In this document: positions 1 through 64,000 of the stretch, piece after piece
How positions within the stretch are numbered: position 1 is the first letter of the stretch
Layout: every line of letters starts with the position of its first letter
DNA from: an uncultured bacterium
GTDB taxonomy: Bacteria; Patescibacteriota; Minisyncoccia; Phycocordibacterales; UBA9973
Direction: 5' to 3'
Assembly (NCBI GenBank): GCA_937903035.1
Contig: CALCZP010000008.1
Location: 21,551 to 85,550, forward strand
DNA: 64,000 nucleotides
Translations under genes and position numbers: made by a program
Notes under the pieces: model-generated
The model's database searches: none
Seen by the model: only the letters and a program-made list of their open reading frames with translations
Told to the model about the DNA's origin: nothing

Positions 1-242
1 AGCTCAAGGAAGAAGAGGAGGCGAGTAAATATGCCGGTGATCGCAAAAATCAGATTGGTACCGCTGATCGTAGTGAGAAAATCCGTACCTACAACTTTCC
101 GCAGGATCGGGTGACAGATCATCGTATTCGTCAGAACTTCTCAAATATCGAAGGGCTCATGATGGGCAAGATCGACAAGATTATTGATGCGCTCAAGAGT
201 GGTGAGCGTGCAGATGATGCTGGTGAGGATGACGACGAGTAG
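1..242 (+). CDS. Peptide chain release factor (class I, PrfA/PrfB), C-terminal fragment; 5' end outside window
   Basis: Frame starting at nt 3 translates ...[22 protein letters not shown]...; the [18 protein letters not shown] block is the conserved RF1/RF2 C-terminal motif; stop TAG at 240-242. Confidence 0.8.
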
Positions 243-282
243 GTTGAAAAATCCTGGAAATTTGATATAGTAGGCAAGCTTG

Positions 283-356
283 CGTGTATAGTTCAGTGGT
301 AGAACGCTGTCCTGATAAGACAGAGGCCCTTGGTCCGATTCCAAGTACACGCACCA
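283..356 (+). tRNA. tRNA-Ile (anticodon GAT), CCA encoded
   Basis: Cloverleaf read by eye: acceptor GCGTGTA/TACACGC, D-arm GTTC-AGTGGTA-GAAC, anticodon stem CTGTC/GACAG with loop CTGATAA, T-arm CTTGG-TCCGATT-CCAAG, discriminator A + CCA. Confidence 0.85.
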
Positions 357-357
357 T

Positions 358-1050
358 ATGATTCTCTCAATTGTTGCTACTCCTATTGGCAACCTCGCTG
401 ATAGTTCAGCTCGTGCAGTCGACGTTCTCTCAAAGGCGACACTTGTTATTGCTGAGGATACTCGTACGACAGGGCAGCTGTTGAAACTTCTTGGTGTGGA
501 AGGCAAAAAAGACTTTATTTCAAGTCATGCCCAGTCGAGCGAGGGTGCACTGCATAAGGCACTTGAGCGATGTCAGAAGCATGAGCATATTGCACTCGTG
601 ACTGATGCTGGAACACCTGCTATTTCTGATCCTGGATCGTATTTTGTTAGTGAGTTTCGGAAATCATACCCAGATGCGACTATTGTGCCAATTCCCGGCC
701 CATCAGCGGTTATTGCGGCACTTTCAGTCTCAGGGTTTCCAGCGTCTCATTTTGAATTCATGGGATTTGTCCCGCACAAAAAAGGTCGTCAGACACTCTT
801 TGCAGACATTGCTGCAACCGAGCATTGTGTGATCCTCTATGAGTCACCACACCGCATTTTGAAAACATTAGAATCCCTTGCAGTATCACTCGGTGAGCGT
901 GTCATTATGATAGGGCGTGAAATGACCAAGGCGTTTGAAGAGTACCCAGTGGGAACCGCACAAGAACTTTTGACATACTACACACAGCATCCAGACAAGG
1001 TTCGGGGTGAGTTTGTGATTGTGATCGCACCGCTGTCATATACCCAATAA
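358..1050 (+). CDS. rsmI: 16S rRNA (cytidine1402-2'-O)-methyltransferase RsmI (tetrapyrrole-methylase fold)
   Basis: N-terminal LSIVATPIGNLADSS...LVIAEDTRTTGQLL and overall 230 aa fit the RsmI family. Confidence 0.8.
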   Translation: MILSIVATPIGNLADSSARAVDVLSKATLVIAEDTRTTGQLLKLLGVEGKKDFISSHAQSSEGALHKALERCQKHEHIALVTDAGTPAISDPGSYFVSEFRKSYPDATIVPIPGPSAVIAALSVSGFPASHFEFMGFVPHKKGRQTLFADIAATEHCVILYESPHRILKTLESLAVSLGERVIMIGREMTKAFEEYPVGTAQELLTYYTQHPDKVRGEFVIVIAPLSYTQ

Positions 1051-1051
1051 T

Positions 1052-1294
1052 TTGGTATACTGGCATCCTATGATACGCAAATTACGGATCCTCTTTTGGA
1101 TAGGCATTGTACTCCTTTTTGTTCCATTTTTTGGTATCCACTCCTCATGGAAAAGTATCCTTACGGTACTGATTGGTGTTGGTATTGTCTATCTCTCGCT
1201 TAGTATTCGCAAAGACTACAAGATCATCAAATTCAAGCTCAAGCGTTTTGAAGAACCGCAAGTACAGCCAGAAATTCATACCACAACAGCATGA
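1052..1294 (+). CDS. Small hypothetical membrane protein (80 aa, 2 predicted TM)
   Basis: ORF only; hydrophobic stretches; tightly packed between rsmI and ctpA. Confidence 0.4.
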   Translation: MVYWHPMIRKLRILFWIGIVLLFVPFFGIHSSWKSILTVLIGVGIVYLSLSIRKDYKIIKFKLKRFEEPQVQPEIHTTTA

Positions 1295-2520
1295 GTCATC
1301 ACGAGGACACTTCACATCTCAAGACAGGTAAGAAAGTCATCATTGGCGTTATTTTTGTCGTAGCAGCATTTTTCTGTGGCGTGTCTGTTGGATATCAAAA
1401 CCGCCCTGCAATGGCGCAAATCGTAGATGTTGTGCACAAGGAAAGTCCAATAGTGAGCACTAGCAATGCTGACTTTAATACCTTCTGGAAAGCGTGGCAG
1501 ACGATTGATCAGAAGTTTCCTGGTGCTGACAAGATAAGCTCTACTGATCGGGTCTATGGGGCTATTAAGGGTTTGACAGAGTCATTTGGTGATCCGTACA
1601 CGATGTTTTTCCCGCCGGTTGAAAGTAAAATCTTTGAGAGTGAGATTGCAGGAGGGTTTGATGGCATTGGTGTTGAAATTGGAAAAAAAGATGGCATTCT
1701 AACCGTGATTGCACCACTCAAAGACACTCCAGGTGAAAAAGCTGGCATTAAGTCAGGTGACAAAATCGTCAAGATTGATGATACTGTTACTACTGATTTT
1801 TCTGTTGACAGGGCAATTGATTTGATTCGTGGCAAAGCTGGTACAACAGTGAAGCTCACGGTGATTCGTGAGGGATTGACTGAGCCCAAAGTTATTTCTG
1901 TTGTTCGTGGTCATATTGAACTTCCGACTATTAAGACTGAGGACCGGCCAAATGATGATGCGTATGTGATCCATTTGTACAACTTTTCTGCACAGTCAGC
2001 ACGACTCTTTCATGACGCAATGCTGAGCTATATCGCATCTGGACGCAAAAACCTCCTTCTTGATCTTCGTGGTAATCCTGGCGGCTATCTCGACGCTGCC
2101 GCTTCAATGGGAAGCTTGTTCATCTCTGAAGGAAAGGTTATTGTCAAAGAGATTGGTAAAACGCCTGATGATGTATCATCGCACAACAGTACTGGTCCCG
2201 TTCTATTCCCAAAGGGTTCAAAGCTCATCATTCTTGCTGATAAAGGCTCTGCATCAGCGTCAGAGATTCTCGCAGGTGCACTCGTTGATCATGGTATTGG
2301 CATTCTGGTAGGTGAGCAGACCTTTGGTAAGGGTTCGGTACAAGAAGTCGTAAAGCTTACCCCTGATACATCACTAAAGGTTACTGTTGCTAAATGGTAT
2401 ACTCCAAATGGTATTTCAATCTCTGAGAAAGGTCTCACCCCATCTATTGTGATTCATCAAGCAACAAGTGGTACAGTAGATACGCAACTCGAAGACGCGA
2501 TCAAACTTTTTAAACAATAA
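1291..2520 (+). CDS. ctpA: Carboxyl-terminal processing protease (peptidase S41, PDZ domain)
   Basis: PDZ-like GIGVEIGKKDGILTVIAPLKDTPGEKAGIKSGDKIVKIDD; S41 catalytic region LLLDLRGNPGGYL and KGSASASEILAGAL. Confidence 0.85.
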   Translation: MSHHEDTSHLKTGKKVIIGVIFVVAAFFCGVSVGYQNRPAMAQIVDVVHKESPIVSTSNADFNTFWKAWQTIDQKFPGADKISSTDRVYGAIKGLTESFGDPYTMFFPPVESKIFESEIAGGFDGIGVEIGKKDGILTVIAPLKDTPGEKAGIKSGDKIVKIDDTVTTDFSVDRAIDLIRGKAGTTVKLTVIREGLTEPKVISVVRGHIELPTIKTEDRPNDDAYVIHLYNFSAQSARLFHDAMLSYIASGRKNLLLDLRGNPGGYLDAAASMGSLFISEGKVIVKEIGKTPDDVSSHNSTGPVLFPKGSKLIILADKGSASASEILAGALVDHGIGILVGEQTFGKGSVQEVVKLTPDTSLKVTVAKWYTPNGISISEKGLTPSIVIHQATSGTVDTQLEDAIKLFKQ

Positions 2521-2524
2521 TTCT

Positions 2525-2971
2525 ATGAAAGTCATTCTCACCAAATCAGTTCCAAAGCTCGGCAAGACCAACGATGTTATCGATGTTCCTGATGGCTACG
2601 CCGCAAATGCACTATTTCCAAAACGTCTTGCAGTACCTGCAACACCTGCTGCACTAGCGACCCTTGCACAGAAACAAAAAAATGCGATTACTGCCAAACA
2701 AATTCAGCATGACTTATTGGATCGGGCAGTACAGTCACTTGAAGGCCAAACTCTTGTCTATGCTACAAAAGCGAATGACAAAGGGAGTCTCTTTTCGAAA
2801 GTTGACGAGGTTGATGTTGCTCGCGAGCTCATGGAGAAACACCGTATTTCGATTGATAGTAAATGTATAACTATTCGTGAAGGTGTGATCAAACACACTG
2901 GTACTTATAGCGTAGATATTACTGATGGTTCATTTAAATCCGCTATTACTTTGCGTGTTGTTGCAGCATAG
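2525..2971 (+). CDS. rplI: 50S ribosomal protein L9
   Basis: MKVILTKSVPKLGKTNDVIDVPDGYAANALFP... aligns with the L9 N-terminal domain; 148 aa. Confidence 0.85.
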   Translation: MKVILTKSVPKLGKTNDVIDVPDGYAANALFPKRLAVPATPAALATLAQKQKNAITAKQIQHDLLDRAVQSLEGQTLVYATKANDKGSLFSKVDEVDVARELMEKHRISIDSKCITIREGVIKHTGTYSVDITDGSFKSAITLRVVAA

Positions 2972-2984
2972 CTTTTACAGTAAA

Positions 2985-3018
2985 TAAAAAATCCTCTCAA
3001 ATGAGAGGATTTTTTATT
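2985..3018. terminator. Bidirectional rho-independent terminator between rplI (+) and rpmA (-)
   Basis: A-run, hairpin ATCCTCTCAaatgAGAGGAT, T-run. Confidence 0.6.
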
Positions 3019-3290
3019 TAGATAATGTTTGCAGCTTTGCGAGTAGTCTTGGTGCCATCAAAGTTGAGCTTGCGCTTTTGGCTGAACTTCACTGTACCAT
3101 CCTTGAGTGCGTAGAGGGTATGGTCTTTACCGATACCAACTGATACACCAGGAAGGATCTTGGTGCCACGCTGACGAACGATAATAGATCCAGCAAGCGC
3201 CTTCTGACCATCGTAGAGTTTTGTACCCAAATACTGCGCATTTGAGTCGCTGATGTTTTTTACTGCTCCTTGTGCTTTCTTATGTGCCAT
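3018..3290 (-). CDS. rpmA: 50S ribosomal protein L27 (start taken at internal ATG giving MAHKKAQG...; ORF track extends to a TTG at 3329)
   Basis: [12 protein letters not shown]...[13 protein letters not shown]...[18 protein letters not shown] is canonical L27; a sigma-70-like promoter sits inside the putative N-terminal extension. Confidence 0.8.
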
Positions 3291-3300
3291 AGTACCGACA

Positions 3301-3329
3301 ATAGTATCCCAAGCAGGCTTTTCTGTCAA
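3301..3329 (-). promoter_or_regulatory. Candidate sigma-70 promoter for rpmA (TTGACA-17-TACTAT), very short leader
   Basis: Minus strand reads TTGACA gaaaagcctgcttggga TACTAT tgtcggtact ATG. Confidence 0.45.
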
Positions 3330-3354
3330 TCCGTAACGAGCTATACTCAGAGGA

Positions 3355-3744
3355 GTGGAATCCTTTATTTCAAAGCATTATACAAGCCTTTTTGTAGGTT
3401 TTTTGGCTATATTTGGGTGTCTGGCATTCTACGCAGGGTATTTGCACGCAAATACTCCTTCAGGGGGTGGAAACGGTGCTGTAATGTTTTCATGCTCTGA
3501 GGCTGTACTCTCCAAGCTCAGCATTCCTACAACTACACTTGCGCAGTCTATAAAATATACAAAAAACAATATAAATAATACGTTGTCAACTGATAGGCAA
3601 GGGGAGTGGGTTGGTTCTAAAAATGGCACTAAATACTATACACCTGGCTGTGCTGGGGCGTCTCGCATTAAAACAGAGAACTATGTCTGGTTTGAATCCG
3701 AAGATGATGCTACAGTCCAAGGGTATAGTCGGGGATCATGTTAA
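3355..3744 (+). CDS. Secreted hypothetical protein (129 aa) with C-terminal Cys...WFxSxxDA..GY...C motif
   Basis: N-terminal hydrophobic signal-like segment; C-terminus [36 protein letters not shown]; overlaps downstream CAP-domain gene by 7 nt (operon). Confidence 0.5.
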
Positions 3745-4619
3745 AGAAACTATTTACTTCAATCGCGGTCTTTATACTTCTCGCTATGGCGGGCAGTCTG
3801 GTGCTTTCACCTGAAAAGGTAAAACCGTATATTGAGAGATTTAAAAATACGATAGCAAATACAGCGGACAAGGCATTGCCAATTGAAATTGTCCCAACAC
3901 TTCCGGTTATCAAAAAAGATCTTGCAGCTCTTGGGATCAAAAAGAAAAATGAAGAGCTTTCAGTTGATGATGTCATTGATGCTACTAATAAAGAGCGTGT
4001 AAAGGCCGGACTTATGCCACTCTCAACCAATCCGAAACTCCTCGCAACTGCAACTAGTAAAAATGCTGACATGATCACGTATCAGTACTTTGAACATACC
4101 TCACCATCGGGCAAGACCGTATCTGACCTTGGTCGGGAAGCAAAGTATGACTATGTGGTCATGGGTGAGAATCTTGCGCTTGGAAACTTTGATAGTGCCG
4201 AAGAACTTCTGAATGCATGGATGAACAGTCCTGGGCACCGTGCCAATATCTTGAATGAAAACTACCAAGAGATTGGTGTCTCGGTGATTAAAGATACCTA
4301 TCAAGGCAAAGAAGTATGGTTTGCGGTCCAGCATTTTGGTACGACACGCGGCGTCTGTCCTATTATTGATACAATGCTCAAGCGTCGTATTGATGTGACG
4401 GCAAGTGAGCTCAAGGTCAAGGAAGCTCAGATTACTGTTCTTCGCAAAGGACTTGAATCTTCTGATCGACCAGAGGGGACTGAGTATCAAGCTCTTGTAA
4501 ATCAGTTCAATAAGCTTATTGGTGAATACAATGCATTGCTCAAGGTATCCCAGGTCGACATTTCAAACTATAATCTGCAAGTCAATTCATTTAATAAATG
4601 TCTGGCACAGTACCAGTAA
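3738..4619 (+). CDS. CAP/SCP (PR-1-like, YkwD-type) domain secreted protein
   Basis: Signal/TM N-terminus; GENLALGNFDSAEELLNAWMNSPGHRANILNENYQEIGV matches the CAP-domain SPGHRxNIL signature. Confidence 0.75.
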   Translation: MLKKLFTSIAVFILLAMAGSLVLSPEKVKPYIERFKNTIANTADKALPIEIVPTLPVIKKDLAALGIKKKNEELSVDDVIDATNKERVKAGLMPLSTNPKLLATATSKNADMITYQYFEHTSPSGKTVSDLGREAKYDYVVMGENLALGNFDSAEELLNAWMNSPGHRANILNENYQEIGVSVIKDTYQGKEVWFAVQHFGTTRGVCPIIDTMLKRRIDVTASELKVKEAQITVLRKGLESSDRPEGTEYQALVNQFNKLIGEYNALLKVSQVDISNYNLQVNSFNKCLAQYQ

Positions 4620-4644
4620 TATAATTTCTGATTGTCGGAGAGAG

Positions 4645-4668
4645 GAGTGGTCAGTACCACTCTTTTTT
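4645..4668 (+). terminator. Rho-independent terminator after CAP-domain gene
   Basis: GAGTGGTcagtACCACTC followed by TTTTTT. Confidence 0.6.
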
Positions 4669-4881
4669 GTTGTCCACTCGACTAGTCTCTCGTAGGAGGA
4701 GGAAACTATACTAACGTCGTACAATATATCTTTTACGACACTATTTAAGTAATATATAATAGGACACGTATAGGCTTGAGGATGCTGTGTAGACGTATCC
4801 TACATCCTCTTCTTAAACCAACATAAAAGCAACTATCAATATGGATGGCTTTTTAGTTTTTCGAATTGCTATACTTACTAT

Positions 4882-5136
4882 ATGATGATACCTCCTGAGA
4901 CCAGAGCTCTTCTCATTAAAAAACTCAAAGAAGGCTTTGATATACGTCATGCGTGTTCGTATGCAAAGGTTAACAGACCAACACTCTATGAATACTACAA
5001 AGTAGATCCTGAATTTAAGATAAAGGTCAACAAAACGATTGATACATTTAATCAGCGTCAAGAAACCAAAGACAAAATGTCAGCGCGACATGTCTTGCGC
5101 AGAGCAAAGCAAGGATTGCGCAATAAGATGAAATAA
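4882..5136 (+). CDS. Small HTH protein (84 aa), terminase-small-subunit/transposase-like HTH
   Basis: GFDIRHACSYAKVNRPTLYEYYKVDPEF resembles the xxEACxxAGVSRSTLYRWxxxDPEF HTH found in phage TerS and IS transposase N-termini; preceded by 260 nt noncoding. Confidence 0.45.
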   Translation: MMIPPETRALLIKKLKEGFDIRHACSYAKVNRPTLYEYYKVDPEFKIKVNKTIDTFNQRQETKDKMSARHVLRRAKQGLRNKMK

Positions 5137-5145
5137 ATGTAATTT

Positions 5146-5670
5146 TTAGCTACGAAGAGATGTTCGGATACGCTCAATTTCCTTTTCGTCCTTCCTCACC
5201 CGCTCCGCTATTCTTTGGTTTGGTGCAGTGATTTGTGTAGTGTTTGAAAGTAATACTGGCTGTTGTACAAGCTTTGTGAGATGCGAGTAGAGTGCTTCTG
5301 CTTTGTACCTAAAGTCATCTCCATCTTTCATAACGAGCAACGTATAGCCTTCATGATGGGCACCAACCTGTTCCGCCATTGTTCCATGGCGCTCCCCTTT
5401 TTCAAGTACTTCCTGCAATAGGAGGCTGTTGTGCCCTGTTTTTTCAAGGAGTGCTTTAAATTCAGATAATGTCTGTACAGTAATAGTGCTATCATCCAGT
5501 GTTCGCTTAAGCTCAGCAATCCTCCTAGGATCACCAGATTCGTTTGTAAGCTGCTCTATGGTATCTATAAGGTCTTTTGCAATCTCATAAGGCAATGCAT
5601 GTTCTTGAGCCTTTTTGAGGAGTAATTCGGGCGAATGTTGCAGTATTTCAAGAGACGAGAAGCGTTCCAT
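5146..5670 (-). CDS. Hypothetical protein (174 aa)
   Basis: ORF only; no motif recognised. Confidence 0.45.
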   Translation of the reverse strand: MERFSSLEILQHSPELLLKKAQEHALPYEIAKDLIDTIEQLTNESGDPRRIAELKRTLDDSTITVQTLSEFKALLEKTGHNSLLLQEVLEKGERHGTMAEQVGAHHEGYTLLVMKDGDDFRYKAEALYSHLTKLVQQPVLLSNTTQITAPNQRIAERVRKDEKEIERIRTSLRS

Positions 5671-5730
5671 ACTGAGAGTATACCCCCTTTTGTATTCTTA
5701 ACAGATACTATTTGTATATCAAACAAAAAA

Positions 5731-5756
5731 GCATTAACGTGTGGTTCGTTAATGCT
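5731..5756 (-). terminator. Hairpin terminator downstream of the 5767-6624 gene
   Basis: GCATTAACGtgtggttCGTTAATGC flanked by A-run/T-run. Confidence 0.55.
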
Positions 5757-5766
5757 TTTAGACTTT

Positions 5767-6624
5767 TCATTTTTTGATACTAAAATCATACAGTTTTTGG
5801 CCAGTGCGGTATGCTTCGTCGTTGCCATTATAGGCAAAGGCATATTCGCCTGACTTCATTTCGCCTGGAATGATTTCAAATGCACCATTCGCAAGCTTTT
5901 TTACTGTTGTACCTTTTACCTGATCATCATCATCAATAATAGAAAGTGATGATAAGCTGCTTTTCTTGCCAACTACCAGTTCACGCTCTTTCTTTTTCTT
6001 ATCAAGTTTGACGATACAAAGCTCTTTCGTAAGAATTTCTTTTGCCCTGAAATACAGGTTATCATACTTCCTTCGATCATCAGGATCAGATGAAATCCAT
6101 AAATAAAACTTTGGTGCAGTAGAAAACTGAGTCGATGATTCAGGATGATCAACAGTGATAACATACTTTGCTTTTGCTACTGCAGATATTGCAGCAAGAC
6201 CACGGACCACATCAGCTTTTGATGATTCATTCTGTTGAAATTTCGTAACTGTTCCATCAGTAGTTTGATAGTAAACACCGGAGCCACCTTTTTTGAATGC
6301 CACAAGAAGGGGATCTGTTTCTACGGGTGCAGCTTCTGGTACTGATGTTTTCTTAACCATTTCTTCTACTACCTCATCAAGCACTCCTTCTTTTTTAAGC
6401 TGAGTGAGTGCCTGCATATCAGTGGTAAATTTACCAACTGAATTAGTAATTTTTGTTTTAATCAGACTCGCATTCCAGCCCTGTTTTGTGAGCTCGATTA
6501 CTTTTTGATTTGTCATGGTGTCTTTTTGTGCACTTGCAATTGAAGTCGCACAAAACAATGTCAAAATCAATACGATGATAGTACTGTACGTTTTCATGTT
6601 TTTAACTTTTTGGTTTAAAAACAT
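5767..6624 (-). CDS. Secreted/lipoprotein-like hypothetical protein (285 aa)
   Basis: N-terminal signal peptide MKTYSTIIVLILTLFCATSIASA; no catalytic motif recognised. Confidence 0.5.
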   Translation of the reverse strand: MFLNQKVKNMKTYSTIIVLILTLFCATSIASAQKDTMTNQKVIELTKQGWNASLIKTKITNSVGKFTTDMQALTQLKKEGVLDEVVEEMVKKTSVPEAAPVETDPLLVAFKKGGSGVYYQTTDGTVTKFQQNESSKADVVRGLAAISAVAKAKYVITVDHPESSTQFSTAPKFYLWISSDPDDRRKYDNLYFRAKEILTKELCIVKLDKKKKERELVVGKKSSLSSLSIIDDDDQVKGTTVKKLANGAFEIIPGEMKSGEYAFAYNGNDEAYRTGQKLYDFSIKK

Positions 6625-6661
6625 AATACTATACCAAGATAGTATGTCAACTTCTTGTTCC

Positions 6662-7654
6662 CTACTGAGCTAAGAGAAGCTCTATTATTTTTGCTTGAGT
6701 GACTGCGCCCGCAATCCCAGTAACGATAAGGTTAGTATCTTTTTGGAATCGTTTGACAGCATCTACGGTGCTCTTACCATAGACACCATCAGCTTTAAGA
6801 TTTAGCTTTAGGAGTGTATTGAGATTTGTTTGAAGTAGTTTAACATCAGCCCCCTTAAGTCCTGCTTTCAAAATACGATTTGGAATTGTTGTTGTGGTAG
6901 AAGGTATAGTCTTTGATTCTGTTTTTTGTTCAGTGACTACGGGCTTTGGTGGGATTTCAGTGGTATCAGAGACTTTTTCTGCAACAACAGCTTCTTTTGC
7001 TTGTGCAACGTATTCTTGTTGAATTTTTTTGAGGATTGTACTGTCTTTAACTGCACTTGCGATGATTTGTTTGGCACCGTTGGTACGCTCTACAAAAGTG
7101 AACTCCTGTTTCAATCTAGTAAATGGATTGATAGGTGCTGTTGTTACATTTTTGTAGATACCAAAATGTAAATGTGCTTTGCCACCTTCCCCATTTCCTG
7201 TGCTGCCAACATATCCAATAATATCCCCTGCTTTGATTGTTGAGCCAACTTTGATTGTTGGTGCCACACTATCTAAATGTGCATAGTAGTATTTTTCATC
7301 GCCAGGATTTGCAGTAAAAACATAGTTGCCGCCATATCCTTGAAATCCAACTCCGAGTACTACGGCTTCAGTCGGACTCGCCACTGGTGTACCAGTGGGT
7401 GCAATAATATCGATACCTTCATGCGTTCTCCCGCCAGAACGAGCTTGTGACCAGGTATCCTTGAGGTCTGAAACAGTGACGCCAAACATAACGGGGATTT
7501 TAAGCTCAGTAACTGCAGTCGTAGCAAGCTTGTCCATCTTTGCATGAAGTGCAGGGGTTAGATAATAGTACGCTGCATGTACAGGTGTAGTAGGTAAAAG
7601 CAGTATTCCAAAAACAACACTACCTCCTATAAAAAATAAATTACTTATTCGCAT
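6662..7654 (-). CDS. Peptidase M23 (LytM-type) with C-terminal peptidoglycan-binding domain; start placed at MRISNLFF...
   Basis: HEGIDIIAPTGTPV...GYVGSTGNGEGGKAHLHFGIY (M23 HxxxD/HxH motifs); C-terminal LLQTNLNTLLKLNLKADGVYGKSTVDAVKRFQ (PG_binding_1-like); signal peptide after chosen start. Confidence 0.8.
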   Translation of the reverse strand: MRISNLFFIGGSVVFGILLLPTTPVHAAYYYLTPALHAKMDKLATTAVTELKIPVMFGVTVSDLKDTWSQARSGGRTHEGIDIIAPTGTPVASPTEAVVLGVGFQGYGGNYVFTANPGDEKYYYAHLDSVAPTIKVGSTIKAGDIIGYVGSTGNGEGGKAHLHFGIYKNVTTAPINPFTRLKQEFTFVERTNGAKQIIASAVKDSTILKKIQQEYVAQAKEAVVAEKVSDTTEIPPKPVVTEQKTESKTIPSTTTTIPNRILKAGLKGADVKLLQTNLNTLLKLNLKADGVYGKSTVDAVKRFQKDTNLIVTGIAGAVTQAKIIELLLAQ

Positions 7655-8150
7655 ATTGTCGAGTAAATGACATAAGTGATCCATCCTTGAGTACAAGATG
7701 AAGCTCATTTTGATCGATATTATATGAGTTAGTTTGGAGCAGTGCCGACTTGTAGCTTTTTTCAACGGAATCTGTTGGGCACGTTTTTGTATCACTTTGA
7801 GTAAATGCAACCAGTGAGAGATCAGATGAGTTGTCGGTAGTGAAACTGCCAATATATGTACCACAGTCAGTTGTCGCGACAACTTTTGTTGTGGTATCAA
7901 ATGCCAAGAGATAATCAGAAGGCTCATCAGGAGTCACCGTACTTCCATTGGGAAGCTTGGTATATTTCCATGCCCATGCAGAATCCTGTACGACTTTGTC
8001 ATCAGGTGCTGTAGTGATATCTGGTAGAACTGTCGTACCTGTTGTACGAACTTCAGGTGCTTTATAGTCACTTGGCCAAGTAAAGTAGACGAATGCACTA
8101 ATACCCAATAGTACGAGTGTTATGAGAATGATCCAGCTGTTTTTATGCAT
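7641..8150 (-). CDS. Secreted hypothetical protein (169 aa)
   Basis: N-terminal TM/signal; overlaps M23 start by 14 nt (operon). Confidence 0.5.
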   Translation of the reverse strand: MHKNSWIILITLVLLGISAFVYFTWPSDYKAPEVRTTGTTVLPDITTAPDDKVVQDSAWAWKYTKLPNGSTVTPDEPSDYLLAFDTTTKVVATTDCGTYIGSFTTDNSSDLSLVAFTQSDTKTCPTDSVEKSYKSALLQTNSYNIDQNELHLVLKDGSLMSFTRQYANK

Positions 8151-8174
8151 ATGAGTAGTATATAGTATTGCGAC

Positions 8175-8468
8175 TTATTGAGTGATTGTTTGACCTTCCT
8201 GGACGGTAGTAGTAGTTGTGCTTGTGTGAGTTGATGAGCCGCCAGTTTGGACAGTACTTGTACTGCTATGTGATGACGGGCTTACAGTGCGAACTGTTTC
8301 CGTATATATCGGCACTGATCGTGTAGATCTGACGAAGTATCCCCTTCGCCATGGAGCAGCATACAAGAGTGCGATCACTACAACGATAATAATAACTACG
8401 GTCAGGATTGCTTTATCTGTTGCGTCATTCATATAGTAAGGACGACTGAGTATACTAATGCTTACCAT
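8175..8468 (-). CDS. Small membrane protein with Ser/Thr-rich tail (97 aa)
   Basis: ORF with one TM and low-complexity S/T-rich C-terminus. Confidence 0.4.
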   Translation of the reverse strand: MVSISILSRPYYMNDATDKAILTVVIIIVVVIALLYAAPWRRGYFVRSTRSVPIYTETVRTVSPSSHSSTSTVQTGGSSTHTSTTTTTVQEGQTITQ

Positions 8469-8491
8469 TGACTCCTCACAGCTACTGTCTC

Positions 8492-9049
8492 TTAGTATTT
8501 ACGCATCACCCCGCGAACAATAGCTACAATCGTAAGTTCGTGCTCTGGATAAATTGGTTTAAAGTTCTTGTTTGCTGGCTCAAGCCATACCTTTCCATTT
8601 TTTGTACAAAAATATTTCATGGTGAATTCCCCATCAACATTTGCAATTACAATATCCCCTTGTCTTGCGCTACTAGTACGCTCTGCAATCACAATATCGC
8701 CGTTGGCAATATGCGCATCAATCATGGAGTCGCCATCAACTTCAAATAAATACGTTGATTCACGCTTACGCACGAGATAACTCTCAATATTGAGCGTATC
8801 ATCTACAGCCTCACCTGGTGCTGGGAGACCAGCTTTGACCGAACCAAGTAGTGGTATTTCATCAAACAGGCTGGTGGGGATGAGTTTACCAAGTTTGTCT
8901 TTGGTCACCACACCTGCCTCAACAAGCTTTTCAATCACCCGAGCAACAGCATTTTTTGACTTGAAACCAAAAAGCGAAAGCATCTCCGAGTATGTCGGCA
9001 TACGCTTGCGAGATTGATAGAATGAGATTAATTTTTCTTGGTAATCCAT
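8492..9049 (-). CDS. lexA: LexA repressor (SOS regulator, S24 peptidase)
   Basis: N-terminal wHTH, cleavage-site region VKAGLPAPGE, catalytic FEVDGDSMIDAHIANGDIVI and ...FTMKYF (Ser/Lys dyad). Confidence 0.85.
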   Translation of the reverse strand: MDYQEKLISFYQSRKRMPTYSEMLSLFGFKSKNAVARVIEKLVEAGVVTKDKLGKLIPTSLFDEIPLLGSVKAGLPAPGEAVDDTLNIESYLVRKRESTYLFEVDGDSMIDAHIANGDIVIAERTSSARQGDIVIANVDGEFTMKYFCTKNGKVWLEPANKNFKPIYPEHELTIVAIVRGVMRKY

Positions 9050-9052
9050 GAT

Positions 9053-9256
9053 TTAAAAAAAAGACGCAAATGCAGGAAATCGAAAAAAAGAAAGTGACTT
9101 TCGTGATTTTCCAAAGCGCTTGAGTATCATTGTATACCGTGCAAACTGGTTTGGGTATCGGTACATGGCCTGCTGTGCAATTTCATTACTTGCAACGATA
9201 CTTTTAATGCGATCAATTTCATGTTCGACAAGACGTTCAAATGGTGTGGTTTTCAT
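9053..9256 (-). CDS. Small ORF (67 aa) between SOS promoter and lexA; alternative single-ORF reading 9053-9370
   Basis: Start MKTTPFERLVEHEIDRIK... preceded by GGAG 9 nt upstream; 1-nt gap to upstream small ORF stop. Confidence 0.35.
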   Translation of the reverse strand: MKTTPFERLVEHEIDRIKSIVASNEIAQQAMYRYPNQFARYTMILKRFGKSRKSLSFFRFPAFASFF

Positions 9257-9257
9257 A

Positions 9258-9449
9258 TTAGAAAGCTCCAGCAAATAATCTCCCAAACAAGCCGGCTGAT
9301 TGTTTGCGTATTGCGATCTTTCGAAGTAATGCTTTGTGCTCGCGAGACTCTGCACTGTATGATTGACCATTTATGATCTTGAGATCAATGCGTTCATTGA
9401 GCCGTCGGATCTTGTTTTCGATTGTTTTGATGTATTGTGTTTGTGACAT
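9258..9449 (-). CDS. Small ORF (63 aa), first gene of the LexA-box-controlled transcript
   Basis: MSQTQYIKTIENKIRRLNERIDLKI...; begins 29 nt downstream of the -10 box. Confidence 0.35.
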   Translation of the reverse strand: MSQTQYIKTIENKIRRLNERIDLKIINGQSYSAESREHKALLRKIAIRKQSAGLFGRLFAGAF

Positions 9450-9485
9450 AGTCTGGGTTGTTATTACTGATAACTCGACCCTTCT

Positions 9486-9514
9486 AGTATAGGTGAACGA
9501 TTGTTCACCGTCAA
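9486..9514 (-). promoter_or_regulatory. Sigma-70 promoter (TTGACG-17-TATACT) with embedded Cheo-type LexA operator GAAC-N4-GTTC
   Basis: Minus strand reads TTGACG gGTGAACAATCGTTCACc TATACT; the GTGAAC/GTTCAC arms (9493-9508) are a perfect inverted repeat matching the Gram-positive SOS box CGAACnnnnGTTCG. Confidence 0.6.
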
Positions 9515-9548
9515 CAAGACTTATCCACAGATATGTTTCTTCCCCCTC

Positions 9549-10682
9549 TTATGACTCGTGTTCAAGCGCTATTTTGATTGCTTCAGTTGCAATAACATGT
9601 GCAGCATCTGCTTTATAAAAATGTTTTGCATGCCCGGTCATGGCATCATACCGATCCTTGTGTTTTAAAATCAGGTCGATTTCATTTTTGAGTACTGATG
9701 AGGTAAGATTTGCCTCCTCAATCACCGTGCATGCTCCAGTACGAGCGTAGTGATATGCATTTTTGCGTTGATGATCCCCATGAAAGATTTCACCCCTACC
9801 AGGTATAATGATAGATGGTTTACCCCATGCGGCAATTTCAAATATGGTTGAGCCAGCACGAGAAACAATTAAGTCACATGCACCACCAAACATCTTGGTC
9901 TCAAGATCAGAAAGGTATGGATAGACTTTGTATCGAGTACGACGAGTATCGTCACCAAGTGTAATGCGTGCATCGGTCTGTATTTCTTCGAACTGTTTTT
10001 TTCCAGTCTGGTGAATAATCTGATAATGCTCAAGGAGGTCGGGCAAAATATTCACGACAGTGTCATTAATAATTTTTGCACCAAGTGATCCCCCGATGAT
10101 CCCAATAACAGGCATCATCTCATCAAGCTCAAAGTATGACTTTGCACCTTCGTTTGCTGCAAGCGCAACACTTCGACGGACTGGCTGTCCTGTTACCGAA
10201 ACTTTTGCTTCATCAAAGTATGTAGCTGCCTCCGGGTATGAGAGTGCGACTTTGCGTGCAAACTTTCCTGACCAGAGGTTAACGCGACCTGGTACTGTAT
10301 CAGACTCATGGATAATGACTGGAATACGTAGAAGCTTTGCTGCAACAAGTGCGGGGAAACTCGCATACCCACCTTTTGAAATGATGACATCAGGATACAG
10401 TTGAAACACTTTGATCAGTGCGCCGATTGTACCAAAGCCTGTTTTGAAAATATCGATGAAATTCTGAAATGAAAAATAGGTGCGGAGTTTGCCAGCGGTG
10501 ATAGGAATAAAGGTCACAAATTGAGCGTCAAAAAGCTCTTTTTGCGAATTCTCGGTCGCCATATAGTAGAGTCTGAAATCTGTATAATGCTCATGATCAG
10601 CGATACGATTGAGCTCTTCTGCAATCGCAAGTAATGGATAGATATGACCGCCTGTTCCTCCTCCTGTCAGTAAGATTTTCAT
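9549..10682 (-). CDS. murG: UDP-GlcNAc:lipid I N-acetylglucosaminyltransferase MurG
   Basis: MKILLTGGGTGGHIYPLLAIAEEL... glycosyltransferase family 28 signature. Confidence 0.9.
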   Translation of the reverse strand: MKILLTGGGTGGHIYPLLAIAEELNRIADHEHYTDFRLYYMATENSQKELFDAQFVTFIPITAGKLRTYFSFQNFIDIFKTGFGTIGALIKVFQLYPDVIISKGGYASFPALVAAKLLRIPVIIHESDTVPGRVNLWSGKFARKVALSYPEAATYFDEAKVSVTGQPVRRSVALAANEGAKSYFELDEMMPVIGIIGGSLGAKIINDTVVNILPDLLEHYQIIHQTGKKQFEEIQTDARITLGDDTRRTRYKVYPYLSDLETKMFGGACDLIVSRAGSTIFEIAAWGKPSIIIPGRGEIFHGDHQRKNAYHYARTGACTVIEEANLTSSVLKNEIDLILKHKDRYDAMTGHAKHFYKADAAHVIATEAIKIALEHES

Positions 10683-10694
10683 ATGATGGGGATA

Positions 10695-11825
10695 TTATAC
10701 CTTCTTTTTGTGACTTTCGTGAGCCGAGACATTGAGCACCATACCAGCAGATGCGAGCGCTATAGCAAGTGACGTCCCTCCATGGCTGATAAACACAAGA
10801 GGTACCCCGGTCAGCGGAAAAAGACCTACGAGGGATGCGATGTTGAGAAATGACTGTCCAACGAGGATTGTCACAATGCCTACCACTAAATATTGCGCAA
10901 AACTATCGGGCGCACCCATAGCAATCTTGTATCCACGAATCGCAAGAAATACATAGAGAATGACCAAGAGGGTACTTCCTACAAAGCCAAATTCTTCCCC
11001 GATCACTGCAAATACCGAGTCACCTTGGGGCTCTGGTAGGTAGTTAAATTTTTGTACACTTTGTCCAAGTCCTCGACCAAAGACACCTCCTGAGCCAATA
11101 GCGATGAGTGACTGCTGGAGCTGATACGATGAGCCACGAGGATCGCTTGAAGGGTTGATATACGTCTTGATACGACTCATGACGTATGGTCGCGCAAATG
11201 CGAGTATAACGATCGCCAGAAGTCCTATACCGATAATCATGGCAACTTTTTTCCATGAAACTCCTGAGACAAACAACATGCCGCACGCGGCTGCAGTGAT
11301 AAGGATGAGACTTTTGGTATCAGGCTGCCTGAGCAGCACTGCGGCGACAATGGTGAGCAGGATCATGAACGGCACGATTTTGTTTTTGAAATCCCCGCCT
11401 TTCTTGTGCATCCAGGCAAGCCATGCAGAAAAATAAATGACAAAACCAAGCTTCAAAAGTTCTGCTGGCTGAAATGATACCGGTCCGATCGAGATCCATC
11501 GTCTCGCACCACCGTGCGCAAAGCCAAGTCCTGGCACAAAGACACATGCGGTGAGCACAACTGTCCCAATAAATATATAAAACGCATGTTTGCGCCAAAA
11601 CGTATAGGGGATTTTCATGGTCGCCCAAAGCCCTGCAAGCCCAAATACAAAGCCGAGTACTATTTGGTTGAAGAGTACACCATAAAACTTGGATTCACTG
11701 CGAGCAAGAATACCAAGTGATGCTGAGACGAATGCAAACAGGCCAACCAAGCTGATCAGCAACACAATGATCAGAAAATACCGATCAAACTGCATAGGCT
11801 TCAGATGGAGCTTCTTTTTGACCAT
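10695..11825 (-). CDS. ftsW: SEDS-family peptidoglycan polymerase FtsW/RodA (FtsW by dcw context)
   Basis: 10 TM; GARRWISIGPVSFQPAELLKLGFVIYFSAWLA SEDS core; between mraY and murG. Confidence 0.85.
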   Translation of the reverse strand: MVKKKLHLKPMQFDRYFLIIVLLISLVGLFAFVSASLGILARSESKFYGVLFNQIVLGFVFGLAGLWATMKIPYTFWRKHAFYIFIGTVVLTACVFVPGLGFAHGGARRWISIGPVSFQPAELLKLGFVIYFSAWLAWMHKKGGDFKNKIVPFMILLTIVAAVLLRQPDTKSLILITAAACGMLFVSGVSWKKVAMIIGIGLLAIVILAFARPYVMSRIKTYINPSSDPRGSSYQLQQSLIAIGSGGVFGRGLGQSVQKFNYLPEPQGDSVFAVIGEEFGFVGSTLLVILYVFLAIRGYKIAMGAPDSFAQYLVVGIVTILVGQSFLNIASLVGLFPLTGVPLVFISHGGTSLAIALASAGMVLNVSAHESHKKKV

Positions 11826-11828
11826 AGA

Positions 11829-12890
11829 TTAGCTAACGAGCGCAAGTACTACACCAATAATCGCGCAAATGGTTGTGACCACCCAGTATCTCATCACCAC
11901 TTTTTCCTTTGACCATCCTATAGCACGGAAGTGATGATGGAGTGGCGCAATCTTGAATACTCGTCGCTTGCCACAGTATTTATAGCTCCCAATCTGGAGA
12001 AGTACAGAGACCGTTGTCATGGTGAGTGGAAATGCAATGAGTGGAAGCAGAAGGACTGTATCAGTCAGAAATGCAACGACGGTGAGCACTACCGTGAGTC
12101 CGAGCATGCCAGTCTCACCCATATAAAATCGTGCAGGTGGAATATTGAACCAGAGAAATGCAAGTATGCCACCTGAAATCACGCCACAGAGCGCAGCGAT
12201 ATCGATCATGTTTTTCCCAAACGCAATCGCCGCAAATGCCGCAAAGACAATCGCAAGTACACCACCGGCAAGTCCATCGAGTCCATCAATCACACTGGTC
12301 GAGTATGTCGCAAGCATGACAATGATGAATACGGGAACAAAGAACGCACCGAGTACGAGTGGCGTACCAAACGGAATCGCAATACTGGCCACTCCGAGCT
12401 TGAAGTAAAACCATGACCCCACGGCGATTGCGATCACGAGCACTGACGCAATCTTGAGATAGCGATACTCAAGCGCATCATTTGCAGCCTTGCCGTCGCC
12501 GCCCTTTATCTGTACATAGTCATCAAAAAGTCCGATAAACGCACCAAGCAAGAGACTACCAAGTGGTACCAATGTCTGACTCTTTGAAAAGAAATCAAGC
12601 TTTGATGAGAGATCGGATGGAAACGCACGAGAAATGATCCAGATGAGTGCGACACAAATGATCACTGAAAGCCAAATGATGATACCTCCGACCCGAGGAG
12701 TGGAGACTTCGGCAGACGCATCATGCACACTTGCAAAGTCTTTGTTGGTAATGTCGCCTGCATCGCTACGAATTTTCTTTTTCCAGAGCTTGTGGGCGTA
12801 CATGTAGTCAGTAAGTCGTGGTGTGATCGCAATACCGACAATGAACGCAAGTGCTGTGGGGAGGAAAATTTTGATGACGTTTAATATCAT
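11829..12890 (-). CDS. mraY: Phospho-N-acetylmuramoyl-pentapeptide transferase MraY
   Basis: Polytopic membrane protein with MraY-type loops (DDYVQIKGGDGKA..., ...VIDGLDGLAGG, HHHFR near the C-terminus). Confidence 0.9.
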   Translation of the reverse strand: MILNVIKIFLPTALAFIVGIAITPRLTDYMYAHKLWKKKIRSDAGDITNKDFASVHDASAEVSTPRVGGIIIWLSVIICVALIWIISRAFPSDLSSKLDFFSKSQTLVPLGSLLLGAFIGLFDDYVQIKGGDGKAANDALEYRYLKIASVLVIAIAVGSWFYFKLGVASIAIPFGTPLVLGAFFVPVFIIVMLATYSTSVIDGLDGLAGGVLAIVFAAFAAIAFGKNMIDIAALCGVISGGILAFLWFNIPPARFYMGETGMLGLTVVLTVVAFLTDTVLLLPLIAFPLTMTTVSVLLQIGSYKYCGKRRVFKIAPLHHHFRAIGWSKEKVVMRYWVVTTICAIIGVVLALVS

Positions 12891-12892
12891 GA

Positions 12893-13405
12893 TTAGATTT
12901 CTCGTTTTAGTAATGTCTCGATCTTCTGCTTGGTCTCAGTATACTGCGGCAAACTCTCGACTGATGATACACCGTAGTGCTCCAAAAGTTGCAGTGTTGG
13001 CGCATAGCCTTTATCCTTGGATTCGATCAGTCCCCGGATTTGGAGCGCACGCAGACTATATGAGGAGTTCACGCCACGAATAAATTCAATCTCAGCCTTG
13101 GTTGCGCCAGTATGGTACGCAATGATAGCGAGGACTTCAGCAGAAGCCTTTGAAAGGTCTTTTGAAAGCTCTTCTTTGCGGACTGATGCGAGGAGCTCGC
13201 TATGCTCTGGTGTTGTGGCAAGGACGACATCAGTTCCCTGTCGTACGATACTAAATGCATGCTCAGTAAGTGCTTGTGCAAGCTCATCAACTGCCGCAAC
13301 TACCGCTTCATCATCTACACTGAGTCGCTTTGCTAGCGCCGAAATACTCCAGGACTCTGCAGTCGCAAACAGGAGAGCTTCAATTTGTACTGCAAGTGGT
13401 GACAT
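12893..13405 (-). CDS. scpB: Segregation and condensation protein B
   Basis: IEALLFATAESWSISALAK... tandem wHTH typical of ScpB. Confidence 0.8.
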   Translation of the reverse strand: MSPLAVQIEALLFATAESWSISALAKRLSVDDEAVVAAVDELAQALTEHAFSIVRQGTDVVLATTPEHSELLASVRKEELSKDLSKASAEVLAIIAYHTGATKAEIEFIRGVNSSYSLRALQIRGLIESKDKGYAPTLQLLEHYGVSSVESLPQYTETKQKIETLLKREI

Positions 13406-14176
13406 TTAAATATAATCAGTCTGTATTTCTTCGGGTGCGATAGTCGCAGCTTGTTTCTCAAGGCTAATATCAGCAAAGAGTTCGTCTTGCTCAGCAGCAA
13501 GAAGTCCCCGTCTTACAAGCTCTAGCATACCAAGAAATGAGACAATCGTGTAGACACGCTGACTCTTGTCATCGCCATCCGGTGACTGCACACGGAGATC
13601 ATTGAACGATAGCTTCTGCATCGCACGCTCAATCCGCTCAGTGAGTGTGACCAATACCTCAGTAATACTAATCGTCTTATAGACGCGAGCCTCGGGTTTC
13701 TTGGCCTCAGGGATAGGCATGCGCACTGCCGTCTCGTGAATGAGCCCGGGCAACATATCGACAGTGAGTTTCTCATCAGGCGCAAATACGGCTCCTGGCA
13801 TGCGACTCACGCCTTCAAATGAGACGCGCTTGCCATAGAGACGCATCATATCTCCTGATACTTGGGAAATGATCTGGTAGAGTGCCACACGACGCTCAAG
13901 ATCGGTTATCGATGCGGACTCTTCGGTCGTGAGCTCAAGATTTGGGAGCAGTGATCGCGCCTTGATGAGGATAAGTGTAGCTGCAACCGAGAGAAAGCTT
14001 GCTACCGTATCAGGATGCATGCCGCGACCTTGGATATATGCAACAAAATCATCGGTGACTGACGCCAGTGAGACAGCGTTCACAAACAGCTTTCGCTTCT
14101 CGATGAGTTCAAGCAAGACCTCAATCGGTCCTTCAAAGACTTCGTGCTTAACAATAAAAGCAGTACCATTTTCCAT
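13406..14176 (-). CDS. scpA: Segregation and condensation protein A (kleisin)
   Basis: FEGPIEVLLELIEKRKLFVNAVSLASVTDDF N-terminal ScpA motif. Confidence 0.8.
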   Translation of the reverse strand: MENGTAFIVKHEVFEGPIEVLLELIEKRKLFVNAVSLASVTDDFVAYIQGRGMHPDTVASFLSVAATLILIKARSLLPNLELTTEESASITDLERRVALYQIISQVSGDMMRLYGKRVSFEGVSRMPGAVFAPDEKLTVDMLPGLIHETAVRMPIPEAKKPEARVYKTISITEVLVTLTERIERAMQKLSFNDLRVQSPDGDDKSQRVYTIVSFLGMLELVRRGLLAAEQDELFADISLEKQAATIAPEEIQTDYI

Positions 14177-14266
14177 GTATTTGTATAGTATACCGCGTTA
14201 CGCTTTATTCGTCTGAATATTTGACATTTTTTATATATAATGTAATGTGATTTCAAACGAAACGAT

Positions 14267-14572
14267 ATGAGTGAGACATATGAAAGTCTTGGTCACAAAT
14301 CATCGGTGTGTCAAAAAATTGGGTATCCTAGCAAAGAAATTGCTGACAGAGCATTATGGCGCATCAAACACAGTCTTGGTCGAAACAAAAAACCAACTCG
14401 ATCATATGAATGTGATGACTGTCATGAATGGCACCTTACTTCACTCCCCTATGGGCGCTATAAAGCAAGTAAAGATTTTGAACAAAGAAATTCAAATAAT
14501 TTTACTTTACAGTATCAGTCGCGATGGGAAGCACTTTTTGAAACACACGAAACAGACCATGTAGAAACTTAA
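14267..14572 (+). CDS. Hypothetical small protein (101 aa) with C..C/H cluster (YECDDCHEWH)
   Basis: ORF diverging from scpA; followed by strong terminator; competing frame ORF 14271-14564 considered less likely. Confidence 0.4.
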   Translation: MSETYESLGHKSSVCQKIGYPSKEIADRALWRIKHSLGRNKKPTRSYECDDCHEWHLTSLPYGRYKASKDFEQRNSNNFTLQYQSRWEALFETHETDHVET

Positions 14573-14608
14573 ATCCCCCTTTGTTGTAGATCAAAGGGGG
14601 ATTTTTTC
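14573..14608. terminator. Bidirectional terminator between 14267-14572 (+) and aspS (-)
   Basis: ATCCCCCTTTGttgtagatCAAAGGGGGAT + TTTTTT. Confidence 0.65.
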
Positions 14609-16036
14609 TTATTTCTTTTCTATCTTCTTCAAGACAATATTGAGCTCATCAAGTTGTTTTTGAGCGACGATTGATGGTGCATTCATCATAGGGTCCTTGC
14701 CTTCGCCAGTCTTTGGGAATGCAATCACCTCACGAATGTTTGGTTCGTTGAGGAGGAGCATGATGAATCTGTCGAGACCCCATGCAATACCCCCATGTGG
14801 TGGTGTGCCGACCTTGAATGCCTGGAGCATATGACCAAAGTCTTCCTCGATCTTCTCGCCTGCATGGCCCAGGATTTCAAACACACGCATGAGCGCCTCA
14901 AAGTTGTGGTTGCGGATAGAACCACCACCAATCTCATATCCATTGAGACAAATGTCGTACTGGGTCGTGAGAATAGCACCGATGTCACGCTTTTCCATCA
15001 AGTTGGGCATATGCTCAGGAATAGGACGTGAGAACGGATTGTGCGTATAGGTCCATGAGCCCGTTGCATCAGGATTGTCTGACTTTTCAGTTGCTTCAAA
15101 GAATGGAAAGTCTACTACCCAGCAAAATGCAAGGAGATCAGGATCATTCTTGTCTTCACGGATATCAGGACGGTCATTGCCATATTTCTCCATTGCATCC
15201 TTGTACGAAATGCGTGGGAATGGAATTTGCTGAATCTTCTTTTCTGGGAAGAGCTTGGTCACAATGTCGATCAGCAGTGCTTCGTTGACTGCCATGACAT
15301 CATCACGCTCTACAAAGCTCATTTCCATATCAAGCTGGGTAAACTCTGGCTGACGATCGCCGCGAGTGTCCTCGTCACGCATACATTTTGCTACCTGGAA
15401 ATACCGCTCGATACCACCGGTCATGAGGAGCTGCTTGTACTGCTGCGGTGATTGTGGGAGTGCGTAGAATGTCCCTGGATAGACACGAGATGGTACGACG
15501 TAGTCACGCGCACCTTCAGGCGTACTCTTGGTGAGGATCGGTGTTTCAACTTCGATAAATTTCTCACCATGCAGGTAGGTACGCACATGATTGATCACTG
15601 CATCACGAGTACGAATGTTGCGCTGCATACGAGCGCTGCGAAGATCGAGATATCGATGCTTGAGACGGACTTCCTCGTTCACTTCCTTGGTATCAACATT
15701 GATCTCAAACGGGAGTGGCTCTGCGTGGTTGAGGATGGTGATAGCAGTGACTTCAAGCTCGATGTCGCCATTTTGCTTGTCAGCCTGCACATTGCGCTCT
15801 GGGCGTTTATTGACAATACCTTCGACTGATACGACCGTCTCAGGACGTGCAGTCTTGGCAATCTCAATAACCTCAGGACGGTTTGGAAGGACGACACCCT
15901 GGATCATGCCAGTCATGTCACGGAAGTCAAAAAAGACCATCTTGCCCTGGTCGCGACGAACGTCGATCCAGCCTTTGATAAGTATTGTTTCGCCAGCTTG
16001 TGCCCCGGCGTCAGCGATATAGGTTCTGTTTGTCAT
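14609..16036 (-). CDS. aspS: Aspartate--tRNA ligase, short (archaeal/type-2-like, no GAD insertion); AsnRS not fully excluded
   Basis: Class II motifs: ...FRDMTGMIQGV (anticodon-binding OB), QSPQQYKQLLM, GGGSIRNHNFEALMRVF, GTPPHGGIAWGLDRFIMLL; 475 aa; T-box leader upstream has discriminator-pairing C consistent with tRNA-Asp/Asn G73. Confidence 0.7.
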   Translation of the reverse strand: MTNRTYIADAGAQAGETILIKGWIDVRRDQGKMVFFDFRDMTGMIQGVVLPNRPEVIEIAKTARPETVVSVEGIVNKRPERNVQADKQNGDIELEVTAITILNHAEPLPFEINVDTKEVNEEVRLKHRYLDLRSARMQRNIRTRDAVINHVRTYLHGEKFIEVETPILTKSTPEGARDYVVPSRVYPGTFYALPQSPQQYKQLLMTGGIERYFQVAKCMRDEDTRGDRQPEFTQLDMEMSFVERDDVMAVNEALLIDIVTKLFPEKKIQQIPFPRISYKDAMEKYGNDRPDIREDKNDPDLLAFCWVVDFPFFEATEKSDNPDATGSWTYTHNPFSRPIPEHMPNLMEKRDIGAILTTQYDICLNGYEIGGGSIRNHNFEALMRVFEILGHAGEKIEEDFGHMLQAFKVGTPPHGGIAWGLDRFIMLLLNEPNIREVIAFPKTGEGKDPMMNAPSIVAQKQLDELNIVLKKIEKK

Positions 16037-16231
16037 GTTATTTAGAGATGAAGAGGGGTCAATAAAAAAATCACCTCTTCGAACTTACATTTGTAAATTC
16101 GCAGGGGCGATCTTTCGAAGGAACGCGGTGCCACCCTACTTTTGGTCTCTGGTATCTTATCCTCGCCTCCCTGGTGTCAGCAGTTCATCAGCTAAAATAT
16201 CTACCATTGAACTATACCAAAAATCCCGAAT
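16037..16231 (-). promoter_or_regulatory. T-box riboswitch leader of aspS (core T-box at 16124-16141)
   Basis: Minus strand AAGTAGGGTGGCACCGCG matches the T-box consensus AATTAGGGTGGNACCGCG at 16/18; downstream hairpin CUUCGAA...UUCGAAG then UGAUUUUUUUAUUG; UGAUGA and GACA (Asp codon + A) upstream. Confidence 0.6.
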
Positions 16232-16235
16232 AAAA

Positions 16236-16256
16236 AAAGCCCCGGTAAGGGGCTTT
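16236..16256 (-). terminator. Terminator after ABC transporter gene
   Basis: Minus strand AAAGCCCCttacCGGGGCTTTTTTT. Confidence 0.6.
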
Positions 16257-16271
16257 AAGAAATATACTTCT

Positions 16272-18071
16272 CTAAGACAAAGAAAGTGGTACGAGGCGGG
16301 ATGCATCATGCAGCTTTTTGAACACACCATTCTTTATAGTCAGAAGTTCTTGCTTTGGACCATTTTCTACAATACATCCTTCACTTAGTACAATAACTCG
16401 ATCCACCATATCTAATGTGTTGAACTGATGAGAGATAATCAAGCATGTCTTTCCTTTCGATATACTGTCGTAAGAACGTACAATATCAAGTAAGGCTTCA
16501 GTATCAAGCGAAGCGGTAAATTCATCAAGTACAAGCAGTTTAGGATCTTTACATGCAACACCAGCAAGTCCAATTTTTTGACTTTGACCACCAGAAAGTT
16601 TTGTTGAATCGTCAAAAATCTTACTGATTTTATGGTTGAGTCCGTGTTTAAACTTGCGAATTGACGTATCCATCCCAACAGCTTCAAGTGAACGCCATAG
16701 TTCATGTTCTGAAAAAGACTTTCGAAAATTAAACGCAGCAAGTGTGAATCGCACACTGCCTTCAAGTAGGCGAAAATCTTGGAATAGAACACCAGTAATT
16801 GCAAGCAGTGAATCACGATTGATTAGCTTGATGTCCATGCCGTTAATAAGGATTGAGCCCTCTGTTACGTCGTAAAAACGAAGCAATAGTAATGCGAGTG
16901 TCGTTTTACCTTCACCGTTTTTACCAACTAGACCAACTCGTTCCCCACTTTTAATACTGAATGAGCAGTTCCGCAGTATCCATTGTTCACTTTCAGGATA
17001 CTTAAACCATACATTTCGAAATTCAATAAATGGAGCACTGGTATCATCTACTTGTTTTGCATTTGCTGCGTCACTTATCGCTGGTTCACCCTCTACTACT
17101 AGATAGAAATCCTCGGCTTTCTTGATTGTAATCCCAAGTGTAACGATTTTTTCACTGATAAATGTCAATGAATCAGAAAGTCTATTAAAGGAGTTGAAGA
17201 ATACAAAAAGGACGCCTATTGTTTGCTTTCCTTGTCCGATTTGATAGGTCAGATACAAAAGCAGCAGGGCTTCTGCCGTGAAAAACAACACATCATTGAG
17301 CCAGTTGATCCGAAAGAAATGAATGGTGTTTTTTAAATTTACCCCACTGATTTTCAAGCGAAGTGAATTGAATAGATCCATTGCATGGGTATTTGCTTGA
17401 TTGATACGAGCATCTTTGCTACCCATAAACCCTGATAATGCTCCTTGATACCGTTCGAGTTCTTTTCTTTTTTTCTCATTCTTGTATTGACGTTTTTTTC
17501 TATTCCAAATACGATACATACGAGGAAATACGATAAAAAGAAGCAGTATTGGTCCCCACCAAACGATATAACACAGTGTTACTAATGCAACAGTCAGTAT
17601 TATAGTGTTATGGATGAGGTCAATTTCAGTTTGCAGTACCTCACTAATGGCACCTTGATTGTTTCGAGCATTTGCAAGTGCATCTTGCATTTTTTTACTC
17701 TCACGATCTTGGAGATCATACTTTGTATATGACTTCCAAAATATTGTTTGCACCCGATCATTGATAGCTCTTGCAATTCTCTGTGTAAGCGTATTGCGAT
17801 AATACGATATCGACCGAAACGTTACATCTACTGCACCATTAAGAAAAATTAAGGTAATAATACTTAGATTTTCTAATAGATGCGATTGGTGACTTAATTT
17901 ATTCATAAGCTCACCAAAGAGCCACGAGCCGATAAGCCACCACTGACTACCAACAGCAAGTAATACTAATGAAAATACTACTGAGCGACGCATTTTTCGT
18001 GGAATAAACTGGCGATTTGTTTTTGCCAATAAGCTGAAAAATCCTTTGGTTTTTTGGCCAATTTTTGCCAT
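16272..18071 (-). CDS. ABC exporter, fused permease/ATPase (half-transporter)
   Basis: 6-TM N-terminal domain; Walker A GLVGKNGEGKTT; signature LSGGQSQKIGLA; Walker B LLVLDEFTASLD. Confidence 0.85.
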   Translation of the reverse strand: MAKIGQKTKGFFSLLAKTNRQFIPRKMRRSVVFSLVLLAVGSQWWLIGSWLFGELMNKLSHQSHLLENLSIITLIFLNGAVDVTFRSISYYRNTLTQRIARAINDRVQTIFWKSYTKYDLQDRESKKMQDALANARNNQGAISEVLQTEIDLIHNTIILTVALVTLCYIVWWGPILLLFIVFPRMYRIWNRKKRQYKNEKKRKELERYQGALSGFMGSKDARINQANTHAMDLFNSLRLKISGVNLKNTIHFFRINWLNDVLFFTAEALLLLYLTYQIGQGKQTIGVLFVFFNSFNRLSDSLTFISEKIVTLGITIKKAEDFYLVVEGEPAISDAANAKQVDDTSAPFIEFRNVWFKYPESEQWILRNCSFSIKSGERVGLVGKNGEGKTTLALLLLRFYDVTEGSILINGMDIKLINRDSLLAITGVLFQDFRLLEGSVRFTLAAFNFRKSFSEHELWRSLEAVGMDTSIRKFKHGLNHKISKIFDDSTKLSGGQSQKIGLAGVACKDPKLLVLDEFTASLDTEALLDIVRSYDSISKGKTCLIISHQFNTLDMVDRVIVLSEGCIVENGPKQELLTIKNGVFKKLHDASRLVPLSLS

Positions 18072-18163
18072 ACATATTAAGTTTTAAAGGTGAAAAATGT
18101 TGTTTTATTTTTTCAATATTATACTTATTTTTTATAATAAGTCAAATACTTCTATATGAATTA

Positions 18164-19963
18164 TTACGCCATCAATATCTGATTCTTAATCAATTTTTGA
18201 TACTCTTTGTTTTTCTTTTCAAGTTCAGCATGGGTTCCCTGCCCTACGATTTTGCCTCCAGCGACAACAAAGATGACATCTGCATCCATGACCGTTGAGA
18301 GACGGTGCGCAATAATAATTGTGGTGCGTCCTTGAGCGGAGCGATTAATAGCGTCATGAATAAGCTTTTCATTGATAGAATCGAGCGCAGATGTTGCTTC
18401 ATCAAAAATGAGAATCTTGGGGTTCTTGATCAAAGCGCGCGCAATACCAATACGCTGACGCTCACCACCAGACACCTTAATACCACCTTCGCCAATCATC
18501 GTATCGAGTCCATGGTCTTTAAGTTTTGCAACGAATTCATCAAGAGATGCATCTTTGACTGCCTTTTGCAGTCGTCCTTCAGAAACTTCCATACCTGCAG
18601 GTAATCCAAACAAAATATTTTCACGAATGCTTCGATCGAAAAGTTCAATCTTCTGCTCAACATTCCCAATCTGTGAGCGGAACCATCTGAGATCCAGATC
18701 TTTGAGTGATACGCCATCAATCACTACTTCGCCTTCGGTCGTGTCATAGTAACGACGCATAAGATTCACGATAGTACTCTTACCAGAGCCTGAAACACCG
18801 ACAAAACCTACTTTTGCACCTGCTGGAATAACAAGATCAACACCAGCTATTGTATGCTCAGCTTCTTTCTCTTGAGACTTCTCTTCATTCTCTATTTCTT
18901 GCGCTGATTGTCGGTATGGGTATGCAAAGCTGACATTTTTAAACTCAATTTTTCCTTCCAGTTTTTCGATAATCTTTCCACCAATATTAGGATTAATATC
19001 AGGCTCTATATCCAACAGCTCAAAGTATTTCTTCACCTCAACAACCTGAAAGAGCATTCTTCGCTGTGATTGCATGATACTGATCAAGTTTGCAAATACT
19101 CCAGATGTCCAAGAGTAGAGGGCCACAAACATACCTGCAGAGTGCTCACCGAGCAAGATAAAGTATGTACCCAATCCAAGCGTTGCATACTGACCAACCG
19201 TAATAATCACTTTATTGAAGTAAAAAGATTTGATAAACCCCGTCCATGTACTAATAGAAAAATCAGCTACACGGTCATACTCCTTTTTGAAATCAGCCGC
19301 TGTAACAGCTTCCTGCGCTTCAGCAATGACAAGTGTTGAATTACGAAATAGTTCTGACTGAAGTTTGTATTGTTGTTGGTTATTCTTTCGAACTTTCTCA
19401 ACTTTTGGAAATATAGCGAGATTACTTCTATAGGCGACGAGTACATACATCAAAATGAATGCCAATGCAGTAAGAGATACTCGCCAATCAAAGAAAGCTA
19501 GAATACCGGCAGTAACAAGAACCTGAATAACGTTCGGCAGAATGTTGTACAAGCCGTCGTACATAATGTTCGTAAGAGCATTTTGACCTTTGTTTACAAT
19601 ACTTTGCTTTACACCAGAATGCTCATTTATATGTTGACCAATTGAAAAATCAAGCATTTTGTTTAGTGAAAATACTGAAAATGCTTTTTCGATATTCATA
19701 TCAAGCTTTGCAAGTTCAAGTTTTTCTCGTATGTAATCAAGTACGTGATTACGAAACAATGAAATAGCAAAAGCGATAGCAAGAAAGTATGCAGTAAATC
19801 TGATATCCCCTGAAATCACCGCATCAACACCTTTACTAAAAAGATACGGTGATAGAACGGTCAATATCTGACCGATGAACATCAAGCCAACGACTGAAAG
19901 CAGGTACTTTCTAAATGGTCTGAAAAACGAAAGCGTCCGTGTAAAAAATGTCCTATTTTTCAT
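18164..19963 (-). CDS. ABC exporter, fused permease/ATPase (partner half-transporter)
   Basis: Walker A GFVGVSGSGKST; signature LSGGERQRIGIARAL; Walker B ILIFDEATSALD. Confidence 0.85.
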   Translation of the reverse strand: MKNRTFFTRTLSFFRPFRKYLLSVVGLMFIGQILTVLSPYLFSKGVDAVISGDIRFTAYFLAIAFAISLFRNHVLDYIREKLELAKLDMNIEKAFSVFSLNKMLDFSIGQHINEHSGVKQSIVNKGQNALTNIMYDGLYNILPNVIQVLVTAGILAFFDWRVSLTALAFILMYVLVAYRSNLAIFPKVEKVRKNNQQQYKLQSELFRNSTLVIAEAQEAVTAADFKKEYDRVADFSISTWTGFIKSFYFNKVIITVGQYATLGLGTYFILLGEHSAGMFVALYSWTSGVFANLISIMQSQRRMLFQVVEVKKYFELLDIEPDINPNIGGKIIEKLEGKIEFKNVSFAYPYRQSAQEIENEEKSQEKEAEHTIAGVDLVIPAGAKVGFVGVSGSGKSTIVNLMRRYYDTTEGEVVIDGVSLKDLDLRWFRSQIGNVEQKIELFDRSIRENILFGLPAGMEVSEGRLQKAVKDASLDEFVAKLKDHGLDTMIGEGGIKVSGGERQRIGIARALIKNPKILIFDEATSALDSINEKLIHDAINRSAQGRTTIIIAHRLSTVMDADVIFVVAGGKIVGQGTHAELEKKNKEYQKLIKNQILMA

Positions 19964-19965
19964 AC

Positions 19966-20952
19966 TTATGATAACAACCCTACCGCCTCATATACCGCAC
20001 GCAGTTTCTTCATCGCAATATCATTTGCTTTCATTGCACCATTGACGAGGATTTCATGGACGACCTTTGGACTGTCTTCGTATTTTTTGCGACGCTCACG
20101 CATTGGAGTCACAAATGCAATGATATCAGCGATGAGTATTTTCTTGGCATCGCCGTAGCCGAGACCTTTTGAGTACTGTGCTTTGAGTTCAGCTGAAGCA
20201 TTAAAGAGCTTATGGATCTGGTAGAGCACCATCTCGTCAGGATCCTTTTCTTCGTCACGACCACGAGAGTCAGTCGGAATACTCATCACTGCTTTCGTGA
20301 TCTCATCATCACTCGCAAAGAGCGGGATGGTATTGTCATAGCTCTTGGACATCTTGCGTCCATCAGTACCAGGCACGACTGCCACATCTTCAATAATATG
20401 CGCAGCTGGCTCTTTGAAGAGTGGTTCGTACGCAGTCGCAAATTTGGTCGCAAGGTCACGAGCATACTCGACATGCTGCACCTGATCTTTACCCACCGGT
20501 ACAACATCCACGTCATAGAGCAAAATATCTGCAGCCATGAGCACTGGATAGGTAAAAGTGCCAGCATTTACTTCTTTGCCTTTAGCCTGTGCGTCCTTGT
20601 ATGCATGCGCACGCTCGAGATACGGCACCGGGAGCAAACAATCAAAGATCCACGCAAGTGATGCATGAGCAGGTACTGCAGACTGACGAAAGAGTGTTAC
20701 CTTTTTTGGATCAAGGCCGGCGCCGAGGTAGTCAAGGATCATTTCATGAATATTGTGTGCGAGCTCTGCTTTTGCAGGCGTACCAGTGATCGCATGGAGG
20801 TCTGCAACAAAAACAAACGTGTCATGCGTATCTTGCATCGAGATAAACTGGCGAAGTGCACCAAAGTAGTTGCCAATATGGAGACGACCGGTGGGCTTGA
20901 TACCAGAAATGAGGCGCTTCGGTGCACCTGAATGTGTGGAAGACATGTGCAT
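19966..20952 (-). CDS. trpS: Tryptophan--tRNA ligase
   Basis: ISGIKPTGRLHIGNYFGAL (HIGH region), KMSKSYDN (KMSKS); 328 aa. Confidence 0.9.
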   Translation of the reverse strand: MHMSSTHSGAPKRLISGIKPTGRLHIGNYFGALRQFISMQDTHDTFVFVADLHAITGTPAKAELAHNIHEMILDYLGAGLDPKKVTLFRQSAVPAHASLAWIFDCLLPVPYLERAHAYKDAQAKGKEVNAGTFTYPVLMAADILLYDVDVVPVGKDQVQHVEYARDLATKFATAYEPLFKEPAAHIIEDVAVVPGTDGRKMSKSYDNTIPLFASDDEITKAVMSIPTDSRGRDEEKDPDEMVLYQIHKLFNASAELKAQYSKGLGYGDAKKILIADIIAFVTPMRERRKKYEDSPKVVHEILVNGAMKANDIAMKKLRAVYEAVGLLS

Positions 20953-21031
20953 ATAGTATCAAAAATAAGGCTTTTGGGGTAGTTTTCTGGTGATTGGGAG
21001 GTGTGTAGGTACGGTGCTACAATGTCACTAC

Positions 21032-22423
21032 ATGGCTACCAACCCTCATGTCGCATTACAAAATCTGCGCGTCCCACCCCACCATCTCGAGAGCGAGCAG
21101 GCAGTACTCGGCGCGCTCATGCTCCGTCCGGGTGCAATTCATGATATCGTCGACCTCCTCACGGCAGAAATGTTCTATGCCAAAAAGCACAGCATCATCT
21201 TTCAGACGATCAGTGACCTTTCCAACAAGAACGAGCCGATCGATGTGCTCTCAGTAGCAGCACGCCTCAAGGAAAAGAAAACGCTTGATACGATCGGCGG
21301 CAACAGCTACCTCAATGAACTCATGTCCAACGTCCCGTCGACGGTCAACATCCGTCACTATGGTGATATCGTCTACAAGAAATTCATTTTGCGTTCACTT
21401 ATTGACGCATCGGAGTCCATCGCAAGTCTCTCCTATGAGCAAAATGATATGGACGTCGCTGACATCATCGACACTGCAGAGAAAAGCATTTTCCGCGTAT
21501 CCTCATCCATCAATACCAAGAATGCATTTGTTTCTATCAAGTCGAGTCTCGTCGAGACCATGGAACAAGTCGTGCACCTCCATGACAACCAGGGTGAAGT
21601 TCGCGGTGTACCGACCGGCTACGAGGACTTTGACAAGATGACTGCAGGACTCCAGAACTCCGATCTTATCATCCTTGCAGCTCGTCCGAGTATGGGTAAG
21701 ACCACGTTTGCACTTGATATCGTCCGCAATGTAGCGCTTGCCGGCAAGGCAGTGGGTATTTTCTCACTCGAAATGTCCGCGAACCAACTCGTCCAACGTA
21801 TGCTCTCTGCCGAGAGTCGAGTGGACGCATGGAGCATTCGTACCGGTCAGGGACTCAATACCAACCATTTCACTGCACTCCAAGAAGCAGCAGGACGACT
21901 CCAAAAGGCACCAATCTACATCGATGACCAGGCTGGTAACTCCATCGTCAAAATGCGCTCTGTCGCACGCCGCCTCAAGAGTGAACATGGACTCGGACTG
22001 ATCGTGATCGACTACTTGCAGCTCATGACCACCAGTAAAAACCATGACAACATGGTGAACCAAGTCACCGAAATCTCACGATCCCTCAAGCAGCTCGCGC
22101 GTGAGCTCAACGTCCCTGTCCTTGCGCTCTCACAGCTCTCTCGTGCGGTTGAGTCACGTGGTGGTCGCCCTCGCCTCTCTGACCTCCGAGACTCCGGCTC
22201 CATCGAGCAAGACGCGGACTTGGTCATGTTCATTCATCGCGAAGACCGCTACAAGGAAGCCCATGAGAAGGACAACATCACTGAAATCCTCATCGAAAAG
22301 CACCGTAACGGTCCGGTCGGCGTCGTGAAGCTCATGTTTGATATGAAGACGACCTCATTCCTCTCACTCGACAAGAACCATGAGGCGATGACTTCAAAGG
22401 CAACGTCACTTGATGACTTCTAA
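21032..22423 (+). CDS. dnaB: Replicative DNA helicase DnaB (start at MATNPHV; ORF track begins at GTG 20990)
   Basis: PPHHLESEQAVLGALMLRPGA (N-terminal domain), Walker A LIILAARPSMGKTTFALD, GLIVIDYLQLM, RecA-like C-terminal domain. Confidence 0.85.
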   Translation: MATNPHVALQNLRVPPHHLESEQAVLGALMLRPGAIHDIVDLLTAEMFYAKKHSIIFQTISDLSNKNEPIDVLSVAARLKEKKTLDTIGGNSYLNELMSNVPSTVNIRHYGDIVYKKFILRSLIDASESIASLSYEQNDMDVADIIDTAEKSIFRVSSSINTKNAFVSIKSSLVETMEQVVHLHDNQGEVRGVPTGYEDFDKMTAGLQNSDLIILAARPSMGKTTFALDIVRNVALAGKAVGIFSLEMSANQLVQRMLSAESRVDAWSIRTGQGLNTNHFTALQEAAGRLQKAPIYIDDQAGNSIVKMRSVARRLKSEHGLGLIVIDYLQLMTTSKNHDNMVNQVTEISRSLKQLARELNVPVLALSQLSRAVESRGGRPRLSDLRDSGSIEQDADLVMFIHREDRYKEAHEKDNITEILIEKHRNGPVGVVKLMFDMKTTSFLSLDKNHEAMTSKATSLDDF

Positions 22424-22426
22424 TCT

Positions 22427-23029
22427 ATGATGGACGAGCACATTACACGACTCTCTCGCCTCTTTTTAAAATTCCCCGGCATCGGCGAACGCCAAGCGCG
22501 ACGCTTTGCGTACTTTATCCTCACGCAGCCTGAGAACTACGTCGACAACCTCGCCACTACCCTGCGTGAAGCACGTAGCCAAGCACATACCTGCAGTCGC
22601 TGTTTGCGTGTCTACGAAGGTCGTCCTGGCATGTGCAGCATCTGTAGTGACACCACGCGCGACCAAGGCATCATTGCAGTCGTTGAGAAGTCTGCAGACA
22701 TTGATGCATTTGCCAAGACTGACTATCGCGGCCTCTTTTTCGTTCTTGGTGGACTCATCCCAATCATTCAGAAAAATGTACTCGATGGGACAAATGTAAA
22801 CCTCCTCGTTGAACGCGTACGGAGTGATTTTGCAACCCTCGAAGAGATCATCCTCGCATTCCCCATCACCCCAAATGGCGAACATACTGATAGTGCAGTT
22901 CGAGAAATCCTCAAGCCAGTATCAGCAACGTTTGAAATCTCAACCCTTGGCCGCGGCCTCTCAACAGGAGCTGAGCTTGAGTACGCTGATGCAGCGTCGC
23001 TTTCTGCATCTCTCAAAAAACGAGAATAA
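22427..23029 (+). CDS. recR: Recombination protein RecR
   Basis: FPGIGERQARRFAYFIL (HhH), C4 zinc finger CSRCLRVYEGRPGMCSIC, Toprim domain. Confidence 0.9.
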   Translation: MMDEHITRLSRLFLKFPGIGERQARRFAYFILTQPENYVDNLATTLREARSQAHTCSRCLRVYEGRPGMCSICSDTTRDQGIIAVVEKSADIDAFAKTDYRGLFFVLGGLIPIIQKNVLDGTNVNLLVERVRSDFATLEEIILAFPITPNGEHTDSAVREILKPVSATFEISTLGRGLSTGAELEYADAASLSASLKKRE

Positions 23030-23041
23030 AAAATCACCATA

Positions 23042-23464
23042 CTATTTTGAAGTATGGTGATAAAACGAGTCAACAGGATACAAATTTGCGCTATCAAGGT
23101 AGATTTCCCCAATCGAATCTGAAAATTTTGTATACACTCTGCTTCCGATTGATATACCGAAAAAGCATATACCTTTTCCAAGAGGACTTCTTATATACGC
23201 AAGAGGGTATCGTGAAAGTAATGCTCGTGGAGTATCCACAATGCTTGTATACATCTGAGCACCTTCAAGCCTAAAAAAATTATTAGTACTCATTGCGTTT
23301 ACAATAATCTGCGAATCATGAGCTTGATACCTTTGAGGAATAAGTTCAGCTTCAGTAAAGTATCTTTTTGGTACCTTTTTTACTGGATCTTTATTGATAT
23401 ATTTTTCTGAAAAGATCACCACTATAAGGAATACGGATGCGAAAAACATTTTGGCGTACTTCAT
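23042..23464 (-). CDS. Secreted hypothetical protein (140 aa)
   Basis: Signal peptide MKYAKMFFASVFLIVVIFS; no motif recognised. Confidence 0.45.
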   Translation of the reverse strand: MKYAKMFFASVFLIVVIFSEKYINKDPVKKVPKRYFTEAELIPQRYQAHDSQIIVNAMSTNNFFRLEGAQMYTSIVDTPRALLSRYPLAYIRSPLGKGICFFGISIGSRVYTKFSDSIGEIYLDSANLYPVDSFYHHTSK

Positions 23465-23504
23465 ACTTTTTTATTTTTTATAAAATTACCATATATTTTA
23501 TAAA

Positions 23505-23530
23505 AGTCAAAGCCCTCCATACGGAGGGCT
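23505..23530 (-). terminator. Hairpin terminator downstream of rplU
   Basis: AAAGCCCTCCatacGGAGGGCTTT. Confidence 0.5.
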
Positions 23531-23535
23531 TTTGA

Positions 23536-23931
23536 TTAGATAGAGAGAATCTTTACTTTGAGATGAGGCTGGCGGTGGCCATTCTTCTTGAAGTAGCGAG
23601 ACTTCTGTTTGTATTTGATGACAGTCACGGTTGCATTGCGGCCAACTGAAACGATTTCACCGGAAACTTGCGCGCCTTTGATGAATGGAGCACCGATCAC
23701 GGTATCAGTACCATTGTCAGTGAGGAGTACCTCTGAAAAGGTCACCGTGTCACCCTTTTTCATCTCATCATTGATCTTTTCGATCATGATTGTGTCACCA
23801 GCGGCTACGCGGTATTGCTTGCCACCAGTCTTGATAACAGCAAAGCCTTCACTAGCAGCCTTTTTGACCACTTTTTTAGAAGCTACTTTCTTTACTGCTA
23901 CTTTTTTCGCTGTTTCTGCCATAGTCCACAC
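23536..23931 (-). CDS. rplU: 50S ribosomal protein L21 with Lys/Ala-rich N-terminal extension
   Basis: FAVIKTGGKQYRVAAGDTIMIEKI...IKYKQKSRYFKKNGHRQPHLKVKI is canonical L21. Confidence 0.8.
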   Translation of the reverse strand: MWTMAETAKKVAVKKVASKKVVKKAASEGFAVIKTGGKQYRVAAGDTIMIEKINDEMKKGDTVTFSEVLLTDNGTDTVIGAPFIKGAQVSGEIVSVGRNATVTVIKYKQKSRYFKKNGHRQPHLKVKILSI

Positions 23932-24011
23932 AGTATACGGATTTTCCCTGTTTTTGCAAGCCCTTATCCACCAAGGGGATTCCCTCAGCGGGCTATGCTA
24001 TACTTTGAACA

Positions 24012-24929
24012 ATGATTTCCCGATACACCTATAACGGGCTTACCTGGGTTGACCTTGAGTCACCTACCCGTGAGGAAATAATCCACATGAGCGAAGAATT
24101 CGCCCTCCCCCCGCTTGTTGGCGAAGAAATGTTCTCAAGCACCCTCCAAAGCAAGGTTGATCTCTATGACAATTTCGCCTATCTCATTATGCATTTCCCT
24201 GTCATGAACAAAGACGAAACTGGTGCCCGTGAGCAAGAAATCGACTTTATCATCGGCAAAAAGTTCATCATTACGGTGAGATACGAGTCCATCGAACCAC
24301 TTGCATCCTTTGCAAAAACATTTGAAACAGATAGTCATATGGATCGCGACAAGCTCACGATGCACGCCGGCTACATATTTACCGAGATGATGAAACTCTT
24401 TTATCGTCGGTCACTCAAAGAACTTGGGGATATTACCAACACCATCAGAGACATTGAAAATCGCATCTTCTCTGGCAAAGAAGGTTCAACAGTGAAGCGC
24501 ATTTCGTACACGTCACGCAAACTCCTCGACTTCAAACAAGCGCTCAGATTCCACCCTGATATTCTCGAATCATACGAGACCACAAGTAAGCGTTTCTTTG
24601 GCGAAGAATACAGCTACTACGCATCATTGGTCACCTCAGAGTTCAACAAGGTCAACAATGTACTCGAAGGTCATCGTGACATCCTCTCCGAACTTCAACG
24701 CACCAACAACTCACTTCTCTCAACCAAGTCCAACGAAATCTTGCGCACCTTTACTGTCATGACATTCGTGATGATGCCACTCACGATCATCACCGGTATT
24801 TTCGGTATGAACACGGTACAAAATCTCATTTTCATCCGCAACCTCAAGGACTTCTATATCGTGATCGGTGCGATGATACTCACCGGTATCGTGATGTTCA
24901 CCTTTTTCCGTCTTCGTAAATGGCTTTAA
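24012..24929 (+). CDS. corA: CorA-family Mg2+/Co2+ transporter
   Basis: Two C-terminal TM helices with GIFGMN (GMN) signature; 305 aa. Confidence 0.85.
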   Translation: MISRYTYNGLTWVDLESPTREEIIHMSEEFALPPLVGEEMFSSTLQSKVDLYDNFAYLIMHFPVMNKDETGAREQEIDFIIGKKFIITVRYESIEPLASFAKTFETDSHMDRDKLTMHAGYIFTEMMKLFYRRSLKELGDITNTIRDIENRIFSGKEGSTVKRISYTSRKLLDFKQALRFHPDILESYETTSKRFFGEEYSYYASLVTSEFNKVNNVLEGHRDILSELQRTNNSLLSTKSNEILRTFTVMTFVMMPLTIITGIFGMNTVQNLIFIRNLKDFYIVIGAMILTGIVMFTFFRLRKWL

Positions 24930-24932
24930 TCT

Positions 24933-26312
24933 ATGGCACTTTCACTCTACAACACCAAATCTCGATCGATTGAAACATTCACCCCACTTGATCCGACTAC
25001 TGTCACGATGTACGCGTGTGGTCCGACTGTCTACGACAAAACGCATATCGGGCACATGCGCAAATATGTCGGTGATGACATCTTGCGTCGCACGCTCGTT
25101 CTCCTCGGATACAATGTAAAGCATGTGATGAATATCACTGACGTTGGGCATCTCACTGGTGACGAGAATGAGACGGGTGAAGACAAACTTGAAAAAGGTG
25201 CCACAAAAGAAGGTAAAAGTGTCTGGGATATCGCTGCATTGTATACAGAAAACTTTCATACAACGATGCGCGCGATTAACGTACTTCCGCCGATGATTGA
25301 GAGCAAGGCAACTGACCATATCAAAGAAATGATTGCACTCAATGAAGTCCTCGTTGCAAAAGGCTTTGCATATGAGACTGATCAGGCGCTCTACTTTGAT
25401 GTATCCCGTGATCCAAGCTATGGCTCGCTCTCGGGTCAGAAACTCGCTGATAAGCAGACTGCTGTGCGTGACGACGTGGTTGAAGACCCTCAAAAGCGCC
25501 ATCCCGCAGACTTTGCACTATGGTTCAAGCGTATAGGTAAATTTGCGGATCATACGATGCATTGGCCTTCACCTTTCGGTGATGGATTTCCCGGTTGGCA
25601 TATTGAGTGCTCTGCCATGGCAATGCACTATCTCGGCGAAACGATTGATATTCACACTGGCGGTATCGACCACATCCCTGTCCATCACGAGAATGAGATC
25701 GCACAGAGCGAGTGCGCGACTGGTCACCAGTTTGTGAAGTATTGGGTACACCACGACTTTCTCAATGTTGATGGAGAAAAAATGTCCAAAAGTAAACTGA
25801 ATTTCTACACAATCGAAGATATCGTGGCACAAGGCATTGACCCACTTGCTGTGCGTCTCATGTTTATGCAGACGAGCTACCGTAAGCCACTCAACTTTAC
25901 GTGGGATACACTTCGAGTAGCAGAAGCATCACTAACAAAACTTCGCACTTTTGCCTCACATCAAACAGAGATTGGCGCAGTGAATGAAGCTTCGATACAG
26001 TCATTCAAAGCAGCAGTTGGAGACGATCTCAATACTGCGAAAGCTCTTGCGGTAGTATGGGAATTACTCGCAGACACAACAATCTCTGATGCTGACAAAT
26101 GGGCAACACTCCTCGCATTTGATGCGGTGCTCGGACTCAATCTCGAAACAGTATCAAAGTTTACAATCACTGAGAAAGCTGAGCGTTTGGTACTCGAACG
26201 AGATCTTGCGCGAGCAGCCAAGGACTTTACTACCTCAGACAGGCTTCGAGCAGAACTTGAATCGCTCGGATACGAAGTAAATGATACACCACAAGGTACC
26301 AAGCTTTTATAA
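24933..26312 (+). CDS. cysS: Cysteine--tRNA ligase
   Basis: MYACGPTVYDKTHIGHMRKYV (HIGH region), KMSKSKLN (KMSKS), Zn ligands consistent with CysRS. Confidence 0.9.
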   Translation: MALSLYNTKSRSIETFTPLDPTTVTMYACGPTVYDKTHIGHMRKYVGDDILRRTLVLLGYNVKHVMNITDVGHLTGDENETGEDKLEKGATKEGKSVWDIAALYTENFHTTMRAINVLPPMIESKATDHIKEMIALNEVLVAKGFAYETDQALYFDVSRDPSYGSLSGQKLADKQTAVRDDVVEDPQKRHPADFALWFKRIGKFADHTMHWPSPFGDGFPGWHIECSAMAMHYLGETIDIHTGGIDHIPVHHENEIAQSECATGHQFVKYWVHHDFLNVDGEKMSKSKLNFYTIEDIVAQGIDPLAVRLMFMQTSYRKPLNFTWDTLRVAEASLTKLRTFASHQTEIGAVNEASIQSFKAAVGDDLNTAKALAVVWELLADTTISDADKWATLLAFDAVLGLNLETVSKFTITEKAERLVLERDLARAAKDFTTSDRLRAELESLGYEVNDTPQGTKLL

Positions 26313-26345
26313 AAAAATCCCCCAGTTTATTGGGGGATTTTCATT
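26311..26345. terminator. Bidirectional terminator between cysS (+) and histidine kinase (-)
   Basis: AAAAAAATCCCCCAgtttatTGGGGGATTTT. Confidence 0.6.
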
Positions 26346-26352
26346 TAAAATA

Positions 26353-27951
26353 TTAACTTGCAATCACTGATCCAGGGGTCTGCGATGCGACTGCAGGTAT
26401 TACTACTTTAAACGTTGATCCCTTACCAAGCCCTTCCGATTCAATCACGATATCACCCTTGTGTACTCGAGCAATCTCACGCGCCAGATAGAGTCCAAGC
26501 CCTGAGCCACCAGTGTTGAGCTTCCCACCCTCGCCTCGATTGAACTTGCCAAAGAGTTTACCCATAGTTTCAGGAGAAATACCAACACCATTATCAGACA
26601 CTGCAAATACAATGTTTGATCCTTCATGGCGAAGCGAGAGCTTCACAAAACCTTTAGGGGTGTACTTGATACTGTTATCAGTGAGGTTAAGGAAGACTTG
26701 TTTGAGCTTGGTGGGATCGGCATTCACGATGAATTTCTCATACGGCGGAATATCAAGCGTAAGCTCCAACCCCTTGCTCTCAGCAGGAATCTTCATTTCG
26801 TTGTAGAGATCAGTAACACTCTTTGAGAGCTCGGTCGTCATGAACTCGTACTTCATACCACCCTGTTCAATCTTGGATACGTTGAGCAAGTCCTCCACAA
26901 TACTCACGAGTCCCTGCGCAGAGGTATAAATACGCTTGACTGCAACGTCTTGCTTCTCATCCATTTTGCCAAATGAACCTTCAGTCAGCATCGATGCATA
27001 GCCTTTGATTGCCGTGAGTGGGCTGCGAAGCTGGTGAGATGCGAGTGAGAGGAACTCTGTTTTGAGTTTATCGAGCCCTTTGAGCTTGTCATTAAGATCA
27101 GCAAGACCTAAGTTTGAGTGCTCGAGCTGCTCCGTAAGATCTTCAAGGGACTTTGTATGCCTTCTCCAAATCAACAAAATAGCAACCGTAAGGACTGAAA
27201 TTGTGAAAGTAAGAAAGATGATAAAAATAAGGAATGGGAGAAGTGTCTGGGTTGTAATCGTTAGAAAATCATCCGCTTTCACATCAGCAGCCAAGACTGC
27301 AACAGTGTCTCCTTTTTCATCGCGAATCGGCGCATACCCCGTGAGTACTGTTCCATAATCATCAGTATAAAGATCTCGGCTAGTAAGCGGTCCGCTGTAT
27401 GCCTCAAATGCCTCAGGAATATCAACGGCTTCTGCGTAGTCTTGTCCTGGCCACTGTAACTTGTCAGCACCTTCAGGTTCTATCAATCCGTCTCGATTAA
27501 CATCCACACACGTAGCACAAGTAGAAGCAGGAACACTTTCTTCACCAGATGGGAGTGCTATATCATTTGCAAATGGGTTAATGGAATCCGCATCACCAAC
27601 AAATTCCATCTGTGTTGGATCAGTAGCTTTCTTTCGAAAGATATACATGAACACAACATTTTCATTTGCATATTTTGCATTATGCAATTTTTGCACAATA
27701 TGTTGCCATTCAGGTTTCTGCCAATCGTCTTTGGTCTGAAGTGCAGCAAGATCACTTGCATCAATATTTGCTGCCTGTGTTACCGAAATAGTTGTAATGG
27801 CATCACGAAGATTGTCAGTGAGCAACACAACCGTACGCTTATAGAGAATATTTGAAGCAGCAACGATGACTGCAATCACTACAACGAGCAAGCCGACCAC
27901 TATCCATGTTGCTTTTCGTGAATATCCGGTTTTTGTTCGTGTATTTTCCAT
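26353..27951 (-). CDS. Two-component sensor histidine kinase (2 TM, periplasmic sensor domain)
   Basis: H-box LSLASHQLRSPLTAIKGY; HATPase N/G boxes LTDNSIKYTPKG, DNGVGISPE, GGSGLGL; no response regulator adjacent. Confidence 0.85.
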   Translation of the reverse strand: MENTRTKTGYSRKATWIVVGLLVVVIAVIVAASNILYKRTVVLLTDNLRDAITTISVTQAANIDASDLAALQTKDDWQKPEWQHIVQKLHNAKYANENVVFMYIFRKKATDPTQMEFVGDADSINPFANDIALPSGEESVPASTCATCVDVNRDGLIEPEGADKLQWPGQDYAEAVDIPEAFEAYSGPLTSRDLYTDDYGTVLTGYAPIRDEKGDTVAVLAADVKADDFLTITTQTLLPFLIFIIFLTFTISVLTVAILLIWRRHTKSLEDLTEQLEHSNLGLADLNDKLKGLDKLKTEFLSLASHQLRSPLTAIKGYASMLTEGSFGKMDEKQDVAVKRIYTSAQGLVSIVEDLLNVSKIEQGGMKYEFMTTELSKSVTDLYNEMKIPAESKGLELTLDIPPYEKFIVNADPTKLKQVFLNLTDNSIKYTPKGFVKLSLRHEGSNIVFAVSDNGVGISPETMGKLFGKFNRGEGGKLNTGGSGLGLYLAREIARVHKGDIVIESEGLGKGSTFKVVIPAVASQTPGSVIAS

Positions 27952-27955
27952 GCAC

Positions 27956-29824
27956 TTATATTACATCTAAAAGCGAGAGGATACTATCCTTGTCTGCTTC
28001 ATGAAGGAACAAGGTGAGTTTTGGACCAGATTCTTTTCCAAATAACAGCTGATATACGATACTAAAAAATTGTCGCTGATTGTCTTTGTTTTGTGCATCG
28101 CTCGCAGTTGCAACTTTCGGTATAGCGTACAGTGCTGTTTTAAATGAATCCGCAGAAAGACTTTCCCTGTTCTTTATAAGATCAATGAGTTGTCCAATAT
28201 TTTGTTTTTCAAAAATATCAAGCGTATTAGCCATAGCTACATTTTGAGCAGATAAAAGATACCACGAAACATCGGGCGATACAGCAATATAGCGCGACGT
28301 ATCTTGATTAAAGAGTTGTGTATCGAGATATAATTGTCCACGCTCAACGGATTCTAGTTCATTTGATTGGCTGATAGGCATACGCATAATCTTCTGCACG
28401 TTTTTTTCGTGAATATCAGAATAACGATTAAGCACAATATGCTCCCCCGCAGCAACACCTTCTATCATTGGTTTTGCAACATATTCGTATATATCTCGCT
28501 GCGGAAGGGTCGGTAAGGGAATGGTTTTGCCGCCAATACTGAGTGACGACGCACCAACTCCATATCCACCATACGGTTGGGTGCCACGCTCTACTCCTGG
28601 AATGTGAAGATGAGTATTATGCAAAAACGTATCTCGCGGATGAATAACCGTATCATTAATTTTTCTATCAATCAGATTGTGGATATATGAGCTAGATCCA
28701 TACAAGGTGATATACATTGCGTTTTCAAAATATTCTTTTGCTTCAAAATAGGACGCAAGTTCAGCATCAGTAGTATATTTTTGGACAAAAATAATCGGAG
28801 CAAATATTTCTGCGTAGTTTGCACCCAACGAAAGAGGTTTTGTAATAATAGTCGGATAAACAATACAATGACGGGTATCAATCACTCCAGGAGTCGACAT
28901 ATCGATCCATGAACTGTTATCGCAAAGAAACTCCTGGATACGAACAAGATCTTTTGTATCACTCATTGGACCAATCCGGGATGTTTGATCACTATACTCT
29001 CCTATTTTCATAGAAGAAACGGTACTGCGAAGTTGGTTCATAAAGTCCTCATATATCTCTTCGTGAACTAGAATCGCATTCGGGGCGGCACAGTCTTGTC
29101 CTTGATTATAAAATTGCAGTGTTGTAACAGCATCAATCGCTTTTTCAAGATTCGCATCAGCAGCTATTACAAGCGGATTATGTCCTGAGCCGTTAGATAT
29201 GAAAAGTGTTCGACGATCAAAGATTTGCCGAAGCTTTGATGCGTGATGCGATGTGCCCGTAAAAATAACAACATCAGTCACCGGACGTGATGCGGTGGTC
29301 ACAGGGTCAACTCTAAGCGCAGAGCGTTCAATTAAAAATTCAAGCCGTTGCTTGTCTGATACAAAAACATTTGGAAAGTATTTCTTAATCTCAAGAAGTT
29401 CAAGCATTTCTGAAAAGAATGCATGCATGGCATGCGGGATACGAAAATGCACCGCACTTGCCATAAACGATGGGATAATGACAAAGCAAGTAAATGCATA
29501 AAGTGGCTGATTGCGTGGCAAAAAAGCAGCAACCTCTCCTATTCTTAATTTAAAGTAAGCTTCATTTTCATTGAGATTACGGAGAAGATCGAAAGTTCTA
29601 CTAATTTCATCTTCAACAACTTCGTGGCTTTCATACCGCAAAAGGATTGTTTCAAGATGTTCAGTTTTAGTCTCAATAAGATCTGCGAAAGCTCTTGCGC
29701 GAGAGATTATCTCTTTTGGATCAAGTGACGAGTATGGCTGGAAATTAGAATCTGCACCATCACGAGAAGTAGTATGTTCCATAGCGTACAGTATAGCTAA
29801 TACAATAAAAAAAGAAACCTGCAA
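27956..29824 (-). CDS. Aldehyde-dehydrogenase-superfamily protein, divergent (622 aa; catalytic Cys present, general-base Glu absent; acylating/LuxC-like?)
   Basis: LFISNGSGHNPLVIAADANLEKAIDAVTTLQFYNQGQDCAAPNAILVHEEIYEDF aligns with the ALDH ELGGKSP...FxNxGQxCxA core; LELGG Glu replaced by S/N; 4-nt gap to HK. Confidence 0.55.
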   Translation of the reverse strand: MQVSFFIVLAILYAMEHTTSRDGADSNFQPYSSLDPKEIISRARAFADLIETKTEHLETILLRYESHEVVEDEISRTFDLLRNLNENEAYFKLRIGEVAAFLPRNQPLYAFTCFVIIPSFMASAVHFRIPHAMHAFFSEMLELLEIKKYFPNVFVSDKQRLEFLIERSALRVDPVTTASRPVTDVVIFTGTSHHASKLRQIFDRRTLFISNGSGHNPLVIAADANLEKAIDAVTTLQFYNQGQDCAAPNAILVHEEIYEDFMNQLRSTVSSMKIGEYSDQTSRIGPMSDTKDLVRIQEFLCDNSSWIDMSTPGVIDTRHCIVYPTIITKPLSLGANYAEIFAPIIFVQKYTTDAELASYFEAKEYFENAMYITLYGSSSYIHNLIDRKINDTVIHPRDTFLHNTHLHIPGVERGTQPYGGYGVGASSLSIGGKTIPLPTLPQRDIYEYVAKPMIEGVAAGEHIVLNRYSDIHEKNVQKIMRMPISQSNELESVERGQLYLDTQLFNQDTSRYIAVSPDVSWYLLSAQNVAMANTLDIFEKQNIGQLIDLIKNRESLSADSFKTALYAIPKVATASDAQNKDNQRQFFSIVYQLLFGKESGPKLTLFLHEADKDSILSLLDVI

Positions 29825-29847
29825 TATAGAGGTTTCTGTTTCGTAAT

Positions 29848-30240
29848 TTAATTTTTGATTTCAAAGCAAATGATGGCTGCTATTGCGAATACAACTCCTA
29901 GTCCTTGCATTGTAGTGATTTGGATACCCTTTATAAGATCCCAAATCCAAACACCAAGAACATTGGAGAGTAATACGATAACTACTATCATAGTAAGCGA
30001 GTATTCTTTTGGTGCATGACGCATCACCAGACCAAGTCCTGACATAAATATCAGAAACAAGATCGCACTGATAGTCCACCAGCCAAATGTCATTCTTTGT
30101 GCCCAAAGGCTGAGGCATATATCACTGAATGCTCCGAAGACTCCAAGACATATAACTCCAATTAAAAAGTACATGATGTATAGATTTTGTGGTGAATTAT
30201 TATTTGAAATTATAATAACATATATATAATGAAAAGTCAA
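29848..30240 (-). CDS. Small 4-TM membrane protein (SMR/DMT-like?)
   Basis: About 110 aa of four hydrophobic helices from MYFLIGVICLG...; internal start likely. Confidence 0.4.
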   Translation of the reverse strand: MTFHYIYVIIISNNNSPQNLYIMYFLIGVICLGVFGAFSDICLSLWAQRMTFGWWTISAILFLIFMSGLGLVMRHAPKEYSLTMIVVIVLLSNVLGVWIWDLIKGIQITTMQGLGVVFAIAAIICFEIKN

Positions 30241-30285
30241 TAATAAAAACAGCCCTTCATACTTCTATAAAGGGCTTGTAATTGG

Positions 30286-30906
30286 TTACTTTTTTGATTG
30301 TACTGCGAGCGTTGCACCGATGCTAACACCATTTCCCCATCCAGCCAGCCAGAGGATCTTGCGAACTTTGTCACAACAGAATGAGTACTGTAGCCGTGGA
30401 CCGGTCACGCCATAGCGCTGACTGTGGATACCAATACCAATTGACTGGTTGAACGGATAGTACACTGCATAGCCGAGCCACCAATTCCCCCAAGTCTTTG
30501 CATACGAATAGTTTGCATTGATCATGAGCTTGTTTTTCGCACGAGGTTCATCAGCCTTGGTTTCCAAGAAATAGTATGAATTCAAGAACGTGACATTGCC
30601 ACCTTTTGAAAATTCAAATCCAGGACCAATACCAATTTCATGATAGGTACTCCACACTTGTTTTGCGTAAAGTACACCAGGGCTCACTGATGATGCATCT
30701 GGTTCAAATGAGCCTTCAAGAAACACTCCCCAATTTCCCGTTCCAAATGTTTTGCTCACAAATGGATTTACAAAGGTATAGGGCTTTTCTCCAGAAGAGG
30801 ATTTGAACCTGGTATGAGAAGCATCGAGGCTTCCGTACCAGAGGGGTTCTTGGCTATATGCGGCAGTAGTTACAAAGAATGAAACGAAAAATAGTATTTT
30901 TTTCAT
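30286..30906 (-). CDS. Secreted aromatic/Gly-rich protein (206 aa), beta-rich porin-like composition
   Basis: Signal peptide MKKILFFVSFFVTTAAYSQ; alternating aromatic residues, many W/Y/G; no motif recognised. Confidence 0.45.
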   Translation of the reverse strand: MKKILFFVSFFVTTAAYSQEPLWYGSLDASHTRFKSSSGEKPYTFVNPFVSKTFGTGNWGVFLEGSFEPDASSVSPGVLYAKQVWSTYHEIGIGPGFEFSKGGNVTFLNSYYFLETKADEPRAKNKLMINANYSYAKTWGNWWLGYAVYYPFNQSIGIGIHSQRYGVTGPRLQYSFCCDKVRKILWLAGWGNGVSIGATLAVQSKK

Positions 30907-30957
30907 GCTATATGTTTTTCAACATAATATCATGAATCATATATTTGTCAATATATT

Positions 30958-32013
30958 CTACAACACCTGATCTATAACTCCCCCTCCCACAAGAACAGTG
31001 TCTTTATATAGAACGAGTGACTGTCCAAGCGAGATTACACCATCATATGAAAGGCGCACATGGGTCTCATCAACAATACAGACTGGAAGTTGTTCACCGT
31101 GATAGCGGATTTGGGCAGTGTATAAGGCATGATCAGCAGTCGTTTCAAGCCAGTTTGTATCACGAAGCACAAGTGTCACTTCCCCATTTTTTGCATCGAC
31201 ATTCTTTGCATTATGTGAGACCACGAGAATATTCCGTTCAATGTCTTTACCAACGACATAGTACGGCTTCTGATCAGTACTTCCTTTGGTAATACGAAAG
31301 CCATGGCGTTCACCAAGCGTATGAAAATACACCCCATCATGCTCACCTACTTTCTCGCCTCGCGTATTAACGACATCACCAGGCTTTTCATCAATATAGT
31401 GTGCGAGAAATTCGCGCATGTCGACTTCGCCAAGGAAACAAATACCCTGACTGTCTTTTTTAGTTGCTGTCATAAGACCTGCACGCTGCGCAATCGCTCT
31501 CACTTCTGGCTTTTGAAGATGCCCGACCGGAAAGAATGCACGCTTGAGGTCGTCATTGGTAAGCATCCAGAGAAAGTATGACTGATCCTTGCTCGCATCA
31601 ATACCCTGCACAAGCTTTCCATCGATGAGCTGCGCATAATGTCCTGTTGCAAGCGCATCTGCGCCGTGAGATTTAGCGTACTGCCACATCGCACCAAATT
31701 TCACAACACGGTTGCAGAGCACATCAGGGTTCGGCGTACGACCGGCACGGTATTCACTGATCATATAGTCAGCTACCCCTTGTTTGTACTGATCAGTCGC
31801 ATCGAGAAAATGAAATGGAATATCAAGTGCAGCGCAGACACGCATTGCATCGCGCTTCTCATCGATCCAGGTACAAGGGATCCACTCAGGTGACCATGTT
31901 TTAACAAAGATGCCATGAACCTCATGACCCTGCTCTTTCAACAGATATGCGGCAACTGACGAGTCTACCCCGCCTGATATTCCAACAAAGATTTTCTGCA
32001 CCATCGTGCTCAT
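30958..32013 (-). CDS. mnmA: tRNA-specific 2-thiouridylase MnmA
   Basis: PP-loop VGISGGVDSSVAAYLL; catalytic Cys region; 351 aa. Confidence 0.9.
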   Translation of the reverse strand: MSTMVQKIFVGISGGVDSSVAAYLLKEQGHEVHGIFVKTWSPEWIPCTWIDEKRDAMRVCAALDIPFHFLDATDQYKQGVADYMISEYRAGRTPNPDVLCNRVVKFGAMWQYAKSHGADALATGHYAQLIDGKLVQGIDASKDQSYFLWMLTNDDLKRAFFPVGHLQKPEVRAIAQRAGLMTATKKDSQGICFLGEVDMREFLAHYIDEKPGDVVNTRGEKVGEHDGVYFHTLGERHGFRITKGSTDQKPYYVVGKDIERNILVVSHNAKNVDAKNGEVTLVLRDTNWLETTADHALYTAQIRYHGEQLPVCIVDETHVRLSYDGVISLGQSLVLYKDTVLVGGGVIDQVL

Positions 32014-32083
32014 ATGAGCACCACTATACTATGAGACTTGACATATTCCAAGATTGACCTAGAGTAAAGAAAAACTATTTGTT

Positions 32084-32776
32084 ATGAACATACAAAAAAA
32101 CATACTTTTATTTGACTCAGACATCCTGGACACAGATGAGGATATACATCCTATAGAACTATTGTTTGTTAGAGATATGGTGACTTTTGTACAAGATAGC
32201 AATTCATTTAAAGAGCAAATTGCAAATAAATCTTGGGACATTATTTTTATAAATTTTCAAACAAGACTATTCTTAAAGATAGAAGATGCTCAATTAGATG
32301 AATTTGTACAAATTGTTATCGCCTCTCAACCAGGTAGTTGCTGCAATGTAGCTATTACAAATGATAGAGATCAAATCTCTATGCTGAAAGAAAAAGGGTT
32401 TAGTATTTTCTCTAAAAAATATAACATTGCCAGAATTAGAGAAGAATTTAAAATCTTTCAAAAAGTTTTAACGACTAGTGATATCCAAGAATATGTAGCC
32501 GACTATCATCATATGTCAGCTACAAAACTTCTAGAGAAAACTAGGAATAGAAACATTGTAGAGCCACGACAAATAGCAATGTATCTCTCGCACCATCTGG
32601 TAACAAAAAATTTAAAAAAAGTAGCTAGTGACTTTTATTTAAAAAACCATACCAGTACTATTCATGCACTACGAACAGTTAACGATCTCATGGATACAAA
32701 TTCTGCTATAAAAGAAAAGGTTGATTTTTTATTCTACAATCTTCGAACTGGTCTATATCTAAAAGCCTCCTTGTGA
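32084..32776 (+). CDS. Atypical receiver-like domain fused to DnaA domain-IV-like HTH (230 aa), AT-rich gene
   Basis: C-terminus IVEPRQIAMYLSHHLVTKNLKKVASDFYLKNHTSTIHALRTVNDLMDTN parallels DnaA domain IV; N-terminus NILLFDSD...WDIIFINFQ...VQIVIASQ...FSIFSKK resembles REC beta-strands with Asn at the phospho-Asp position. Confidence 0.5.
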   Translation: MNIQKNILLFDSDILDTDEDIHPIELLFVRDMVTFVQDSNSFKEQIANKSWDIIFINFQTRLFLKIEDAQLDEFVQIVIASQPGSCCNVAITNDRDQISMLKEKGFSIFSKKYNIARIREEFKIFQKVLTTSDIQEYVADYHHMSATKLLEKTRNRNIVEPRQIAMYLSHHLVTKNLKKVASDFYLKNHTSTIHALRTVNDLMDTNSAIKEKVDFLFYNLRTGLYLKASL

Positions 32777-32790
32777 GGCTTTTTTATTTA
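32762..32790. terminator. Bidirectional terminator
   Basis: AAAGCCTCcttgtGAGGCTTTTTTATTT. Confidence 0.55.
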
Positions 32791-33326
32791 AGATTGAGCA
32801 ATTTCTTGAATACTTCGTACGTTGCGTATGCGTCAGCAAATGCACTATGTGCCTTGGCATTTTGAATCTCAAACTTTTCACAAAGTGCGCGGAGCGAGAG
32901 CTTACCTACATCATCGTTGTTGTGGAGTACCCCAAATGCAACGGAGAGCGTATCGATCTTTTGAAAATAGAGTTTGTTCTCAACGCCTGTTTGTTTGAAT
33001 GCCGCATCTATAAATGAGTAGTCAAACATTGCATTGTGCGCCACAAACACTGCGCCATCAGTCAAATCTGCAAATGTCTTCATCGCATCAGCGAGAGGGA
33101 TTGCAAAAAGCCAGTCAGCCTCGTTGTACCCATTGATACGGAGCGCTTGGGGATCTGCGGTTTCAATATGCATCGGATGAATCTTAAGATCAAGCGTATC
33201 AGTGACGGTAAGTACGCCATCCTTGAGTTTCGTCAGCACCACACCAAGCTCAATAATCTCAGCTGTTTCAGGATTGAGACCAGTAGTTTCGATATCGACG
33301 AATGCGAGCGATTGTTGGAGGATCAT
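32784..33326 (-). CDS. DnaQ-like 3'-5' exonuclease (DEDDh; Pol III epsilon-like)
   Basis: Exo I FVDIETTGLNP; Exo II VAHNAMFDYSF; Exo III H...D near C-terminus. Confidence 0.8.
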   Translation of the reverse strand: MILQQSLAFVDIETTGLNPETAEIIELGVVLTKLKDGVLTVTDTLDLKIHPMHIETADPQALRINGYNEADWLFAIPLADAMKTFADLTDGAVFVAHNAMFDYSFIDAAFKQTGVENKLYFQKIDTLSVAFGVLHNNDDVGKLSLRALCEKFEIQNAKAHSAFADAYATYEVFKKLLNLK

Positions 33327-33327
33327 G

Positions 33328-34296
33328 TTATTTCAAATACTTTTGTATATTAGCTTGGTGCTGCTTGTACGTGGATGCATAGTGTATCGCACCAGATGAG
33401 TCATGCAAGTAATACAGATACGGTGACTCAACTGGATGGAGCGCTGCCTCGATAGCAAGAAGGCCAGGGTTGTTGATCGGTGTTGGTGGAAGCCCCTTGT
33501 TGATATAGGTATTATACGGCGACTTCATTGCGAGATCTTTTTTTGTAAGTTCCTTACTTTCTTTGCCCAAGAGATAGAGAAATGGTGCATCAACCTGTAG
33601 TGGCATACCGATTGAAATACGCTTCCACAAAATCCCAGCGACAATCTTGCGATCTTCATCCCCATTTGCTTCTTTTTCAATAATAGATGCCATAGTTAGA
33701 ATCTCATGTTCAGTTTTTCCACTTGCTGCAACAGCTACTGCAAAGTCAGGAACTTTTTTAACAAAAGTACGTTTGAGTGTGGTCAGTACCAGATCAGGCT
33801 TCACTGTTGGAAAGAATCCGTAGGTATCAGGAAAGAGCCTGCCCTGGTCATCTTTTGCAAGCTCAAGAAATAGCTCCGTATCAAAGGCTGGAAACGTTGC
33901 TCCGAGTCGCGCAGCCATTTCTTTCGTGCTAAACCCTTCAGGAAAAGTCACTTTCTGGCGATCAATACCAAACTGGCGACCCGAGATACGCATTGCGACC
34001 TCAAGGGCATTTTGTGGCTGATCAAAATAGTACTCCCCTTCACTGACTTTTTTTTCGCTCCCAAATGAAATCATAAATATTTCAAAAAGACGCGGTGATG
34101 TAATCACATGATCAGCTGCGAGCTCATGTGAGACCGAAAAGAGTGTCTGCCCAGGATCAACAGTCAGATGATACGGTACCGGAAAGTCTACAGGCGCTGC
34201 GAGTAAACTTCGAAAGAGCCCTAGAAAGAAAATAACTGCAGCTCCAAAAAGTACCAAAAATCCGAACACTTTTGACGGTTTGCGTGTTGCCTGCAT
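33328..34296 (-). CDS. mltG: Endolytic murein transglycosylase MltG (YceG family); start at MQATRK
   Basis: N-terminal TM, YceG-like domain, C-terminal GLPPTPINNPG...YYLHDSSGAIHYASTYKQHQANI. Confidence 0.8.
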   Translation of the reverse strand: MQATRKPSKVFGFLVLFGAAVIFFLGLFRSLLAAPVDFPVPYHLTVDPGQTLFSVSHELAADHVITSPRLFEIFMISFGSEKKVSEGEYYFDQPQNALEVAMRISGRQFGIDRQKVTFPEGFSTKEMAARLGATFPAFDTELFLELAKDDQGRLFPDTYGFFPTVKPDLVLTTLKRTFVKKVPDFAVAVAASGKTEHEILTMASIIEKEANGDEDRKIVAGILWKRISIGMPLQVDAPFLYLLGKESKELTKKDLAMKSPYNTYINKGLPPTPINNPGLLAIEAALHPVESPYLYYLHDSSGAIHYASTYKQHQANIQKYLK

Positions 34297-34297
34297 A

Positions 34298-35584
34298 TTA
34301 GATCGGCAAGTTTGCTGGTGGCTCTGCCTTGGTAGCCTCAATACGAGTAAAGCTTGGGGTTTCTGCTACACGACCCGGTAAATGGAAAATAGTTGCAAGC
34401 TCTTCAGTAGAGAGAATGTATGGCTTGCCGCCACTTTCATTGGGGTTGGTAAAATAATCTCCAAACGAAAGTGGATCAAACCCTCCATAAAAAAATGCGC
34501 GAGCTTTGTATCCGCCAAGCAGTTTTGCTTTCATGCCGGCAATTTTATTGCCAAACATATCTTGCCATGGAAAATCTACCTTGGTAGTGCCGTCTGGCTT
34601 AAAGCCGTTGAGCTGACTTGAGTTAAACTGGCGAAATGCACCAATGAGTGCAGGCGCTCGTGTCCCCGCATTAAATGCAGGGCCCTTGGCGATATATACT
34701 GCACGGATAAACGAATCAAATCCAAACTTGTCAGCGTGCCGCTCAATTGTTTCAAATGTATTAGTTTGTGTTTTCGTTGTAAGTGTAATGATGGGCTTAC
34801 CATTCTCATCTTTTTCATAGAGATTTGCCTTGAGCTCAGTAATCGTCTCGGCAGCTTTTGCCTTCCAATCTTTCCCTTTTTCTTCAACACCTTTCTTTTT
34901 GACCGTAAAGCGTTTCGTATCGGGTCTGATCAATATCTGAATCCATACGTGCTCATTTGCATTAAGTGACCCAATATATTCAAGGAGTGGTGTGATCGGA
35001 TCAATACGTTGCTCTTCATCAAGTGATCCAATTGCTTTGTCGAGTCCATAATCAATATATGACTTGATCGGATATACATCGTCCTTTGAAAGAATAAAAT
35101 TGCACCCCCACAAGTTAAAGTCAGCTCCTTTTTTAAAATCAGGAAATTCACTCGTATAGTCTGACACTTCGAACACTTCAGCCTGAGGATACTGCGCATA
35201 AATCTGAGCCTCGACTGTCTTTTTGAATTTTTCAGGAAGACGAATATAAAAATGTACCGATCCTTCTTTTGAAACAATCTCAAGCGACGAATACAGACTT
35301 ACTTCTCCTTTCCAATACTTGGTATACCAATCACCACCCTGCCCACCTGCGTAGAGTGAGTTGAGTACAAGCTCCATTGCAAGTGGAGACTTAAAGACTT
35401 CTTTTGGTGGCTTCACTTCAATGATCACCCATTTAATGGAGCGCAAGAAGAGTGTTTGAATGTACGAAAGCCACACATTCCATGCAATGACTGCCAATAT
35501 CGGCACTGCGACAAAGATTCCTATTTCATGCATGACGTCAGCGAGCGTCAACGACTGTTCCATGTGCACTAGTATAGCAAACAC
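34298..35584 (-). CDS. Membrane-anchored hypothetical protein (428 aa)
   Basis: One N-terminal TM then large soluble domain; no motif recognised; upstream of ftsZ region. Confidence 0.5.
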   Translation of the reverse strand: MFAILVHMEQSLTLADVMHEIGIFVAVPILAVIAWNVWLSYIQTLFLRSIKWVIIEVKPPKEVFKSPLAMELVLNSLYAGGQGGDWYTKYWKGEVSLYSSLEIVSKEGSVHFYIRLPEKFKKTVEAQIYAQYPQAEVFEVSDYTSEFPDFKKGADFNLWGCNFILSKDDVYPIKSYIDYGLDKAIGSLDEEQRIDPITPLLEYIGSLNANEHVWIQILIRPDTKRFTVKKKGVEEKGKDWKAKAAETITELKANLYEKDENGKPIITLTTKTQTNTFETIERHADKFGFDSFIRAVYIAKGPAFNAGTRAPALIGAFRQFNSSQLNGFKPDGTTKVDFPWQDMFGNKIAGMKAKLLGGYKARAFFYGGFDPLSFGDYFTNPNESGGKPYILSTEELATIFHLPGRVAETPSFTRIEATKAEPPANLPI

Positions 35585-35715
35585 TCTTTATAATTACTGC
35601 ATGGCGATCTAAAAAAAGTGATGATTTTGAATCATATATCATACTTGTCAACTCTATGATTCTGGCTTGATTCTGTTACTATACCCGATATAGCACTAAT
35701 GGAAGAGAGTTATAC

Positions 35716-36897
35716 ATGCCTAAAGTAAGCCCTGATATAGAGACAGCGGCACGGATCAAAGTGATCGGTGTTGGTGGCTCTGGAAAAAATGCCCTAAACC
35801 ACATGATCAGCGAAAAAGTTCGTGGGGTTGAATTCATTGCAATGAACACTGATGTGCAGGATTTGCACACCTCACTTGCCGAAAAAAAGATTCATCTTGG
35901 TAAAAACCTTACCAAAGGTCTTGGTGCAGGTATGAATCCTGAGGTTGGTATGCGTGCAGCAGAAGAAACCAAAGCTGAGATCCAGGATGCTATCAAAGGC
36001 GCTGATATGGTCTTTATCGCCTGCGGAATGGGCGGTGGTACTGGTACTGGTGGTGCACCAATCATCGCACGGGCTGCCAAGGAGCAAGGTGTCCTCACTG
36101 TTGCAGTGGTGACCAAGCCATTCTTTTTTGAAGGCAACCAGCGCATGAAGCTTGCTGAGCAAGGTATTGAAGAGCTCGAAAAGGAAGTTGATGCAATCAT
36201 CATTATTCCCAACGATCGCCTCCTTGCAATCGCCGGCAAAGACACTACCTTCAAAGACGCATTTGCAAAGTGTGATGAAGTGCTCCGTCAAGCAGTCGAG
36301 GGTATCTCTGAGCTCATTGCATCTCCTGGTATCATCAACGTCGACTTCGCCGACATGAAGAGCGTCCTCATGGATGCAGGTACAGCACTCATGGGTGTAG
36401 GTAATGCGAATGGTGATGGCCGCGCAGAAAAAGCAGCGATCCAGGCGATCAACTCTCCACTTCTTGATATTTCAATCAATGGCGCAAAGGGGGTCCTCTT
36501 TGCAATCTCTTCCAACGATGATCTCACCATGGCTGAATTCCAGGATGCCGCAAAAGTTATCACTGAAAGTATCGACAAAGATGCACGTGTGATCATTGGT
36601 ACGATCTTTGACGAGCGTATGAAAAAAGGTGAACTCAAGATTACTGTTATTGCCACTGGCTTCCCTACTGATGGTCTCAAAAAACCAAGTAGTCTCTTTG
36701 GTGCAAATCGTGAGCTCTTTAATAGAGAAACACAACCTCCTGCATCACAACCACAACAACAAGAGGTACGTCCAATGGTTCAAAAACCTGAACTAAAAGC
36801 TGAAATAGATCCTGTTGAAGCCCCTCTTGAAGAAACTGAGGACGACCTCGACAACTACGGCGCGATCCCTGCATTCCTTCGACGAAATAAGAAATAG
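35716..36897 (+). CDS. ftsZ: Cell division GTPase FtsZ
   Basis: IKVIGVGGSGKNALNHMI, tubulin signature GGGTGTGGAPIIA, T7 loop, acidic C-terminal tail. Confidence 0.95.
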   Translation: MPKVSPDIETAARIKVIGVGGSGKNALNHMISEKVRGVEFIAMNTDVQDLHTSLAEKKIHLGKNLTKGLGAGMNPEVGMRAAEETKAEIQDAIKGADMVFIACGMGGGTGTGGAPIIARAAKEQGVLTVAVVTKPFFFEGNQRMKLAEQGIEELEKEVDAIIIIPNDRLLAIAGKDTTFKDAFAKCDEVLRQAVEGISELIASPGIINVDFADMKSVLMDAGTALMGVGNANGDGRAEKAAIQAINSPLLDISINGAKGVLFAISSNDDLTMAEFQDAAKVITESIDKDARVIIGTIFDERMKKGELKITVIATGFPTDGLKKPSSLFGANRELFNRETQPPASQPQQQEVRPMVQKPELKAEIDPVEAPLEETEDDLDNYGAIPAFLRRNKK

Positions 36898-36901
36898 TCT
36901 C

Positions 36902-37002
36902 AAAAGAGCACCTATCCAAAACCGCGCATAAAAGTCTGCTGACTTTTTGCTATGCTCGCGCCAGTCGCGCTTGCGCAATGCTTTTGAATAGGTGCTCTTT
37001 TT
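36902..37002. repeat. Inverted repeat 1 downstream of ftsZ: 14-nt arms AAAAGAGCACCTAT / ATAGGTGCTCTTTT around a 72-nt spacer containing an inner hairpin AAAAGTCtgctGACTTTT
   Basis: Read directly from sequence. Confidence 0.7.
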
Positions 37003-37012
37003 CGTCTGGGCG

Positions 37013-37117
37013 AGAAAATAACATACTAATTTGGATCCCTGCGCAGGACGACTGGTCCGAGCAAGAACAAAATTTCAGCAGAAATTTATGTGTGATCCAA
37101 ATTAGTATGTTATTTTC
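37013..37117. repeat. Inverted repeat 2: 24-nt perfect arms GAAAATAACATACTAATTTGGATC / GATCCAAATTAGTATGTTATTTTC with a 56-nt spacer (MITE-like or structured RNA)
   Basis: Read directly from sequence. Confidence 0.7.
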
Positions 37118-37150
37118 GAGCACAGAACTTTAGTGATATAATCACACCCT

Positions 37151-38071
37151 ATGACATACGATCTCATCATTATTGGCGGTGGCCCTGCAGGATGTGCCGC
37201 AGCCGTCTACGCAGCACGCAAGCAGCTCAAGACCCTCATGGTGGTGTATGAGTTTGGTGGTCAATCAAGCGTCTCAGATACAATCTACAACTGGATCGGC
37301 ACACCTCAAATAAGCGGTGCAGACCTTGCCAAAAACCTCAAAGAGCATGCACTTTCATATAAGGGTGACTATCTTGATGTTATTGAATCAAAAAATGTAA
37401 CTCGTATTACAAAAAATGGTGGAGACTTTACGATCGCTACCGATAGCAACGATTCCTATGAAGCTCGAGCAGTACTGATTACGAGTGGTTCTGGTCGTCG
37501 TAAGCTTACCATTCCAGGTGCAGACGCATTTGATAATAAAGGTGTTATGTATTGTGCAACATGTGACGGCCCCCTCTTTTCTGACATGCCTGTTGCAGTG
37601 ATCGGTGGTGGTAATGCGGCACTCGAAGCAGTGCTGCAGCTTGCACAATATACTGCCCATGTGACACTTCTTCACCGAAGTGAGTCATTTCGTGCCGATG
37701 CCATCACCGTCAAGCGCGTCGAAGCGCTTCCAAACGTCACCCTCAAGAGAAATATTGAGCTTATGGAAATCACTGGTGAAGGATTTGTAAATGGTATTAC
37801 ATTCAAAGAACATGGTGAGACCATCCATCTTCCGGTGAATGGTGTCTTTGTTGAAATCGGACAGATTCCCAATACCGATCTTGCACAACAAGTTGCTAAT
37901 ATTGATGAATATAAAAAAATCGTCGTTGACCCAATAAATCAGCGCACCAAGACCGATGGAATATGGGCTGCTGGTGACTGTACCAACGGACTCTACCACC
38001 AAAACAACATTGCTGCAGGCGATGCCATCAAAGCCGTCGAAGACCTCTATATTTGGCTCAAGACCCGATAG
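37151..38071 (+). CDS. trxB: Thioredoxin reductase
   Basis: FAD motif IIGGGPAGCAAAVYAAR, redox CATCDG, NADPH motif GGGNAALE; TATAAT at 37135-37140 upstream. Confidence 0.9.
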   Translation: MTYDLIIIGGGPAGCAAAVYAARKQLKTLMVVYEFGGQSSVSDTIYNWIGTPQISGADLAKNLKEHALSYKGDYLDVIESKNVTRITKNGGDFTIATDSNDSYEARAVLITSGSGRRKLTIPGADAFDNKGVMYCATCDGPLFSDMPVAVIGGGNAALEAVLQLAQYTAHVTLLHRSESFRADAITVKRVEALPNVTLKRNIELMEITGEGFVNGITFKEHGETIHLPVNGVFVEIGQIPNTDLAQQVANIDEYKKIVVDPINQRTKTDGIWAAGDCTNGLYHQNNIAAGDAIKAVEDLYIWLKTR

Positions 38072-38220
38072 CTATTGACTTTCATTTAAATAACTGATTT
38101 AATTCAAAAAGAATTTGATGGGTTAGTACCTGTTGCATGACTCCAATGGGAGGTGCAGCAGGTTTTATCAAACTGTTTTTTATAGATATACGGGTTAGTA
38201 AGCTTGTGTTTTTTTGTGAG

Positions 38221-38254
38221 AGCCGCTCCAGTACTGGAGCGGCTTTTTTATTTT
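38221..38254 (+). terminator. Rho-independent terminator after trxB
   Basis: AGCCGCTCCAGTACTGGAGCGGCT + TTTTTTATTTT. Confidence 0.65.
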
Positions 38255-39117
38255 GGAAACTCTGTACTGAGTTGAGCTGATTGGTAAAACAATGTCCCAA
38301 GCAAGCCAAACTTGTAGTCTTTACCACCAAGGGTGATTACTGATCCTGCAATTTTTGGATCATTATTCGGATGTGATGCATTGAAGCCAAGATTAAAAAG
38401 TGTTACGAGCACATCAGGCCGTGTACTCACGTCATAGCCACTTGCCCGCCACTGCGCCTGTATTTCCTTGAGGTAGATCGCCGTATACAGATATGAATAG
38501 TAGTGATTGTGTGCATCAGTGAGACGGTTGTAGAGCTCAGTGTCACGATCTACACCATCAGGGTATGCAATGAGCGCAGCAATACTATCACCCGGATAGA
38601 ACACACTCGCTGGATCATTTGCATACTCCTCAATGCGTCGTGCGGTCTCTTGCTTAATACCAGAAATCCCGAGTGAAAACTTTGACATACTTGAGAGAAT
38701 CTTGAGTGGTTCAAAATACTTTTTGAAGCTTTCACGATTGGCAGTGAAATATCTGAGCTGCTCAGGTATAACTGCAGACACGATCATACGTTCAGAGACT
38801 CCTGTCTGACTCGCTACTTTTTCAACGACTTCAGCATCTTTGAGCAACGCACTTTTGACCACGCTCCACTCTGCGGTACTTGCCCAGTCACACGGCGCAG
38901 TCGTCCGACTCTCACCAAGACAATGGTTGGGGTTGTCAGTCGTTGGCAGTGCCCCAAACGATGCATTGCGCTCGATGCTTGAACCTTTCACGTTCAGTAG
39001 GCCAAACTGCATCGCGACAAACACGGCAGTAAATCCAATACCGATCAGTGCAAATACGAGCATGGTACAAGCGATGATTTTCTGGAGAAGTGAAAGGGAT
39101 TTCAGGAGTCGTTTCAT
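38248..39117 (-). CDS. Membrane-anchored hypothetical protein (289 aa)
   Basis: N-terminal TM; no motif recognised; followed upstream by 464 nt noncoding. Confidence 0.5.
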   Translation of the reverse strand: MKRLLKSLSLLQKIIACTMLVFALIGIGFTAVFVAMQFGLLNVKGSSIERNASFGALPTTDNPNHCLGESRTTAPCDWASTAEWSVVKSALLKDAEVVEKVASQTGVSERMIVSAVIPEQLRYFTANRESFKKYFEPLKILSSMSKFSLGISGIKQETARRIEEYANDPASVFYPGDSIAALIAYPDGVDRDTELYNRLTDAHNHYYSYLYTAIYLKEIQAQWRASGYDVSTRPDVLVTLFNLGFNASHPNNDPKIAGSVITLGGKDYKFGLLGTLFYQSAQLSTEFPK

Positions 39118-39581
39118 TGGGCCTTATTGTACTGATATCGGCATATTTTGCAAAATGATCAAAAAAACAAAAGACTGTATCACTTCTCAGGTGACACAGC
39201 CTCTGCCGTATATTTATCTTCGGTTTTTCGAGTGTGACACATTCACCATGTCCTACTATTCCTTGAGGGGGGCAAGTAGTTTTAACCTCATAGGGTATCA
39301 AGAGTTGGCAGAATAATAATCATAATGCCATCAATATACTTACAGATGAGTTTTAACATCATCCATCGCGGGCCATATACCTCTTTGAGAATATAGGTTG
39401 TGTGATCAATCTATATTTTCAAAGCACCATGATACTCTTGAATTTCAGTCGAGTATTGCTACTGGTTCTAATTTTCAAGGGTATCCCTGATGAGCCGTGC
39501 GGGGTTTACTTGTAACTTCTCCCTTTCACAGTTGAAATTACTCATTGAGTATATCAGTACGCTAAAGAAGTCCGCAACTGA

Positions 39582-39845
39582 TTATTTTAAATCAGCGACC
39601 TGAATCGGACTTTGGATCGTTGGTGGTGTCATATCAATCTCACCATACGTCTTTTCGTATGTTTGAACCTGTGACATCATCCATCCTGCAATACTTTTCA
39701 TGATCTGCGGTGTGGTCGCAAAGGTCTCAAGCTGATTGCCAGAAGTCATTGCAAACGTAAAGACATCCTTGCCGTGACCACCAATGGCGCCATCACAAAA
39801 TTTCTTGGGGAGCTGGTTTAAGTCGAGCGTTGTTGGATCAATCAT
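39582..39845 (-). CDS. Hypothetical protein (87 aa)
   Basis: ORF only. Confidence 0.35.
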   Translation of the reverse strand: MIDPTTLDLNQLPKKFCDGAIGGHGKDVFTFAMTSGNQLETFATTPQIMKSIAGWMMSQVQTYEKTYGEIDMTPPTIQSPIQVADLK

Positions 39846-39875
39846 AAATTGATTGTACCACGCATAGCATTTTTG

Positions 39876-39947
39876 TGACCCTACGGGGAATCGAACCCCG
39901 ATTAACGGCTTGAAAAGCCGGCGTCCTAACCGTTAGACGATAGGGCC
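39876..39947 (-). tRNA. tRNA-Glu (anticodon TTC)
   Basis: Reverse complement GGCCCTATCGTCTAACGGTTAGGACGCCGGCTTTTCAAGCCGTTAATCGGGGTTCGATTCCCCGTAGGGTCA folds as a cloverleaf with loop TTTTCAA. Confidence 0.8.
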
Positions 39948-40021
39948 AAGTGACGATATTGTACCAACTTATCTCAAAAAATCAAATGACCCACTTTTCT
40001 TTTGAAAAGTGGGTCATGGCA

Positions 40022-40471
40022 TTAATTTACACAAACAGATTCAACGGGTTGGACTATCCTCTCTGTACCTTCCTTATTGTAAGCAATTTCACAAATTGAG
40101 GAAGGTTGAAGACCTTTCTTCCCGTACTCACGAACACTGTATCCAGCATTTAGAAACTCTTTATTGAGTATCCTTTTTTCCTTTTCTGGCACAAGAATAA
40201 GCACTTTATCTTGATAGCGAACCATTTCTTCCATAAATGAAACAAATCTATCGCCGGCACACATTGTTGCCCAAGTATATGCATCATTTTTTGAACCATC
40301 AAAGAGGATCAACTGAATAGTATGGTCTTTGTCAGACCGTAATACACGGATTACCTCATTGGGTAATTCAAGTAATTTTGATTTTTTTGAACGAAGTAGA
40401 TAATCATGAAAAATGTTCTGGACACTGTATGTCACGAACATCACATTTGTAACCATACATACTTTTTTCAT
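40022..40471 (-). CDS. Hypothetical protein (149 aa), signal-like N-terminus
   Basis: ORF only. Confidence 0.4.
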   Translation of the reverse strand: MKKVCMVTNVMFVTYSVQNIFHDYLLRSKKSKLLELPNEVIRVLRSDKDHTIQLILFDGSKNDAYTWATMCAGDRFVSFMEEMVRYQDKVLILVPEKEKRILNKEFLNAGYSVREYGKKGLQPSSICEIAYNKEGTERIVQPVESVCVN

Positions 40472-40564
40472 AGTGGTTTATTTTTATTAACTATACCATA
40501 TTTGACAAAAAAAGCAAGTTATTGCACTTTATACATTTTGTATGATACATTTTCCCTACCACTC

Positions 40565-40638
40565 GCGCGGTTAGCTCATATGGTTAGAGCGCAGCATTGA
40601 CATTGCTGAGGTGAGAGGTTCGATCCCTCTACCGTGCA
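40565..40638 (+). tRNA. tRNA-Val (anticodon GAC)
   Basis: GCGCGGT-TA-GCTC-ATATGGTTA-GAGC-G-CAGCA-TTGACAT-TGCTG-AGGTG-AGAGG-TTCGATC-CCTCT-ACCGTGC-A. Confidence 0.8.
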
Positions 40639-40652
40639 CATATACAAACAAA

Positions 40653-40678
40653 GTCTCCATACTCTGGAGGCTTTTTTG
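40653..40678 (+). terminator. Terminator after tRNA-Val
   Basis: CTCCAtactcTGGAG gc TTTTTT. Confidence 0.5.
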
Positions 40679-40804
40679 TATACACGCCTAGAGTATAAGA
40701 TCGAACCGATAGGCGCCTGTTTGTAAGGAGTGAAGCGACTATACAAACAGTGCGTTTCGACTGGAGTTTATGAAAGGAGAAGCGATCCCTATGTGCACAA
40801 AAAA

Positions 40805-40838
40805 AACCTGATTTACACTTTTGTAAGTCAGGTTTTTT
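40805..40838. terminator. Bidirectional terminator (gmk on - / tRNA-Val region on +)
   Basis: A-run, AACCTGATTTACActttTGTAAGTCAGGTT, T-run. Confidence 0.55.
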
Positions 40839-40842
40839 GCTT

Positions 40843-41436
40843 TCATACATTTGCAGCAAGAATAGCGTTATACATTTCGTTTGCAGCAGCATCTGCTAAA
40901 ACATCTTCCCCATACTCTATTGGAGTACCGAGTTCAATCATTTTTGCTGTACGTTTTACATCTTCCATTTTACGAAGACCTTGCTCTTCAGGAGTATCAC
41001 GATTACGCCCTAACACCCTCTCATCAAGAGTTTTTAGTGGAACGTGAAGTCTGAATATCAAGCAAGCATCTTTGCCAATAGATTGCTGTATTGCTTCAGC
41101 ACCATTTGCTTCAACATCATACAATGTAATGATGCCAGCACTTTTGTTGGCAAAAAATTGATCGTGAGGTGAACCATACCAGTTGCCTGCATAATAATCA
41201 GTTTCAATGTAGTATCCCGCTTCTTTTCTTCTTTGAAATTCTTCTAAAGAAATGAAGTTGTAATGGATTCCATTAATTTCACCATCCTTTTGAGGGCGAG
41301 TAGTATCAGAAACTGATAACTTTAACTGAATTTCTTTATGAATATCAGCAAAACTAATCAATACTTTTGCTACAGTACCTTTTCCAGCACCTGAGCGGGC
41401 AATAATCATAACTGCCAGAATTTTGGGTTTTTTCAT
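40843..41436 (-). CDS. gmk: Guanylate kinase
   Basis: P-loop ARSGAGKGT; SVSDTTRPQKDGEINGIHYNFIS matches the guanylate-kinase GMP-binding S.TTR motif. Confidence 0.85.
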   Translation of the reverse strand: MKKPKILAVMIIARSGAGKGTVAKVLISFADIHKEIQLKLSVSDTTRPQKDGEINGIHYNFISLEEFQRRKEAGYYIETDYYAGNWYGSPHDQFFANKSAGIITLYDVEANGAEAIQQSIGKDACLIFRLHVPLKTLDERVLGRNRDTPEEQGLRKMEDVKRTAKMIELGTPIEYGEDVLADAAANEMYNAILAANV

Positions 41437-41506
41437 TGTACAAAAAGTTTTTTACAACAGTACCATATCTTGGATTTTGGTCAATATTTTGGTAGGATGA
41501 GTTCCT

Positions 41507-42679
41507 ATGAACATCCTCGCCATCGAGACTAGCTGCGACGAGACCGGTATTACTATCCTCACCCACAATGGAGGATTTGAGATCATCCTGGCAGGCAATG
41601 CGCTCGCCTCACAGATCGATATTCACGCTGCATACGGCGGAGTCTTCCCTGCGTTGGCAAAACGCGCACACGCAGAAAAAATTGTTCCACTGATGGTTGA
41701 AGCTCTGACCCAAGCAGGTCTCTATAGCGAGACTGATACGATGTTTGGTACTGATAGCAAACAGATCATCGCCGACCTCTGCACCAAAGACATCGATCTC
41801 GCAATCCATCTCGAAGCATTCCTCAACGCTGTCGCAAAGCCAGACATCGACTATATCGCAGTTACTGTCGGCCCCGGACTTGAGCCAGCACTGTGGGTTG
41901 GCGTCAATACTGCCAAAGTCCTCGGCAAGCTCTGGAATATCCCCGTCATACCGATCAACCATATGGAAGGTCACATCGTCACTGCCGCAGTTGAAAAGAC
42001 TGGCGAGACAACGTACCGATTTGCAGATCTCGCATTCCCTACACTCGCACTCCTCGTCTCAGGTGGTCATACCGAGCTTGTCCTCGCAGAAGGCTTTGGT
42101 CAGTATCAAAAGATCGGGCAAACTCGTGATGACGCTGTTGGTGAGGCGTTCGACAAAGTCGCTCGTGTGCTCGGACTGCCATACCCAGGAGGTCCCGCTG
42201 TATCAAAACTTGCAGCACAATTTAGAGAGAAAAATATACCAAACGAATTCACGCTTCCTCGCCCGATGCTTCACTCAGGTGACTATGCGTTTTCATTCTC
42301 TGGTATCAAGACTGCTGTGCTCTATGCAGCACGTGATGCAGGTGAGCTCAATGATGACCAAAAGATGGCACTTGCAAGCGAATTTGAAACTGCCGCAATC
42401 GAAGTCCTCGTGAAAAAAACCATCAAGGCAGCAGCTGAATATCATGCACAGACTATCATCGTCGGTGGTGGTGTGGCTGGTAATACGTATTTGCGTAGCG
42501 AGCTCGCCAAAGCAGTAGCAGAAAAACTTCCACAAACCACTGTACTCTTTCCTGAGCCATGGCTCGCGACTGACAATGCCGTCATGATCGGCCTTGCCGC
42601 AATGACACAAGCCCTCGGCAACAACATTCAAACAAGAGATCCTGAAATCCTCAAGGCGAATGGAAATTTAAGCTTATAA
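41507..42679 (+). CDS. tsaD: tRNA N6-adenosine threonylcarbamoyltransferase TsaD (Kae1/YgjD family)
   Basis: MNILAIETSCDETG..., metal-binding His pair (HMEGH), ASKHD-fold; 390 aa. Confidence 0.9.
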   Translation: MNILAIETSCDETGITILTHNGGFEIILAGNALASQIDIHAAYGGVFPALAKRAHAEKIVPLMVEALTQAGLYSETDTMFGTDSKQIIADLCTKDIDLAIHLEAFLNAVAKPDIDYIAVTVGPGLEPALWVGVNTAKVLGKLWNIPVIPINHMEGHIVTAAVEKTGETTYRFADLAFPTLALLVSGGHTELVLAEGFGQYQKIGQTRDDAVGEAFDKVARVLGLPYPGGPAVSKLAAQFREKNIPNEFTLPRPMLHSGDYAFSFSGIKTAVLYAARDAGELNDDQKMALASEFETAAIEVLVKKTIKAAAEYHAQTIIVGGGVAGNTYLRSELAKAVAEKLPQTTVLFPEPWLATDNAVMIGLAAMTQALGNNIQTRDPEILKANGNLSL

Positions 42680-42695
42680 TTGGTACTATCTAGCA

Positions 42696-44861
42696 ATGGA
42701 ACAATCTTCTATCCCTGAAAAGCTTTTGAAGCCCTACGATCCTGTGACCGAGGAATCCCGTTTGTATAAAAAATGGGAAGACTCAGGCTACTTCACTCCT
42801 GAAAACATGATGAAGGACGGACTCACGAAGTCTGACGCAACACCATATACTATTATCCTCCCACCACCAAACGTCACAGGTCACCTTCACATGGGTCACG
42901 CAATGATGCTCACGATCCAGGACATCCTCATCCGCTACAAACGTATGCAAGGCTATCGCACGCTCTGGCTCCCTGGTACTGACCATGCAGCGATCGCAAC
43001 ACAATCCAAAGTTGAAAAAGAAATTCAAAAAAAGGAAGGCAAATCCCGCTTTGATCTCGGACGCGAAGAACTCCTCGCACGGGTGAGCGCATTTGCCGCA
43101 GACAGTCATGACACCATCGTGAGTCAAATGAAAGCAATGGGTGCATCATGCGACTGGACACGCGAAGCATTTACACTCGATGAACAAAGAACGCGTGCAG
43201 TCCGCACGGTATTCAAGTCTATGTATGATGACGGACTCATCTATCGCGGTCACCGTATTGTGAACTGGGATCCCAAAGGCCAGACCACGATCAGTGACGA
43301 CGAGATCGTGCACGAAGCGCGCAAGGCGACACTCTACACCTTTAAATACTCTGCGGACTTCCCCATCGCAATCTCTACCACCCGACCTGAAACCAAAGTC
43401 GGTGATGTTGCTGTCGCAGTCCACCCGACTGATGAGCGCTATACCGAGTATGTAGGACGCGAATACGACGCAGTGTTCTGTGGTGTGCCAATCCATATCA
43501 AGGTCATTGCAGATGAAGCGGTAGAAAAAGACTTTGGTACTGGCGCGCTTGGTGTCACACCTGCACATAGCCCGATCGACTGGGAAATGGCTGACCGACA
43601 TGATCTGCCTCGCCCACAAGTCATCAACGAGTATGCCAAGATGACCGTCGGTGATGAGCGCCTCATGGGCAAAAAAGTGCTTGAAGCACGTGAGACTATC
43701 GTTGCCTGGCTCCGTGACGAAGGTTTGATCGAAAAAGAAGAAATCAATGATCAAAATGTGGCAACTGCAGAGCGCACTGGTGGCATCATCGAACCACTTC
43801 CAAAACTCCAGTGGTTCATCAACGTGAACAAACCTATCGCCGCACGTGATGGCAAAACACTCAAAGAGCTTATGCAAGAAGCTATTCGCGTAGATGATAT
43901 AAAGATCGTTCCTGAGTATTTTGAAAAAGTATATTTTCACTGGATCGACAATCTCCGCGACTGGTGTATCTCTCGTCAGATTTGGTACGGACACCGCATA
44001 CCAGTCTGGTACAAAGGAGATCAGATCTATACAGGTATTGAAGCACCGACTGGTGATGAGTGGTCACAGGACGAAGATACACTCGACACCTGGTTCTCGT
44101 CAGGACTTTGGACATTCTCAACACTTGGTTGGCCAGAGCAGACAGAAGACTTGCAGATATATCATCCGACCGACGTACTTGAGACTGGGTATGACATTTT
44201 GCCATTCTGGGTTGCACGCATGATACTCATGACAAAGTACGCACTCAATACTATTCCGTTTAAGACAGTGTATTTCCACGGCCTTGTTCGTGATCAAAAG
44301 GGACAAAAAATGTCCAAATCCCTCGGCAATGCAATGGACCCACTCGATATCGCGGCAAAGTATGGCGCTGATGCAGGACGCATGGCACTCATTCTTGGTA
44401 CTGCTCCTGGTACTGACTCTAAAATCTCTGAAGATAAGATCAAAGGACAGAAACACTTTGCCAACAAGCTCTGGAATATCACGCGCTTTGTCCTCTCAAA
44501 CTATGATGACTCATCAAAGGATGCAATCTACACAACTGACGACCAGACACTCTATGACGAATGGAAGGCTGTTGCAGCAAGTATGACTACTGATATCGAT
44601 CAGTTCCGTCTCCATATCGCTGCAGAAAGTATTTACCAATACATTTGGACAACATTTGCTGACAAGATATTGGAAAGTAGCAAGCCAATCCTTGCGGGTG
44701 AAGATATATCCGCAAAAGCATCACGACAGAAACTCCTCATGGAACTCCTCGCCGGCAACCTCGTACTACTGCATCCATTTATGCCATTTGTGACTGAATC
44801 TATCTGGGAAATGCTTCCAAATCGAGGTACACTACTCATGACTTCGTCATGGCCTCACTAA
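42696..44861 (+). CDS. valS: Valine--tRNA ligase (short form, 721 aa, no long C-terminal coiled coil)
   Basis: PPPNVTGHLHMGHAM (ValRS-type HIGH region), KMSKSLGN, editing (CP1) domain present. Confidence 0.85.
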   Translation: MEQSSIPEKLLKPYDPVTEESRLYKKWEDSGYFTPENMMKDGLTKSDATPYTIILPPPNVTGHLHMGHAMMLTIQDILIRYKRMQGYRTLWLPGTDHAAIATQSKVEKEIQKKEGKSRFDLGREELLARVSAFAADSHDTIVSQMKAMGASCDWTREAFTLDEQRTRAVRTVFKSMYDDGLIYRGHRIVNWDPKGQTTISDDEIVHEARKATLYTFKYSADFPIAISTTRPETKVGDVAVAVHPTDERYTEYVGREYDAVFCGVPIHIKVIADEAVEKDFGTGALGVTPAHSPIDWEMADRHDLPRPQVINEYAKMTVGDERLMGKKVLEARETIVAWLRDEGLIEKEEINDQNVATAERTGGIIEPLPKLQWFINVNKPIAARDGKTLKELMQEAIRVDDIKIVPEYFEKVYFHWIDNLRDWCISRQIWYGHRIPVWYKGDQIYTGIEAPTGDEWSQDEDTLDTWFSSGLWTFSTLGWPEQTEDLQIYHPTDVLETGYDILPFWVARMILMTKYALNTIPFKTVYFHGLVRDQKGQKMSKSLGNAMDPLDIAAKYGADAGRMALILGTAPGTDSKISEDKIKGQKHFANKLWNITRFVLSNYDDSSKDAIYTTDDQTLYDEWKAVAASMTTDIDQFRLHIAAESIYQYIWTTFADKILESSKPILAGEDISAKASRQKLLMELLAGNLVLLHPFMPFVTESIWEMLPNRGTLLMTSSWPH

Positions 44862-45553
44862 TCCAAGGACAACTCAGCTTCGCCATACTAACCGGACTTG
44901 TACCGTCATTGATATGGTTGTACTTCTGGCACCATATTGATCGCAAAAACAAAGAGCCGATGGGTCTACTCATCCTGTGTTTTGTGCTTGGTGGTGTGAG
45001 TGTACTACTCGCAACACCACTTCAGGCATTCACGAAAAATTTGAGTAGTGACCCTACCGTACGTATCGCGATCTGGGCAGGGATTGAGGAGCTCCTCAAG
45101 TTTATTGTCTTTTATCTGATTGCATACAAGAGCGACTATGATGACGAAGCTATTGATCCACCGCTCTACCTGATCACGGTCGCACTTGGCTTTGCGGCAG
45201 TTGAAAATATCTTTTACCTCATGCAGCCGACTGCAAACTTCAACGTGACCGCCACACTCCTCACGGGCGGGATGCGTTTTTTTGGATCATCACTCCTTCA
45301 TACGATTGCGAGCTGCTTTGTGGGTATTTCGATCAGTCTGTCATCACACAGGCTTCGTCGTTTCGGTATTTTGATCGGACTTGCAGGTGCGACGTTCTTG
45401 CATACAACGTTTAACTTTTTTATACTAAAGAACGACGCTACCAGCTTTATCAAAACGTACGGATATCTCTGGGTCGCTGCTATTATTAGTCATGTTATCC
45501 TTGAGAAACTCCGACGTGTCCCTCTCAAAGAATCAACCGTACAACCAACATGA
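44849..45553 (+). CDS. PrsW-family intramembrane metalloprotease
   Basis: Polytopic; EELLKF and FAAVEN motifs plus distal His; overlaps valS by 13 nt. Confidence 0.7.
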   Translation: MASLIQGQLSFAILTGLVPSLIWLYFWHHIDRKNKEPMGLLILCFVLGGVSVLLATPLQAFTKNLSSDPTVRIAIWAGIEELLKFIVFYLIAYKSDYDDEAIDPPLYLITVALGFAAVENIFYLMQPTANFNVTATLLTGGMRFFGSSLLHTIASCFVGISISLSSHRLRRFGILIGLAGATFLHTTFNFFILKNDATSFIKTYGYLWVAAIISHVILEKLRRVPLKESTVQPT

Positions 45554-46044
45554 AAAAAGGATCATTTTTTAAGCGACTCACAGGTTCTCTCAGCTTTAGT
45601 GAGGATGAAGAACAGCTCGATGGAGCTACTCCAAAAGAAGATAGTGCACCAAAACGTGACATACCTGTTATCTCAAGTGATGGCGAACGATTAAGCACCC
45701 AAACTGATGAAGAAATCGGCGAACTCCCCGTCGACGTCTATGAGACTAACAATGAAATTATTATTCAGACACTCATTTCTGGTGTCACGCCCGATCATCT
45801 TACCATCAACATCACTCGTGACATGGTGACCATCACTGGCAAGCGTGAAGAGAACAAGCATATCTCAGATGATAGCTATCACGTACGAGAGCTCTATTGG
45901 GGCTCATTTGGCCGCCAGGTAGCACTTCCTGTCGAAGTCGATATAGATGAAGCAGAAGCTATCGAACGCCACGGTATGCTCATCATCAAGCTCCCCAAGA
46001 TTGACAAAGCCCGCAAAGCTGCACTGAAAGTAAAGTCTATCTAA
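45550..46044 (+). CDS. Hsp20/alpha-crystallin small heat-shock protein
   Basis: ACD core DVYETNNEIIIQTLISGVTPDHLTINI...MLIIKLPK; overlaps prsW stop. Confidence 0.85.
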   Translation: MKKGSFFKRLTGSLSFSEDEEQLDGATPKEDSAPKRDIPVISSDGERLSTQTDEEIGELPVDVYETNNEIIIQTLISGVTPDHLTINITRDMVTITGKREENKHISDDSYHVRELYWGSFGRQVALPVEVDIDEAEAIERHGMLIIKLPKIDKARKAALKVKSI

Positions 46045-46054
46045 ATGAAATAAA

Positions 46055-46089
46055 AACACTCCGTTTGTAGCGGAGTGTTTTTATTTTTT
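46055..46089 (+). terminator. Rho-independent terminator after hsp20
   Basis: AACACTCCGtttgtagCGGAGTGTT + TTTATTTTTT. Confidence 0.65.
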
Positions 46090-46122
46090 GTACTCAGAAC
46101 CAGGACTCAAATGTGACACTAT
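46090..46122 (-). other. Degenerate copy of tRNA-Phe 3' end (T-arm + acceptor), about 80% identical over about 33 nt, 28 nt from the intact gene
   Basis: gtactcagaaccaggactcaaatgtgacac vs gtgctcagaaccaggctcgaactggtgaccc. Confidence 0.5.
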
Positions 46123-46150
46123 TCCCATTCAGAGGATGCAACTATTGTTG

Positions 46151-46223
46151 TGCTCAGAACCAGGCTCGAACTGGTGACCCTTCCCTCTTCAGGGGAATGC
46201 TCTACCAACTGAGCTATCTGAGC
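46151..46223 (-). tRNA. tRNA-Phe (anticodon GAA)
   Basis: Reverse complement GCTCAGATAGCTCAGTTGGTAGAGCATTCCCCTGAAGAGGGAAGGGTCACCAGTTCGAGCCTGGTTCTGAGCA; loop CTGAAGA. Confidence 0.85.
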
Positions 46224-46270
46224 AGTTGGTGGTCCCTATTTTATACACGAAAACGGCTTTTCAGGCAAGA

Positions 46271-46546
46271 TTATGAATCAGTTGTAGTACCTTTATATTG
46301 GTTGATCAAGTCTCTAAAGGTGTTTGCATCAGCACTCCCACCAAAATCGTAAACTCCTTTGAACTGGTCAAGCAATGGCTGTACAAAATAGAACGCTCCG
46401 ACTGACAGAAGGATAATAAACACCCAGTATACCGTACGAAAGATCATTGCATTACGCTGTACACGATAGAGCTTGTGCAAAATGACATTATTGTCTTCGA
46501 TTTTCGCCTCAAGCTGTACAAGTCGCTCTTCAACCTTTGGATCCAT
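46271..46546 (-). CDS. Small membrane protein (91 aa, 1 TM)
   Basis: ORF in AT-rich island. Confidence 0.4.
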   Translation of the reverse strand: MDPKVEERLVQLEAKIEDNNVILHKLYRVQRNAMIFRTVYWVFIILLSVGAFYFVQPLLDQFKGVYDFGGSADANTFRDLINQYKGTTTDS

Positions 46547-46626
46547 ATAAACAAAAGTATAGCATGAGGAATAGTTCTTAATTAAAAAACACCGAATAAT
46601 CGGTGTTTTGATTTACTAATTAGAAT

Positions 46627-47031
46627 TTATTCAGATGCAAGATTTAACCCATACATAAGCAAAGTTTCTACAACTTCGTTTATACTTTTTTCTCCAAAAG
46701 TACGGAATTTAAGAAGATCTTCCTTTGTATATTTAAGGAGTTCTTTAACAGTAACAATGCCTGCTTTTTTAAGACAGTTCATTGCTCTATTAGTTAAGTG
46801 CAATTCAGTTACGTCTGAATTAAGAATTTGTTCCTTATCTTCAATGTTTATTTTTTTCTTTGAATGTAAGAGATTATTCGGTAAAGCATAGGTAATTTCA
46901 AGCTCTTTATTAGAAGGAGTAACTACCAAACTTGTCATTATTGAACCTTTTACTATATAACCTTCTTTTTTTAGAAATTTCTCCAAATCTTTAAAATTTA
47001 GATTAATTTTTGAGGTCGTACTTATTTTCAT
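46627..47031 (-). CDS. Standalone protein with RNA polymerase alpha-subunit C-terminal-domain (alpha-CTD)-like HhH module (134 aa)
   Basis: LHLTNRAMNCLKKAGIVTVKELLKYTKEDLLKFRTFGEKSINEVVETLLMYGLNL parallels E. coli RpoA 260-320 [55 protein letters not shown]; AT-rich. Confidence 0.6.
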   Translation of the reverse strand: MKISTTSKINLNFKDLEKFLKKEGYIVKGSIMTSLVVTPSNKELEITYALPNNLLHSKKKINIEDKEQILNSDVTELHLTNRAMNCLKKAGIVTVKELLKYTKEDLLKFRTFGEKSINEVVETLLMYGLNLASE

Positions 47032-47040
47032 ATATGTAGT

Positions 47041-47091
47041 TTTAATTGTTACCAGAAACTCTTTCTTTTAGAATCTTTGGTAACAATTAAA
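47041..47091. repeat. 14-nt perfect inverted repeat TTTAATTGTTACCA / TGGTAACAATTAAA (23-nt spacer) in the 5' leader of the alpha-CTD-like gene
   Basis: Read directly; 3' arm ends 10 nt before the start codon on the minus strand. Confidence 0.7.
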
Positions 47092-47113
47092 ACTTTTAAA
47101 GAACTTATGTGAA

Positions 47114-47163
47114 TTATAATAGCATAGTATGCTTGACTTGTCAATCATACTATGCTATTATAA
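47114..47163. promoter_or_regulatory. 50-nt palindrome (18-nt perfect arms TTATAATAGCATAGTATG / CATACTATGCTATTATAA) encoding back-to-back divergent sigma-70-like promoters with overlapping -35 boxes
   Basis: Plus: TTGACT(47133-47138)-17-TATTAT(47156-47161); minus: TTGACA(47144-47139)-17-TATTAT(47121-47116). Confidence 0.45.
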
Positions 47164-47266
47164 AAGCAAGATTCGCTCTTTGAAAGATATTGTTGATTCG
47201 TCTGAGCTTCCCTGCCATAAAGAGGAGTTGAGAGGAATCAATACTATCAAATCAAAAATTATAAAG

Positions 47267-47488
47267 ATGTATCACCTAAATTTTATTCAGACAGTTCTAT
47301 CATTTGTACTAACTGTATGGATAGTATTTCTTGGATTCTCTTTCCTTATCGGAAAGAATAAAGAGTACGTAAAATGGACAAAGGACAGTCTCAAAGCGAT
47401 TTGGAAACATTGTTGGCAGCTTATTATAGGAATTATCATAGGATACTTCCTTGCTACAGAACAGGCTTTTGATCTAACAGTCCTCTAA
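47267..47488 (+). CDS. Small membrane protein (73 aa; ORF track starts at 47129 inside the palindromic promoter, so a downstream Met is preferred)
   Basis: MYHLNFIQTVLSFVLTVWIVFLGF... two TM helices. Confidence 0.35.
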   Translation: MYHLNFIQTVLSFVLTVWIVFLGFSFLIGKNKEYVKWTKDSLKAIWKHCWQLIIGIIIGYFLATEQAFDLTVL

Positions 47489-47519
47489 CACTATCCAATA
47501 GAATAGTGTTTTTTATTTT
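47487..47519 (+). terminator. Terminator after small membrane gene
   Basis: AACACTATccaatagaATAGTGTT + TTTTATTTT. Confidence 0.6.
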
Positions 47520-47520
47520 G

Positions 47521-47592
47521 TGCCCCCAGCACGAATCGAACGCACATCAATCCCTTAGGACGGGATTGTTCTATCCATTAAACTATGGGAGC
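47521..47592 (-). tRNA. tRNA-Arg (anticodon CCT)
   Basis: Reverse complement GCTCCCATAGTTTAATGGATAGAACAATCCCGTCCTAAGGGATTGATGTGCGTTCGATTCGTGCTGGGGGCA; loop GTCCTAA. Confidence 0.8.
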
Positions 47593-47600
47593 GAGGCAGC

Positions 47601-47834
47601 TTATGCTGCGAGCATCTGGGCGATGGCGGATTCTTGGAAGCCAACCGTAACATGGTCTCCTATCCTGATAACCGGCACACCCATTTGACCAGTAAGCTCG
47701 ATCATTTCCTTGCGCTTATCAACATCAGTACCAACATTGTGCTCAGTATACGCAACGCCATGCGCCTTGAAATACTCCTTTGCGAGGTTGCAATAATGAC
47801 AACTAGCAGTGCTGTAAATAATGACGTCTTTCAT
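47601..47834 (-). CDS. Glutaredoxin-like protein (NrdH/Grx fold, CxxC)
   Basis: MKDVIIYSTASCHYCNLAKEYF...GVPVIRIGDHVTVGF. Confidence 0.7.
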   Translation of the reverse strand: MKDVIIYSTASCHYCNLAKEYFKAHGVAYTEHNVGTDVDKRKEMIELTGQMGVPVIRIGDHVTVGFQESAIAQMLAA

Positions 47835-47851
47835 ATGAAATGAGTATAGCA

Positions 47852-48247
47852 CTACTCACTGCGGAAGCCCAAACCTCGTAAGATTGAATCCCAAAAACGT
47901 GCAACGGCAGACTTTGGGGTAGGTGGTGCCGGAAGTTTTGGTGTTGTAGTAATCACTATCATTCCCTCTCCTGGTTTCACGACATTGTATTTGGTACGAA
48001 AGACCTCTTCTTTTCCCTCTGCAGTTTTTAGATATTCGTTGGTTGCGATCAATGACTCATGCTTACTTTTAAGCTCACCCTGCTTGTTCTCCAAATTCTC
48101 AATCTCACGACGAAGTGCAGTATGCTTTTCAGCCAGCCCAATCACTGATGTCAGTAATAAAAAAAAGACTACTAATGCCACAACAAAGCCCAAAATAAGT
48201 TTGGGTGACAGTCGAGCTTTGGATGTTGGATGGAATTGCGTTTTCAT
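47852..48247 (-). CDS. Septum-formation initiator FtsB/DivIC-like (1 TM + coiled coil)
   Basis: TM, coiled coil REIENLENKQGELKSKHESL, EEVFRTKYNVVKPGEGMIVI resembles the FtsB/DivIC C-terminal motif. Confidence 0.6.
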   Translation of the reverse strand: MKTQFHPTSKARLSPKLILGFVVALVVFFLLLTSVIGLAEKHTALRREIENLENKQGELKSKHESLIATNEYLKTAEGKEEVFRTKYNVVKPGEGMIVITTTPKLPAPPTPKSAVARFWDSILRGLGFRSE

Positions 48248-48380
48248 ATGGTCGTGATAGCATAGTACCTATGTATATAAATCATAACAGAAAACGAGTG
48301 AATGCTGTATGGAAGGTATTCTGCGTACTTGCGATCATCAGTATGTTGATGTTCTCATTTGCATCATTCTTCCAATAGGA

Positions 48381-50171
48381 TTATTGCTTCATTACATTGA
48401 TAAAGACCGTATGCGGGATGTTCACGGAAGCGTGCTCCCGCATTTTCTTTTTCCCCTTCTTTTGCTTATCAAGGAGCTTGTTCTTGCGAGACACATCACC
48501 ACCGTAGAGATGCCCAATCACGTCCTTACGAAATGCCTTGAGTGTGCGTGACGCAATAATACGGCCAAAGGCTTTTGCCTGGATTTTCATTTCTACTTGC
48601 TGACGCGGTAGTAACTTCTCAAGTTTTTCAACAAATTCAATACCATCTTCTTCTGCACGACGACGTGACACGATACGGGTAAATGCTGGCACAAGCTCGT
48701 CTCCAACAACGATATCCATACGTGTGACATCAGCACTACGCATTTCGGTAATTTCATATGAAACTGAACCATAACCTGACGTAATACTTTTAAGCTCATC
48801 AAAAAAGTTGCGCATGAGCTCACGCAGCGGCATCAAACAATGAATCGTAGAACGATCATTAGCGAAATTTGCAACATCCAATACTTCAGCTTCATGCATA
48901 TAGAGAAACGGCATGAGTGTTCCCACCTGCTCAAGTGGACAAATAATATCAGCAGTCACCCATGGCTCCTCAATAGTAATCACTGTACCATCATCAGGGA
49001 ACAGGTGTGGTGAATACACAGTGATTTCTTTGTTGCCACGCACGGTCACCTGATACGTGATCGACGGCATTGTCACAATGAGCTCGAGATTAAACTCTCG
49101 ACGCAAGCGCTCTGAAATAATCTCAAGATGCAGCATGCCGAGAAAGCCACAGCGATAGCCACGCCCCAGTGCACCAGAAACTTCTTCTTCGTATGAAAAC
49201 GATGAGTCAGAGAGACGGAGCTTACCAAGTGCTAGCTTGAGATCATCAAAGTCATCCTGACTCTCCGGATAGATCGATGCCCATACCACCGGACGAGGCT
49301 GCTCATAACCACCAAGTGCAGGGAGTGGATTTTTGAAGCTCGTGATCGTATCACCCACCGCTGCAATACCTGGCTGCTTGATACCGGTGACGATATAGCC
49401 GATCGTACCTGCTACCAACTCATCAGTTGCTGTTTCGTTTGGCATGAATACACCGACTTCAAGGACGGAGAATTTTTGTTTACTTGCAGCAAACATGAGC
49501 TCATCCCCTTTCTTCACTTTACCTTGATAGAGACGTGTAAAAATGATGACCCCCTTATGATTGGAATAACTAAAGTCAAAGATGAGGCCTTGAGGACTAC
49601 TACCCATTGTTTCAATTTTTGGTGGTGGAATCCGAGAAACAATAGTATCAAGGAGCTCCTTTACCCCATCACCGGTCCGACCAGATACTGCAATAATACT
49701 CATGGGATCACAGTCCAGGAGCTCTGCAAGCTCAACCGTGACATCTTCGGCGCGAGAAAGTGGTGAGTCCACTTTAGTGATGACTGGAATAATCACAAGT
49801 CCACTCTCACGCGCAAGTGCAAGCGTGGTGAGTGTTTGTGCCTGTACACCTTGCGTTGAGTCTACGAGCAAGAGCGATCCCTCGACGGCCTTAAGTGCGC
49901 GTGAGACTTCGTATGAAAAGTCGATGTGACCTGGTGTATCAATAAGATTGAGCATATACTCCTCCCCCTCGACCTTGTGCCGCATTCTGACTGGCTGCAT
50001 TTTGATCGTAATACCACGCTCACGCTCAAGCTCCATTGAGTCGAGTACTTGATCACGCATTTTGCGCGCCTCAATGGTACCAGTGACCTCAAGCATGCGA
50101 TCTGCAAGCGTCGATTTGCCGTGGTCGATATGGGCAATAATACTGAAATTGCGGATGTTTTTGGAATCCAT
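48381..50171 (-). CDS. lepA: Elongation factor 4 (LepA); start at MDSKNIRNF
   Basis: NFSIIAHIDHGKSTLADRMLE (G1), DTPGHIDF, TKVDSP; LepA-specific C-terminal domain. Confidence 0.9.
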   Translation of the reverse strand: MDSKNIRNFSIIAHIDHGKSTLADRMLEVTGTIEARKMRDQVLDSMELERERGITIKMQPVRMRHKVEGEEYMLNLIDTPGHIDFSYEVSRALKAVEGSLLLVDSTQGVQAQTLTTLALARESGLVIIPVITKVDSPLSRAEDVTVELAELLDCDPMSIIAVSGRTGDGVKELLDTIVSRIPPPKIETMGSSPQGLIFDFSYSNHKGVIIFTRLYQGKVKKGDELMFAASKQKFSVLEVGVFMPNETATDELVAGTIGYIVTGIKQPGIAAVGDTITSFKNPLPALGGYEQPRPVVWASIYPESQDDFDDLKLALGKLRLSDSSFSYEEEVSGALGRGYRCGFLGMLHLEIISERLRREFNLELIVTMPSITYQVTVRGNKEITVYSPHLFPDDGTVITIEEPWVTADIICPLEQVGTLMPFLYMHEAEVLDVANFANDRSTIHCLMPLRELMRNFFDELKSITSGYGSVSYEITEMRSADVTRMDIVVGDELVPAFTRIVSRRRAEEDGIEFVEKLEKLLPRQQVEMKIQAKAFGRIIASRTLKAFRKDVIGHLYGGDVSRKNKLLDKQKKGKKKMREHASVNIPHTVFINVMKQ

Positions 50172-50214
50172 AGGTGGCGAAACTATACCATAGAAGACTA
50201 TATCCGAGAATACC

Positions 50215-51918
50215 CTACAAATCAGGCTGTTCAACAGTCATTGGCTTCTGTTTCCAGAACTTAGAGTGAAGTGTATCAATATAGATCGCTATATCCTCGT
50301 TTTTGAGGGCTACAAGAACGATAGCGTAGAGTACCATGCCAATCACACCTGCTATTACCCCCTGTGCCAAAATACCCCAAAATGACGTCTGATCGACAGT
50401 ACTACCAATCAATGCAAGGGTTCCATATGCCCCAGCTGCAGCGATGATGCCTGCGCTTCCGGTATGGAAGAGAACCTTATTGAGGACTTGATGCATGCTT
50501 CGTTCGCTTGCAACGGTGCGATGAAATGCACGCCAAAGCATAACTGCAGTGACAATCTGACCCATTGAAAATGCGAGTGGGAGCATGACGACACTTCCTC
50601 CGCTCACTCCATCAATACGAAGTAAACTTCTGATAAAGTCTTGGAAGAATGAGGAGAAATGATACCCAGCGAGCAATACAACAGCGGATACAGCTGTTGT
50701 CAGGACACCGTACACATTTATTCGAAGTGGTGTCTTGGTATCACCTTTTGCATAAAATGCTCGCACCATGAGCAATACGAGACATTGTGCGGTGACTGAA
50801 ATACAAAAAAGTGCAAGTGATGCAGCCACAAGTTTTGTGTCATTCCATGAAAAATTTCCTGCCCCCAGTAATACACGCACAATATGTGCACGAAGCACGA
50901 TGATCAAGAGCGCTGCGGGGATCGAAAGGAAAAAGATATTGCGCACAGCGCGATGCACCATGTCGAGAAATCCTTTTGTATCACCTTCGGCATGAAGCCT
51001 CGCAAGAACCGGAAATGCAGCAACTGCATATGAGATACCAATAATCATCAGTGGTGTGGTCTCAATATTGTACGAGAACTGAAAGACAGATATTGAACCC
51101 GCTGCAAGGAGTGATGCGATTGCACTGATGATAATGAACGTAAAGTTAGTGAGCGATGATGCAATCGTACGCGGGATTGAAGTCTTCATGACACGCTTGA
51201 TAATCGACATATCGATACGAAAACTAAACTTCGGAATACGTCCGAGCGCAACTAATGTCGGCACCTGGATCAAAAAGTACAATAGTGCTCCAAGTACCAC
51301 ACCAAGTACCACACCAGTCATGCCAACCATTGGGCGAAGTGTGATGATACCAATGAGTATCCCAAAGTTATAGAACACTGGGGCAATCGCAAATGCAAAG
51401 AATTTCTTTTGCGCCTGCGCAAACGATCCGAGCAAACTTGAGAGTCCCATCACGAATGGCGAGATGAGCATGATACGCGAGAACATGACAAGCTCACTAT
51501 GTGCAGCAGGACCAAATCCTGGTGCAGTAAGGCGTGTGAGATATGGCATCAGCACAAACAGTACGGTACAGACACCAACCATACCCATGATGTAGAAGGA
51601 ATAGATATTGTTGGCAAAATGTGCGAATGCTCCGCGAGATTCCTCATCACCACCTTCCTCCTTGAGGTATTCTGCAATGAACGGGATAAGTACAGTAACT
51701 GAAAATAAAATACCAAATGAGTTATAGATGAAGTCAGGAATACGAAATGCCGCATAGTACACATCTAGATGTACTGATGGTCCGACAATCGACGCAAGTA
51801 AATGATCTCGTACCAAACCAAATAACTGAGAGACGATAGAGAATATACCAAGCATGAGTGCCGCCTGGTTCATTCCCGAGACGTCACGGTTCAGAAGTTT
51901 GATGAGTTTCGAGACCAT
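50215..51918 (-). CDS. murJ: Lipid II flippase MurJ (MviN)
   Basis: 14-TM MOP-superfamily protein; N-terminus LGIFSIVSQLFGLVRDHLLASIVGP typical of MurJ. Confidence 0.85.
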   Translation of the reverse strand: MVSKLIKLLNRDVSGMNQAALMLGIFSIVSQLFGLVRDHLLASIVGPSVHLDVYYAAFRIPDFIYNSFGILFSVTVLIPFIAEYLKEEGGDEESRGAFAHFANNIYSFYIMGMVGVCTVLFVLMPYLTRLTAPGFGPAAHSELVMFSRIMLISPFVMGLSSLLGSFAQAQKKFFAFAIAPVFYNFGILIGIITLRPMVGMTGVVLGVVLGALLYFLIQVPTLVALGRIPKFSFRIDMSIIKRVMKTSIPRTIASSLTNFTFIIISAIASLLAAGSISVFQFSYNIETTPLMIIGISYAVAAFPVLARLHAEGDTKGFLDMVHRAVRNIFFLSIPAALLIIVLRAHIVRVLLGAGNFSWNDTKLVAASLALFCISVTAQCLVLLMVRAFYAKGDTKTPLRINVYGVLTTAVSAVVLLAGYHFSSFFQDFIRSLLRIDGVSGGSVVMLPLAFSMGQIVTAVMLWRAFHRTVASERSMHQVLNKVLFHTGSAGIIAAAGAYGTLALIGSTVDQTSFWGILAQGVIAGVIGMVLYAIVLVALKNEDIAIYIDTLHSKFWKQKPMTVEQPDL

Positions 51919-51927
51919 TGAGAAGTG

Positions 51928-54264
51928 TTAGTTCTTCTTTGCAGCTGTTGTAGGAGTTGTAGTAGTGACTGGAGTAGTGTTTTGCTTCTGGATTCGTTCG
52001 ATCTGCTCGTCAACACCAGCTACTGTTGGGAACATTGTTTTGAATGCCTTGAGTTCAGCTACGGCATCTGACTTGTTGCCAGAAACTTCGAGTGCACTGA
52101 TGTACTGAAGGTAATTAGTTGGATTGTTCGGGGTGAGCTTGCGAGCAGAGTTGAATGCATCGAGTGCAGCCGTGTAATTCTTGAGTTCAAGATGTGCACG
52201 ACCGAGCAGTACGTACCCCTGGTCATCAAATGGTGCAGTCGCAATGTACTTGCCAATCTCATCCACTGCAGCATTAGTCTCACCTGTTGCAATACGAATA
52301 CGCGCACGGAGAATATATGCATCGAGATAGTCAGCTTTGAGTGCAAGTGCTTGTGTTATAGATGCTAATGCTCCTTGAGTATCTTGTTTTGCGAGTGCAA
52401 GCTGTGCTTGGTTCAACAAGAAGATCGGGTTGTTTGGATTGCGAGACTGTGACTCATCAGCAGCTTTTTTACCATTGTCATATGCTTCTGCATTGTTTGC
52501 ACCAGCAACAAGTTGATACACCTGACTGAGTGCGAGCCAGTTGTTTGCACTACCTGGATCCCATGCAACTGCAGCACGAGCGCTCTGTTCAGCTTGTGAG
52601 AAATATCCTTGGAGCTGGGCCTTGTCTGGATTTTCAGTGCCTGCAACCTGACTAAACTGTGACGTATAGAGCGCAGTACGTGTACGCCAGAAGACATCGT
52701 TTTCAGAAAGTGAGAGTGCATTGTCCATACGACGAGCTGCTGTCGTGAAATCAGCCGCAGCAAGTGCACGGTTGTAGATAAGAATACTTGCAAATCTGTT
52801 ACCACTAAAGAATACCGCTGAGAATCCTGCCATCGCCGCAACTACAAGAATAAGAATTGCAAAGAAGCTCGTGCGAGGATCGCGGAGATAATTGAGCGAG
52901 ATCACTTGTGAGTTGCCTACCATATCTGAAAGACCTACAAGAAGACCAACTGCGAGAAAGCCTATAGCAATAAGAACAAGTCCTGGGGACGCAAACATAA
53001 AGAGTGTGACAAATGCAAGGAACATGATCAGTGCAGTGATGGCAATAAAGCGACTTGCAGGACTACGGAAACTACTGTTCAAGAGTCGGAAACCATAGAT
53101 GAATGAGAGTACAAGAATAGCAATGAGTGCGAGTGTCACGAGAATACCATTAGTGGTAAGTACTGAGAGTGCCATATTGAATCCTGACTCAAACGGTGTG
53201 TTCCAGAAAATAGTCTTGTTGATTTCAACCGGATGATACAAGTTCCATACATCAGCATAGCGACCTGCGCCAGCACCAAAGATTGGATCACGAGCAAGTG
53301 CTGAACGAGCAACATGCACGGTTGTACCAACAGAAGGACGAACATCACTAAAGCTAATACCAGCACTCTGTGCAAGTCCTGCACCAATAGAACTTGCTGA
53401 AAGGAAGAAGAAAAATCCAATCAAAAGCGATGCAAATGACATCAAAGGGAAACGCTGACGATCAGGAACTGCATTTGGCACCACATCTGTCTGGTCTTTG
53501 TTTGAGAATTTAAGGATAAGGTTCTCGATTGATGATTTGTACACAAAAATAATCAATGAGGAAACGATTGCGACAATCCATGCAGCCTTGAAGTTCAAGA
53601 AGACCAATGCGATGATCGAAATAATCATGCCTACGAGTGAAGCAATTTTGAAAAATTTCTCTTTTGGCATCAATACTTCATAGACCAAGAGAGAGAGGAA
53701 GAAAACAAAGCTTACAAAATAAGCAAAATCTACCCATGAGCCGACGAGTGTACCTTGGTTTGCAACGCTTGAGAAATATTTTGCTACAAAGCCAACATTC
53801 TGTGAGACATAAAGCACAATCTGGAGAAATACCGTAAAGATCGTACCGATAAACATCACAAAGAAAAGGCGGAAGAGTTTTGCACCTTCGCGAGCAAAGG
53901 TTGCGACGAGGAACGTAAAGAGTGATAGCACAAGAACAGTTGCAAATGAATCCATCGCAAAGCCACGACCCCAAAGTGACACGCTTACATTTGCAGATGT
54001 GAGTGCTGACACCAGCGAAAGCAAGAGCCATGCCCCAAGCGCTATCATGATTGGATTGCGTGAGACACGGAATGTACCTTCAACAAACTGCGCAACGAGC
54101 CACAGTGAGAAAGCAAGGAATACGCCCACATAGAGTAGAACCCCTTTTGCAGCGCCGAGTCCACCAATGGTTGCCGGAAGGAACATAAACGGCAAAAGCC
54201 CTACAAGTACTGCGATAATAGTAAAGGAGATCGTGTTAAATTTCTCAATAATTTTTTGGTGCAT
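51928..54264 (-). CDS. Polytopic membrane protein with O-antigen-ligase/Wzy-like core and C-terminal TPR repeats (778 aa)
   Basis: At least 12 TM helices N-terminal; C-terminal about 250 aa of TPR-like repeats (AxxxYxxAxxLxP patterns). Confidence 0.55.
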   Translation of the reverse strand: MHQKIIEKFNTISFTIIAVLVGLLPFMFLPATIGGLGAAKGVLLYVGVFLAFSLWLVAQFVEGTFRVSRNPIMIALGAWLLLSLVSALTSANVSVSLWGRGFAMDSFATVLVLSLFTFLVATFAREGAKLFRLFFVMFIGTIFTVFLQIVLYVSQNVGFVAKYFSSVANQGTLVGSWVDFAYFVSFVFFLSLLVYEVLMPKEKFFKIASLVGMIISIIALVFLNFKAAWIVAIVSSLIIFVYKSSIENLILKFSNKDQTDVVPNAVPDRQRFPLMSFASLLIGFFFFLSASSIGAGLAQSAGISFSDVRPSVGTTVHVARSALARDPIFGAGAGRYADVWNLYHPVEINKTIFWNTPFESGFNMALSVLTTNGILVTLALIAILVLSFIYGFRLLNSSFRSPASRFIAITALIMFLAFVTLFMFASPGLVLIAIGFLAVGLLVGLSDMVGNSQVISLNYLRDPRTSFFAILILVVAAMAGFSAVFFSGNRFASILIYNRALAAADFTTAARRMDNALSLSENDVFWRTRTALYTSQFSQVAGTENPDKAQLQGYFSQAEQSARAAVAWDPGSANNWLALSQVYQLVAGANNAEAYDNGKKAADESQSRNPNNPIFLLNQAQLALAKQDTQGALASITQALALKADYLDAYILRARIRIATGETNAAVDEIGKYIATAPFDDQGYVLLGRAHLELKNYTAALDAFNSARKLTPNNPTNYLQYISALEVSGNKSDAVAELKAFKTMFPTVAGVDEQIERIQKQNTTPVTTTTPTTAAKKN

Positions 54265-54312
54265 GAATATCTGAAAAGCTAGTAATGCATTCCTCGTATG
54301 GAAGCTTCGTTA

Positions 54313-56628
54313 TTATACAACAATGCTGACGATCTTGCCCGGTACTACAATGACCTTGGCTGGGGATTTCCCTTCCAAAAGCTCCTGGATACGTGGAAGA
54401 GTAAGTGCAGCCGCCTCAATCTCCTCTTTAGAAGCATCTGGTGCAATGGTTATTTCCCCACGGAGTTTGCCATTGATCTGGACCCCAATGGTCACAGATT
54501 CATCAATTGCGAGGGTTTCATCATATTTTGGCCATGAAGAAAGGTGGATACTTGCTTTTTCGCCAAGCGACATCCAGAGCTCTTCGGCAACGTGCGGTGC
54601 AAATGGAGCCATAATCTGCAAAAGCTTTTTGTAGTCCTCGATATTGATCTGCTTTTCCTTTTCGATCTCATTGACTGCAATCATAAGTGTCGAAACAGCT
54701 GTATTGAATTTGAATGATTCAATATCCTGACTAACCTTCTGTATTGTCTTGTGCACTGTTGCAAGTAATGATGCAGATGTTGTGTCATTGGTCACCAAAG
54801 ACTTTGCTCGCCAGAATTTCTCAACAAAGCGGTAGGTACCCACAAGACCATTCGTACTCCATGGCACGGTGCCTTCAAATGGACCAATAAACATTTCATA
54901 AAGGCGAAATGCATCTGCACCGAATTGCTTGACCACATCGTCAGGATTAACCACGTTTTTCCACCGCTTGGACATCTTACGACCATCTTCGGCGAGGATA
55001 AATCCGAGGAATTCAAGTCGTGGAAACGGCTCTTCCGTCGTAACTACACCAATATCAAAGAGGAATTTGTGCCAAAAGCGCGCATAGATAAGGTGTCGAG
55101 TCGCATGATCTCCACCTACATAGACATCAACCGGCATCCAGTCTTTTTCTTTTGTAGGATCAATCAATGCTTCGGCGTTAGTCGGATCAATGTATCGCAA
55201 ATAGTACCAAGACGATCCAGCCCATTGTGGCATGGTGTTTGTTTCGCGCTTCGCAGGTTTGCCACAGGTTGGACATGGAACATTCACCCATGAAGCTATA
55301 TCAGCGAGAGGGCTTTCCCCTGTACCTGAAGGCTCATAGTGCTCAACTTCTGGAAGTACGACCGGCAGATCCTTTTCGGGTACAGCAACAATGCCACAAT
55401 CTGCACAATGAATGAGCGGAATCGGCTCACCCCAATATCGCTGACGAGAAAACACCCAGTCTTTGATTTTGTAGGTACTTTTTATTTTTCCTCCAACTTT
55501 TGTAGTGACTTCAGCTGCATCAACCAGCTCTTTATCTACAATTGGAAGGTTGTATGTTTCAGCAAACGCACGATCTCGCTCATCATGTTGTGGAACACCC
55601 ATTACAGCTCCCGTGCCGTAATTTGCGAGCACATAGTCAGCAACCCATACTGGAATTTCTTCCCCATTTGCAGGATTGATAGCAGTGATACCTTTGAGTT
55701 CAACACCAGTCTTTTCTTTCTTGGCATTCGTGCGATCAATGTCAGTCTTTTCTTGAACACTTGCAACATACTTTGCAACTTCGTCCTTGTTTTCAAAAGG
55801 AAGGGTTGAAACCAACGGATGTTCCGGAGCAAGGACAACATAGGTCACACCAAATAGTGTATCGGCACGTGTCGTAAATACGGTGATTTTTTCAGCACTG
55901 TCTTTGATGGCAAACTGAAGTTCTGATCCCTCTGACCGTCCGATCCAGTGTCGCTGCGCTTCTTTGACACCATCGGGCCATTTTGGAAGTTTATCCAAGT
56001 CAGCAAGGAGTCGGTCTGCATAGTCGGTGATTTTGAGTACCCACTGACGCATCGGCTTCTTTTCAACCTTAGTACCACAACGCTCACACGTACCATCAGC
56101 TTCTACATCTTCGTTTGCAAGACCTGTCTGACATGATGGACACCAATTGATCGGCTCGAATGACTCAAATGCAAGACCTTTCTTGTACATCTGAAGGAAT
56201 ATCCATTGTGTCCACTTATAAAACGCAGGATCGGTAGTGTTTATCTCACGTGACCAGTCATAGTCGAGCCCAATCAATGAAAGCTGCTGTTTGAAGCGTG
56301 CGACATTTTGATCAACTGCAACACTTGGATGCACTTTGTTTTTGATCGCAAAGTTTTCTGCAGGAAGTCCGAATGCATCCCACCCCATTGGATGAAGCAC
56401 ATTGTATCCTTCCATTCTTTTCTTGCGACTGTAGACATCAGTTGCGATATATCCACGAGGATGCCCTACATGTAGTCCTTCACCTGACGGATATGGAAAC
56501 ATATCAAGGATGTATTGCTTGGGCTTATCAGAAGATTCTGCTGTTTTGTAGATCCCATCCTTATCCCATTTGTCTTGCCATTTCTTCTCAATAGAGGCGT
56601 GATCGTAGGCTCGTGAGTCGTCTGTCAT
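54313..56628 (-). CDS. leuS: Leucine--tRNA ligase
   Basis: YILDMFPYPSGEGLHVGHPRGY (HIGH region), KMSKRWKN (KMSKS), CP1 editing and Zn-finger region. Confidence 0.9.
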   Translation of the reverse strand: MTDDSRAYDHASIEKKWQDKWDKDGIYKTAESSDKPKQYILDMFPYPSGEGLHVGHPRGYIATDVYSRKKRMEGYNVLHPMGWDAFGLPAENFAIKNKVHPSVAVDQNVARFKQQLSLIGLDYDWSREINTTDPAFYKWTQWIFLQMYKKGLAFESFEPINWCPSCQTGLANEDVEADGTCERCGTKVEKKPMRQWVLKITDYADRLLADLDKLPKWPDGVKEAQRHWIGRSEGSELQFAIKDSAEKITVFTTRADTLFGVTYVVLAPEHPLVSTLPFENKDEVAKYVASVQEKTDIDRTNAKKEKTGVELKGITAINPANGEEIPVWVADYVLANYGTGAVMGVPQHDERDRAFAETYNLPIVDKELVDAAEVTTKVGGKIKSTYKIKDWVFSRQRYWGEPIPLIHCADCGIVAVPEKDLPVVLPEVEHYEPSGTGESPLADIASWVNVPCPTCGKPAKRETNTMPQWAGSSWYYLRYIDPTNAEALIDPTKEKDWMPVDVYVGGDHATRHLIYARFWHKFLFDIGVVTTEEPFPRLEFLGFILAEDGRKMSKRWKNVVNPDDVVKQFGADAFRLYEMFIGPFEGTVPWSTNGLVGTYRFVEKFWRAKSLVTNDTTSASLLATVHKTIQKVSQDIESFKFNTAVSTLMIAVNEIEKEKQINIEDYKKLLQIMAPFAPHVAEELWMSLGEKASIHLSSWPKYDETLAIDESVTIGVQINGKLRGEITIAPDASKEEIEAAALTLPRIQELLEGKSPAKVIVVPGKIVSIVV

Positions 56629-56667
56629 AGAAGTTCATTTTTCCATAGATAGCCTCATATAGCAAAT

Positions 56668-56696
56668 AAGAAAAGCCTTCTCATTGAAGGCTTTTC
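56668..56696 (-). terminator. Hairpin terminator downstream of the 56707-57717 gene
   Basis: AAAAGCCTTCtcattGAAGGCTTTTCT. Confidence 0.5.
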
Positions 56697-56706
56697 TAGA
56701 TATTGC

Positions 56707-57717
56707 TTAGTTAGCAACAGGCTTTGGAAATAGTGGATAGAACTCAGGATCGATAGTGCGATCGTAGCATGTGCGACCAGTTTCATGGTCCCATGATTCG
56801 GTACTTGATCCATCAGGATACGGCATTGTTGATACAGCGACATCGTTCATCAATGTACCACCATACCCACGCTGCTGATCTATCCAACCTTCTGGCATTG
56901 GTAGTGCAAAGGTCGCACAAAGCTTGAATGACTTGTCTCCTGTTTTGGTGTATTCATAGTTCATACCTTTTTGAAATTCGGGATCACGCGGCACTATGTA
57001 GCTTGAGATTGGATTACGCAATACGGCAAGATCTAGAGGAAGTTCTTGTTTCTGCTGCCAGTAACTAATGATCTGCCACTGAAGTGATTGCAAATCCTCA
57101 ACGCGTCGCTGATCAAGTCTGAGCTTACGCTGACTCATCGGACTACCGATCACGCAAAAGCTCCAGATGATCATCCCAAGTGCAAGCAATACAGCTATAC
57201 TAGCGAACCATCGTGCACAGGTATCTACGACAGATGCTTCACGTTTAAGCTCACGAATGAAATACCATCCTGCAAGTCCTGCAACGATGAGTGCAAGAAG
57301 GACTTTCAAGATAAACCGAATCGTAATTTCTCCAGAAACAAAGTACTTCACGAGTGTGACCAGATCAGCAACAATCGTTACTGTCGCTAAAAAGAGTACA
57401 AGATAGATAGCCCACCGACGTACAGCGTCATCCAAGTGACCAAGTGTCCCAGTCATGGCCTTACGCCAATATCGAGTCACGACGAGAAATACCGGAAGTA
57501 TAATGATCAGAAGCGCCATTGATTGACGAATGCCATCATAGGCATACGACATATATCCTTGCTGATAGCTTGCGGTCAGCACATCGGGAAATGCCTGATC
57601 AAGTGTTGCAAATGAGAGTGACAGGAATGCTGAAACACTGGTAATCAGCGATATTAAAACACCGAGTGATAAGAAGAAAAATAGCGGCGAAAGCTTTGTT
57701 GATGGTTGCATCAACAA
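56707..57717 (-). CDS. Polytopic membrane hypothetical protein (336 aa)
   Basis: Five or six TM helices then a soluble C-terminal domain; no motif recognised. Confidence 0.5.
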   Translation of the reverse strand: MLMQPSTKLSPLFFFLSLGVLISLITSVSAFLSLSFATLDQAFPDVLTASYQQGYMSYAYDGIRQSMALLIIILPVFLVVTRYWRKAMTGTLGHLDDAVRRWAIYLVLFLATVTIVADLVTLVKYFVSGEITIRFILKVLLALIVAGLAGWYFIRELKREASVVDTCARWFASIAVLLALGMIIWSFCVIGSPMSQRKLRLDQRRVEDLQSLQWQIISYWQQKQELPLDLAVLRNPISSYIVPRDPEFQKGMNYEYTKTGDKSFKLCATFALPMPEGWIDQQRGYGGTLMNDVAVSTMPYPDGSSTESWDHETGRTCYDRTIDPEFYPLFPKPVAN

Positions 57718-57794
57718 ATTATAGCAGAGTCGCTACCCCCTATCGCATACTTGACAAGTATGTTTATTTGTTCTAAGGTAAAGCAAACGTTTTT

Positions 57795-58253
57795 ATGAGA
57801 CACATTCAGACACTTCTCGAAGATCCTGGATTCACCTCTTTTCATTCTGTCGTTCGTTCTGCAATTGTTGAGCTCTTTTACTACGAGACAGCATACATGA
57901 AAGGTACTGAAAGTTATTTTCTCCTTAGAAGCGAAGATACTGAAGATATACTTATCAATAAAAAATCTCTTGCGATCAAATCAATCCTTCTAGTTATTAG
58001 CAATCCGTTCATACAAGTTGCACAAACTAGAGTACAACTTGTATTGCGTACAATACTAGAAAAAGCAGGAGAGCGTTTGATTGAAAAAGATGTTTTTAGA
58101 TCAATCGAAGACTTCGGGAACTTTATGTACACCCCTTTCTATATAAGGAAAAAACATCTCCTTATGAATAGAATTTTTCAAGAAATTGCAAACGTACTTA
58201 GAGAAGAAAGTACATTCAAAATCTTTACACTGTATGCAGTGAAAACCGCCTAA
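57795..58253 (+). CDS. Hypothetical protein (152 aa), AT-rich
   Basis: ORF only. Confidence 0.4.
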   Translation: MRHIQTLLEDPGFTSFHSVVRSAIVELFYYETAYMKGTESYFLLRSEDTEDILINKKSLAIKSILLVISNPFIQVAQTRVQLVLRTILEKAGERLIEKDVFRSIEDFGNFMYTPFYIRKKHLLMNRIFQEIANVLREESTFKIFTLYAVKTA

Positions 58254-58286
58254 ATATCCCTACACTTTATATAGTGCGGGGATTTT

Positions 58287-59246
58287 TTATTTCTTACTAT
58301 TGATCACACTCGTGACAAATTCTTTGAGACTACTTCCTACCGCATCGAGTGCTACCAAAAACGGTGAGTTGTCATGGAGGTGTGGTTGCGTATCCATTTC
58401 GATAAACCAGACCTTGCCGCGACTATCGATAATAAATTCGCTCTGTGAGTAATCCTCTGCGCCAAACATGTGATGGAGTCGCATTGCGAGTGCTGCCGCC
58501 TGCTCACGCTCACTCGGTGAGAGACTACCACCTGCAACAGCGTACTCCTCAGTACTACTGCGGATGTCATGATGGAGCACTCCACGAGCTGGAGACTTGA
58601 TTTCAACAGCAGGGAGTACGTACGTATCTTTGTTGCGGAAATTATTGATCACCCCGACTGCCGCTTCCCTTCCATAAATATATTGCTCGACAATAAAAGG
58701 CTCCTGATGCGAGACCGACTCCTCCACCATCATCGCAAGATCAAGTGCCGTGAATGCAAAATGCGTGTTGACTGACGCGCCTCCCGTGAGTGGCTTCATC
58801 ACCCATGGTGGTGCCATGTGCTGATAGATGCGTTGCGTGATCTCTGAGACACTTTCGGTGCCGTCAGGAATGACGAGGAGTGACTCGGGTGTATTGATAC
58901 CGAGTGACTTCGCAGCTTCTTTCGCAGTCTGCTTGTTAAATGCGAGTCCAGATGCGAGGGCGCCACTGCCGGTATAGGGAATACCATAGTCATCAAGGAG
59001 ACGTGAGAGCTTGCCGTCCTCACCAAACTCACCATGAAGCGCGTTCCATACGGCATCCACACTTGCAGTGGCCTTTTCCATATCGGCAGGCACACCTTTG
59101 ATGTGAAGTACACCATCTTTGTCGAGCAGCATATCAATCGCCTCAAAGCCGGCATCCATAAGTGCCTTCTGAACGTTTGCACCAGTCTTCAAAGAAAAAT
59201 GATATTCGGGACTGATCCCTCCGCGAATGATACCGATGCGTTGCAT
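58287..59246 (-). CDS. ddl: D-alanine--D-alanine ligase (ATP-grasp)
   Basis: N-terminal IGIIRGGISPEYHFSLKTG, ATP-grasp core with HGEFGEDG, C-terminal ...WFIEMDTQPHL. Confidence 0.8.
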   Translation of the reverse strand: MQRIGIIRGGISPEYHFSLKTGANVQKALMDAGFEAIDMLLDKDGVLHIKGVPADMEKATASVDAVWNALHGEFGEDGKLSRLLDDYGIPYTGSGALASGLAFNKQTAKEAAKSLGINTPESLLVIPDGTESVSEITQRIYQHMAPPWVMKPLTGGASVNTHFAFTALDLAMMVEESVSHQEPFIVEQYIYGREAAVGVINNFRNKDTYVLPAVEIKSPARGVLHHDIRSSTEEYAVAGGSLSPSEREQAAALAMRLHHMFGAEDYSQSEFIIDSRGKVWFIEMDTQPHLHDNSPFLVALDAVGSSLKEFVTSVINSKK

Positions 59247-59253
59247 GCGATAA

Positions 59254-60498
59254 TTATAGCATTGCTTTTGATCTTCGTACTTTGTGGAATGTCAGCGCAA
59301 AGCGATGTGACTCTGCGTTTGCAAGCAAGATAGCGTATTTGTTTTGTTCGATGAGTTCCTGCGGACCGGAGACGGACTTGGGACGGTGACGTTCATCTTT
59401 GGTGACCGCAATGATCGGAATGTTGAGTGCAAGATCCTTGAGTACTGACTCCGCAGCATTCACCTGAATAGCATTTCCGTCCACGATGATTGCGTTTGGA
59501 TACGACCATTCGGTATGCGCAAGGCGACGAGTGAGGACCTCTCGAAGTGCACCTGCATCGTTTGCCTTGTCGAAGCCTTTGATAGTGAACTTGCGATATT
59601 CATTTTTGTTCGCAACTGCATTTTCAACCACCGTCATCACGCCGACCATGTTGGTGCCAGAGAGATGGGCAATGTCATATGCCTCGAGACGAAACACTTG
59701 CTCATGTCTCGTTGATACGAGGTCACGCTTGATAAGTGACACATCCTGGATATGCTCGAGTGCAAAGACTTTCTGCTTGAGTTCATTCGCTGCTTCAAAT
59801 TTCTCTGCGTTCGCCGCCTTCATCATGTCGCGCTTGAGATCTGCGATGAGTTGACGGAGCTTGCCACCAAAGATGAGCTTGAGTCGGGTGATTGTTTTCT
59901 TGTACTGCTTGGCAGCTTCAGACGACGTCACATCTGGCGCAAGTCCGATCTGTCGATAAAACACGGTATTATCTTTCTTGGATGAGGCGAGATCACGAAA
60001 TGGAAAGATCTTGCGGAGGATCTTGAGTGCTTCACGAATACTACTACCACTTGGGTACGGACCATAGACTGCATCGTAGCTCACCTGCTTTGCCGAACGA
60101 GGAAGGTGCACGGTCTTTGCTTTTGTATCAATATCTTTTTGTCTGACGAGTACTATTTGTGGAAACTCTTCACGGGTAATAGCCACACAGTTGAAACTTT
60201 TGTCATCTTTTTCCTTGGTGTTGTAGTAGGGCGCATGTTTCTTGATCAGGTTTGCTTCCAAAATAAGTGCCTCAAGTGCATTCATCGTCTCCTGATACTC
60301 GACGGTTGCAGCCGTAAATACCATATCCACAATATGTGCTCCGCGTGTCTTGATCACATCAGGAGAAAAGTAGCTGCGCACTCGGTCACGGAGACTGGTC
60401 GCCTTGCCAATATAAAGAATCTTTCCTCCCTCATCACACCAAACATACACGCCAGGCGTGTCAGGAAAATCCAATTTGTCGAAGTCTTGACGAATCAT
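59254..60498 (-). CDS. uvrC: UvrC-like excinuclease (GIY-YIG N-terminal domain; short, 414 aa, no obvious C-terminal HhH)
   Basis: FPDTPGVYVWCDEGGKILYIGKATSLRDRVRSYF is a canonical GIY-YIG/UvrC N-terminus; UvrB-interaction-like helix; RNase-H-like endonuclease region. Confidence 0.65.
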   Translation of the reverse strand: MIRQDFDKLDFPDTPGVYVWCDEGGKILYIGKATSLRDRVRSYFSPDVIKTRGAHIVDMVFTAATVEYQETMNALEALILEANLIKKHAPYYNTKEKDDKSFNCVAITREEFPQIVLVRQKDIDTKAKTVHLPRSAKQVSYDAVYGPYPSGSSIREALKILRKIFPFRDLASSKKDNTVFYRQIGLAPDVTSSEAAKQYKKTITRLKLIFGGKLRQLIADLKRDMMKAANAEKFEAANELKQKVFALEHIQDVSLIKRDLVSTRHEQVFRLEAYDIAHLSGTNMVGVMTVVENAVANKNEYRKFTIKGFDKANDAGALREVLTRRLAHTEWSYPNAIIVDGNAIQVNAAESVLKDLALNIPIIAVTKDERHRPKSVSGPQELIEQNKYAILLANAESHRFALTFHKVRRSKAML

Positions 60499-60531
60499 AA
60501 ATGCAGTGTAGTATAACAGAAAATACTATTT

Positions 60532-60753
60532 ATGAAACAGCTCTTTATCGCCTTGATATTAATGGGAATAATCTCTACCTATTTATTGTTTTGTATTGGG
60601 CCATCGCTAACAATTTGGACAAATTATGGCCAAAATAACACTCGAAATTTTGTAATCATAATTGTTCTAATAATTATTGTTAAACCTCTTGCTTGGATTA
60701 TATGCTCTATCACAAAATTAGTAGCTCCTGAAAAAGAAAATTACTCCATATAA
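60532..60753 (+). CDS. Small membrane protein (73 aa)
   Basis: ORF, 2 TM, AT-rich. Confidence 0.3.
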   Translation: MKQLFIALILMGIISTYLLFCIGPSLTIWTNYGQNNTRNFVIIIVLIIIVKPLAWIICSITKLVAPEKENYSI

Positions 60754-60850
60754 TTATCTAGTTCCTGTTTCGGCAGGAGCTTTTTTATTAAGTGAATAGG
60801 TAAATAGATATATTTATTCCACCAAACATATCATCAACTTCCTACATTTC

Positions 60851-60888
60851 ACATACTCAAACTGAGCGATAGCAGAATTTGAGTATAG
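60851..60888. repeat. Copy A of a 38-nt hairpin-forming direct repeat (acatactcaaactgagcgatagcagaatttgagtatag), 3 nt past the stop of the 60892-61404 gene
   Basis: 30/38 identical to copy B; internal IR TACTCAAA / TTTGAGTA. Confidence 0.6.
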
Positions 60889-60891
60889 AGA

Positions 60892-61404
60892 TCAGTGATG
60901 TAATTCCTTGCGTTGGTTTTTTGCAAGTTTAAATGTTTTGATACATTTTTTGAGACCTATGGTTTGAAGGTATAGTATAAATTCTTTGGGAAGTGGCGAT
61001 GGACCTAGCCAAACGCTTCGTTGAATCATATTGTAGCCAAACTGTTTGAGATGCAAACGAAACCACTCACGCTCTGCCTTGCGATCCTCAGGAATATCAA
61101 ATATGACCAGTAGATCGTTTAGTTGATTACGTACAACCGGTCGAGAAAACAGTTCTAAACGTGTGAGTCGAGACTCCACAGCCGACCTCTTATTTCTATA
61201 CAACATAATACTATCTGTACCCTTACGCCTAATATATCCTTGCTTCTGAAGGCGATATAGTGCATTTGCAACTGATTGGGTTTTGCATGAAAAAAGAATT
61301 GGTAGACCAAGCATACTTACTGGAACACCTTTGTATCTATATTTTGGTTCGAGAAGTAATTTCAATAATTTATCTTCTATACTCAATTTACGCGATAGCA
61401 TCAT
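60892..61404 (-). CDS. PaaX-like / Cas2-fold winged-helix regulator (170 aa)
   Basis: N-terminal wHTH (ANALYRLQKQGYIRRKG); LLVIFDIPEDRKAEREWFRLHLKQFGYNMIQRSVWLGPSP resembles the PaaX middle domain and the Cas2 fold; no CRISPR array or cas1 in the window. Confidence 0.5.
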   Translation of the reverse strand: MMLSRKLSIEDKLLKLLLEPKYRYKGVPVSMLGLPILFSCKTQSVANALYRLQKQGYIRRKGTDSIMLYRNKRSAVESRLTRLELFSRPVVRNQLNDLLVIFDIPEDRKAEREWFRLHLKQFGYNMIQRSVWLGPSPLPKEFILYLQTIGLKKCIKTFKLAKNQRKELHH

Positions 61405-61414
61405 TTGAGTATAG
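61377..61414. repeat. Copy B of the 38-nt hairpin-forming direct repeat (ctatactcaatttacgcgatagcatcatttgagtatag), overlapping the first 9 codons of the 60892-61404 gene
   Basis: See copy A. Confidence 0.6.
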
Positions 61415-61504
61415 GAAATACGCTATCAAATAAATCTAAAGATTAAAACTGTCAAAGTATTGACGAATCATAAATACAATGTAATATAATAGAAAATAAT
61501 TTAT

Positions 61505-61837
61505 ATGAAAATAGAAGACATTATGATTGATGACTGGCATAAAGCTGGTCAGGACATTATTATCCTTGGTCCAGATTGCGAGGAAGAACTCGATACTTTT
61601 GATTTAAACAAAAGTATCGAGGAAAAACTAATAGCTGATTTGGTTCAAAAAGCAAATAAGCAAAACATTGCTATTGAATTAAAAAATGGGAAACTTTTTG
61701 TAAATTCTTCTGAGTTAAACAAGGCAGTAAAATTTTTGAAAGAAAATAGTGTATTTGTCTCAAAAAATGATGAAGATATTTCTGAAGCAAGAAGTAGTGG
61801 ATGTATTCCAGATCCAGGCAATTTGGGAGTATATTAA
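61505..61837 (+). CDS. Hypothetical acidic protein (110 aa), AT-rich
   Basis: ORF only. Confidence 0.4.
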   Translation: MKIEDIMIDDWHKAGQDIIILGPDCEEELDTFDLNKSIEEKLIADLVQKANKQNIAIELKNGKLFVNSSELNKAVKFLKENSVFVSKNDEDISEARSSGCIPDPGNLGVY

Positions 61838-61871
61838 ATTATAAAGCTTAGTACCGAACGGGAACGGCTTT

Positions 61872-62510
61872 TTATTTTTTCAAAATTTGCATCAACGGAT
61901 CTTCTTCCTTTTTATACCCTCTTGCCTTCCCTTCTTTGCGTCCATACTCTTTGATCGCATAGCCGGCGCGTTTCCAATCTTTCTTGGGAATGATCTGCAG
62001 CAAGTCTTGCTCGATCTTGGACGCGTCAGTCGCCTTGGTGAGGCTGAACCGCTTCACAAATCTGATCACATGCGTATCTACCGGTATGCCATATGGCGTA
62101 TCGACGAGATTGGTCATCACTGCAATCGCTGTCTTTCTCCCCACCCCAGAGAGTGTCTGCAGTTTGTCGATATCAAGCGGCACTTCACCACCAAATTCTT
62201 TGACAAGTAACTCTGCAGTCTTTTTGAGATAGCCTGCTTTCATTCTGAAATAATTCACCTTTTGCACATAGGGTTGTATCTCAACAACCGAAGCCTTTGC
62301 CATCACTTGTGGTGTTGGATATTTCTTGAAAAGCTCGGGTGTAATTTTGTTCACCAGTTCGTCAGTCGTCTGCGCAGAAAGTATGACTGCAACAAGGAGC
62401 TCCCACGGATTGCGATAGTCAAGAAACGTCTTGTCACGTTTATACTGTTTCAGCAGCACGGGAGCGATGGTACGCCATATCTCTTGTTGTTGTAGGTAGC
62501 TCTTTTGCAT
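61872..62510 (-). CDS. nth: Endonuclease III-like HhH-GPD DNA glycosylase, apparently without the C-terminal 4Fe-4S Cys cluster; start at MQKSYL
   Basis: LLVAVILSAQTTDELVNKITPELF..., HhH-GPD motif LQTLSGVGRKTAIAVM...VDTHVIRF; C-terminus lacks C-x6-C-x2-C-x5-C. Confidence 0.75.
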   Translation of the reverse strand: MQKSYLQQQEIWRTIAPVLLKQYKRDKTFLDYRNPWELLVAVILSAQTTDELVNKITPELFKKYPTPQVMAKASVVEIQPYVQKVNYFRMKAGYLKKTAELLVKEFGGEVPLDIDKLQTLSGVGRKTAIAVMTNLVDTPYGIPVDTHVIRFVKRFSLTKATDASKIEQDLLQIIPKKDWKRAGYAIKEYGRKEGKARGYKKEEDPLMQILKK

Positions 62511-62520
62511 AGTGTCTCTA

Positions 62521-63894
62521 CTAGAGGGCACCAAATCGACGCTTTGTTTCTTGCGCCTCGGTACGATGGTCACACATCGGCGCCGGATATCCATTGAGTC
62601 TGCGCGCCACACCTTCTGGATCATGGATTTCTTTTGGACTCAATGATGCGATCTCAGGTACCCATTTTTTGATGTACACACAATCCGCATCAAATTTCTC
62701 CTGTTGGAGCCATGGGTTGAAAATACGAAACCATGGTGATGCATCACAGCCTGTCCCTGCCACCCACTGCCAGTTGCCGTTGTTGACCGCAGGGTCGTAG
62801 TCCGTGAGCATCTGCGCAAAGTGTCGCTCACCCCACTGCCAGTTGATATGCAGATCCTTGATGAGAAATGACGCAACAATCATGCGGACACGGTTGTGCA
62901 TGTACCCCGTCTGTGCAAGCTCACGCATGCCGGCATCAACAATTGGAAACCCAGTCTCACCTTTTTTCCATTTCTCAAACTGCAGCTCATCAGTATTCCA
63001 CTCAAGTGCATCAAATGTACTTTTGTACGCGCCTGTATATACATGCGGCGCAAGTGCTGCAATCGTGGTGAAAAAGTCATGCCAGAGTAGCTCGCGCAAG
63101 AATGTCGTCGGTGTCGGCATATGAAGCGTTGCATACTGATAGATCTCGCGGATCGAAAGCGTCCCAAACTTGATATGGGCTGAGAGCAGTGACGTCGCAT
63201 CAATCGCAGGAAAATCTCGCTCTTGTGCATATGCGCTTTTGTGCGGGAGTTTCTTGAGGAGCTCTTTTGCATGAGTGCGACCACCGACTACTCGAAGTGT
63301 TTGTTTGATGGGAACAAGCTGACTCACAACCGCATCAATCGCAACACCTTGTGGATGTGTCATAAACGAAACGGTAGACGGGAGCTTTTTGGGCAAAGGT
63401 ATCGATAGTGCTTCAAGTGCGACACGGTAGTGAGTGTAGACACTATAGGGTTTGCCTTCTTTGGTCACGATTGTTCCTGGTGCATGGAGCGTCACATCGT
63501 GCTCAGCAATCACCGACACTTCATACTTTTTGCATATTTCATCGATTACACCGTCACGCATATGTGCAAATGGCGTGTAGTCTTTGTTGTACGAAAGTGC
63601 AGACGGCTGTACTTCCTTGATCAAGGTTTCAAGTACTTCTTCTGCAATACCAGTTCGCACATGAAGCACCACTCCCTTTTGTTGAAGCGCACGATCAAGA
63701 TCCACAAGTGACTCACCGAGCATCTGAAGCCCTGGCATACTTCGATACGGATGCTCACCTATCTGCCGCTCATCAAAGATAAATACCGGCAGTACTTCAT
63801 CAACGGTTTGAACAAGCGCATTAAGGGCAGTGTTATCCTCAAGGCGCAAATCCCGGCGAAATACATGGATACCGAGTGACTTTGAATGATTCAT
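62521..63894 (-). CDS. phrB: Deoxyribodipyrimidine photolyase (CPD photolyase/cryptochrome family)
   Basis: N-terminal FRRDLRLEDNTAL; FAD-binding domain GFPIVDAGMRELAQTGYMHNRVRMIVASFLIKDL...NGNWQWVAGTGCDASPWFRIFNP. Confidence 0.9.
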   Translation of the reverse strand: MNHSKSLGIHVFRRDLRLEDNTALNALVQTVDEVLPVFIFDERQIGEHPYRSMPGLQMLGESLVDLDRALQQKGVVLHVRTGIAEEVLETLIKEVQPSALSYNKDYTPFAHMRDGVIDEICKKYEVSVIAEHDVTLHAPGTIVTKEGKPYSVYTHYRVALEALSIPLPKKLPSTVSFMTHPQGVAIDAVVSQLVPIKQTLRVVGGRTHAKELLKKLPHKSAYAQERDFPAIDATSLLSAHIKFGTLSIREIYQYATLHMPTPTTFLRELLWHDFFTTIAALAPHVYTGAYKSTFDALEWNTDELQFEKWKKGETGFPIVDAGMRELAQTGYMHNRVRMIVASFLIKDLHINWQWGERHFAQMLTDYDPAVNNGNWQWVAGTGCDASPWFRIFNPWLQQEKFDADCVYIKKWVPEIASLSPKEIHDPEGVARRLNGYPAPMCDHRTEAQETKRRFGAL

Positions 63895-63910
63895 AAGCTA
63901 CTATTGTACT

Positions 63911-64000
63911 ATGAAAATATCCGAGGTACTGAAAGTCTCACGCCCCCGTTTTTGGCTCTATGAAGCAGCAACATTTGGCCTTGTTGGCACCGTTGCTGCA
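63911..64000 (+). CDS. 5' end of a gene (MKISEVLKVSRPRFWLYEAATFGLVGTVAA...), possibly UbiA-family prenyltransferase; continues beyond window
   Basis: ATG at 63911; RPxFWLY-type N-terminus then a TM helix. Confidence 0.3.
   Translation, partial: MKISEVLKVSRPRFWLYEAATFGLVGTVAA

Follow-up and report, generated by a model that had tools for sequence, protein, structure and literature searches.

A near-perfect palindrome in a horizontally acquired two-gene cassette of a patescibacterium is most likely a pair of partly overlapping divergent promoters

Compact pairs of overlapping divergent promoters are a known and widespread arrangement. In the Bacillus plasmid pLS20, the two promoters Pc and Pr overlap completely, the -10 box of each coinciding with the -35 box of the other; one of the promoters is weak, and the regulator Rco acts on both (PMC4207663). 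In the bidirectional promoters described by Warman, Grainger and colleagues, the two directions share a single -10 element, the -35 boxes lie outside it and the transcription starts are separated by 18 bp (10 and 23 bp also occur); for strong symmetric promoters of this kind, competition of polymerases has been demonstrated experimentally in E. coli (PMC12825309). In the genetic switches of phages (PR/PRM of lambda, PR/PL of TP901-1 and phi13), the divergent promoters have palindromic operators between them, and the switch itself encodes the repressor (PMC8516035).

The element described here is best filed with such compact overlapping divergent promoter pairs, and not as a new kind of element. 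It was found in a stretch of 64 000 nucleotides from an uncultured member of the Patescibacteriota, analysed as a whole and called the window below. The element is a 50 bp palindrome with the sequence TTATAATAGCATAGTATGCTTGACTTGTCAATCATACTATGCTATTATAA, and it lies between two small divergent genes in an AT-rich insertion (the islet) next to a tRNA gene. The features of the region are reported in table 1.

Table 1. Features of the islet, its palindrome and its border. Positions are those of the window.
Feature	Coordinates	Strand	Characteristics
AT-rich insertion (islet), 953 bp	46567–47519		between tRNA-Arg(CCT) 3' end and orf91 promoter
Probable terminator after alpha-CTD-like gene (hairpin plus T-run)	46584–46609	-	CACCG-ATTATT-CGGTG, then TTTTTT
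Orphan alpha-CTD-only gene, 134 aa	46627–47031	-	Pfam RNA_pol_A_CTD, 8e-21, residues 64–124
Leader hairpin I2, 5' UTR of alpha-CTD-like gene	47038–47094	-	25-nt arms, 88%; -26.8 kcal/mol, z -6.8
Near-perfect palindrome	47114–47163		50 bp, centre TTGAC-TT-GTCAA
Predicted leftward promoter	47116–47144	-	-35 TTGACA 47144–47139; 17-nt spacer; TG 47124–47123; -10 TATTAT 47121–47116
Predicted rightward promoter	47133–47161	+	-35 TTGACT 47133–47138; 17-nt spacer; TG 47153–47154; -10 TATTAT 47156–47161
Leader hairpin I3, 5' UTR of membrane-protein gene	47186–47248	+	z -3.5; kept in closest homologue (L214)
Small membrane-protein gene, 73 aa, two predicted TM segments	47267–47488	+	start ATG 47267
Probable terminator after membrane-protein gene (hairpin plus T-run)	47488–47519	+	ACACTAT...ATAGTGT, then TTTTTATTTT
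tRNA-Arg(CCT)	47520–47592	-	3' end is right border of insertion

A repeat search returned two arms of 24 nt (47114–47137 and 47140–47163), 96 per cent complementary and separated by 2 nt. When the palindrome is compared with its own reverse complement, 46 of the 50 positions agree, so that 23 of 25 pairs are formed. Pairing fails at 47132/47145 and at the central 47138/47139 (TT), and the outer arms are perfect over 18 nt, as had been reported in a first-pass annotation whose quotation of the sequence is identical to ours. In random 64 kb sequences generated by a Markov model with the dinucleotide make-up of either the window or the islet (25 runs each), the longest perfect arm measured 9–13 nt per sequence, so that chance is no explanation for arms of 18 nt. 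The palindrome is covered by eight contigs from eight samples with no difference among them, and is therefore no assembly artefact. No variation was found in the islet across contigs of the same strain. One such contig (L210, the same as L041) shows 26 mismatches, all of them at its end inside lepA (window positions 50022–50145), and is otherwise identical; this clustering at the contig end suggests that the contig is a chimera with a related strain.

Other palindromes of similar or greater length in the window are restricted to positions 2981–3020 and 46048–46086, both between convergent genes. These two are perfect hairpins with arms of 19 and 16 nt, respectively, flanked by A-runs and T-runs, and they resemble two-way terminators. 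Neither an arm of the palindrome nor an arm of hairpin I2 has a further copy anywhere in the 64 kb window. A pattern scan of metagenomes recovered the palindrome from contigs of the same strain only, and the corresponding scan of viral contigs recovered none.

Both halves of the palindrome have the hallmarks of sigma-70-type promoters: a -35 box, a spacer of 17 nt, a -10 box and an extended -10, the last being present as TGCTATTAT on both strands. The leftward promoter matches the consensus at 11 of 12 positions, plus the TG, and has the top score in the window. The rightward promoter, with 10 of 12 matches plus the TG, is joint third; as a second promoter it follows automatically from the symmetry and is thus no independent observation. 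For sites of equal quality, chance alone would give 0.34 per 64 kb and, in islet-like sequence, 0.01 per 953 bp. The reading TTGAC(T/A)-17 nt-TATTAT, which the annotation had proposed for each strand, is confirmed and can be extended by the TG. The annotation had also described the -35 boxes as overlapping, and this holds for the promoters but not for the boxes. The two hexamers (47133–38 and 47139–44) abut and have no base in common. Each of them forms the first six bases of the spacer of the opposite promoter, and through this interdigitation the promoters overlap by 12 bp. The -10 boxes of the outward pair are separate, 34 bp apart.

On the basis of the usual distance of 6–8 nt after the -10 box, we predict that transcription starts at about 47108–47110 in the leftward direction and at about 47168 in the rightward direction, that is, about 59 bp apart. 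Matches to a consensus fall short of proof of function, and these positions are estimates. For both flanking genes the element is upstream and points at them, with no better promoter candidate, and no -10 box of the host style was found near the ATG of either islet gene. The proposal that a single symmetric element could drive divergent transcription toward both genes is supported by the quality and layout of the promoters and, as described below, by the recurrence of the design and the promoters of homologous genes. The palindrome thus most likely represents two partly overlapping promoters running in opposite directions.

Such an element would work like the promoters of pLS20, of the shared -10 class and of the phage switches, and strictly belongs to none of these groups. 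As with Pc and Pr, two opposed promoters of the sigma-A type occupy the same short piece of DNA, a situation in which polymerases compete; in both systems there is a promoter that combines a -35 box with an extended -10 and feeds a long structured leader, and both pLS20 and the islet are horizontally moving DNA (PMC4207663). In contrast to the full overlap in pLS20, only the -35 regions interdigitate in the window (the overlap being limited to 12 bp), both promoters are near-consensus and no regulator gene was found in the islet.

The shared -10 class resembles the window in that the symmetry of the DNA allows polymerase to bind in two orientations, with competition when the promoters are strong (PMC12825309), and the ends of the arms (TTATAATA) correspond to a symmetric -10 of this type. 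However, the outward pair has separate -10 boxes and central -35 boxes, and with the spacing of its -10 boxes and of its predicted starts it fails as a shared -10 promoter. The phage switches likewise consist of a compact divergent pair whose promoters are separated or covered by DNA of dyad symmetry, and the control of two small genes of opposed roles by such a pair can be listed as a further likeness (PMC8516035). Unlike these switches, the islet encodes no recognisable repressor, and it has one palindrome of 50 bp instead of several short operators.

The product of the leftward gene keeps the motifs R-x-x-N-C and G-x-K-S when aligned with solved alpha-CTD structures from the PDB; these are the DNA-contact motifs of the alpha subunit of RNA polymerase. 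Among 5.8 billion proteins, only one other family was found, and it is distant (P0002, 48% over the CTD); it is located on short AT-rich contigs (L002–L004). An AlphaFold model computed from the single sequence is confident only at residues ~70–134, with pLDDT values of 33–56 before them. The 3' arm of the leader hairpin I2 contains the 14-nt sequence TAACAATTAAAACT (47038–47051, minus strand), 6 nt before the ATG. The same 14 nt are found, without any change, upstream of the start codon of the distant homologue in L002 (406–419). This identity favours ATG 47031 as the start of the gene, and the sequence may be a translation-initiation signal. The hairpin plus T-run downstream of the gene was read by eye from the sequence and is absent from the list of the terminator scan.

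The rightward gene had been listed as an open reading frame (ORF) of 119 aa with a start at 47129, inside the palindrome, which the first-pass annotation already suspected was not the true one. A HMMER search with this ORF against 1.84 billion representatives returned 21 homologues of 58–136 aa, most of them 67–77 aa long, and all 21 align from residues 47–57 of the query. It follows that the gene begins at ATG 47267, as given in table 1, and that the 46-codon extension to 47129 is not real. The family (P0004–P0025) consists of two-TM proteins of ~72 aa without a Pfam model, with invariant residues W, W, W and G, and it includes tandem duplicates of 134–136 aa. Their genomic contexts are scattered and varied, for example after rpmB or a tRNA gene, and in our judgement Patescibacteria-like.

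Two of the homologues (L218 and L216) have a promoter of their own, TTGACw-16/17-TATAAT, 36–43 nt before the ATG, and a leader. In the closest homologue (L214, 3–50), which is on a contig of 362 bp, the outer stem of the leader hairpin, TTGTTGATTC...GAATCAATA, is identical to that of I3, and the inner stem is different and still paired. Hairpin I3 encloses two purine-rich runs resembling Shine–Dalgarno sequences, and it has no matching Rfam family. With a type I toxin–antitoxin locus in mind, we note that the islet encodes a small two-TM protein whose predicted mRNA has a structured leader. Complementarity between the leaders of the two islet genes is limited to a 14/17 AT-rich match (D16), which is not above chance.

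The other best promoter sites of the window, TTGACA-16-TGaTATTAT at 30951 and TTGACT-17-TGtTATTAT at 30240, are of the same type as those of the palindrome. They occupy positions 30924–30951 and 30212–30240 of the minus strand, near-consensus sites of the form TTGACw-16/17-TGnTATTAT that precede the genes of a signal-peptide protein (30286–30906) and of a small multi-TM protein. The GC content there is ~39–40%, and the genes downstream code for accessory secreted or membrane proteins. Only 8 of 47 genes in the window have a Shine–Dalgarno-like motif. A good -10 hexamer, often within ATGCTATAMT, ends 4–12 nt before the ATG in 13 of the 47 (e.g. 24012, 37151, 46546, 58287–59246), which suggests that leaderless mRNAs are widespread in the host. 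Most host genes apparently follow this leaderless style, with a -10 box only, and the full -35/-10 promoters of the palindrome with their long leaders are thus atypical for the host.

The palindrome could be read in the same style. It contains two -10 boxes that point inward, TATAAT at 47115–20 (plus strand) and at 47162–57 (minus strand), from which leaderless mRNAs might be produced for the ORF of 119 aa at ATG 47129 (+) and for one of 26 aa at ATG 47148 (-). The arrangement TATAAT-8 nt-ATG matches the leaderless pattern of this Shine–Dalgarno-poor host, and the frame from 47129 remains open for 46 codons in AT-rich DNA. Against this, the inward boxes have no TG and no -35 box, the homologues of the membrane protein all begin at or just after residue 47, and the 46 additional codons are encoded by the palindrome and the conserved leader hairpin. 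As the extension is not real, most of the support for inward leaderless transcription is removed, and we regard a function of the inward boxes as very improbable.

The GC content, in windows of 300 bp, is ~25–34% between ~46500 and 47550, as compared with ~45% nearby. The gene order ValRS-PrsW-HSP20-tRNA-Phe-orf91-tRNA-Arg-Grx-DivIC-LepA-MurJ is kept in about 16 syntenic relatives covering the site (Paceibacteria and related Patescibacteria). The insertion is absent from all of these, and neither islet gene is found in any of them. In several, the 3' end of tRNA-Arg(CCT) leads straight into (A)TGnTATACT and the ATG of the orf91 homologue, and this junction defines the insertion and its borders. 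The cassette is therefore foreign to this site and, judging from these comparisons, was acquired horizontally.

Within the clade (L005–L022), the DNA next to the 3' end of tRNA-Arg(CCT) is a hotspot of insertion. Other cargo at the same site includes pilin-like genes (L015, L020 and L022), a surface protein of 979 aa (L013) and tRNA-end-like fragments (L010, L017 and L020). In the closest relative, L005, tRNA-Arg is directly followed by an unrelated perfect palindrome of 50 bp, CACATGAGTGAAAAATATCTCAC-gcag-GTGAGATATTTTTCACTCATGTG (2117–2166, plus strand), and then by a scaffold gap of 100 N.

The islet was also considered as an integrative element at a tRNA gene. Only the two small genes are present in it, with no integrase, recombinase, protelomerase or replication gene. 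No direct repeat of the tRNA end was found at its far border, the only repeat being a 7-nt GAATAGT at asymmetric distances from the borders. Lacking an integrase and a tRNA-end repeat, the islet does not qualify as such an element. It shows no similarity to phage and plasmid records, and neither of its proteins has a relative among the viral contigs. The one defence match that PADLOC reported for the islet is weak and concerns an alpha-CTD-like stretch of PglW. At the Rfam gathering threshold, five tRNAs and nothing else were detected.

These data bear on whether the palindrome is a promoter element at all. As single-stranded DNA it folds well (-17.5 kcal/mol, z -7.7), and the insert that contains it is foreign and adjoins the 3' end of a tRNA gene, a hotspot where L005 has its own, unrelated palindrome at the same place; the palindrome of the window might accordingly be imagined as a terminator or RNA hairpin, a cruciform, a site of recombination or telomere resolution, or the replication origin of a mobile element. 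An intrinsic terminator is ruled out. The stem is AT-rich and not G+C-rich, a T-run is found on neither side, the terminator scan does not list the palindrome and the genes diverge from it instead of converging, each ending in its own hairpin plus T-run. The gene content of the islet, the lack of a tRNA-end duplication and the lack of similarity to phages or plasmids speak against the remaining possibilities. We consider a role outside transcription initiation extremely improbable.

The promoter architecture was searched for in metagenomes with the pattern ATWATANCA-N8-TTGAC-NN-GTCAA-N8-TGNTATWAT. This identified 53 contigs with 44 distinct cores, one of them that of the window. The 43 others are identical to it in geometry, both spacers being 17 nt long, and unrelated to it in spacer sequence. 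On 78 per cent of the testable sides of these cores, an ORF of 70 aa or more starts no further than 60 nt away, compared with 34 per cent at random positions drawn from the same loci; for ORFs on both sides, the proportions are 60 per cent of the loci and 9.5 per cent, respectively. The flanking genes include those for a phi29-like Gp16 ATPase with a holin (14 contigs), a sugar-binding protein with GntR, ZnuA with PhoU, and QueA. Contigs of phi29-like podoviruses with the promoter pair between the holin and Gp16 packaging ATPase genes are L026, L033, L039, L040, L043, L045, L057, L063, L070, L073 and L079–L084.

Viral contigs were scanned with a free central gap of 0–30 nt, and all seven matches have a gap of 2, corresponding to spacers of 17 nt. 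They represent six distinct cores with the pattern ATWATAnCA-N8-TTGACnnGTCAA-N8-TGnTATWAT. Like the element of the window, the 43 metagenomic and six viral cores have extended -10 boxes and abutting, interdigitated -35 boxes, and some of them (e.g. L028 and L037) are equally symmetric through the spacers. Their spacers and flanking genes are unrelated to those of the window, pointing to a common design and not to common ancestry. Back-to-back pairs that are not interdigitated gave at least 120 matches in viral contigs at the same stringency, with gaps of 2–30 nt; among the loci analysed, 103 are distinct. The idea that the interdigitated geometry is specially favoured was rejected, its frequency (seven viral matches) being much the same as that of any single spacing. 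Given that non-interdigitated pairs are far more numerous, the interdigitated form is one unremarkable arrangement in a continuous range of compact divergent pairs.

The symmetry of the element goes beyond what these promoters need. It extends through the spacers, where 8 of 10 free pairs agree, placing the window among the most symmetric of the 44 cores, and it includes two pairs outside the promoters. Over the 44 cores, 5.2 of 10 free spacer pairs are symmetric, as compared with 3.87 ± 0.22 under a column-preserving null, and for the pairs without interdigitation the excess is smaller (6.33 versus 5.79 ± 0.19 of 16). Each arm contains in addition a small internal dyad, GCATAGTATGC at 47122–32 and CATACTATG at 47146–54. 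These features, together with the overlap of the dyad symmetry with the promoter elements and the precedent of palindromic operators between divergent promoters in phage switches (PMC8516035), are what would be expected if the palindrome were at the same time an operator.

According to this model, which the first-pass annotation had put forward for a dimeric regulator and which resembles bioO/BirA or the CI switches of phages, a dimeric or tetrameric repressor would bind the arms and shut both promoters simultaneously; such a function would come on top of the promoter reading and leave it intact. On the other side, no gene for an HTH, RHH or other classical regulator was found in the islet, no second copy of a half-site occurs in the window, and a base composition shared within a genome could explain part of the excess symmetry. 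Furthermore, the TATG of the arms is already accounted for as the TRTG (-16) promoter motif. An additional operator function seems to us possible and rather doubtful.

Alternatively, the symmetry could be a historical by-product. One promoter would have been copied in inverted orientation, by template switching or hairpin repair, when two cassettes were joined, and the symmetry would be unselected, one of the promoters perhaps being idle. The perfect outer arms with mismatches near the centre only are consistent with such an origin, and so is the presence of TCTTTRAAAG and ATTGTT at matching distances in both outside flanks. Highly symmetric pairs without interdigitation are also found in phages (e.g. 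L113, at 91%), and the known copies of the palindrome belong to one strain and are invariant, so that selection cannot be read from them. However, the similarity of the flanks is not significant, as 82 of 1000 shuffles reach the same level, which also eliminates a larger inverted duplication extending beyond the palindrome. Moreover, both islet genes need a promoter and neither has a better upstream candidate, and ORFs flank both sides in 60 per cent of the other examples. We therefore find it unlikely that the symmetry is a mere relic.

The explanation that we favour, and consider likely, is that a single stretch of 50 bp is shared by two outward promoters, which compete for it and each feed a structured leader. 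The palindrome would be the shared control region of a horizontally acquired two-gene cassette. Initiation near 47109 would give an mRNA with a structured leader of 78 nt for the alpha-CTD-only protein, and initiation near 47168 an mRNA with a leader of ~100 nt and a conserved hairpin for the membrane protein of 73 aa. The footprint of RNA polymerase extends from about -55 to +20. With this size, each of the two footprints would span the whole palindrome, and the promoters would probably compete for polymerase instead of firing independently.

A more far-reaching joint reading would make the cassette of 953 bp a self-contained switch, in which near-equal and mutually exclusive promoters choose between the alpha-CTD-only protein and the membrane protein. 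The alpha-CTD-only protein would feed back in one of two ways, occupying the AT-rich arms, which lie where each promoter would have its UP element, or contending there with the alpha-CTD of the polymerase, and the interdigitated TTGACnnGTCAA design would be a reusable polymerase 'toggle' of phages and bacteria. With the feedback and the general toggle included, this reading appears decidedly unlikely.

The element itself overturns nothing that is known. If both promoters fire as predicted, it would be a very compact and near-perfect case of strong promoters forced onto shared DNA, and the occurrence of the interdigitated design in unrelated bacteria and in phi29-like phages makes it testable as a general competition device. 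To our knowledge, almost nothing is known about the transcription signals of Patescibacteria. The picture that emerges for this genome is one in which accessory genes would have full promoters with a -35 box and an extended -10, and many core genes would follow a leaderless style with a -10 box only.

Follow-up and report, generated by a model that had tools for sequence, protein, structure and literature searches.

On a contig of an uncultured patescibacterium, a small gene for a protein with a winged helix (wHTH) and a Cas2-like domain has uvrC, nth, photolyase, ddl and two ORFans as its neighbours, and is bracketed by two closely similar palindromes. The question raised by this locus is what the palindromes are for. 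The first-pass annotation took them either for the borders of a small inserted module or for matching stem-loops that bound the mRNA of the gene. Because nearly every relative of the gene has such a bracket, we take the most likely reading to be that the protein itself recognises them, and not that they are insertion scars. Positions below are counted from the first nucleotide of the window, that is, the whole 64-kb stretch of DNA that was analysed.

60466-60537 (no strand assigned): copy A of a 72-nt module, with the real uvrC start (ATG 60498-60496, - strand) and its TGTTATACT -10 box
60532-60753 (+ strand): 73-aa ORF that encodes two hydrophobic segments and converges on the Cas2-like gene
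60760-60789 (+ strand): intrinsic terminator of the 73-aa ORF (9-bp stem, 4-nt loop, T-run)
60853-60888 (no strand assigned): 3' palindrome, the cognate copy of the 5' one (30/38 identity), 3 nt past the stop codon (60892-60894)
60892-61404 (- strand): gene for the 170-aa wHTH and Cas2-like (PaaX_M) protein, from ORF, Pfam and AF2 model
61379-61414 (no strand assigned): 5' palindrome with outer arms ATACTCAA/TTGAGTAT and a centre containing GCGATAGC; homologous elements occur at the same position in relatives
61408-61413 (- strand): putative -10 box TATACT, by consensus, 6 nt upstream of the second ATG and inside the left arm of the 5' palindrome
61436-61471 (- strand): pseudo-uvrC 5' end, a short upstream ORF (MIRQYFDSFNL, then stop) preceding the Cas2-like gene; the real uvrC begins MIRQDFDKL
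61439-61510 (no strand assigned): copy B of the 72-nt module, a bidirectional promoter and uvrC 5' end with a decayed uvrC start, ending at the ATG of the 110-aa ORF
61505-61837 (+ strand): 110-aa acidic ORFan, divergent from the Cas2-like gene

On the + strand the two 38-nt elements read ACATACTCAAACTGAGCGATAGCAGAATTTGAGTATAG (60851-60888) and CTATACTCAATTTACGCGATAGCATCATTTGAGTATAG (61377-61414). Direct reading gives 30/38 identities, and a repeat search returned the palindromes as a 36-nt pair with 83% identity (60853-60888 and 61379-61414). Both elements are predicted to form hairpins whichever strand is folded, at -12.8 to -16.4 kcal/mol (z from -3.7 to -6.1), and as gene-strand RNA they fold at -15.2 and -16.4 kcal/mol. 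The similarity of the repeats, their internal symmetry and their placement were all as described at first pass, with one element 3 nt past the stop and the other spanning both in-frame ATGs. The repeats that bracket the gene are both direct and inverted. The pattern TACTCAA-N10-24-TTGAGTA has exactly 2 matches in the window, vs 0 in 100 shuffles, and the core GCGATAGCA occurs 3 times, vs 0.33 expected. Beyond the bracketing pair, a search for further copies found none in the 64-kb window, but did find cognate copies at other genes elsewhere. In an Rfam scan of 60300-62000 the only match was a chance one below threshold (asX2, 19 vs 70 bits), a terminator scan of the window flagged neither palindrome, and the repeat search showed no target-site-type duplication abutting them.

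The protein is a winged helix fused to a Cas2-like (PaaX_M) domain; it is not a true PaaX, nor is it a Cas2 linked to CRISPR. Pfam matches of the 170-aa protein were PaaX_M (PF20803; 1.6e-12, 47.8 bits vs a cut-off of 24) and CRISPR_Cas2 (1.4e-4). A fold search was needed because a PDB sequence search with the family profile gave marginal PadR, MarR and Cas2 matches only (E 0.06-0.7). The best Foldseek matches of the AF2 model (pLDDT 83) were E. coli PaaX (8a39) at the top, several Cas2 structures (probability 0.98-1.0), 3kfw and 3l09, and the PaaX/Cas2-like fold proposed at first pass is thereby upheld. Of the two profiles that it had named, Cas2 was matched and PaaX_C was not: the Pfam search of the 170-aa protein gave no match to this effector domain at E <= 0.1. 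The protein ends about 10 residues past the Cas2-like domain, its secondary structure ending at H162-169, and the PaaX equivalog TIGR02277 scores 21.7 bits against a cut-off of 264.55, with residues 40-163 alone aligning. The NCBIfam cas2 equivalog TIGR01573 passes its cut-off (29.8 vs 24.5 bits), although over residues 98-132 only, and many PADLOC Cas2 models match. D103, in FDIPE at the end of strand 1, is the Cas2-type Asp; it is invariant in 33 sequences, which leaves room for a catalytic role instead of a purely structural one. No HUH, Y1 transposase (PF01797) or other known strand-transfer domain was found in Pfam and NCBIfam searches of the protein. The true start is likely the second ATG (61401), judging from the relatives; the protein would then have 169 aa and their MLSRK N-terminus.

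Among the neighbours in the window there are no paa (phenylacetate) genes. No transposase or integrase was found near the gene in the window's ORFs or the Pfam search, and the window contains no Cas1 or Cas12 (Cas12f) homolog and no CRISPR array repeat. What the first-pass annotation missed is a 72-nt direct repeat with 81% identity (60466-60537 and 61439-61510), copy A of which carries, on the + strand, TTGACG-N16-TAGTAT and the ATG of the 73-aa ORF. By its sequence, the module boundaries look like a duplicated uvrC 5' end and promoter, outside the palindromes. The duplicated uvrC-start motif contains TGATTCG, which was considered as a PaaX half-site (TGATTC) and dismissed as coincidence: there is no GAATCA at N27, and the family's own sites differ. 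The two small ORFs reported at first pass, one with two hydrophobic stretches and one acidic, both exist. Among the compared loci the 73-aa ORF occurs only in this organism's contigs, and a search of 1.8 billion representative proteins gave the 110-aa ORFan one distant relative only (107 aa, 36% identity, E = 1e-6). At the 73-aa ORF, one gene caller gave a 45-aa ORF in another frame. The composition of the segment, held to be distinct, is indeed low in GC compared with the flanks (0.29-0.40 vs 0.45-0.50) but is not unique, since 1-kb bins elsewhere in the window are equally low, for example 32001-33000 (0.336) and 46001-47000 (0.354).

The gene belongs to a family of >670 members in Paceibacterota/Nomurabacteria, with several paralogs (up to five) per genome. 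Public records label the family "CRISPR-associated endonuclease Cas2" or "PaaX", and neither label fits. Among the papers searched, none linked PaaX with Cas2 or described a wHTH-Cas2 family with flanking palindromes. Matched palindromes are present at the promoter and just past the stop codon in 65 of 78 related loci, so that the link between the repeats and the wHTH gene stands. A locus was scored as bracketed when its 5' and 3' windows were similar at >=19/24 positions, which is above the maximum of 233 control windows; this test replaced two strict fixed-centre palindrome detectors, which missed many real imperfect palindromes. At the gene ends, the density of strong symmetric palindromes is about 24 times that in the rest of the ~780 kb of flanking sequence. 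Their common layout is a conserved GC-N4-GC centre with paralog-specific outer arms, and the 3' copy lies directly past the stop codon family-wide. The downstream gene is convergent in 38/75 loci, where the 3' site is therefore not the operator of that gene; the median gap of 75 nt is largely filled by the palindrome.

Housekeeping genes surround the unit. Synteny is kept within orthologous groups and orientation is constant; between groups the housekeeping neighbours vary, and no conserved partner gene was found. Four diverged genomes (the window, L029, L011 and L017) have the gene directly upstream of uvrC. The nth-uvrC interval is variable among relatives, with duplicated uvrC 5' ends interspersed in it. 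The window has one copy of the gene, and paralogs within one genome are 41-60% identical and have different arms. A phage origin was not indicated: the family hardly occurs in 2.9 million viral contigs (IMG/VR), where there was one weak partial match. With the bracket at most related loci, housekeeping context and conserved synteny, the proposal that the palindromes are the borders of an inserted module was not sustained. That proposal was to fall if synteny was conserved and the repeats were absent elsewhere; synteny is conserved, yet the repeats do occur at other genes.

These solo copies were found on metagenome contigs, at gene ends and inside miaA, and 21 cognate sites lie inside the miaA coding sequence. 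In ~700 kb of flanks there were ~4 extra cognate copies. A solo site is located directly upstream of a ~570-aa Cys-rich gene in L096 and L102, in L021 another occupies the promoter of a gene for a PL14 lyase, and in L043 cognate sites bracket a Cys-rich gene that adjoins the regulator gene. The Cys-rich gene of L023 and L027 has no family palindrome, so this link is not universal; neither a Cys-rich gene nor miaA is present in the window.

The outer arms differ even between paralogs of a single genome (JAENWX: L041, L048, L050, L059 and L077); the site of L048, for example, is TACAAACTCTGCCATGGCAGAGTTTGTA. Arm divergence follows divergence of the recognition helix and wing (r = 0.53), also when the Cas2-like domain is controlled for (partial Mantel r = 0.44, p = 5e-4). 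For the converse partial correlation, of the arms with the Cas2-like domain, r = 0.09 (p = 0.07). Within a locus, the base pairs of the 5' and 3' sites differ at many positions, yet are Watson-Crick in both: the ratio of compensated to one-sided differences is 0.40-0.71, vs <=0.06 expected for independent arm substitution. Almost nothing is shared between the outer arms of the two sites in L044, L053 and L083, and compensated substitutions separate orthologs too (L044 vs L083, L055 vs L061). Such differences need either selection for structure or templated conversion from arm to arm, and arm complementarity is maintained in its own right, beyond the needs of a shared protein specificity. The tetranucleotide centre flips, the 3' site having TATC in the window, L011 and L017 and GATA in L004-L016. 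In the window's subfamily the inner 4 arm positions are mismatched, so hairpin stability cannot explain the GC clamp.

In the window, the 5' palindrome overlaps the -10-like TATACT and both candidate ATGs (61404 and 61401). In relatives of its subfamily, TGnTATACT is the left arm itself and the ATG lies within the palindrome centre; the window's own -10 box is without the TG extension. Across the family, the 5' copy spans a median of -58 to -18 relative to the ATG, and in 29/42 loci a TGaTATAAT consensus stands between it and the ATG, 6-7 nt from the latter. Since the 5' palindrome is thus upstream of an extended -10 box in most relatives, a leaderless mRNA would exclude it. In the window, the duplicated uvrC-type promoter upstream could transcribe through the palindrome. 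Arm mismatches of the G.T and A.C types are balanced (29:28 in 3' copies, 34:24 in 5' copies), showing no RNA-strand bias. Mean stem GC is 36%, and a T-run follows 8/52 3' copies and 7/55 5' copies, vs a background of 6%; the palindromes do not have the GC-rich stem and U-tract of an intrinsic terminator. With the 5' copy upstream of the -10 box, no G.T excess and few T-runs, the case for an mRNA bounded by matching stem-loops is weak.

A known system with a similar protein is PaaX. Its operator in E. coli is TGATTC-N27-GAATCA, 39 bp in all, and PaaX acts by steric hindrance to repress its own promoter, Px (PMC9493321). Like PaaX (E. coli W, phenylacetate catabolon, 8a39), the protein studied here has its winged helix at the N-terminus and then a Cas2-like middle domain, and its presumed site is a long (~36-40 bp) palindrome with distal half-sites. 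The 5' palindrome is placed for the same steric self-repression as at Px. Unlike PaaX, the protein has 170 aa instead of ~300, no PaaX_C ligand-binding domain and no paa genes nearby; its half-sites are different, there are sites at both gene ends, and several paralogs per genome each have their own arms.

We give about an even chance to the reading that the palindromes are cognate operators of the bracketed wHTH-Cas2-like protein, which would autoregulate a leaderless unit. From the observed bracket across the family, its placement relative to promoter elements, the co-divergence of arms and wHTH and the solo sites, we infer binding, a dimer geometry, repression, and looping or a roadblock. 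The protein would dimerise through its Cas2-like domain, with the winged helices ~24-28 bp apart on the paralog-specific outer arms (TATACTCAAA / TTTGAGTATA in the window) and the conserved GC-N4-GC centre beneath the Cas2-like dimer. The 5' site would cover the -10 box together with the point where a leaderless or near-leaderless transcript begins, and occupancy would thus repress the gene's own transcription. The 3' site past the stop would close the unit: it might be a second operator used in looping, or a roadblock that shields the unit from neighbouring transcription. The same protein may act at the few solo cognate sites elsewhere in the genome.

Arm specificity, PaaX-like geometry, solo sites at promoters and the lack of RNA-strand bias and of an Rfam match support the operator reading, as does the overlap of a palindromic site with the gene's own promoter that is expected of an autoregulated repressor, the promoter being predicted by consensus only. 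On the other side are the compensated arm pairing, the 21 sites within miaA, which are in an odd place for operators, the invariant Cas2-type Asp, and, in the window, the -10 box without TG and possible read-through from the upstream promoter. A second operator just past a stop codon also has no established role. Promoter-distal auxiliary operators that act by DNA looping are known from lac O1/O2, gal OE/OI and lambda OR/OL, the lambda operator regions flanking cI. As in these looping repressors, one cognate site is at the promoter and another a few hundred bp off; unlike them, looping and tetramerisation are here conjectural, and nearly every member has its 3' site right at the stop codon.

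The maintained pairing might instead point to recognition of structure. RAYT genes are single-locus, vertically inherited genes flanked by their own paralog-specific family of hairpin palindromes, with extra copies at gene ends. In a partnership like that of REP and RAYT, the protein would recognise, and perhaps nick or protect, extruded DNA hairpins or cruciforms or single-stranded hairpins, and a few copies would have been seeded elsewhere. Like REP/RAYT systems (REPINs), the family combines vertically inherited, single-locus genes flanked by their own palindromes with paralog-specific hairpin families, copies at gene ends (and inside miaA) and compensatory stem evolution. Pairing of the arms is independent of identity between the two sites, the GC-clamped centre is conserved but freely flipped in orientation, and the Asp is invariant. 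We nevertheless regard such a partnership as unlikely, because the protein is not a HUH/Y1 transposase and has no other known strand-transfer domain, and because copies are few (0 extra in 64 kb, ~4 in ~700 kb of flanks) where REPs number tens to hundreds per genome. The 5' copy also coincides with a promoter, which is unlike REPs; in the window's subfamily a GC clamp next to mismatched inner arm positions is not a stability effect, and arm-to-arm templated conversion could yield compensated changes without any structural function. Compensatory pairing would also suit protein-independent RNA stem-loops that bound the transcript, the 5' one acting as a stabiliser or an insulating terminator, the 3' one as a terminator or a stabiliser. 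These would fit the good gene-strand folding, the 3' copy directly past the stop codon and the convergence of half of the downstream neighbours, with a gap that is mostly palindrome. We think this improbable, since in most members the 5' copy is upstream of the predicted -10 box and start site, G.U-type mismatches are not in excess over A.C-type ones on the sense strand, the stems are poor in GC and T-runs are few, and since RNA structure would leave the shared paralog-specific arms, the conserved GCGATAGC-type centre and the near-confinement of the elements to the family's flanks unexplained.

A recently inserted mobile cassette, of which the palindromes would be terminal inverted repeats or scars, might be expected from an AT-rich segment with repeats that are both direct and inverted, in an nth-uvrC region that is variable and has duplicated uvrC 5' ends. 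The single copy in the window, the divergence and different arms of paralogs within a genome, the synteny and constant orientation within orthologous groups (uvrC-adjacent in four diverged genomes), the near absence from viral contigs, the lack of a nearby transposase or integrase, and junction-like duplications that fall outside the palindromes largely refute this view, to which we assign hardly any probability. An IS or MITE-type element was likewise rejected, there being no near-identical copies at multiple sites, no transposase and no duplication at the repeat ends. The protein might also be a genuine CRISPR Cas2, all that is left of a type V-F locus that has decayed, with incidental palindromes. 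It shares with Cas2/VapD ferredoxin-fold proteins a beta1-alpha1-beta2 core with a Cas2 signature (LLVIFDIPE...R...L...G....Q.SVW here vs vvYDI...R...L...G...Q.SVF in Cas2) and the invariant Asp, passes the cas2 equivalog cut-off and matches many PADLOC models, and in L011 and L017 its ortholog adjoins a Cas12f-like gene, Cas1 and a mini CRISPR array with no other cas2. The L011 Cas1 is truncated. However, these are the only 2 of 80 related loci with a Cas neighbour, whereas neither the window nor the other 78 have an adjoining cas1 or array. The family is multi-copy and in housekeeping contexts, the equivalog match is confined to residues 98-132, and canonical Cas2 has no equivalent of the N-terminal wHTH or of the bracket, both of which occur throughout the family. 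Moreover, the Cas12f-Cas1-array module of L011 and L017 is parted from the gene by its own uvrC-start repeat and so looks like an independent insertion at a hotspot. A Cas2 remnant therefore seems very improbable, although the presence of this module beside the gene in two relatives, with no other cas2, might reflect a functional link to CRISPR adaptation.

CPR/Patescibacteria have tiny genomes with few recognisable regulators, and a family of this size that follows a rule of one gene and two cognate palindromes offers a testable protein-DNA recognition code for an uncultured phylum. The rule lets target sites be predicted, such as the gene for the Cys-rich protein, the PL14 lyase gene and the site within miaA, and it corrects CRISPR annotations in Paceibacterota genomes. 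If the protein were structure-specific, this would be a new kind of repeat-protein partnership with a Cas2 fold. It is conceivable, if rather unlikely, that the wHTH-Cas2-like proteins of Paceibacterota form an unrecognised domesticated partnership, a non-HUH analogue of REP/RAYT in which each paralog recognises, and possibly nicks, protects or propagates, its own repeats; if so, they may offer a view of how a Cas2-like protein became tied to palindromic repeats.

The Cas2-like gene of the window, which encodes a 170-aa protein with a winged helix-turn-helix (wHTH) domain, is bracketed by two palindromic elements.

60851-60888: 3' palindrome, ending 3 nt past the stop codon of ORF 60892-61404 (minus strand)
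61377-61414: 5' palindrome, spanning the in-frame ATGs at 61404 and 61401 of ORF 60892-61404 (minus strand)

The first-pass annotation had described two 38-nt elements here, one 3 nt after the stop and the other across the annotated start; direct reading bore out both their placement and their similarity, with 30 of 38 bases in common (36 nt at 83% in a repeat search). They are also internally palindromic, as had been claimed. Outer arms ATACTCAA / TTGAGTAT pair around a centre holding GCGATAGC, and on both strands the two elements fold significantly better than shuffles (z = -3.7 to -6.1). When the 64-kb window was scanned for further copies, the pattern TACTCAA-N10-24-TTGAGTA was found only at these two places, and in none of 100 shuffles.

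The PaaX/Cas2-like fold proposed for the protein was confirmed by a Pfam match to PaaX_M ("PaaX central Cas2-like domain", 1.6e-12), with Cas2 below threshold, and by its closest PDB folds, which are E. coli PaaX (8a39), many Cas2 structures, and the PaaX-like 3kfw and 3l09. The AF2 model (pLDDT 83) has a winged helix (helices 9-18, 20-23 and 42-54, hairpin 58-68) followed by a beta-alpha-beta-beta-alpha-beta domain. Of the two profiles suggested for this protein, Cas2 formally passes the NCBIfam equivalog cut-off (29.8 vs 24.5 bits), over residues 98-132 only, and PaaX_C is absent. A PaaX ortholog is ruled out by this absence, by an NCBIfam PaaX equivalog score that misses by a wide margin (21.7 vs 264.55 bits), and by the lack of paa genes near the gene. 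The product is a minimal wHTH-Cas2-like protein.

More than 670 homologs, nearly all of 160-170 aa and labelled "Cas2", "PaaX" or hypothetical at source, occur in Paceibacterota, Nomurabacteria and other Patescibacteria; a relative is encoded on 320 stretches of species-representative genomes. Several single genomes contribute 3-5 loci (e.g., L041, L048, L050, L059 and L077 from JAENWX), and JBAYKO, LCGB01 and JBAYHJ each also carry several. In the family alignment the Cas2-like half is strongly conserved (FDIPE, AEREWFR, Q.SVW.GPSPLP) and the recognition helix is variable.

When the gene ends of 80 related genome loci were read, nearly all had a pair of palindromes, one at the 5' end of the gene and one shortly after the stop. 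Similarity between 5' and 3' windows was at least 19/24 in 65 of 78 loci, a threshold above the maximum of 233 control windows drawn from the same loci. Strong symmetric palindromes are ~24 times denser in the end windows (72 in 27.5 kb) than in the remaining ~755 kb (81). Almost all strong gene-end palindromes have a GC-N4-GC centre: an invariant GC clamps both sides of four nucleotides, which may be GATA/TATC, TATA, CATG, ACCT or others. Asymmetric centres flip, the 3' site reading TATC in the window and in the related loci L011 and L017, and GATA in L004-L016. The inner motif is conserved across the family (..CTGC-N4-GCAG.. or ..ACGC-N4-GCGT..), and the outer arm of 5-10 nt is specific to paralog groups (TACTCAAA, GTGACACAA, TACAAAC, TTACCAA, TTCCAT, TAAC and others). 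The palindrome pair is real, and more general than could be seen from the window.

In members whose palindrome and ORF do not overlap, the 5' palindrome has median limits of -58 and -18 relative to the ATG. Downstream of it comes the consensus tatGaTAtAaT, with its end 6-7 nt short of the start codon in 29 of 42 loci; an extended -10 promoter, a leaderless mRNA and a palindrome covering the -35 region are predicted from this. The window's subfamily is compressed, with TGnTATACT in the left arm, ATG in the centre and residues 6-8 encoded by the right arm; its close relatives have the stop codon within the 3' palindrome. In the window the predicted -10-like TATACT (61413-61408) is 6 nt ahead of the second ATG, which agrees with the MLS... 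start of relatives.

The segment had also been read as a possible inserted module. A cassette bordered by the palindromes was not supported. In four genomes (the window, L011, L017 and L029, the last with a uvrC that is 73% identical) uvrC directly follows the gene, which is therefore old at this site. Its surroundings vary, with small ORFans that differ from genome to genome: L011 and L017 have ORFans of 77-83 aa, L029 has one of 136 aa, and those of the window are of 73 and 110 aa. A search of 1.8 billion representative proteins gave a single, distant relative of the 110-aa ORF. Between the modules at the locus stand duplicates of the uvrC 5' end with its compact bidirectional promoter; in the window they form a direct repeat.

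60466-60537 and 61439-61510: 72-nt direct repeat, 81% identity, spacing 973 bp

The repeat duplicates the uvrC start codon region together with the promoter. The uvrC start survives in decayed form in the second copy (MIRQYFDSFNL*), and each copy closes with ATGAAA, the start of a small plus-strand ORF. The core TTATGATTCGTCAAGA occurs four times in L011 and three in L017, every copy preceding its own gene module; these repeats include a 28-nt stretch at 96-100% identity, and L029 keeps a degenerate copy. The site upstream of uvrC is regarded as a hotspot for insertion or duplication, with no integrase present, and the palindromes are not its junctions. TGATTCG within the uvrC-start motif (60486-60498, 61459-61471) matches the half-site TGATTC of the E. 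coli PaaX operator, with no GAATCA at N27, and is probably a coincidence.

As for the distinct composition reported for the segment, it is AT-rich, though not uniquely so in the window. A second AT-rich island (57795-58253, GC 0.32-0.35) lies between ddl and a DUF5671 gene, and its 152-aa ORF, called by an ENA gene caller, has no Pfam match on record. An ENA gene caller chose a 45-aa ORF (60501-60638) over the 73-aa two-helix ORF in another frame (60532-60753); the latter, which has an intrinsic terminator and a promoter-like TTGACG-N16-TAGTAT, seems the likelier gene of the two. Within the 110-aa ORF is a near-perfect inverted repeat with 16-nt arms, CTCGATACTTTTGATT / AAACAAAAGTATCGAG (61589-61621), scored as terminator-like on the minus strand by a terminator scan.

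In L011 and L017 a CRISPR-Cas unit forms the last module at the locus; direct repeats of the uvrC start, 16-28 nt long, lie on either side of it.

L011 5984-8345 and L017 3295-5580: compact type V-F-like CRISPR-Cas module between the Cas2-like gene and uvrC

It encodes a Cas12f/TnpB-like protein of 442-462 aa (PADLOC Cas12_x1, 7e-30; NCBIfam TnpB, 9e-22) and an N-terminally truncated Cas1 (TIGR00287, 6.6e-25; frameshifted in L017), and has an array of 2-4 repeats of 39 nt and a conserved non-coding stretch downstream.

A metagenome scan gave 82 palindromes of the window type. Of these, 19 adjoin a family gene, 21 are within the miaA coding sequence, 11 adjoin a gene for a Cys-rich protein (the gene start in 7 cases, the gene end in 4), and the remainder are mostly at gene ends.

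L085 2252-2285, L104 7126-7159, L157 7391-7424: miaA-internal palindrome ATACTCAAATAATGCTATCGCTGATTTTGAGTAT (21 contigs in all)
L043 3149-4990, L096 7910-7943, L102 2518-2551: Cys-rich gene and its palindromes
L115 617-654, L135 1251-1288, L156 2901-2938: palindromes ATACTCAAATTATAAGCTATAGCTTATAATTTGAGTAT (contigs JACXTT010000011 and JACXTT010000264)

The miaA-internal palindrome encodes LYSKSAIALFEYL and has a centre typical of the family (GCTATCGC); no family gene is found near it. The Cys-rich protein (~570 aa, N-terminus CxxC...CPxCR) has no Pfam match. In L043 its gene adjoins the regulator gene and has that paralog's palindromes on both sides, and in L096 and L102 it is preceded by a palindrome of the local paralog type. 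The link is absent in L023 and L027 and is not universal; the gene is a candidate trans target. In L021 the promoter of a convergent PL14 lyase gene carries the second palindrome. The ATACTCAAATTATAAGCTATAGCTTATAATTTGAGTAT palindromes, at least three near-identical and perfect 38-nt copies, are intergenic in an organism of 51-56% GC, and no family gene lies within these short loci.

Several explanations of the bracketed gene can be weighed. At the L011 and L017 modules the only cas2 is the neighbouring wHTH-Cas2-like gene. That the gene is a remnant of CRISPR Cas2 is improbable. The window contains no Cas12f-like gene, Cas1 or array, and a CRISPR component there was rejected as an identity for the protein. 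A mobile cassette is very improbable, given a single gene copy in the window, divergent paralogs, synteny and orientation kept within orthologous groups (L21 upstream and RecR/DnaB downstream in 10 loci), and near-complete absence of the family from viral contigs. RNA stem-loops bounding the transcript are unlikely: G.T and A.C arm mismatches are similar in number (29:28 in 3' copies, 34:24 in 5' copies), stems are 36% GC, a T-run follows only 8 of 52 3' copies, and no Rfam family matches.

A serious rival, possible if not favoured, is a REP/RAYT-like partnership in which hairpins or cruciforms are recognised by their structure. One set of observations does not fit a simple operator. In many places the base pair of the 5' site differs from that of the 3' site in the same locus, and both are Watson-Crick paired. 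The ratio of compensated to one-sided differences is 0.71 (offsets 1-15), or 0.40 without possibly misregistered loci, whereas independent arm substitution predicts at most 0.06; self-complementarity is therefore maintained in its own right. Compensated substitutions also separate orthologs (L044 vs L083, L055 vs L061), and in L044, L053 and L083 the two sites have almost wholly different outer arms. Such maintenance may reflect either a hairpin or cruciform function, or arm-to-arm templated conversion of a palindrome selected for other reasons.

The most likely reading, to which we give about even chances, is that the palindromes are the protein's cognate operators, with a few trans sites elsewhere. 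Arm divergence follows wHTH divergence (r = 0.53; partial Mantel r = 0.44, p = 5e-4, with the Cas2-like domain controlled), and the Cas2-like domain adds nothing with the wHTH controlled (r = 0.09, p = 0.07). TGATTC-N27-GAATCA is the binding site of E. coli PaaX, the one characterised relative, which acts by steric hindrance to repress its own promoter (PMC9493321); its operator and the family palindromes are alike in being long palindromes with distal half-sites. Two more findings are hard to fit to this reading. The next gene is convergent in 38 of 75 loci, so that the 3' site cannot be the downstream gene's operator there, and the miaA-internal sites are unusual for operators.

No account of this arrangement of gene and palindromes was found in the searchable literature. 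The large CPR family of wHTH-Cas2-like proteins is mis-annotated, and the palindrome pair is a feature in cis that defines it. As operators, the palindromes would be bound by the protein whose gene they bracket; their occupancy would autoregulate and insulate a leaderless one-gene unit, and the same protein may also serve the few trans sites elsewhere.
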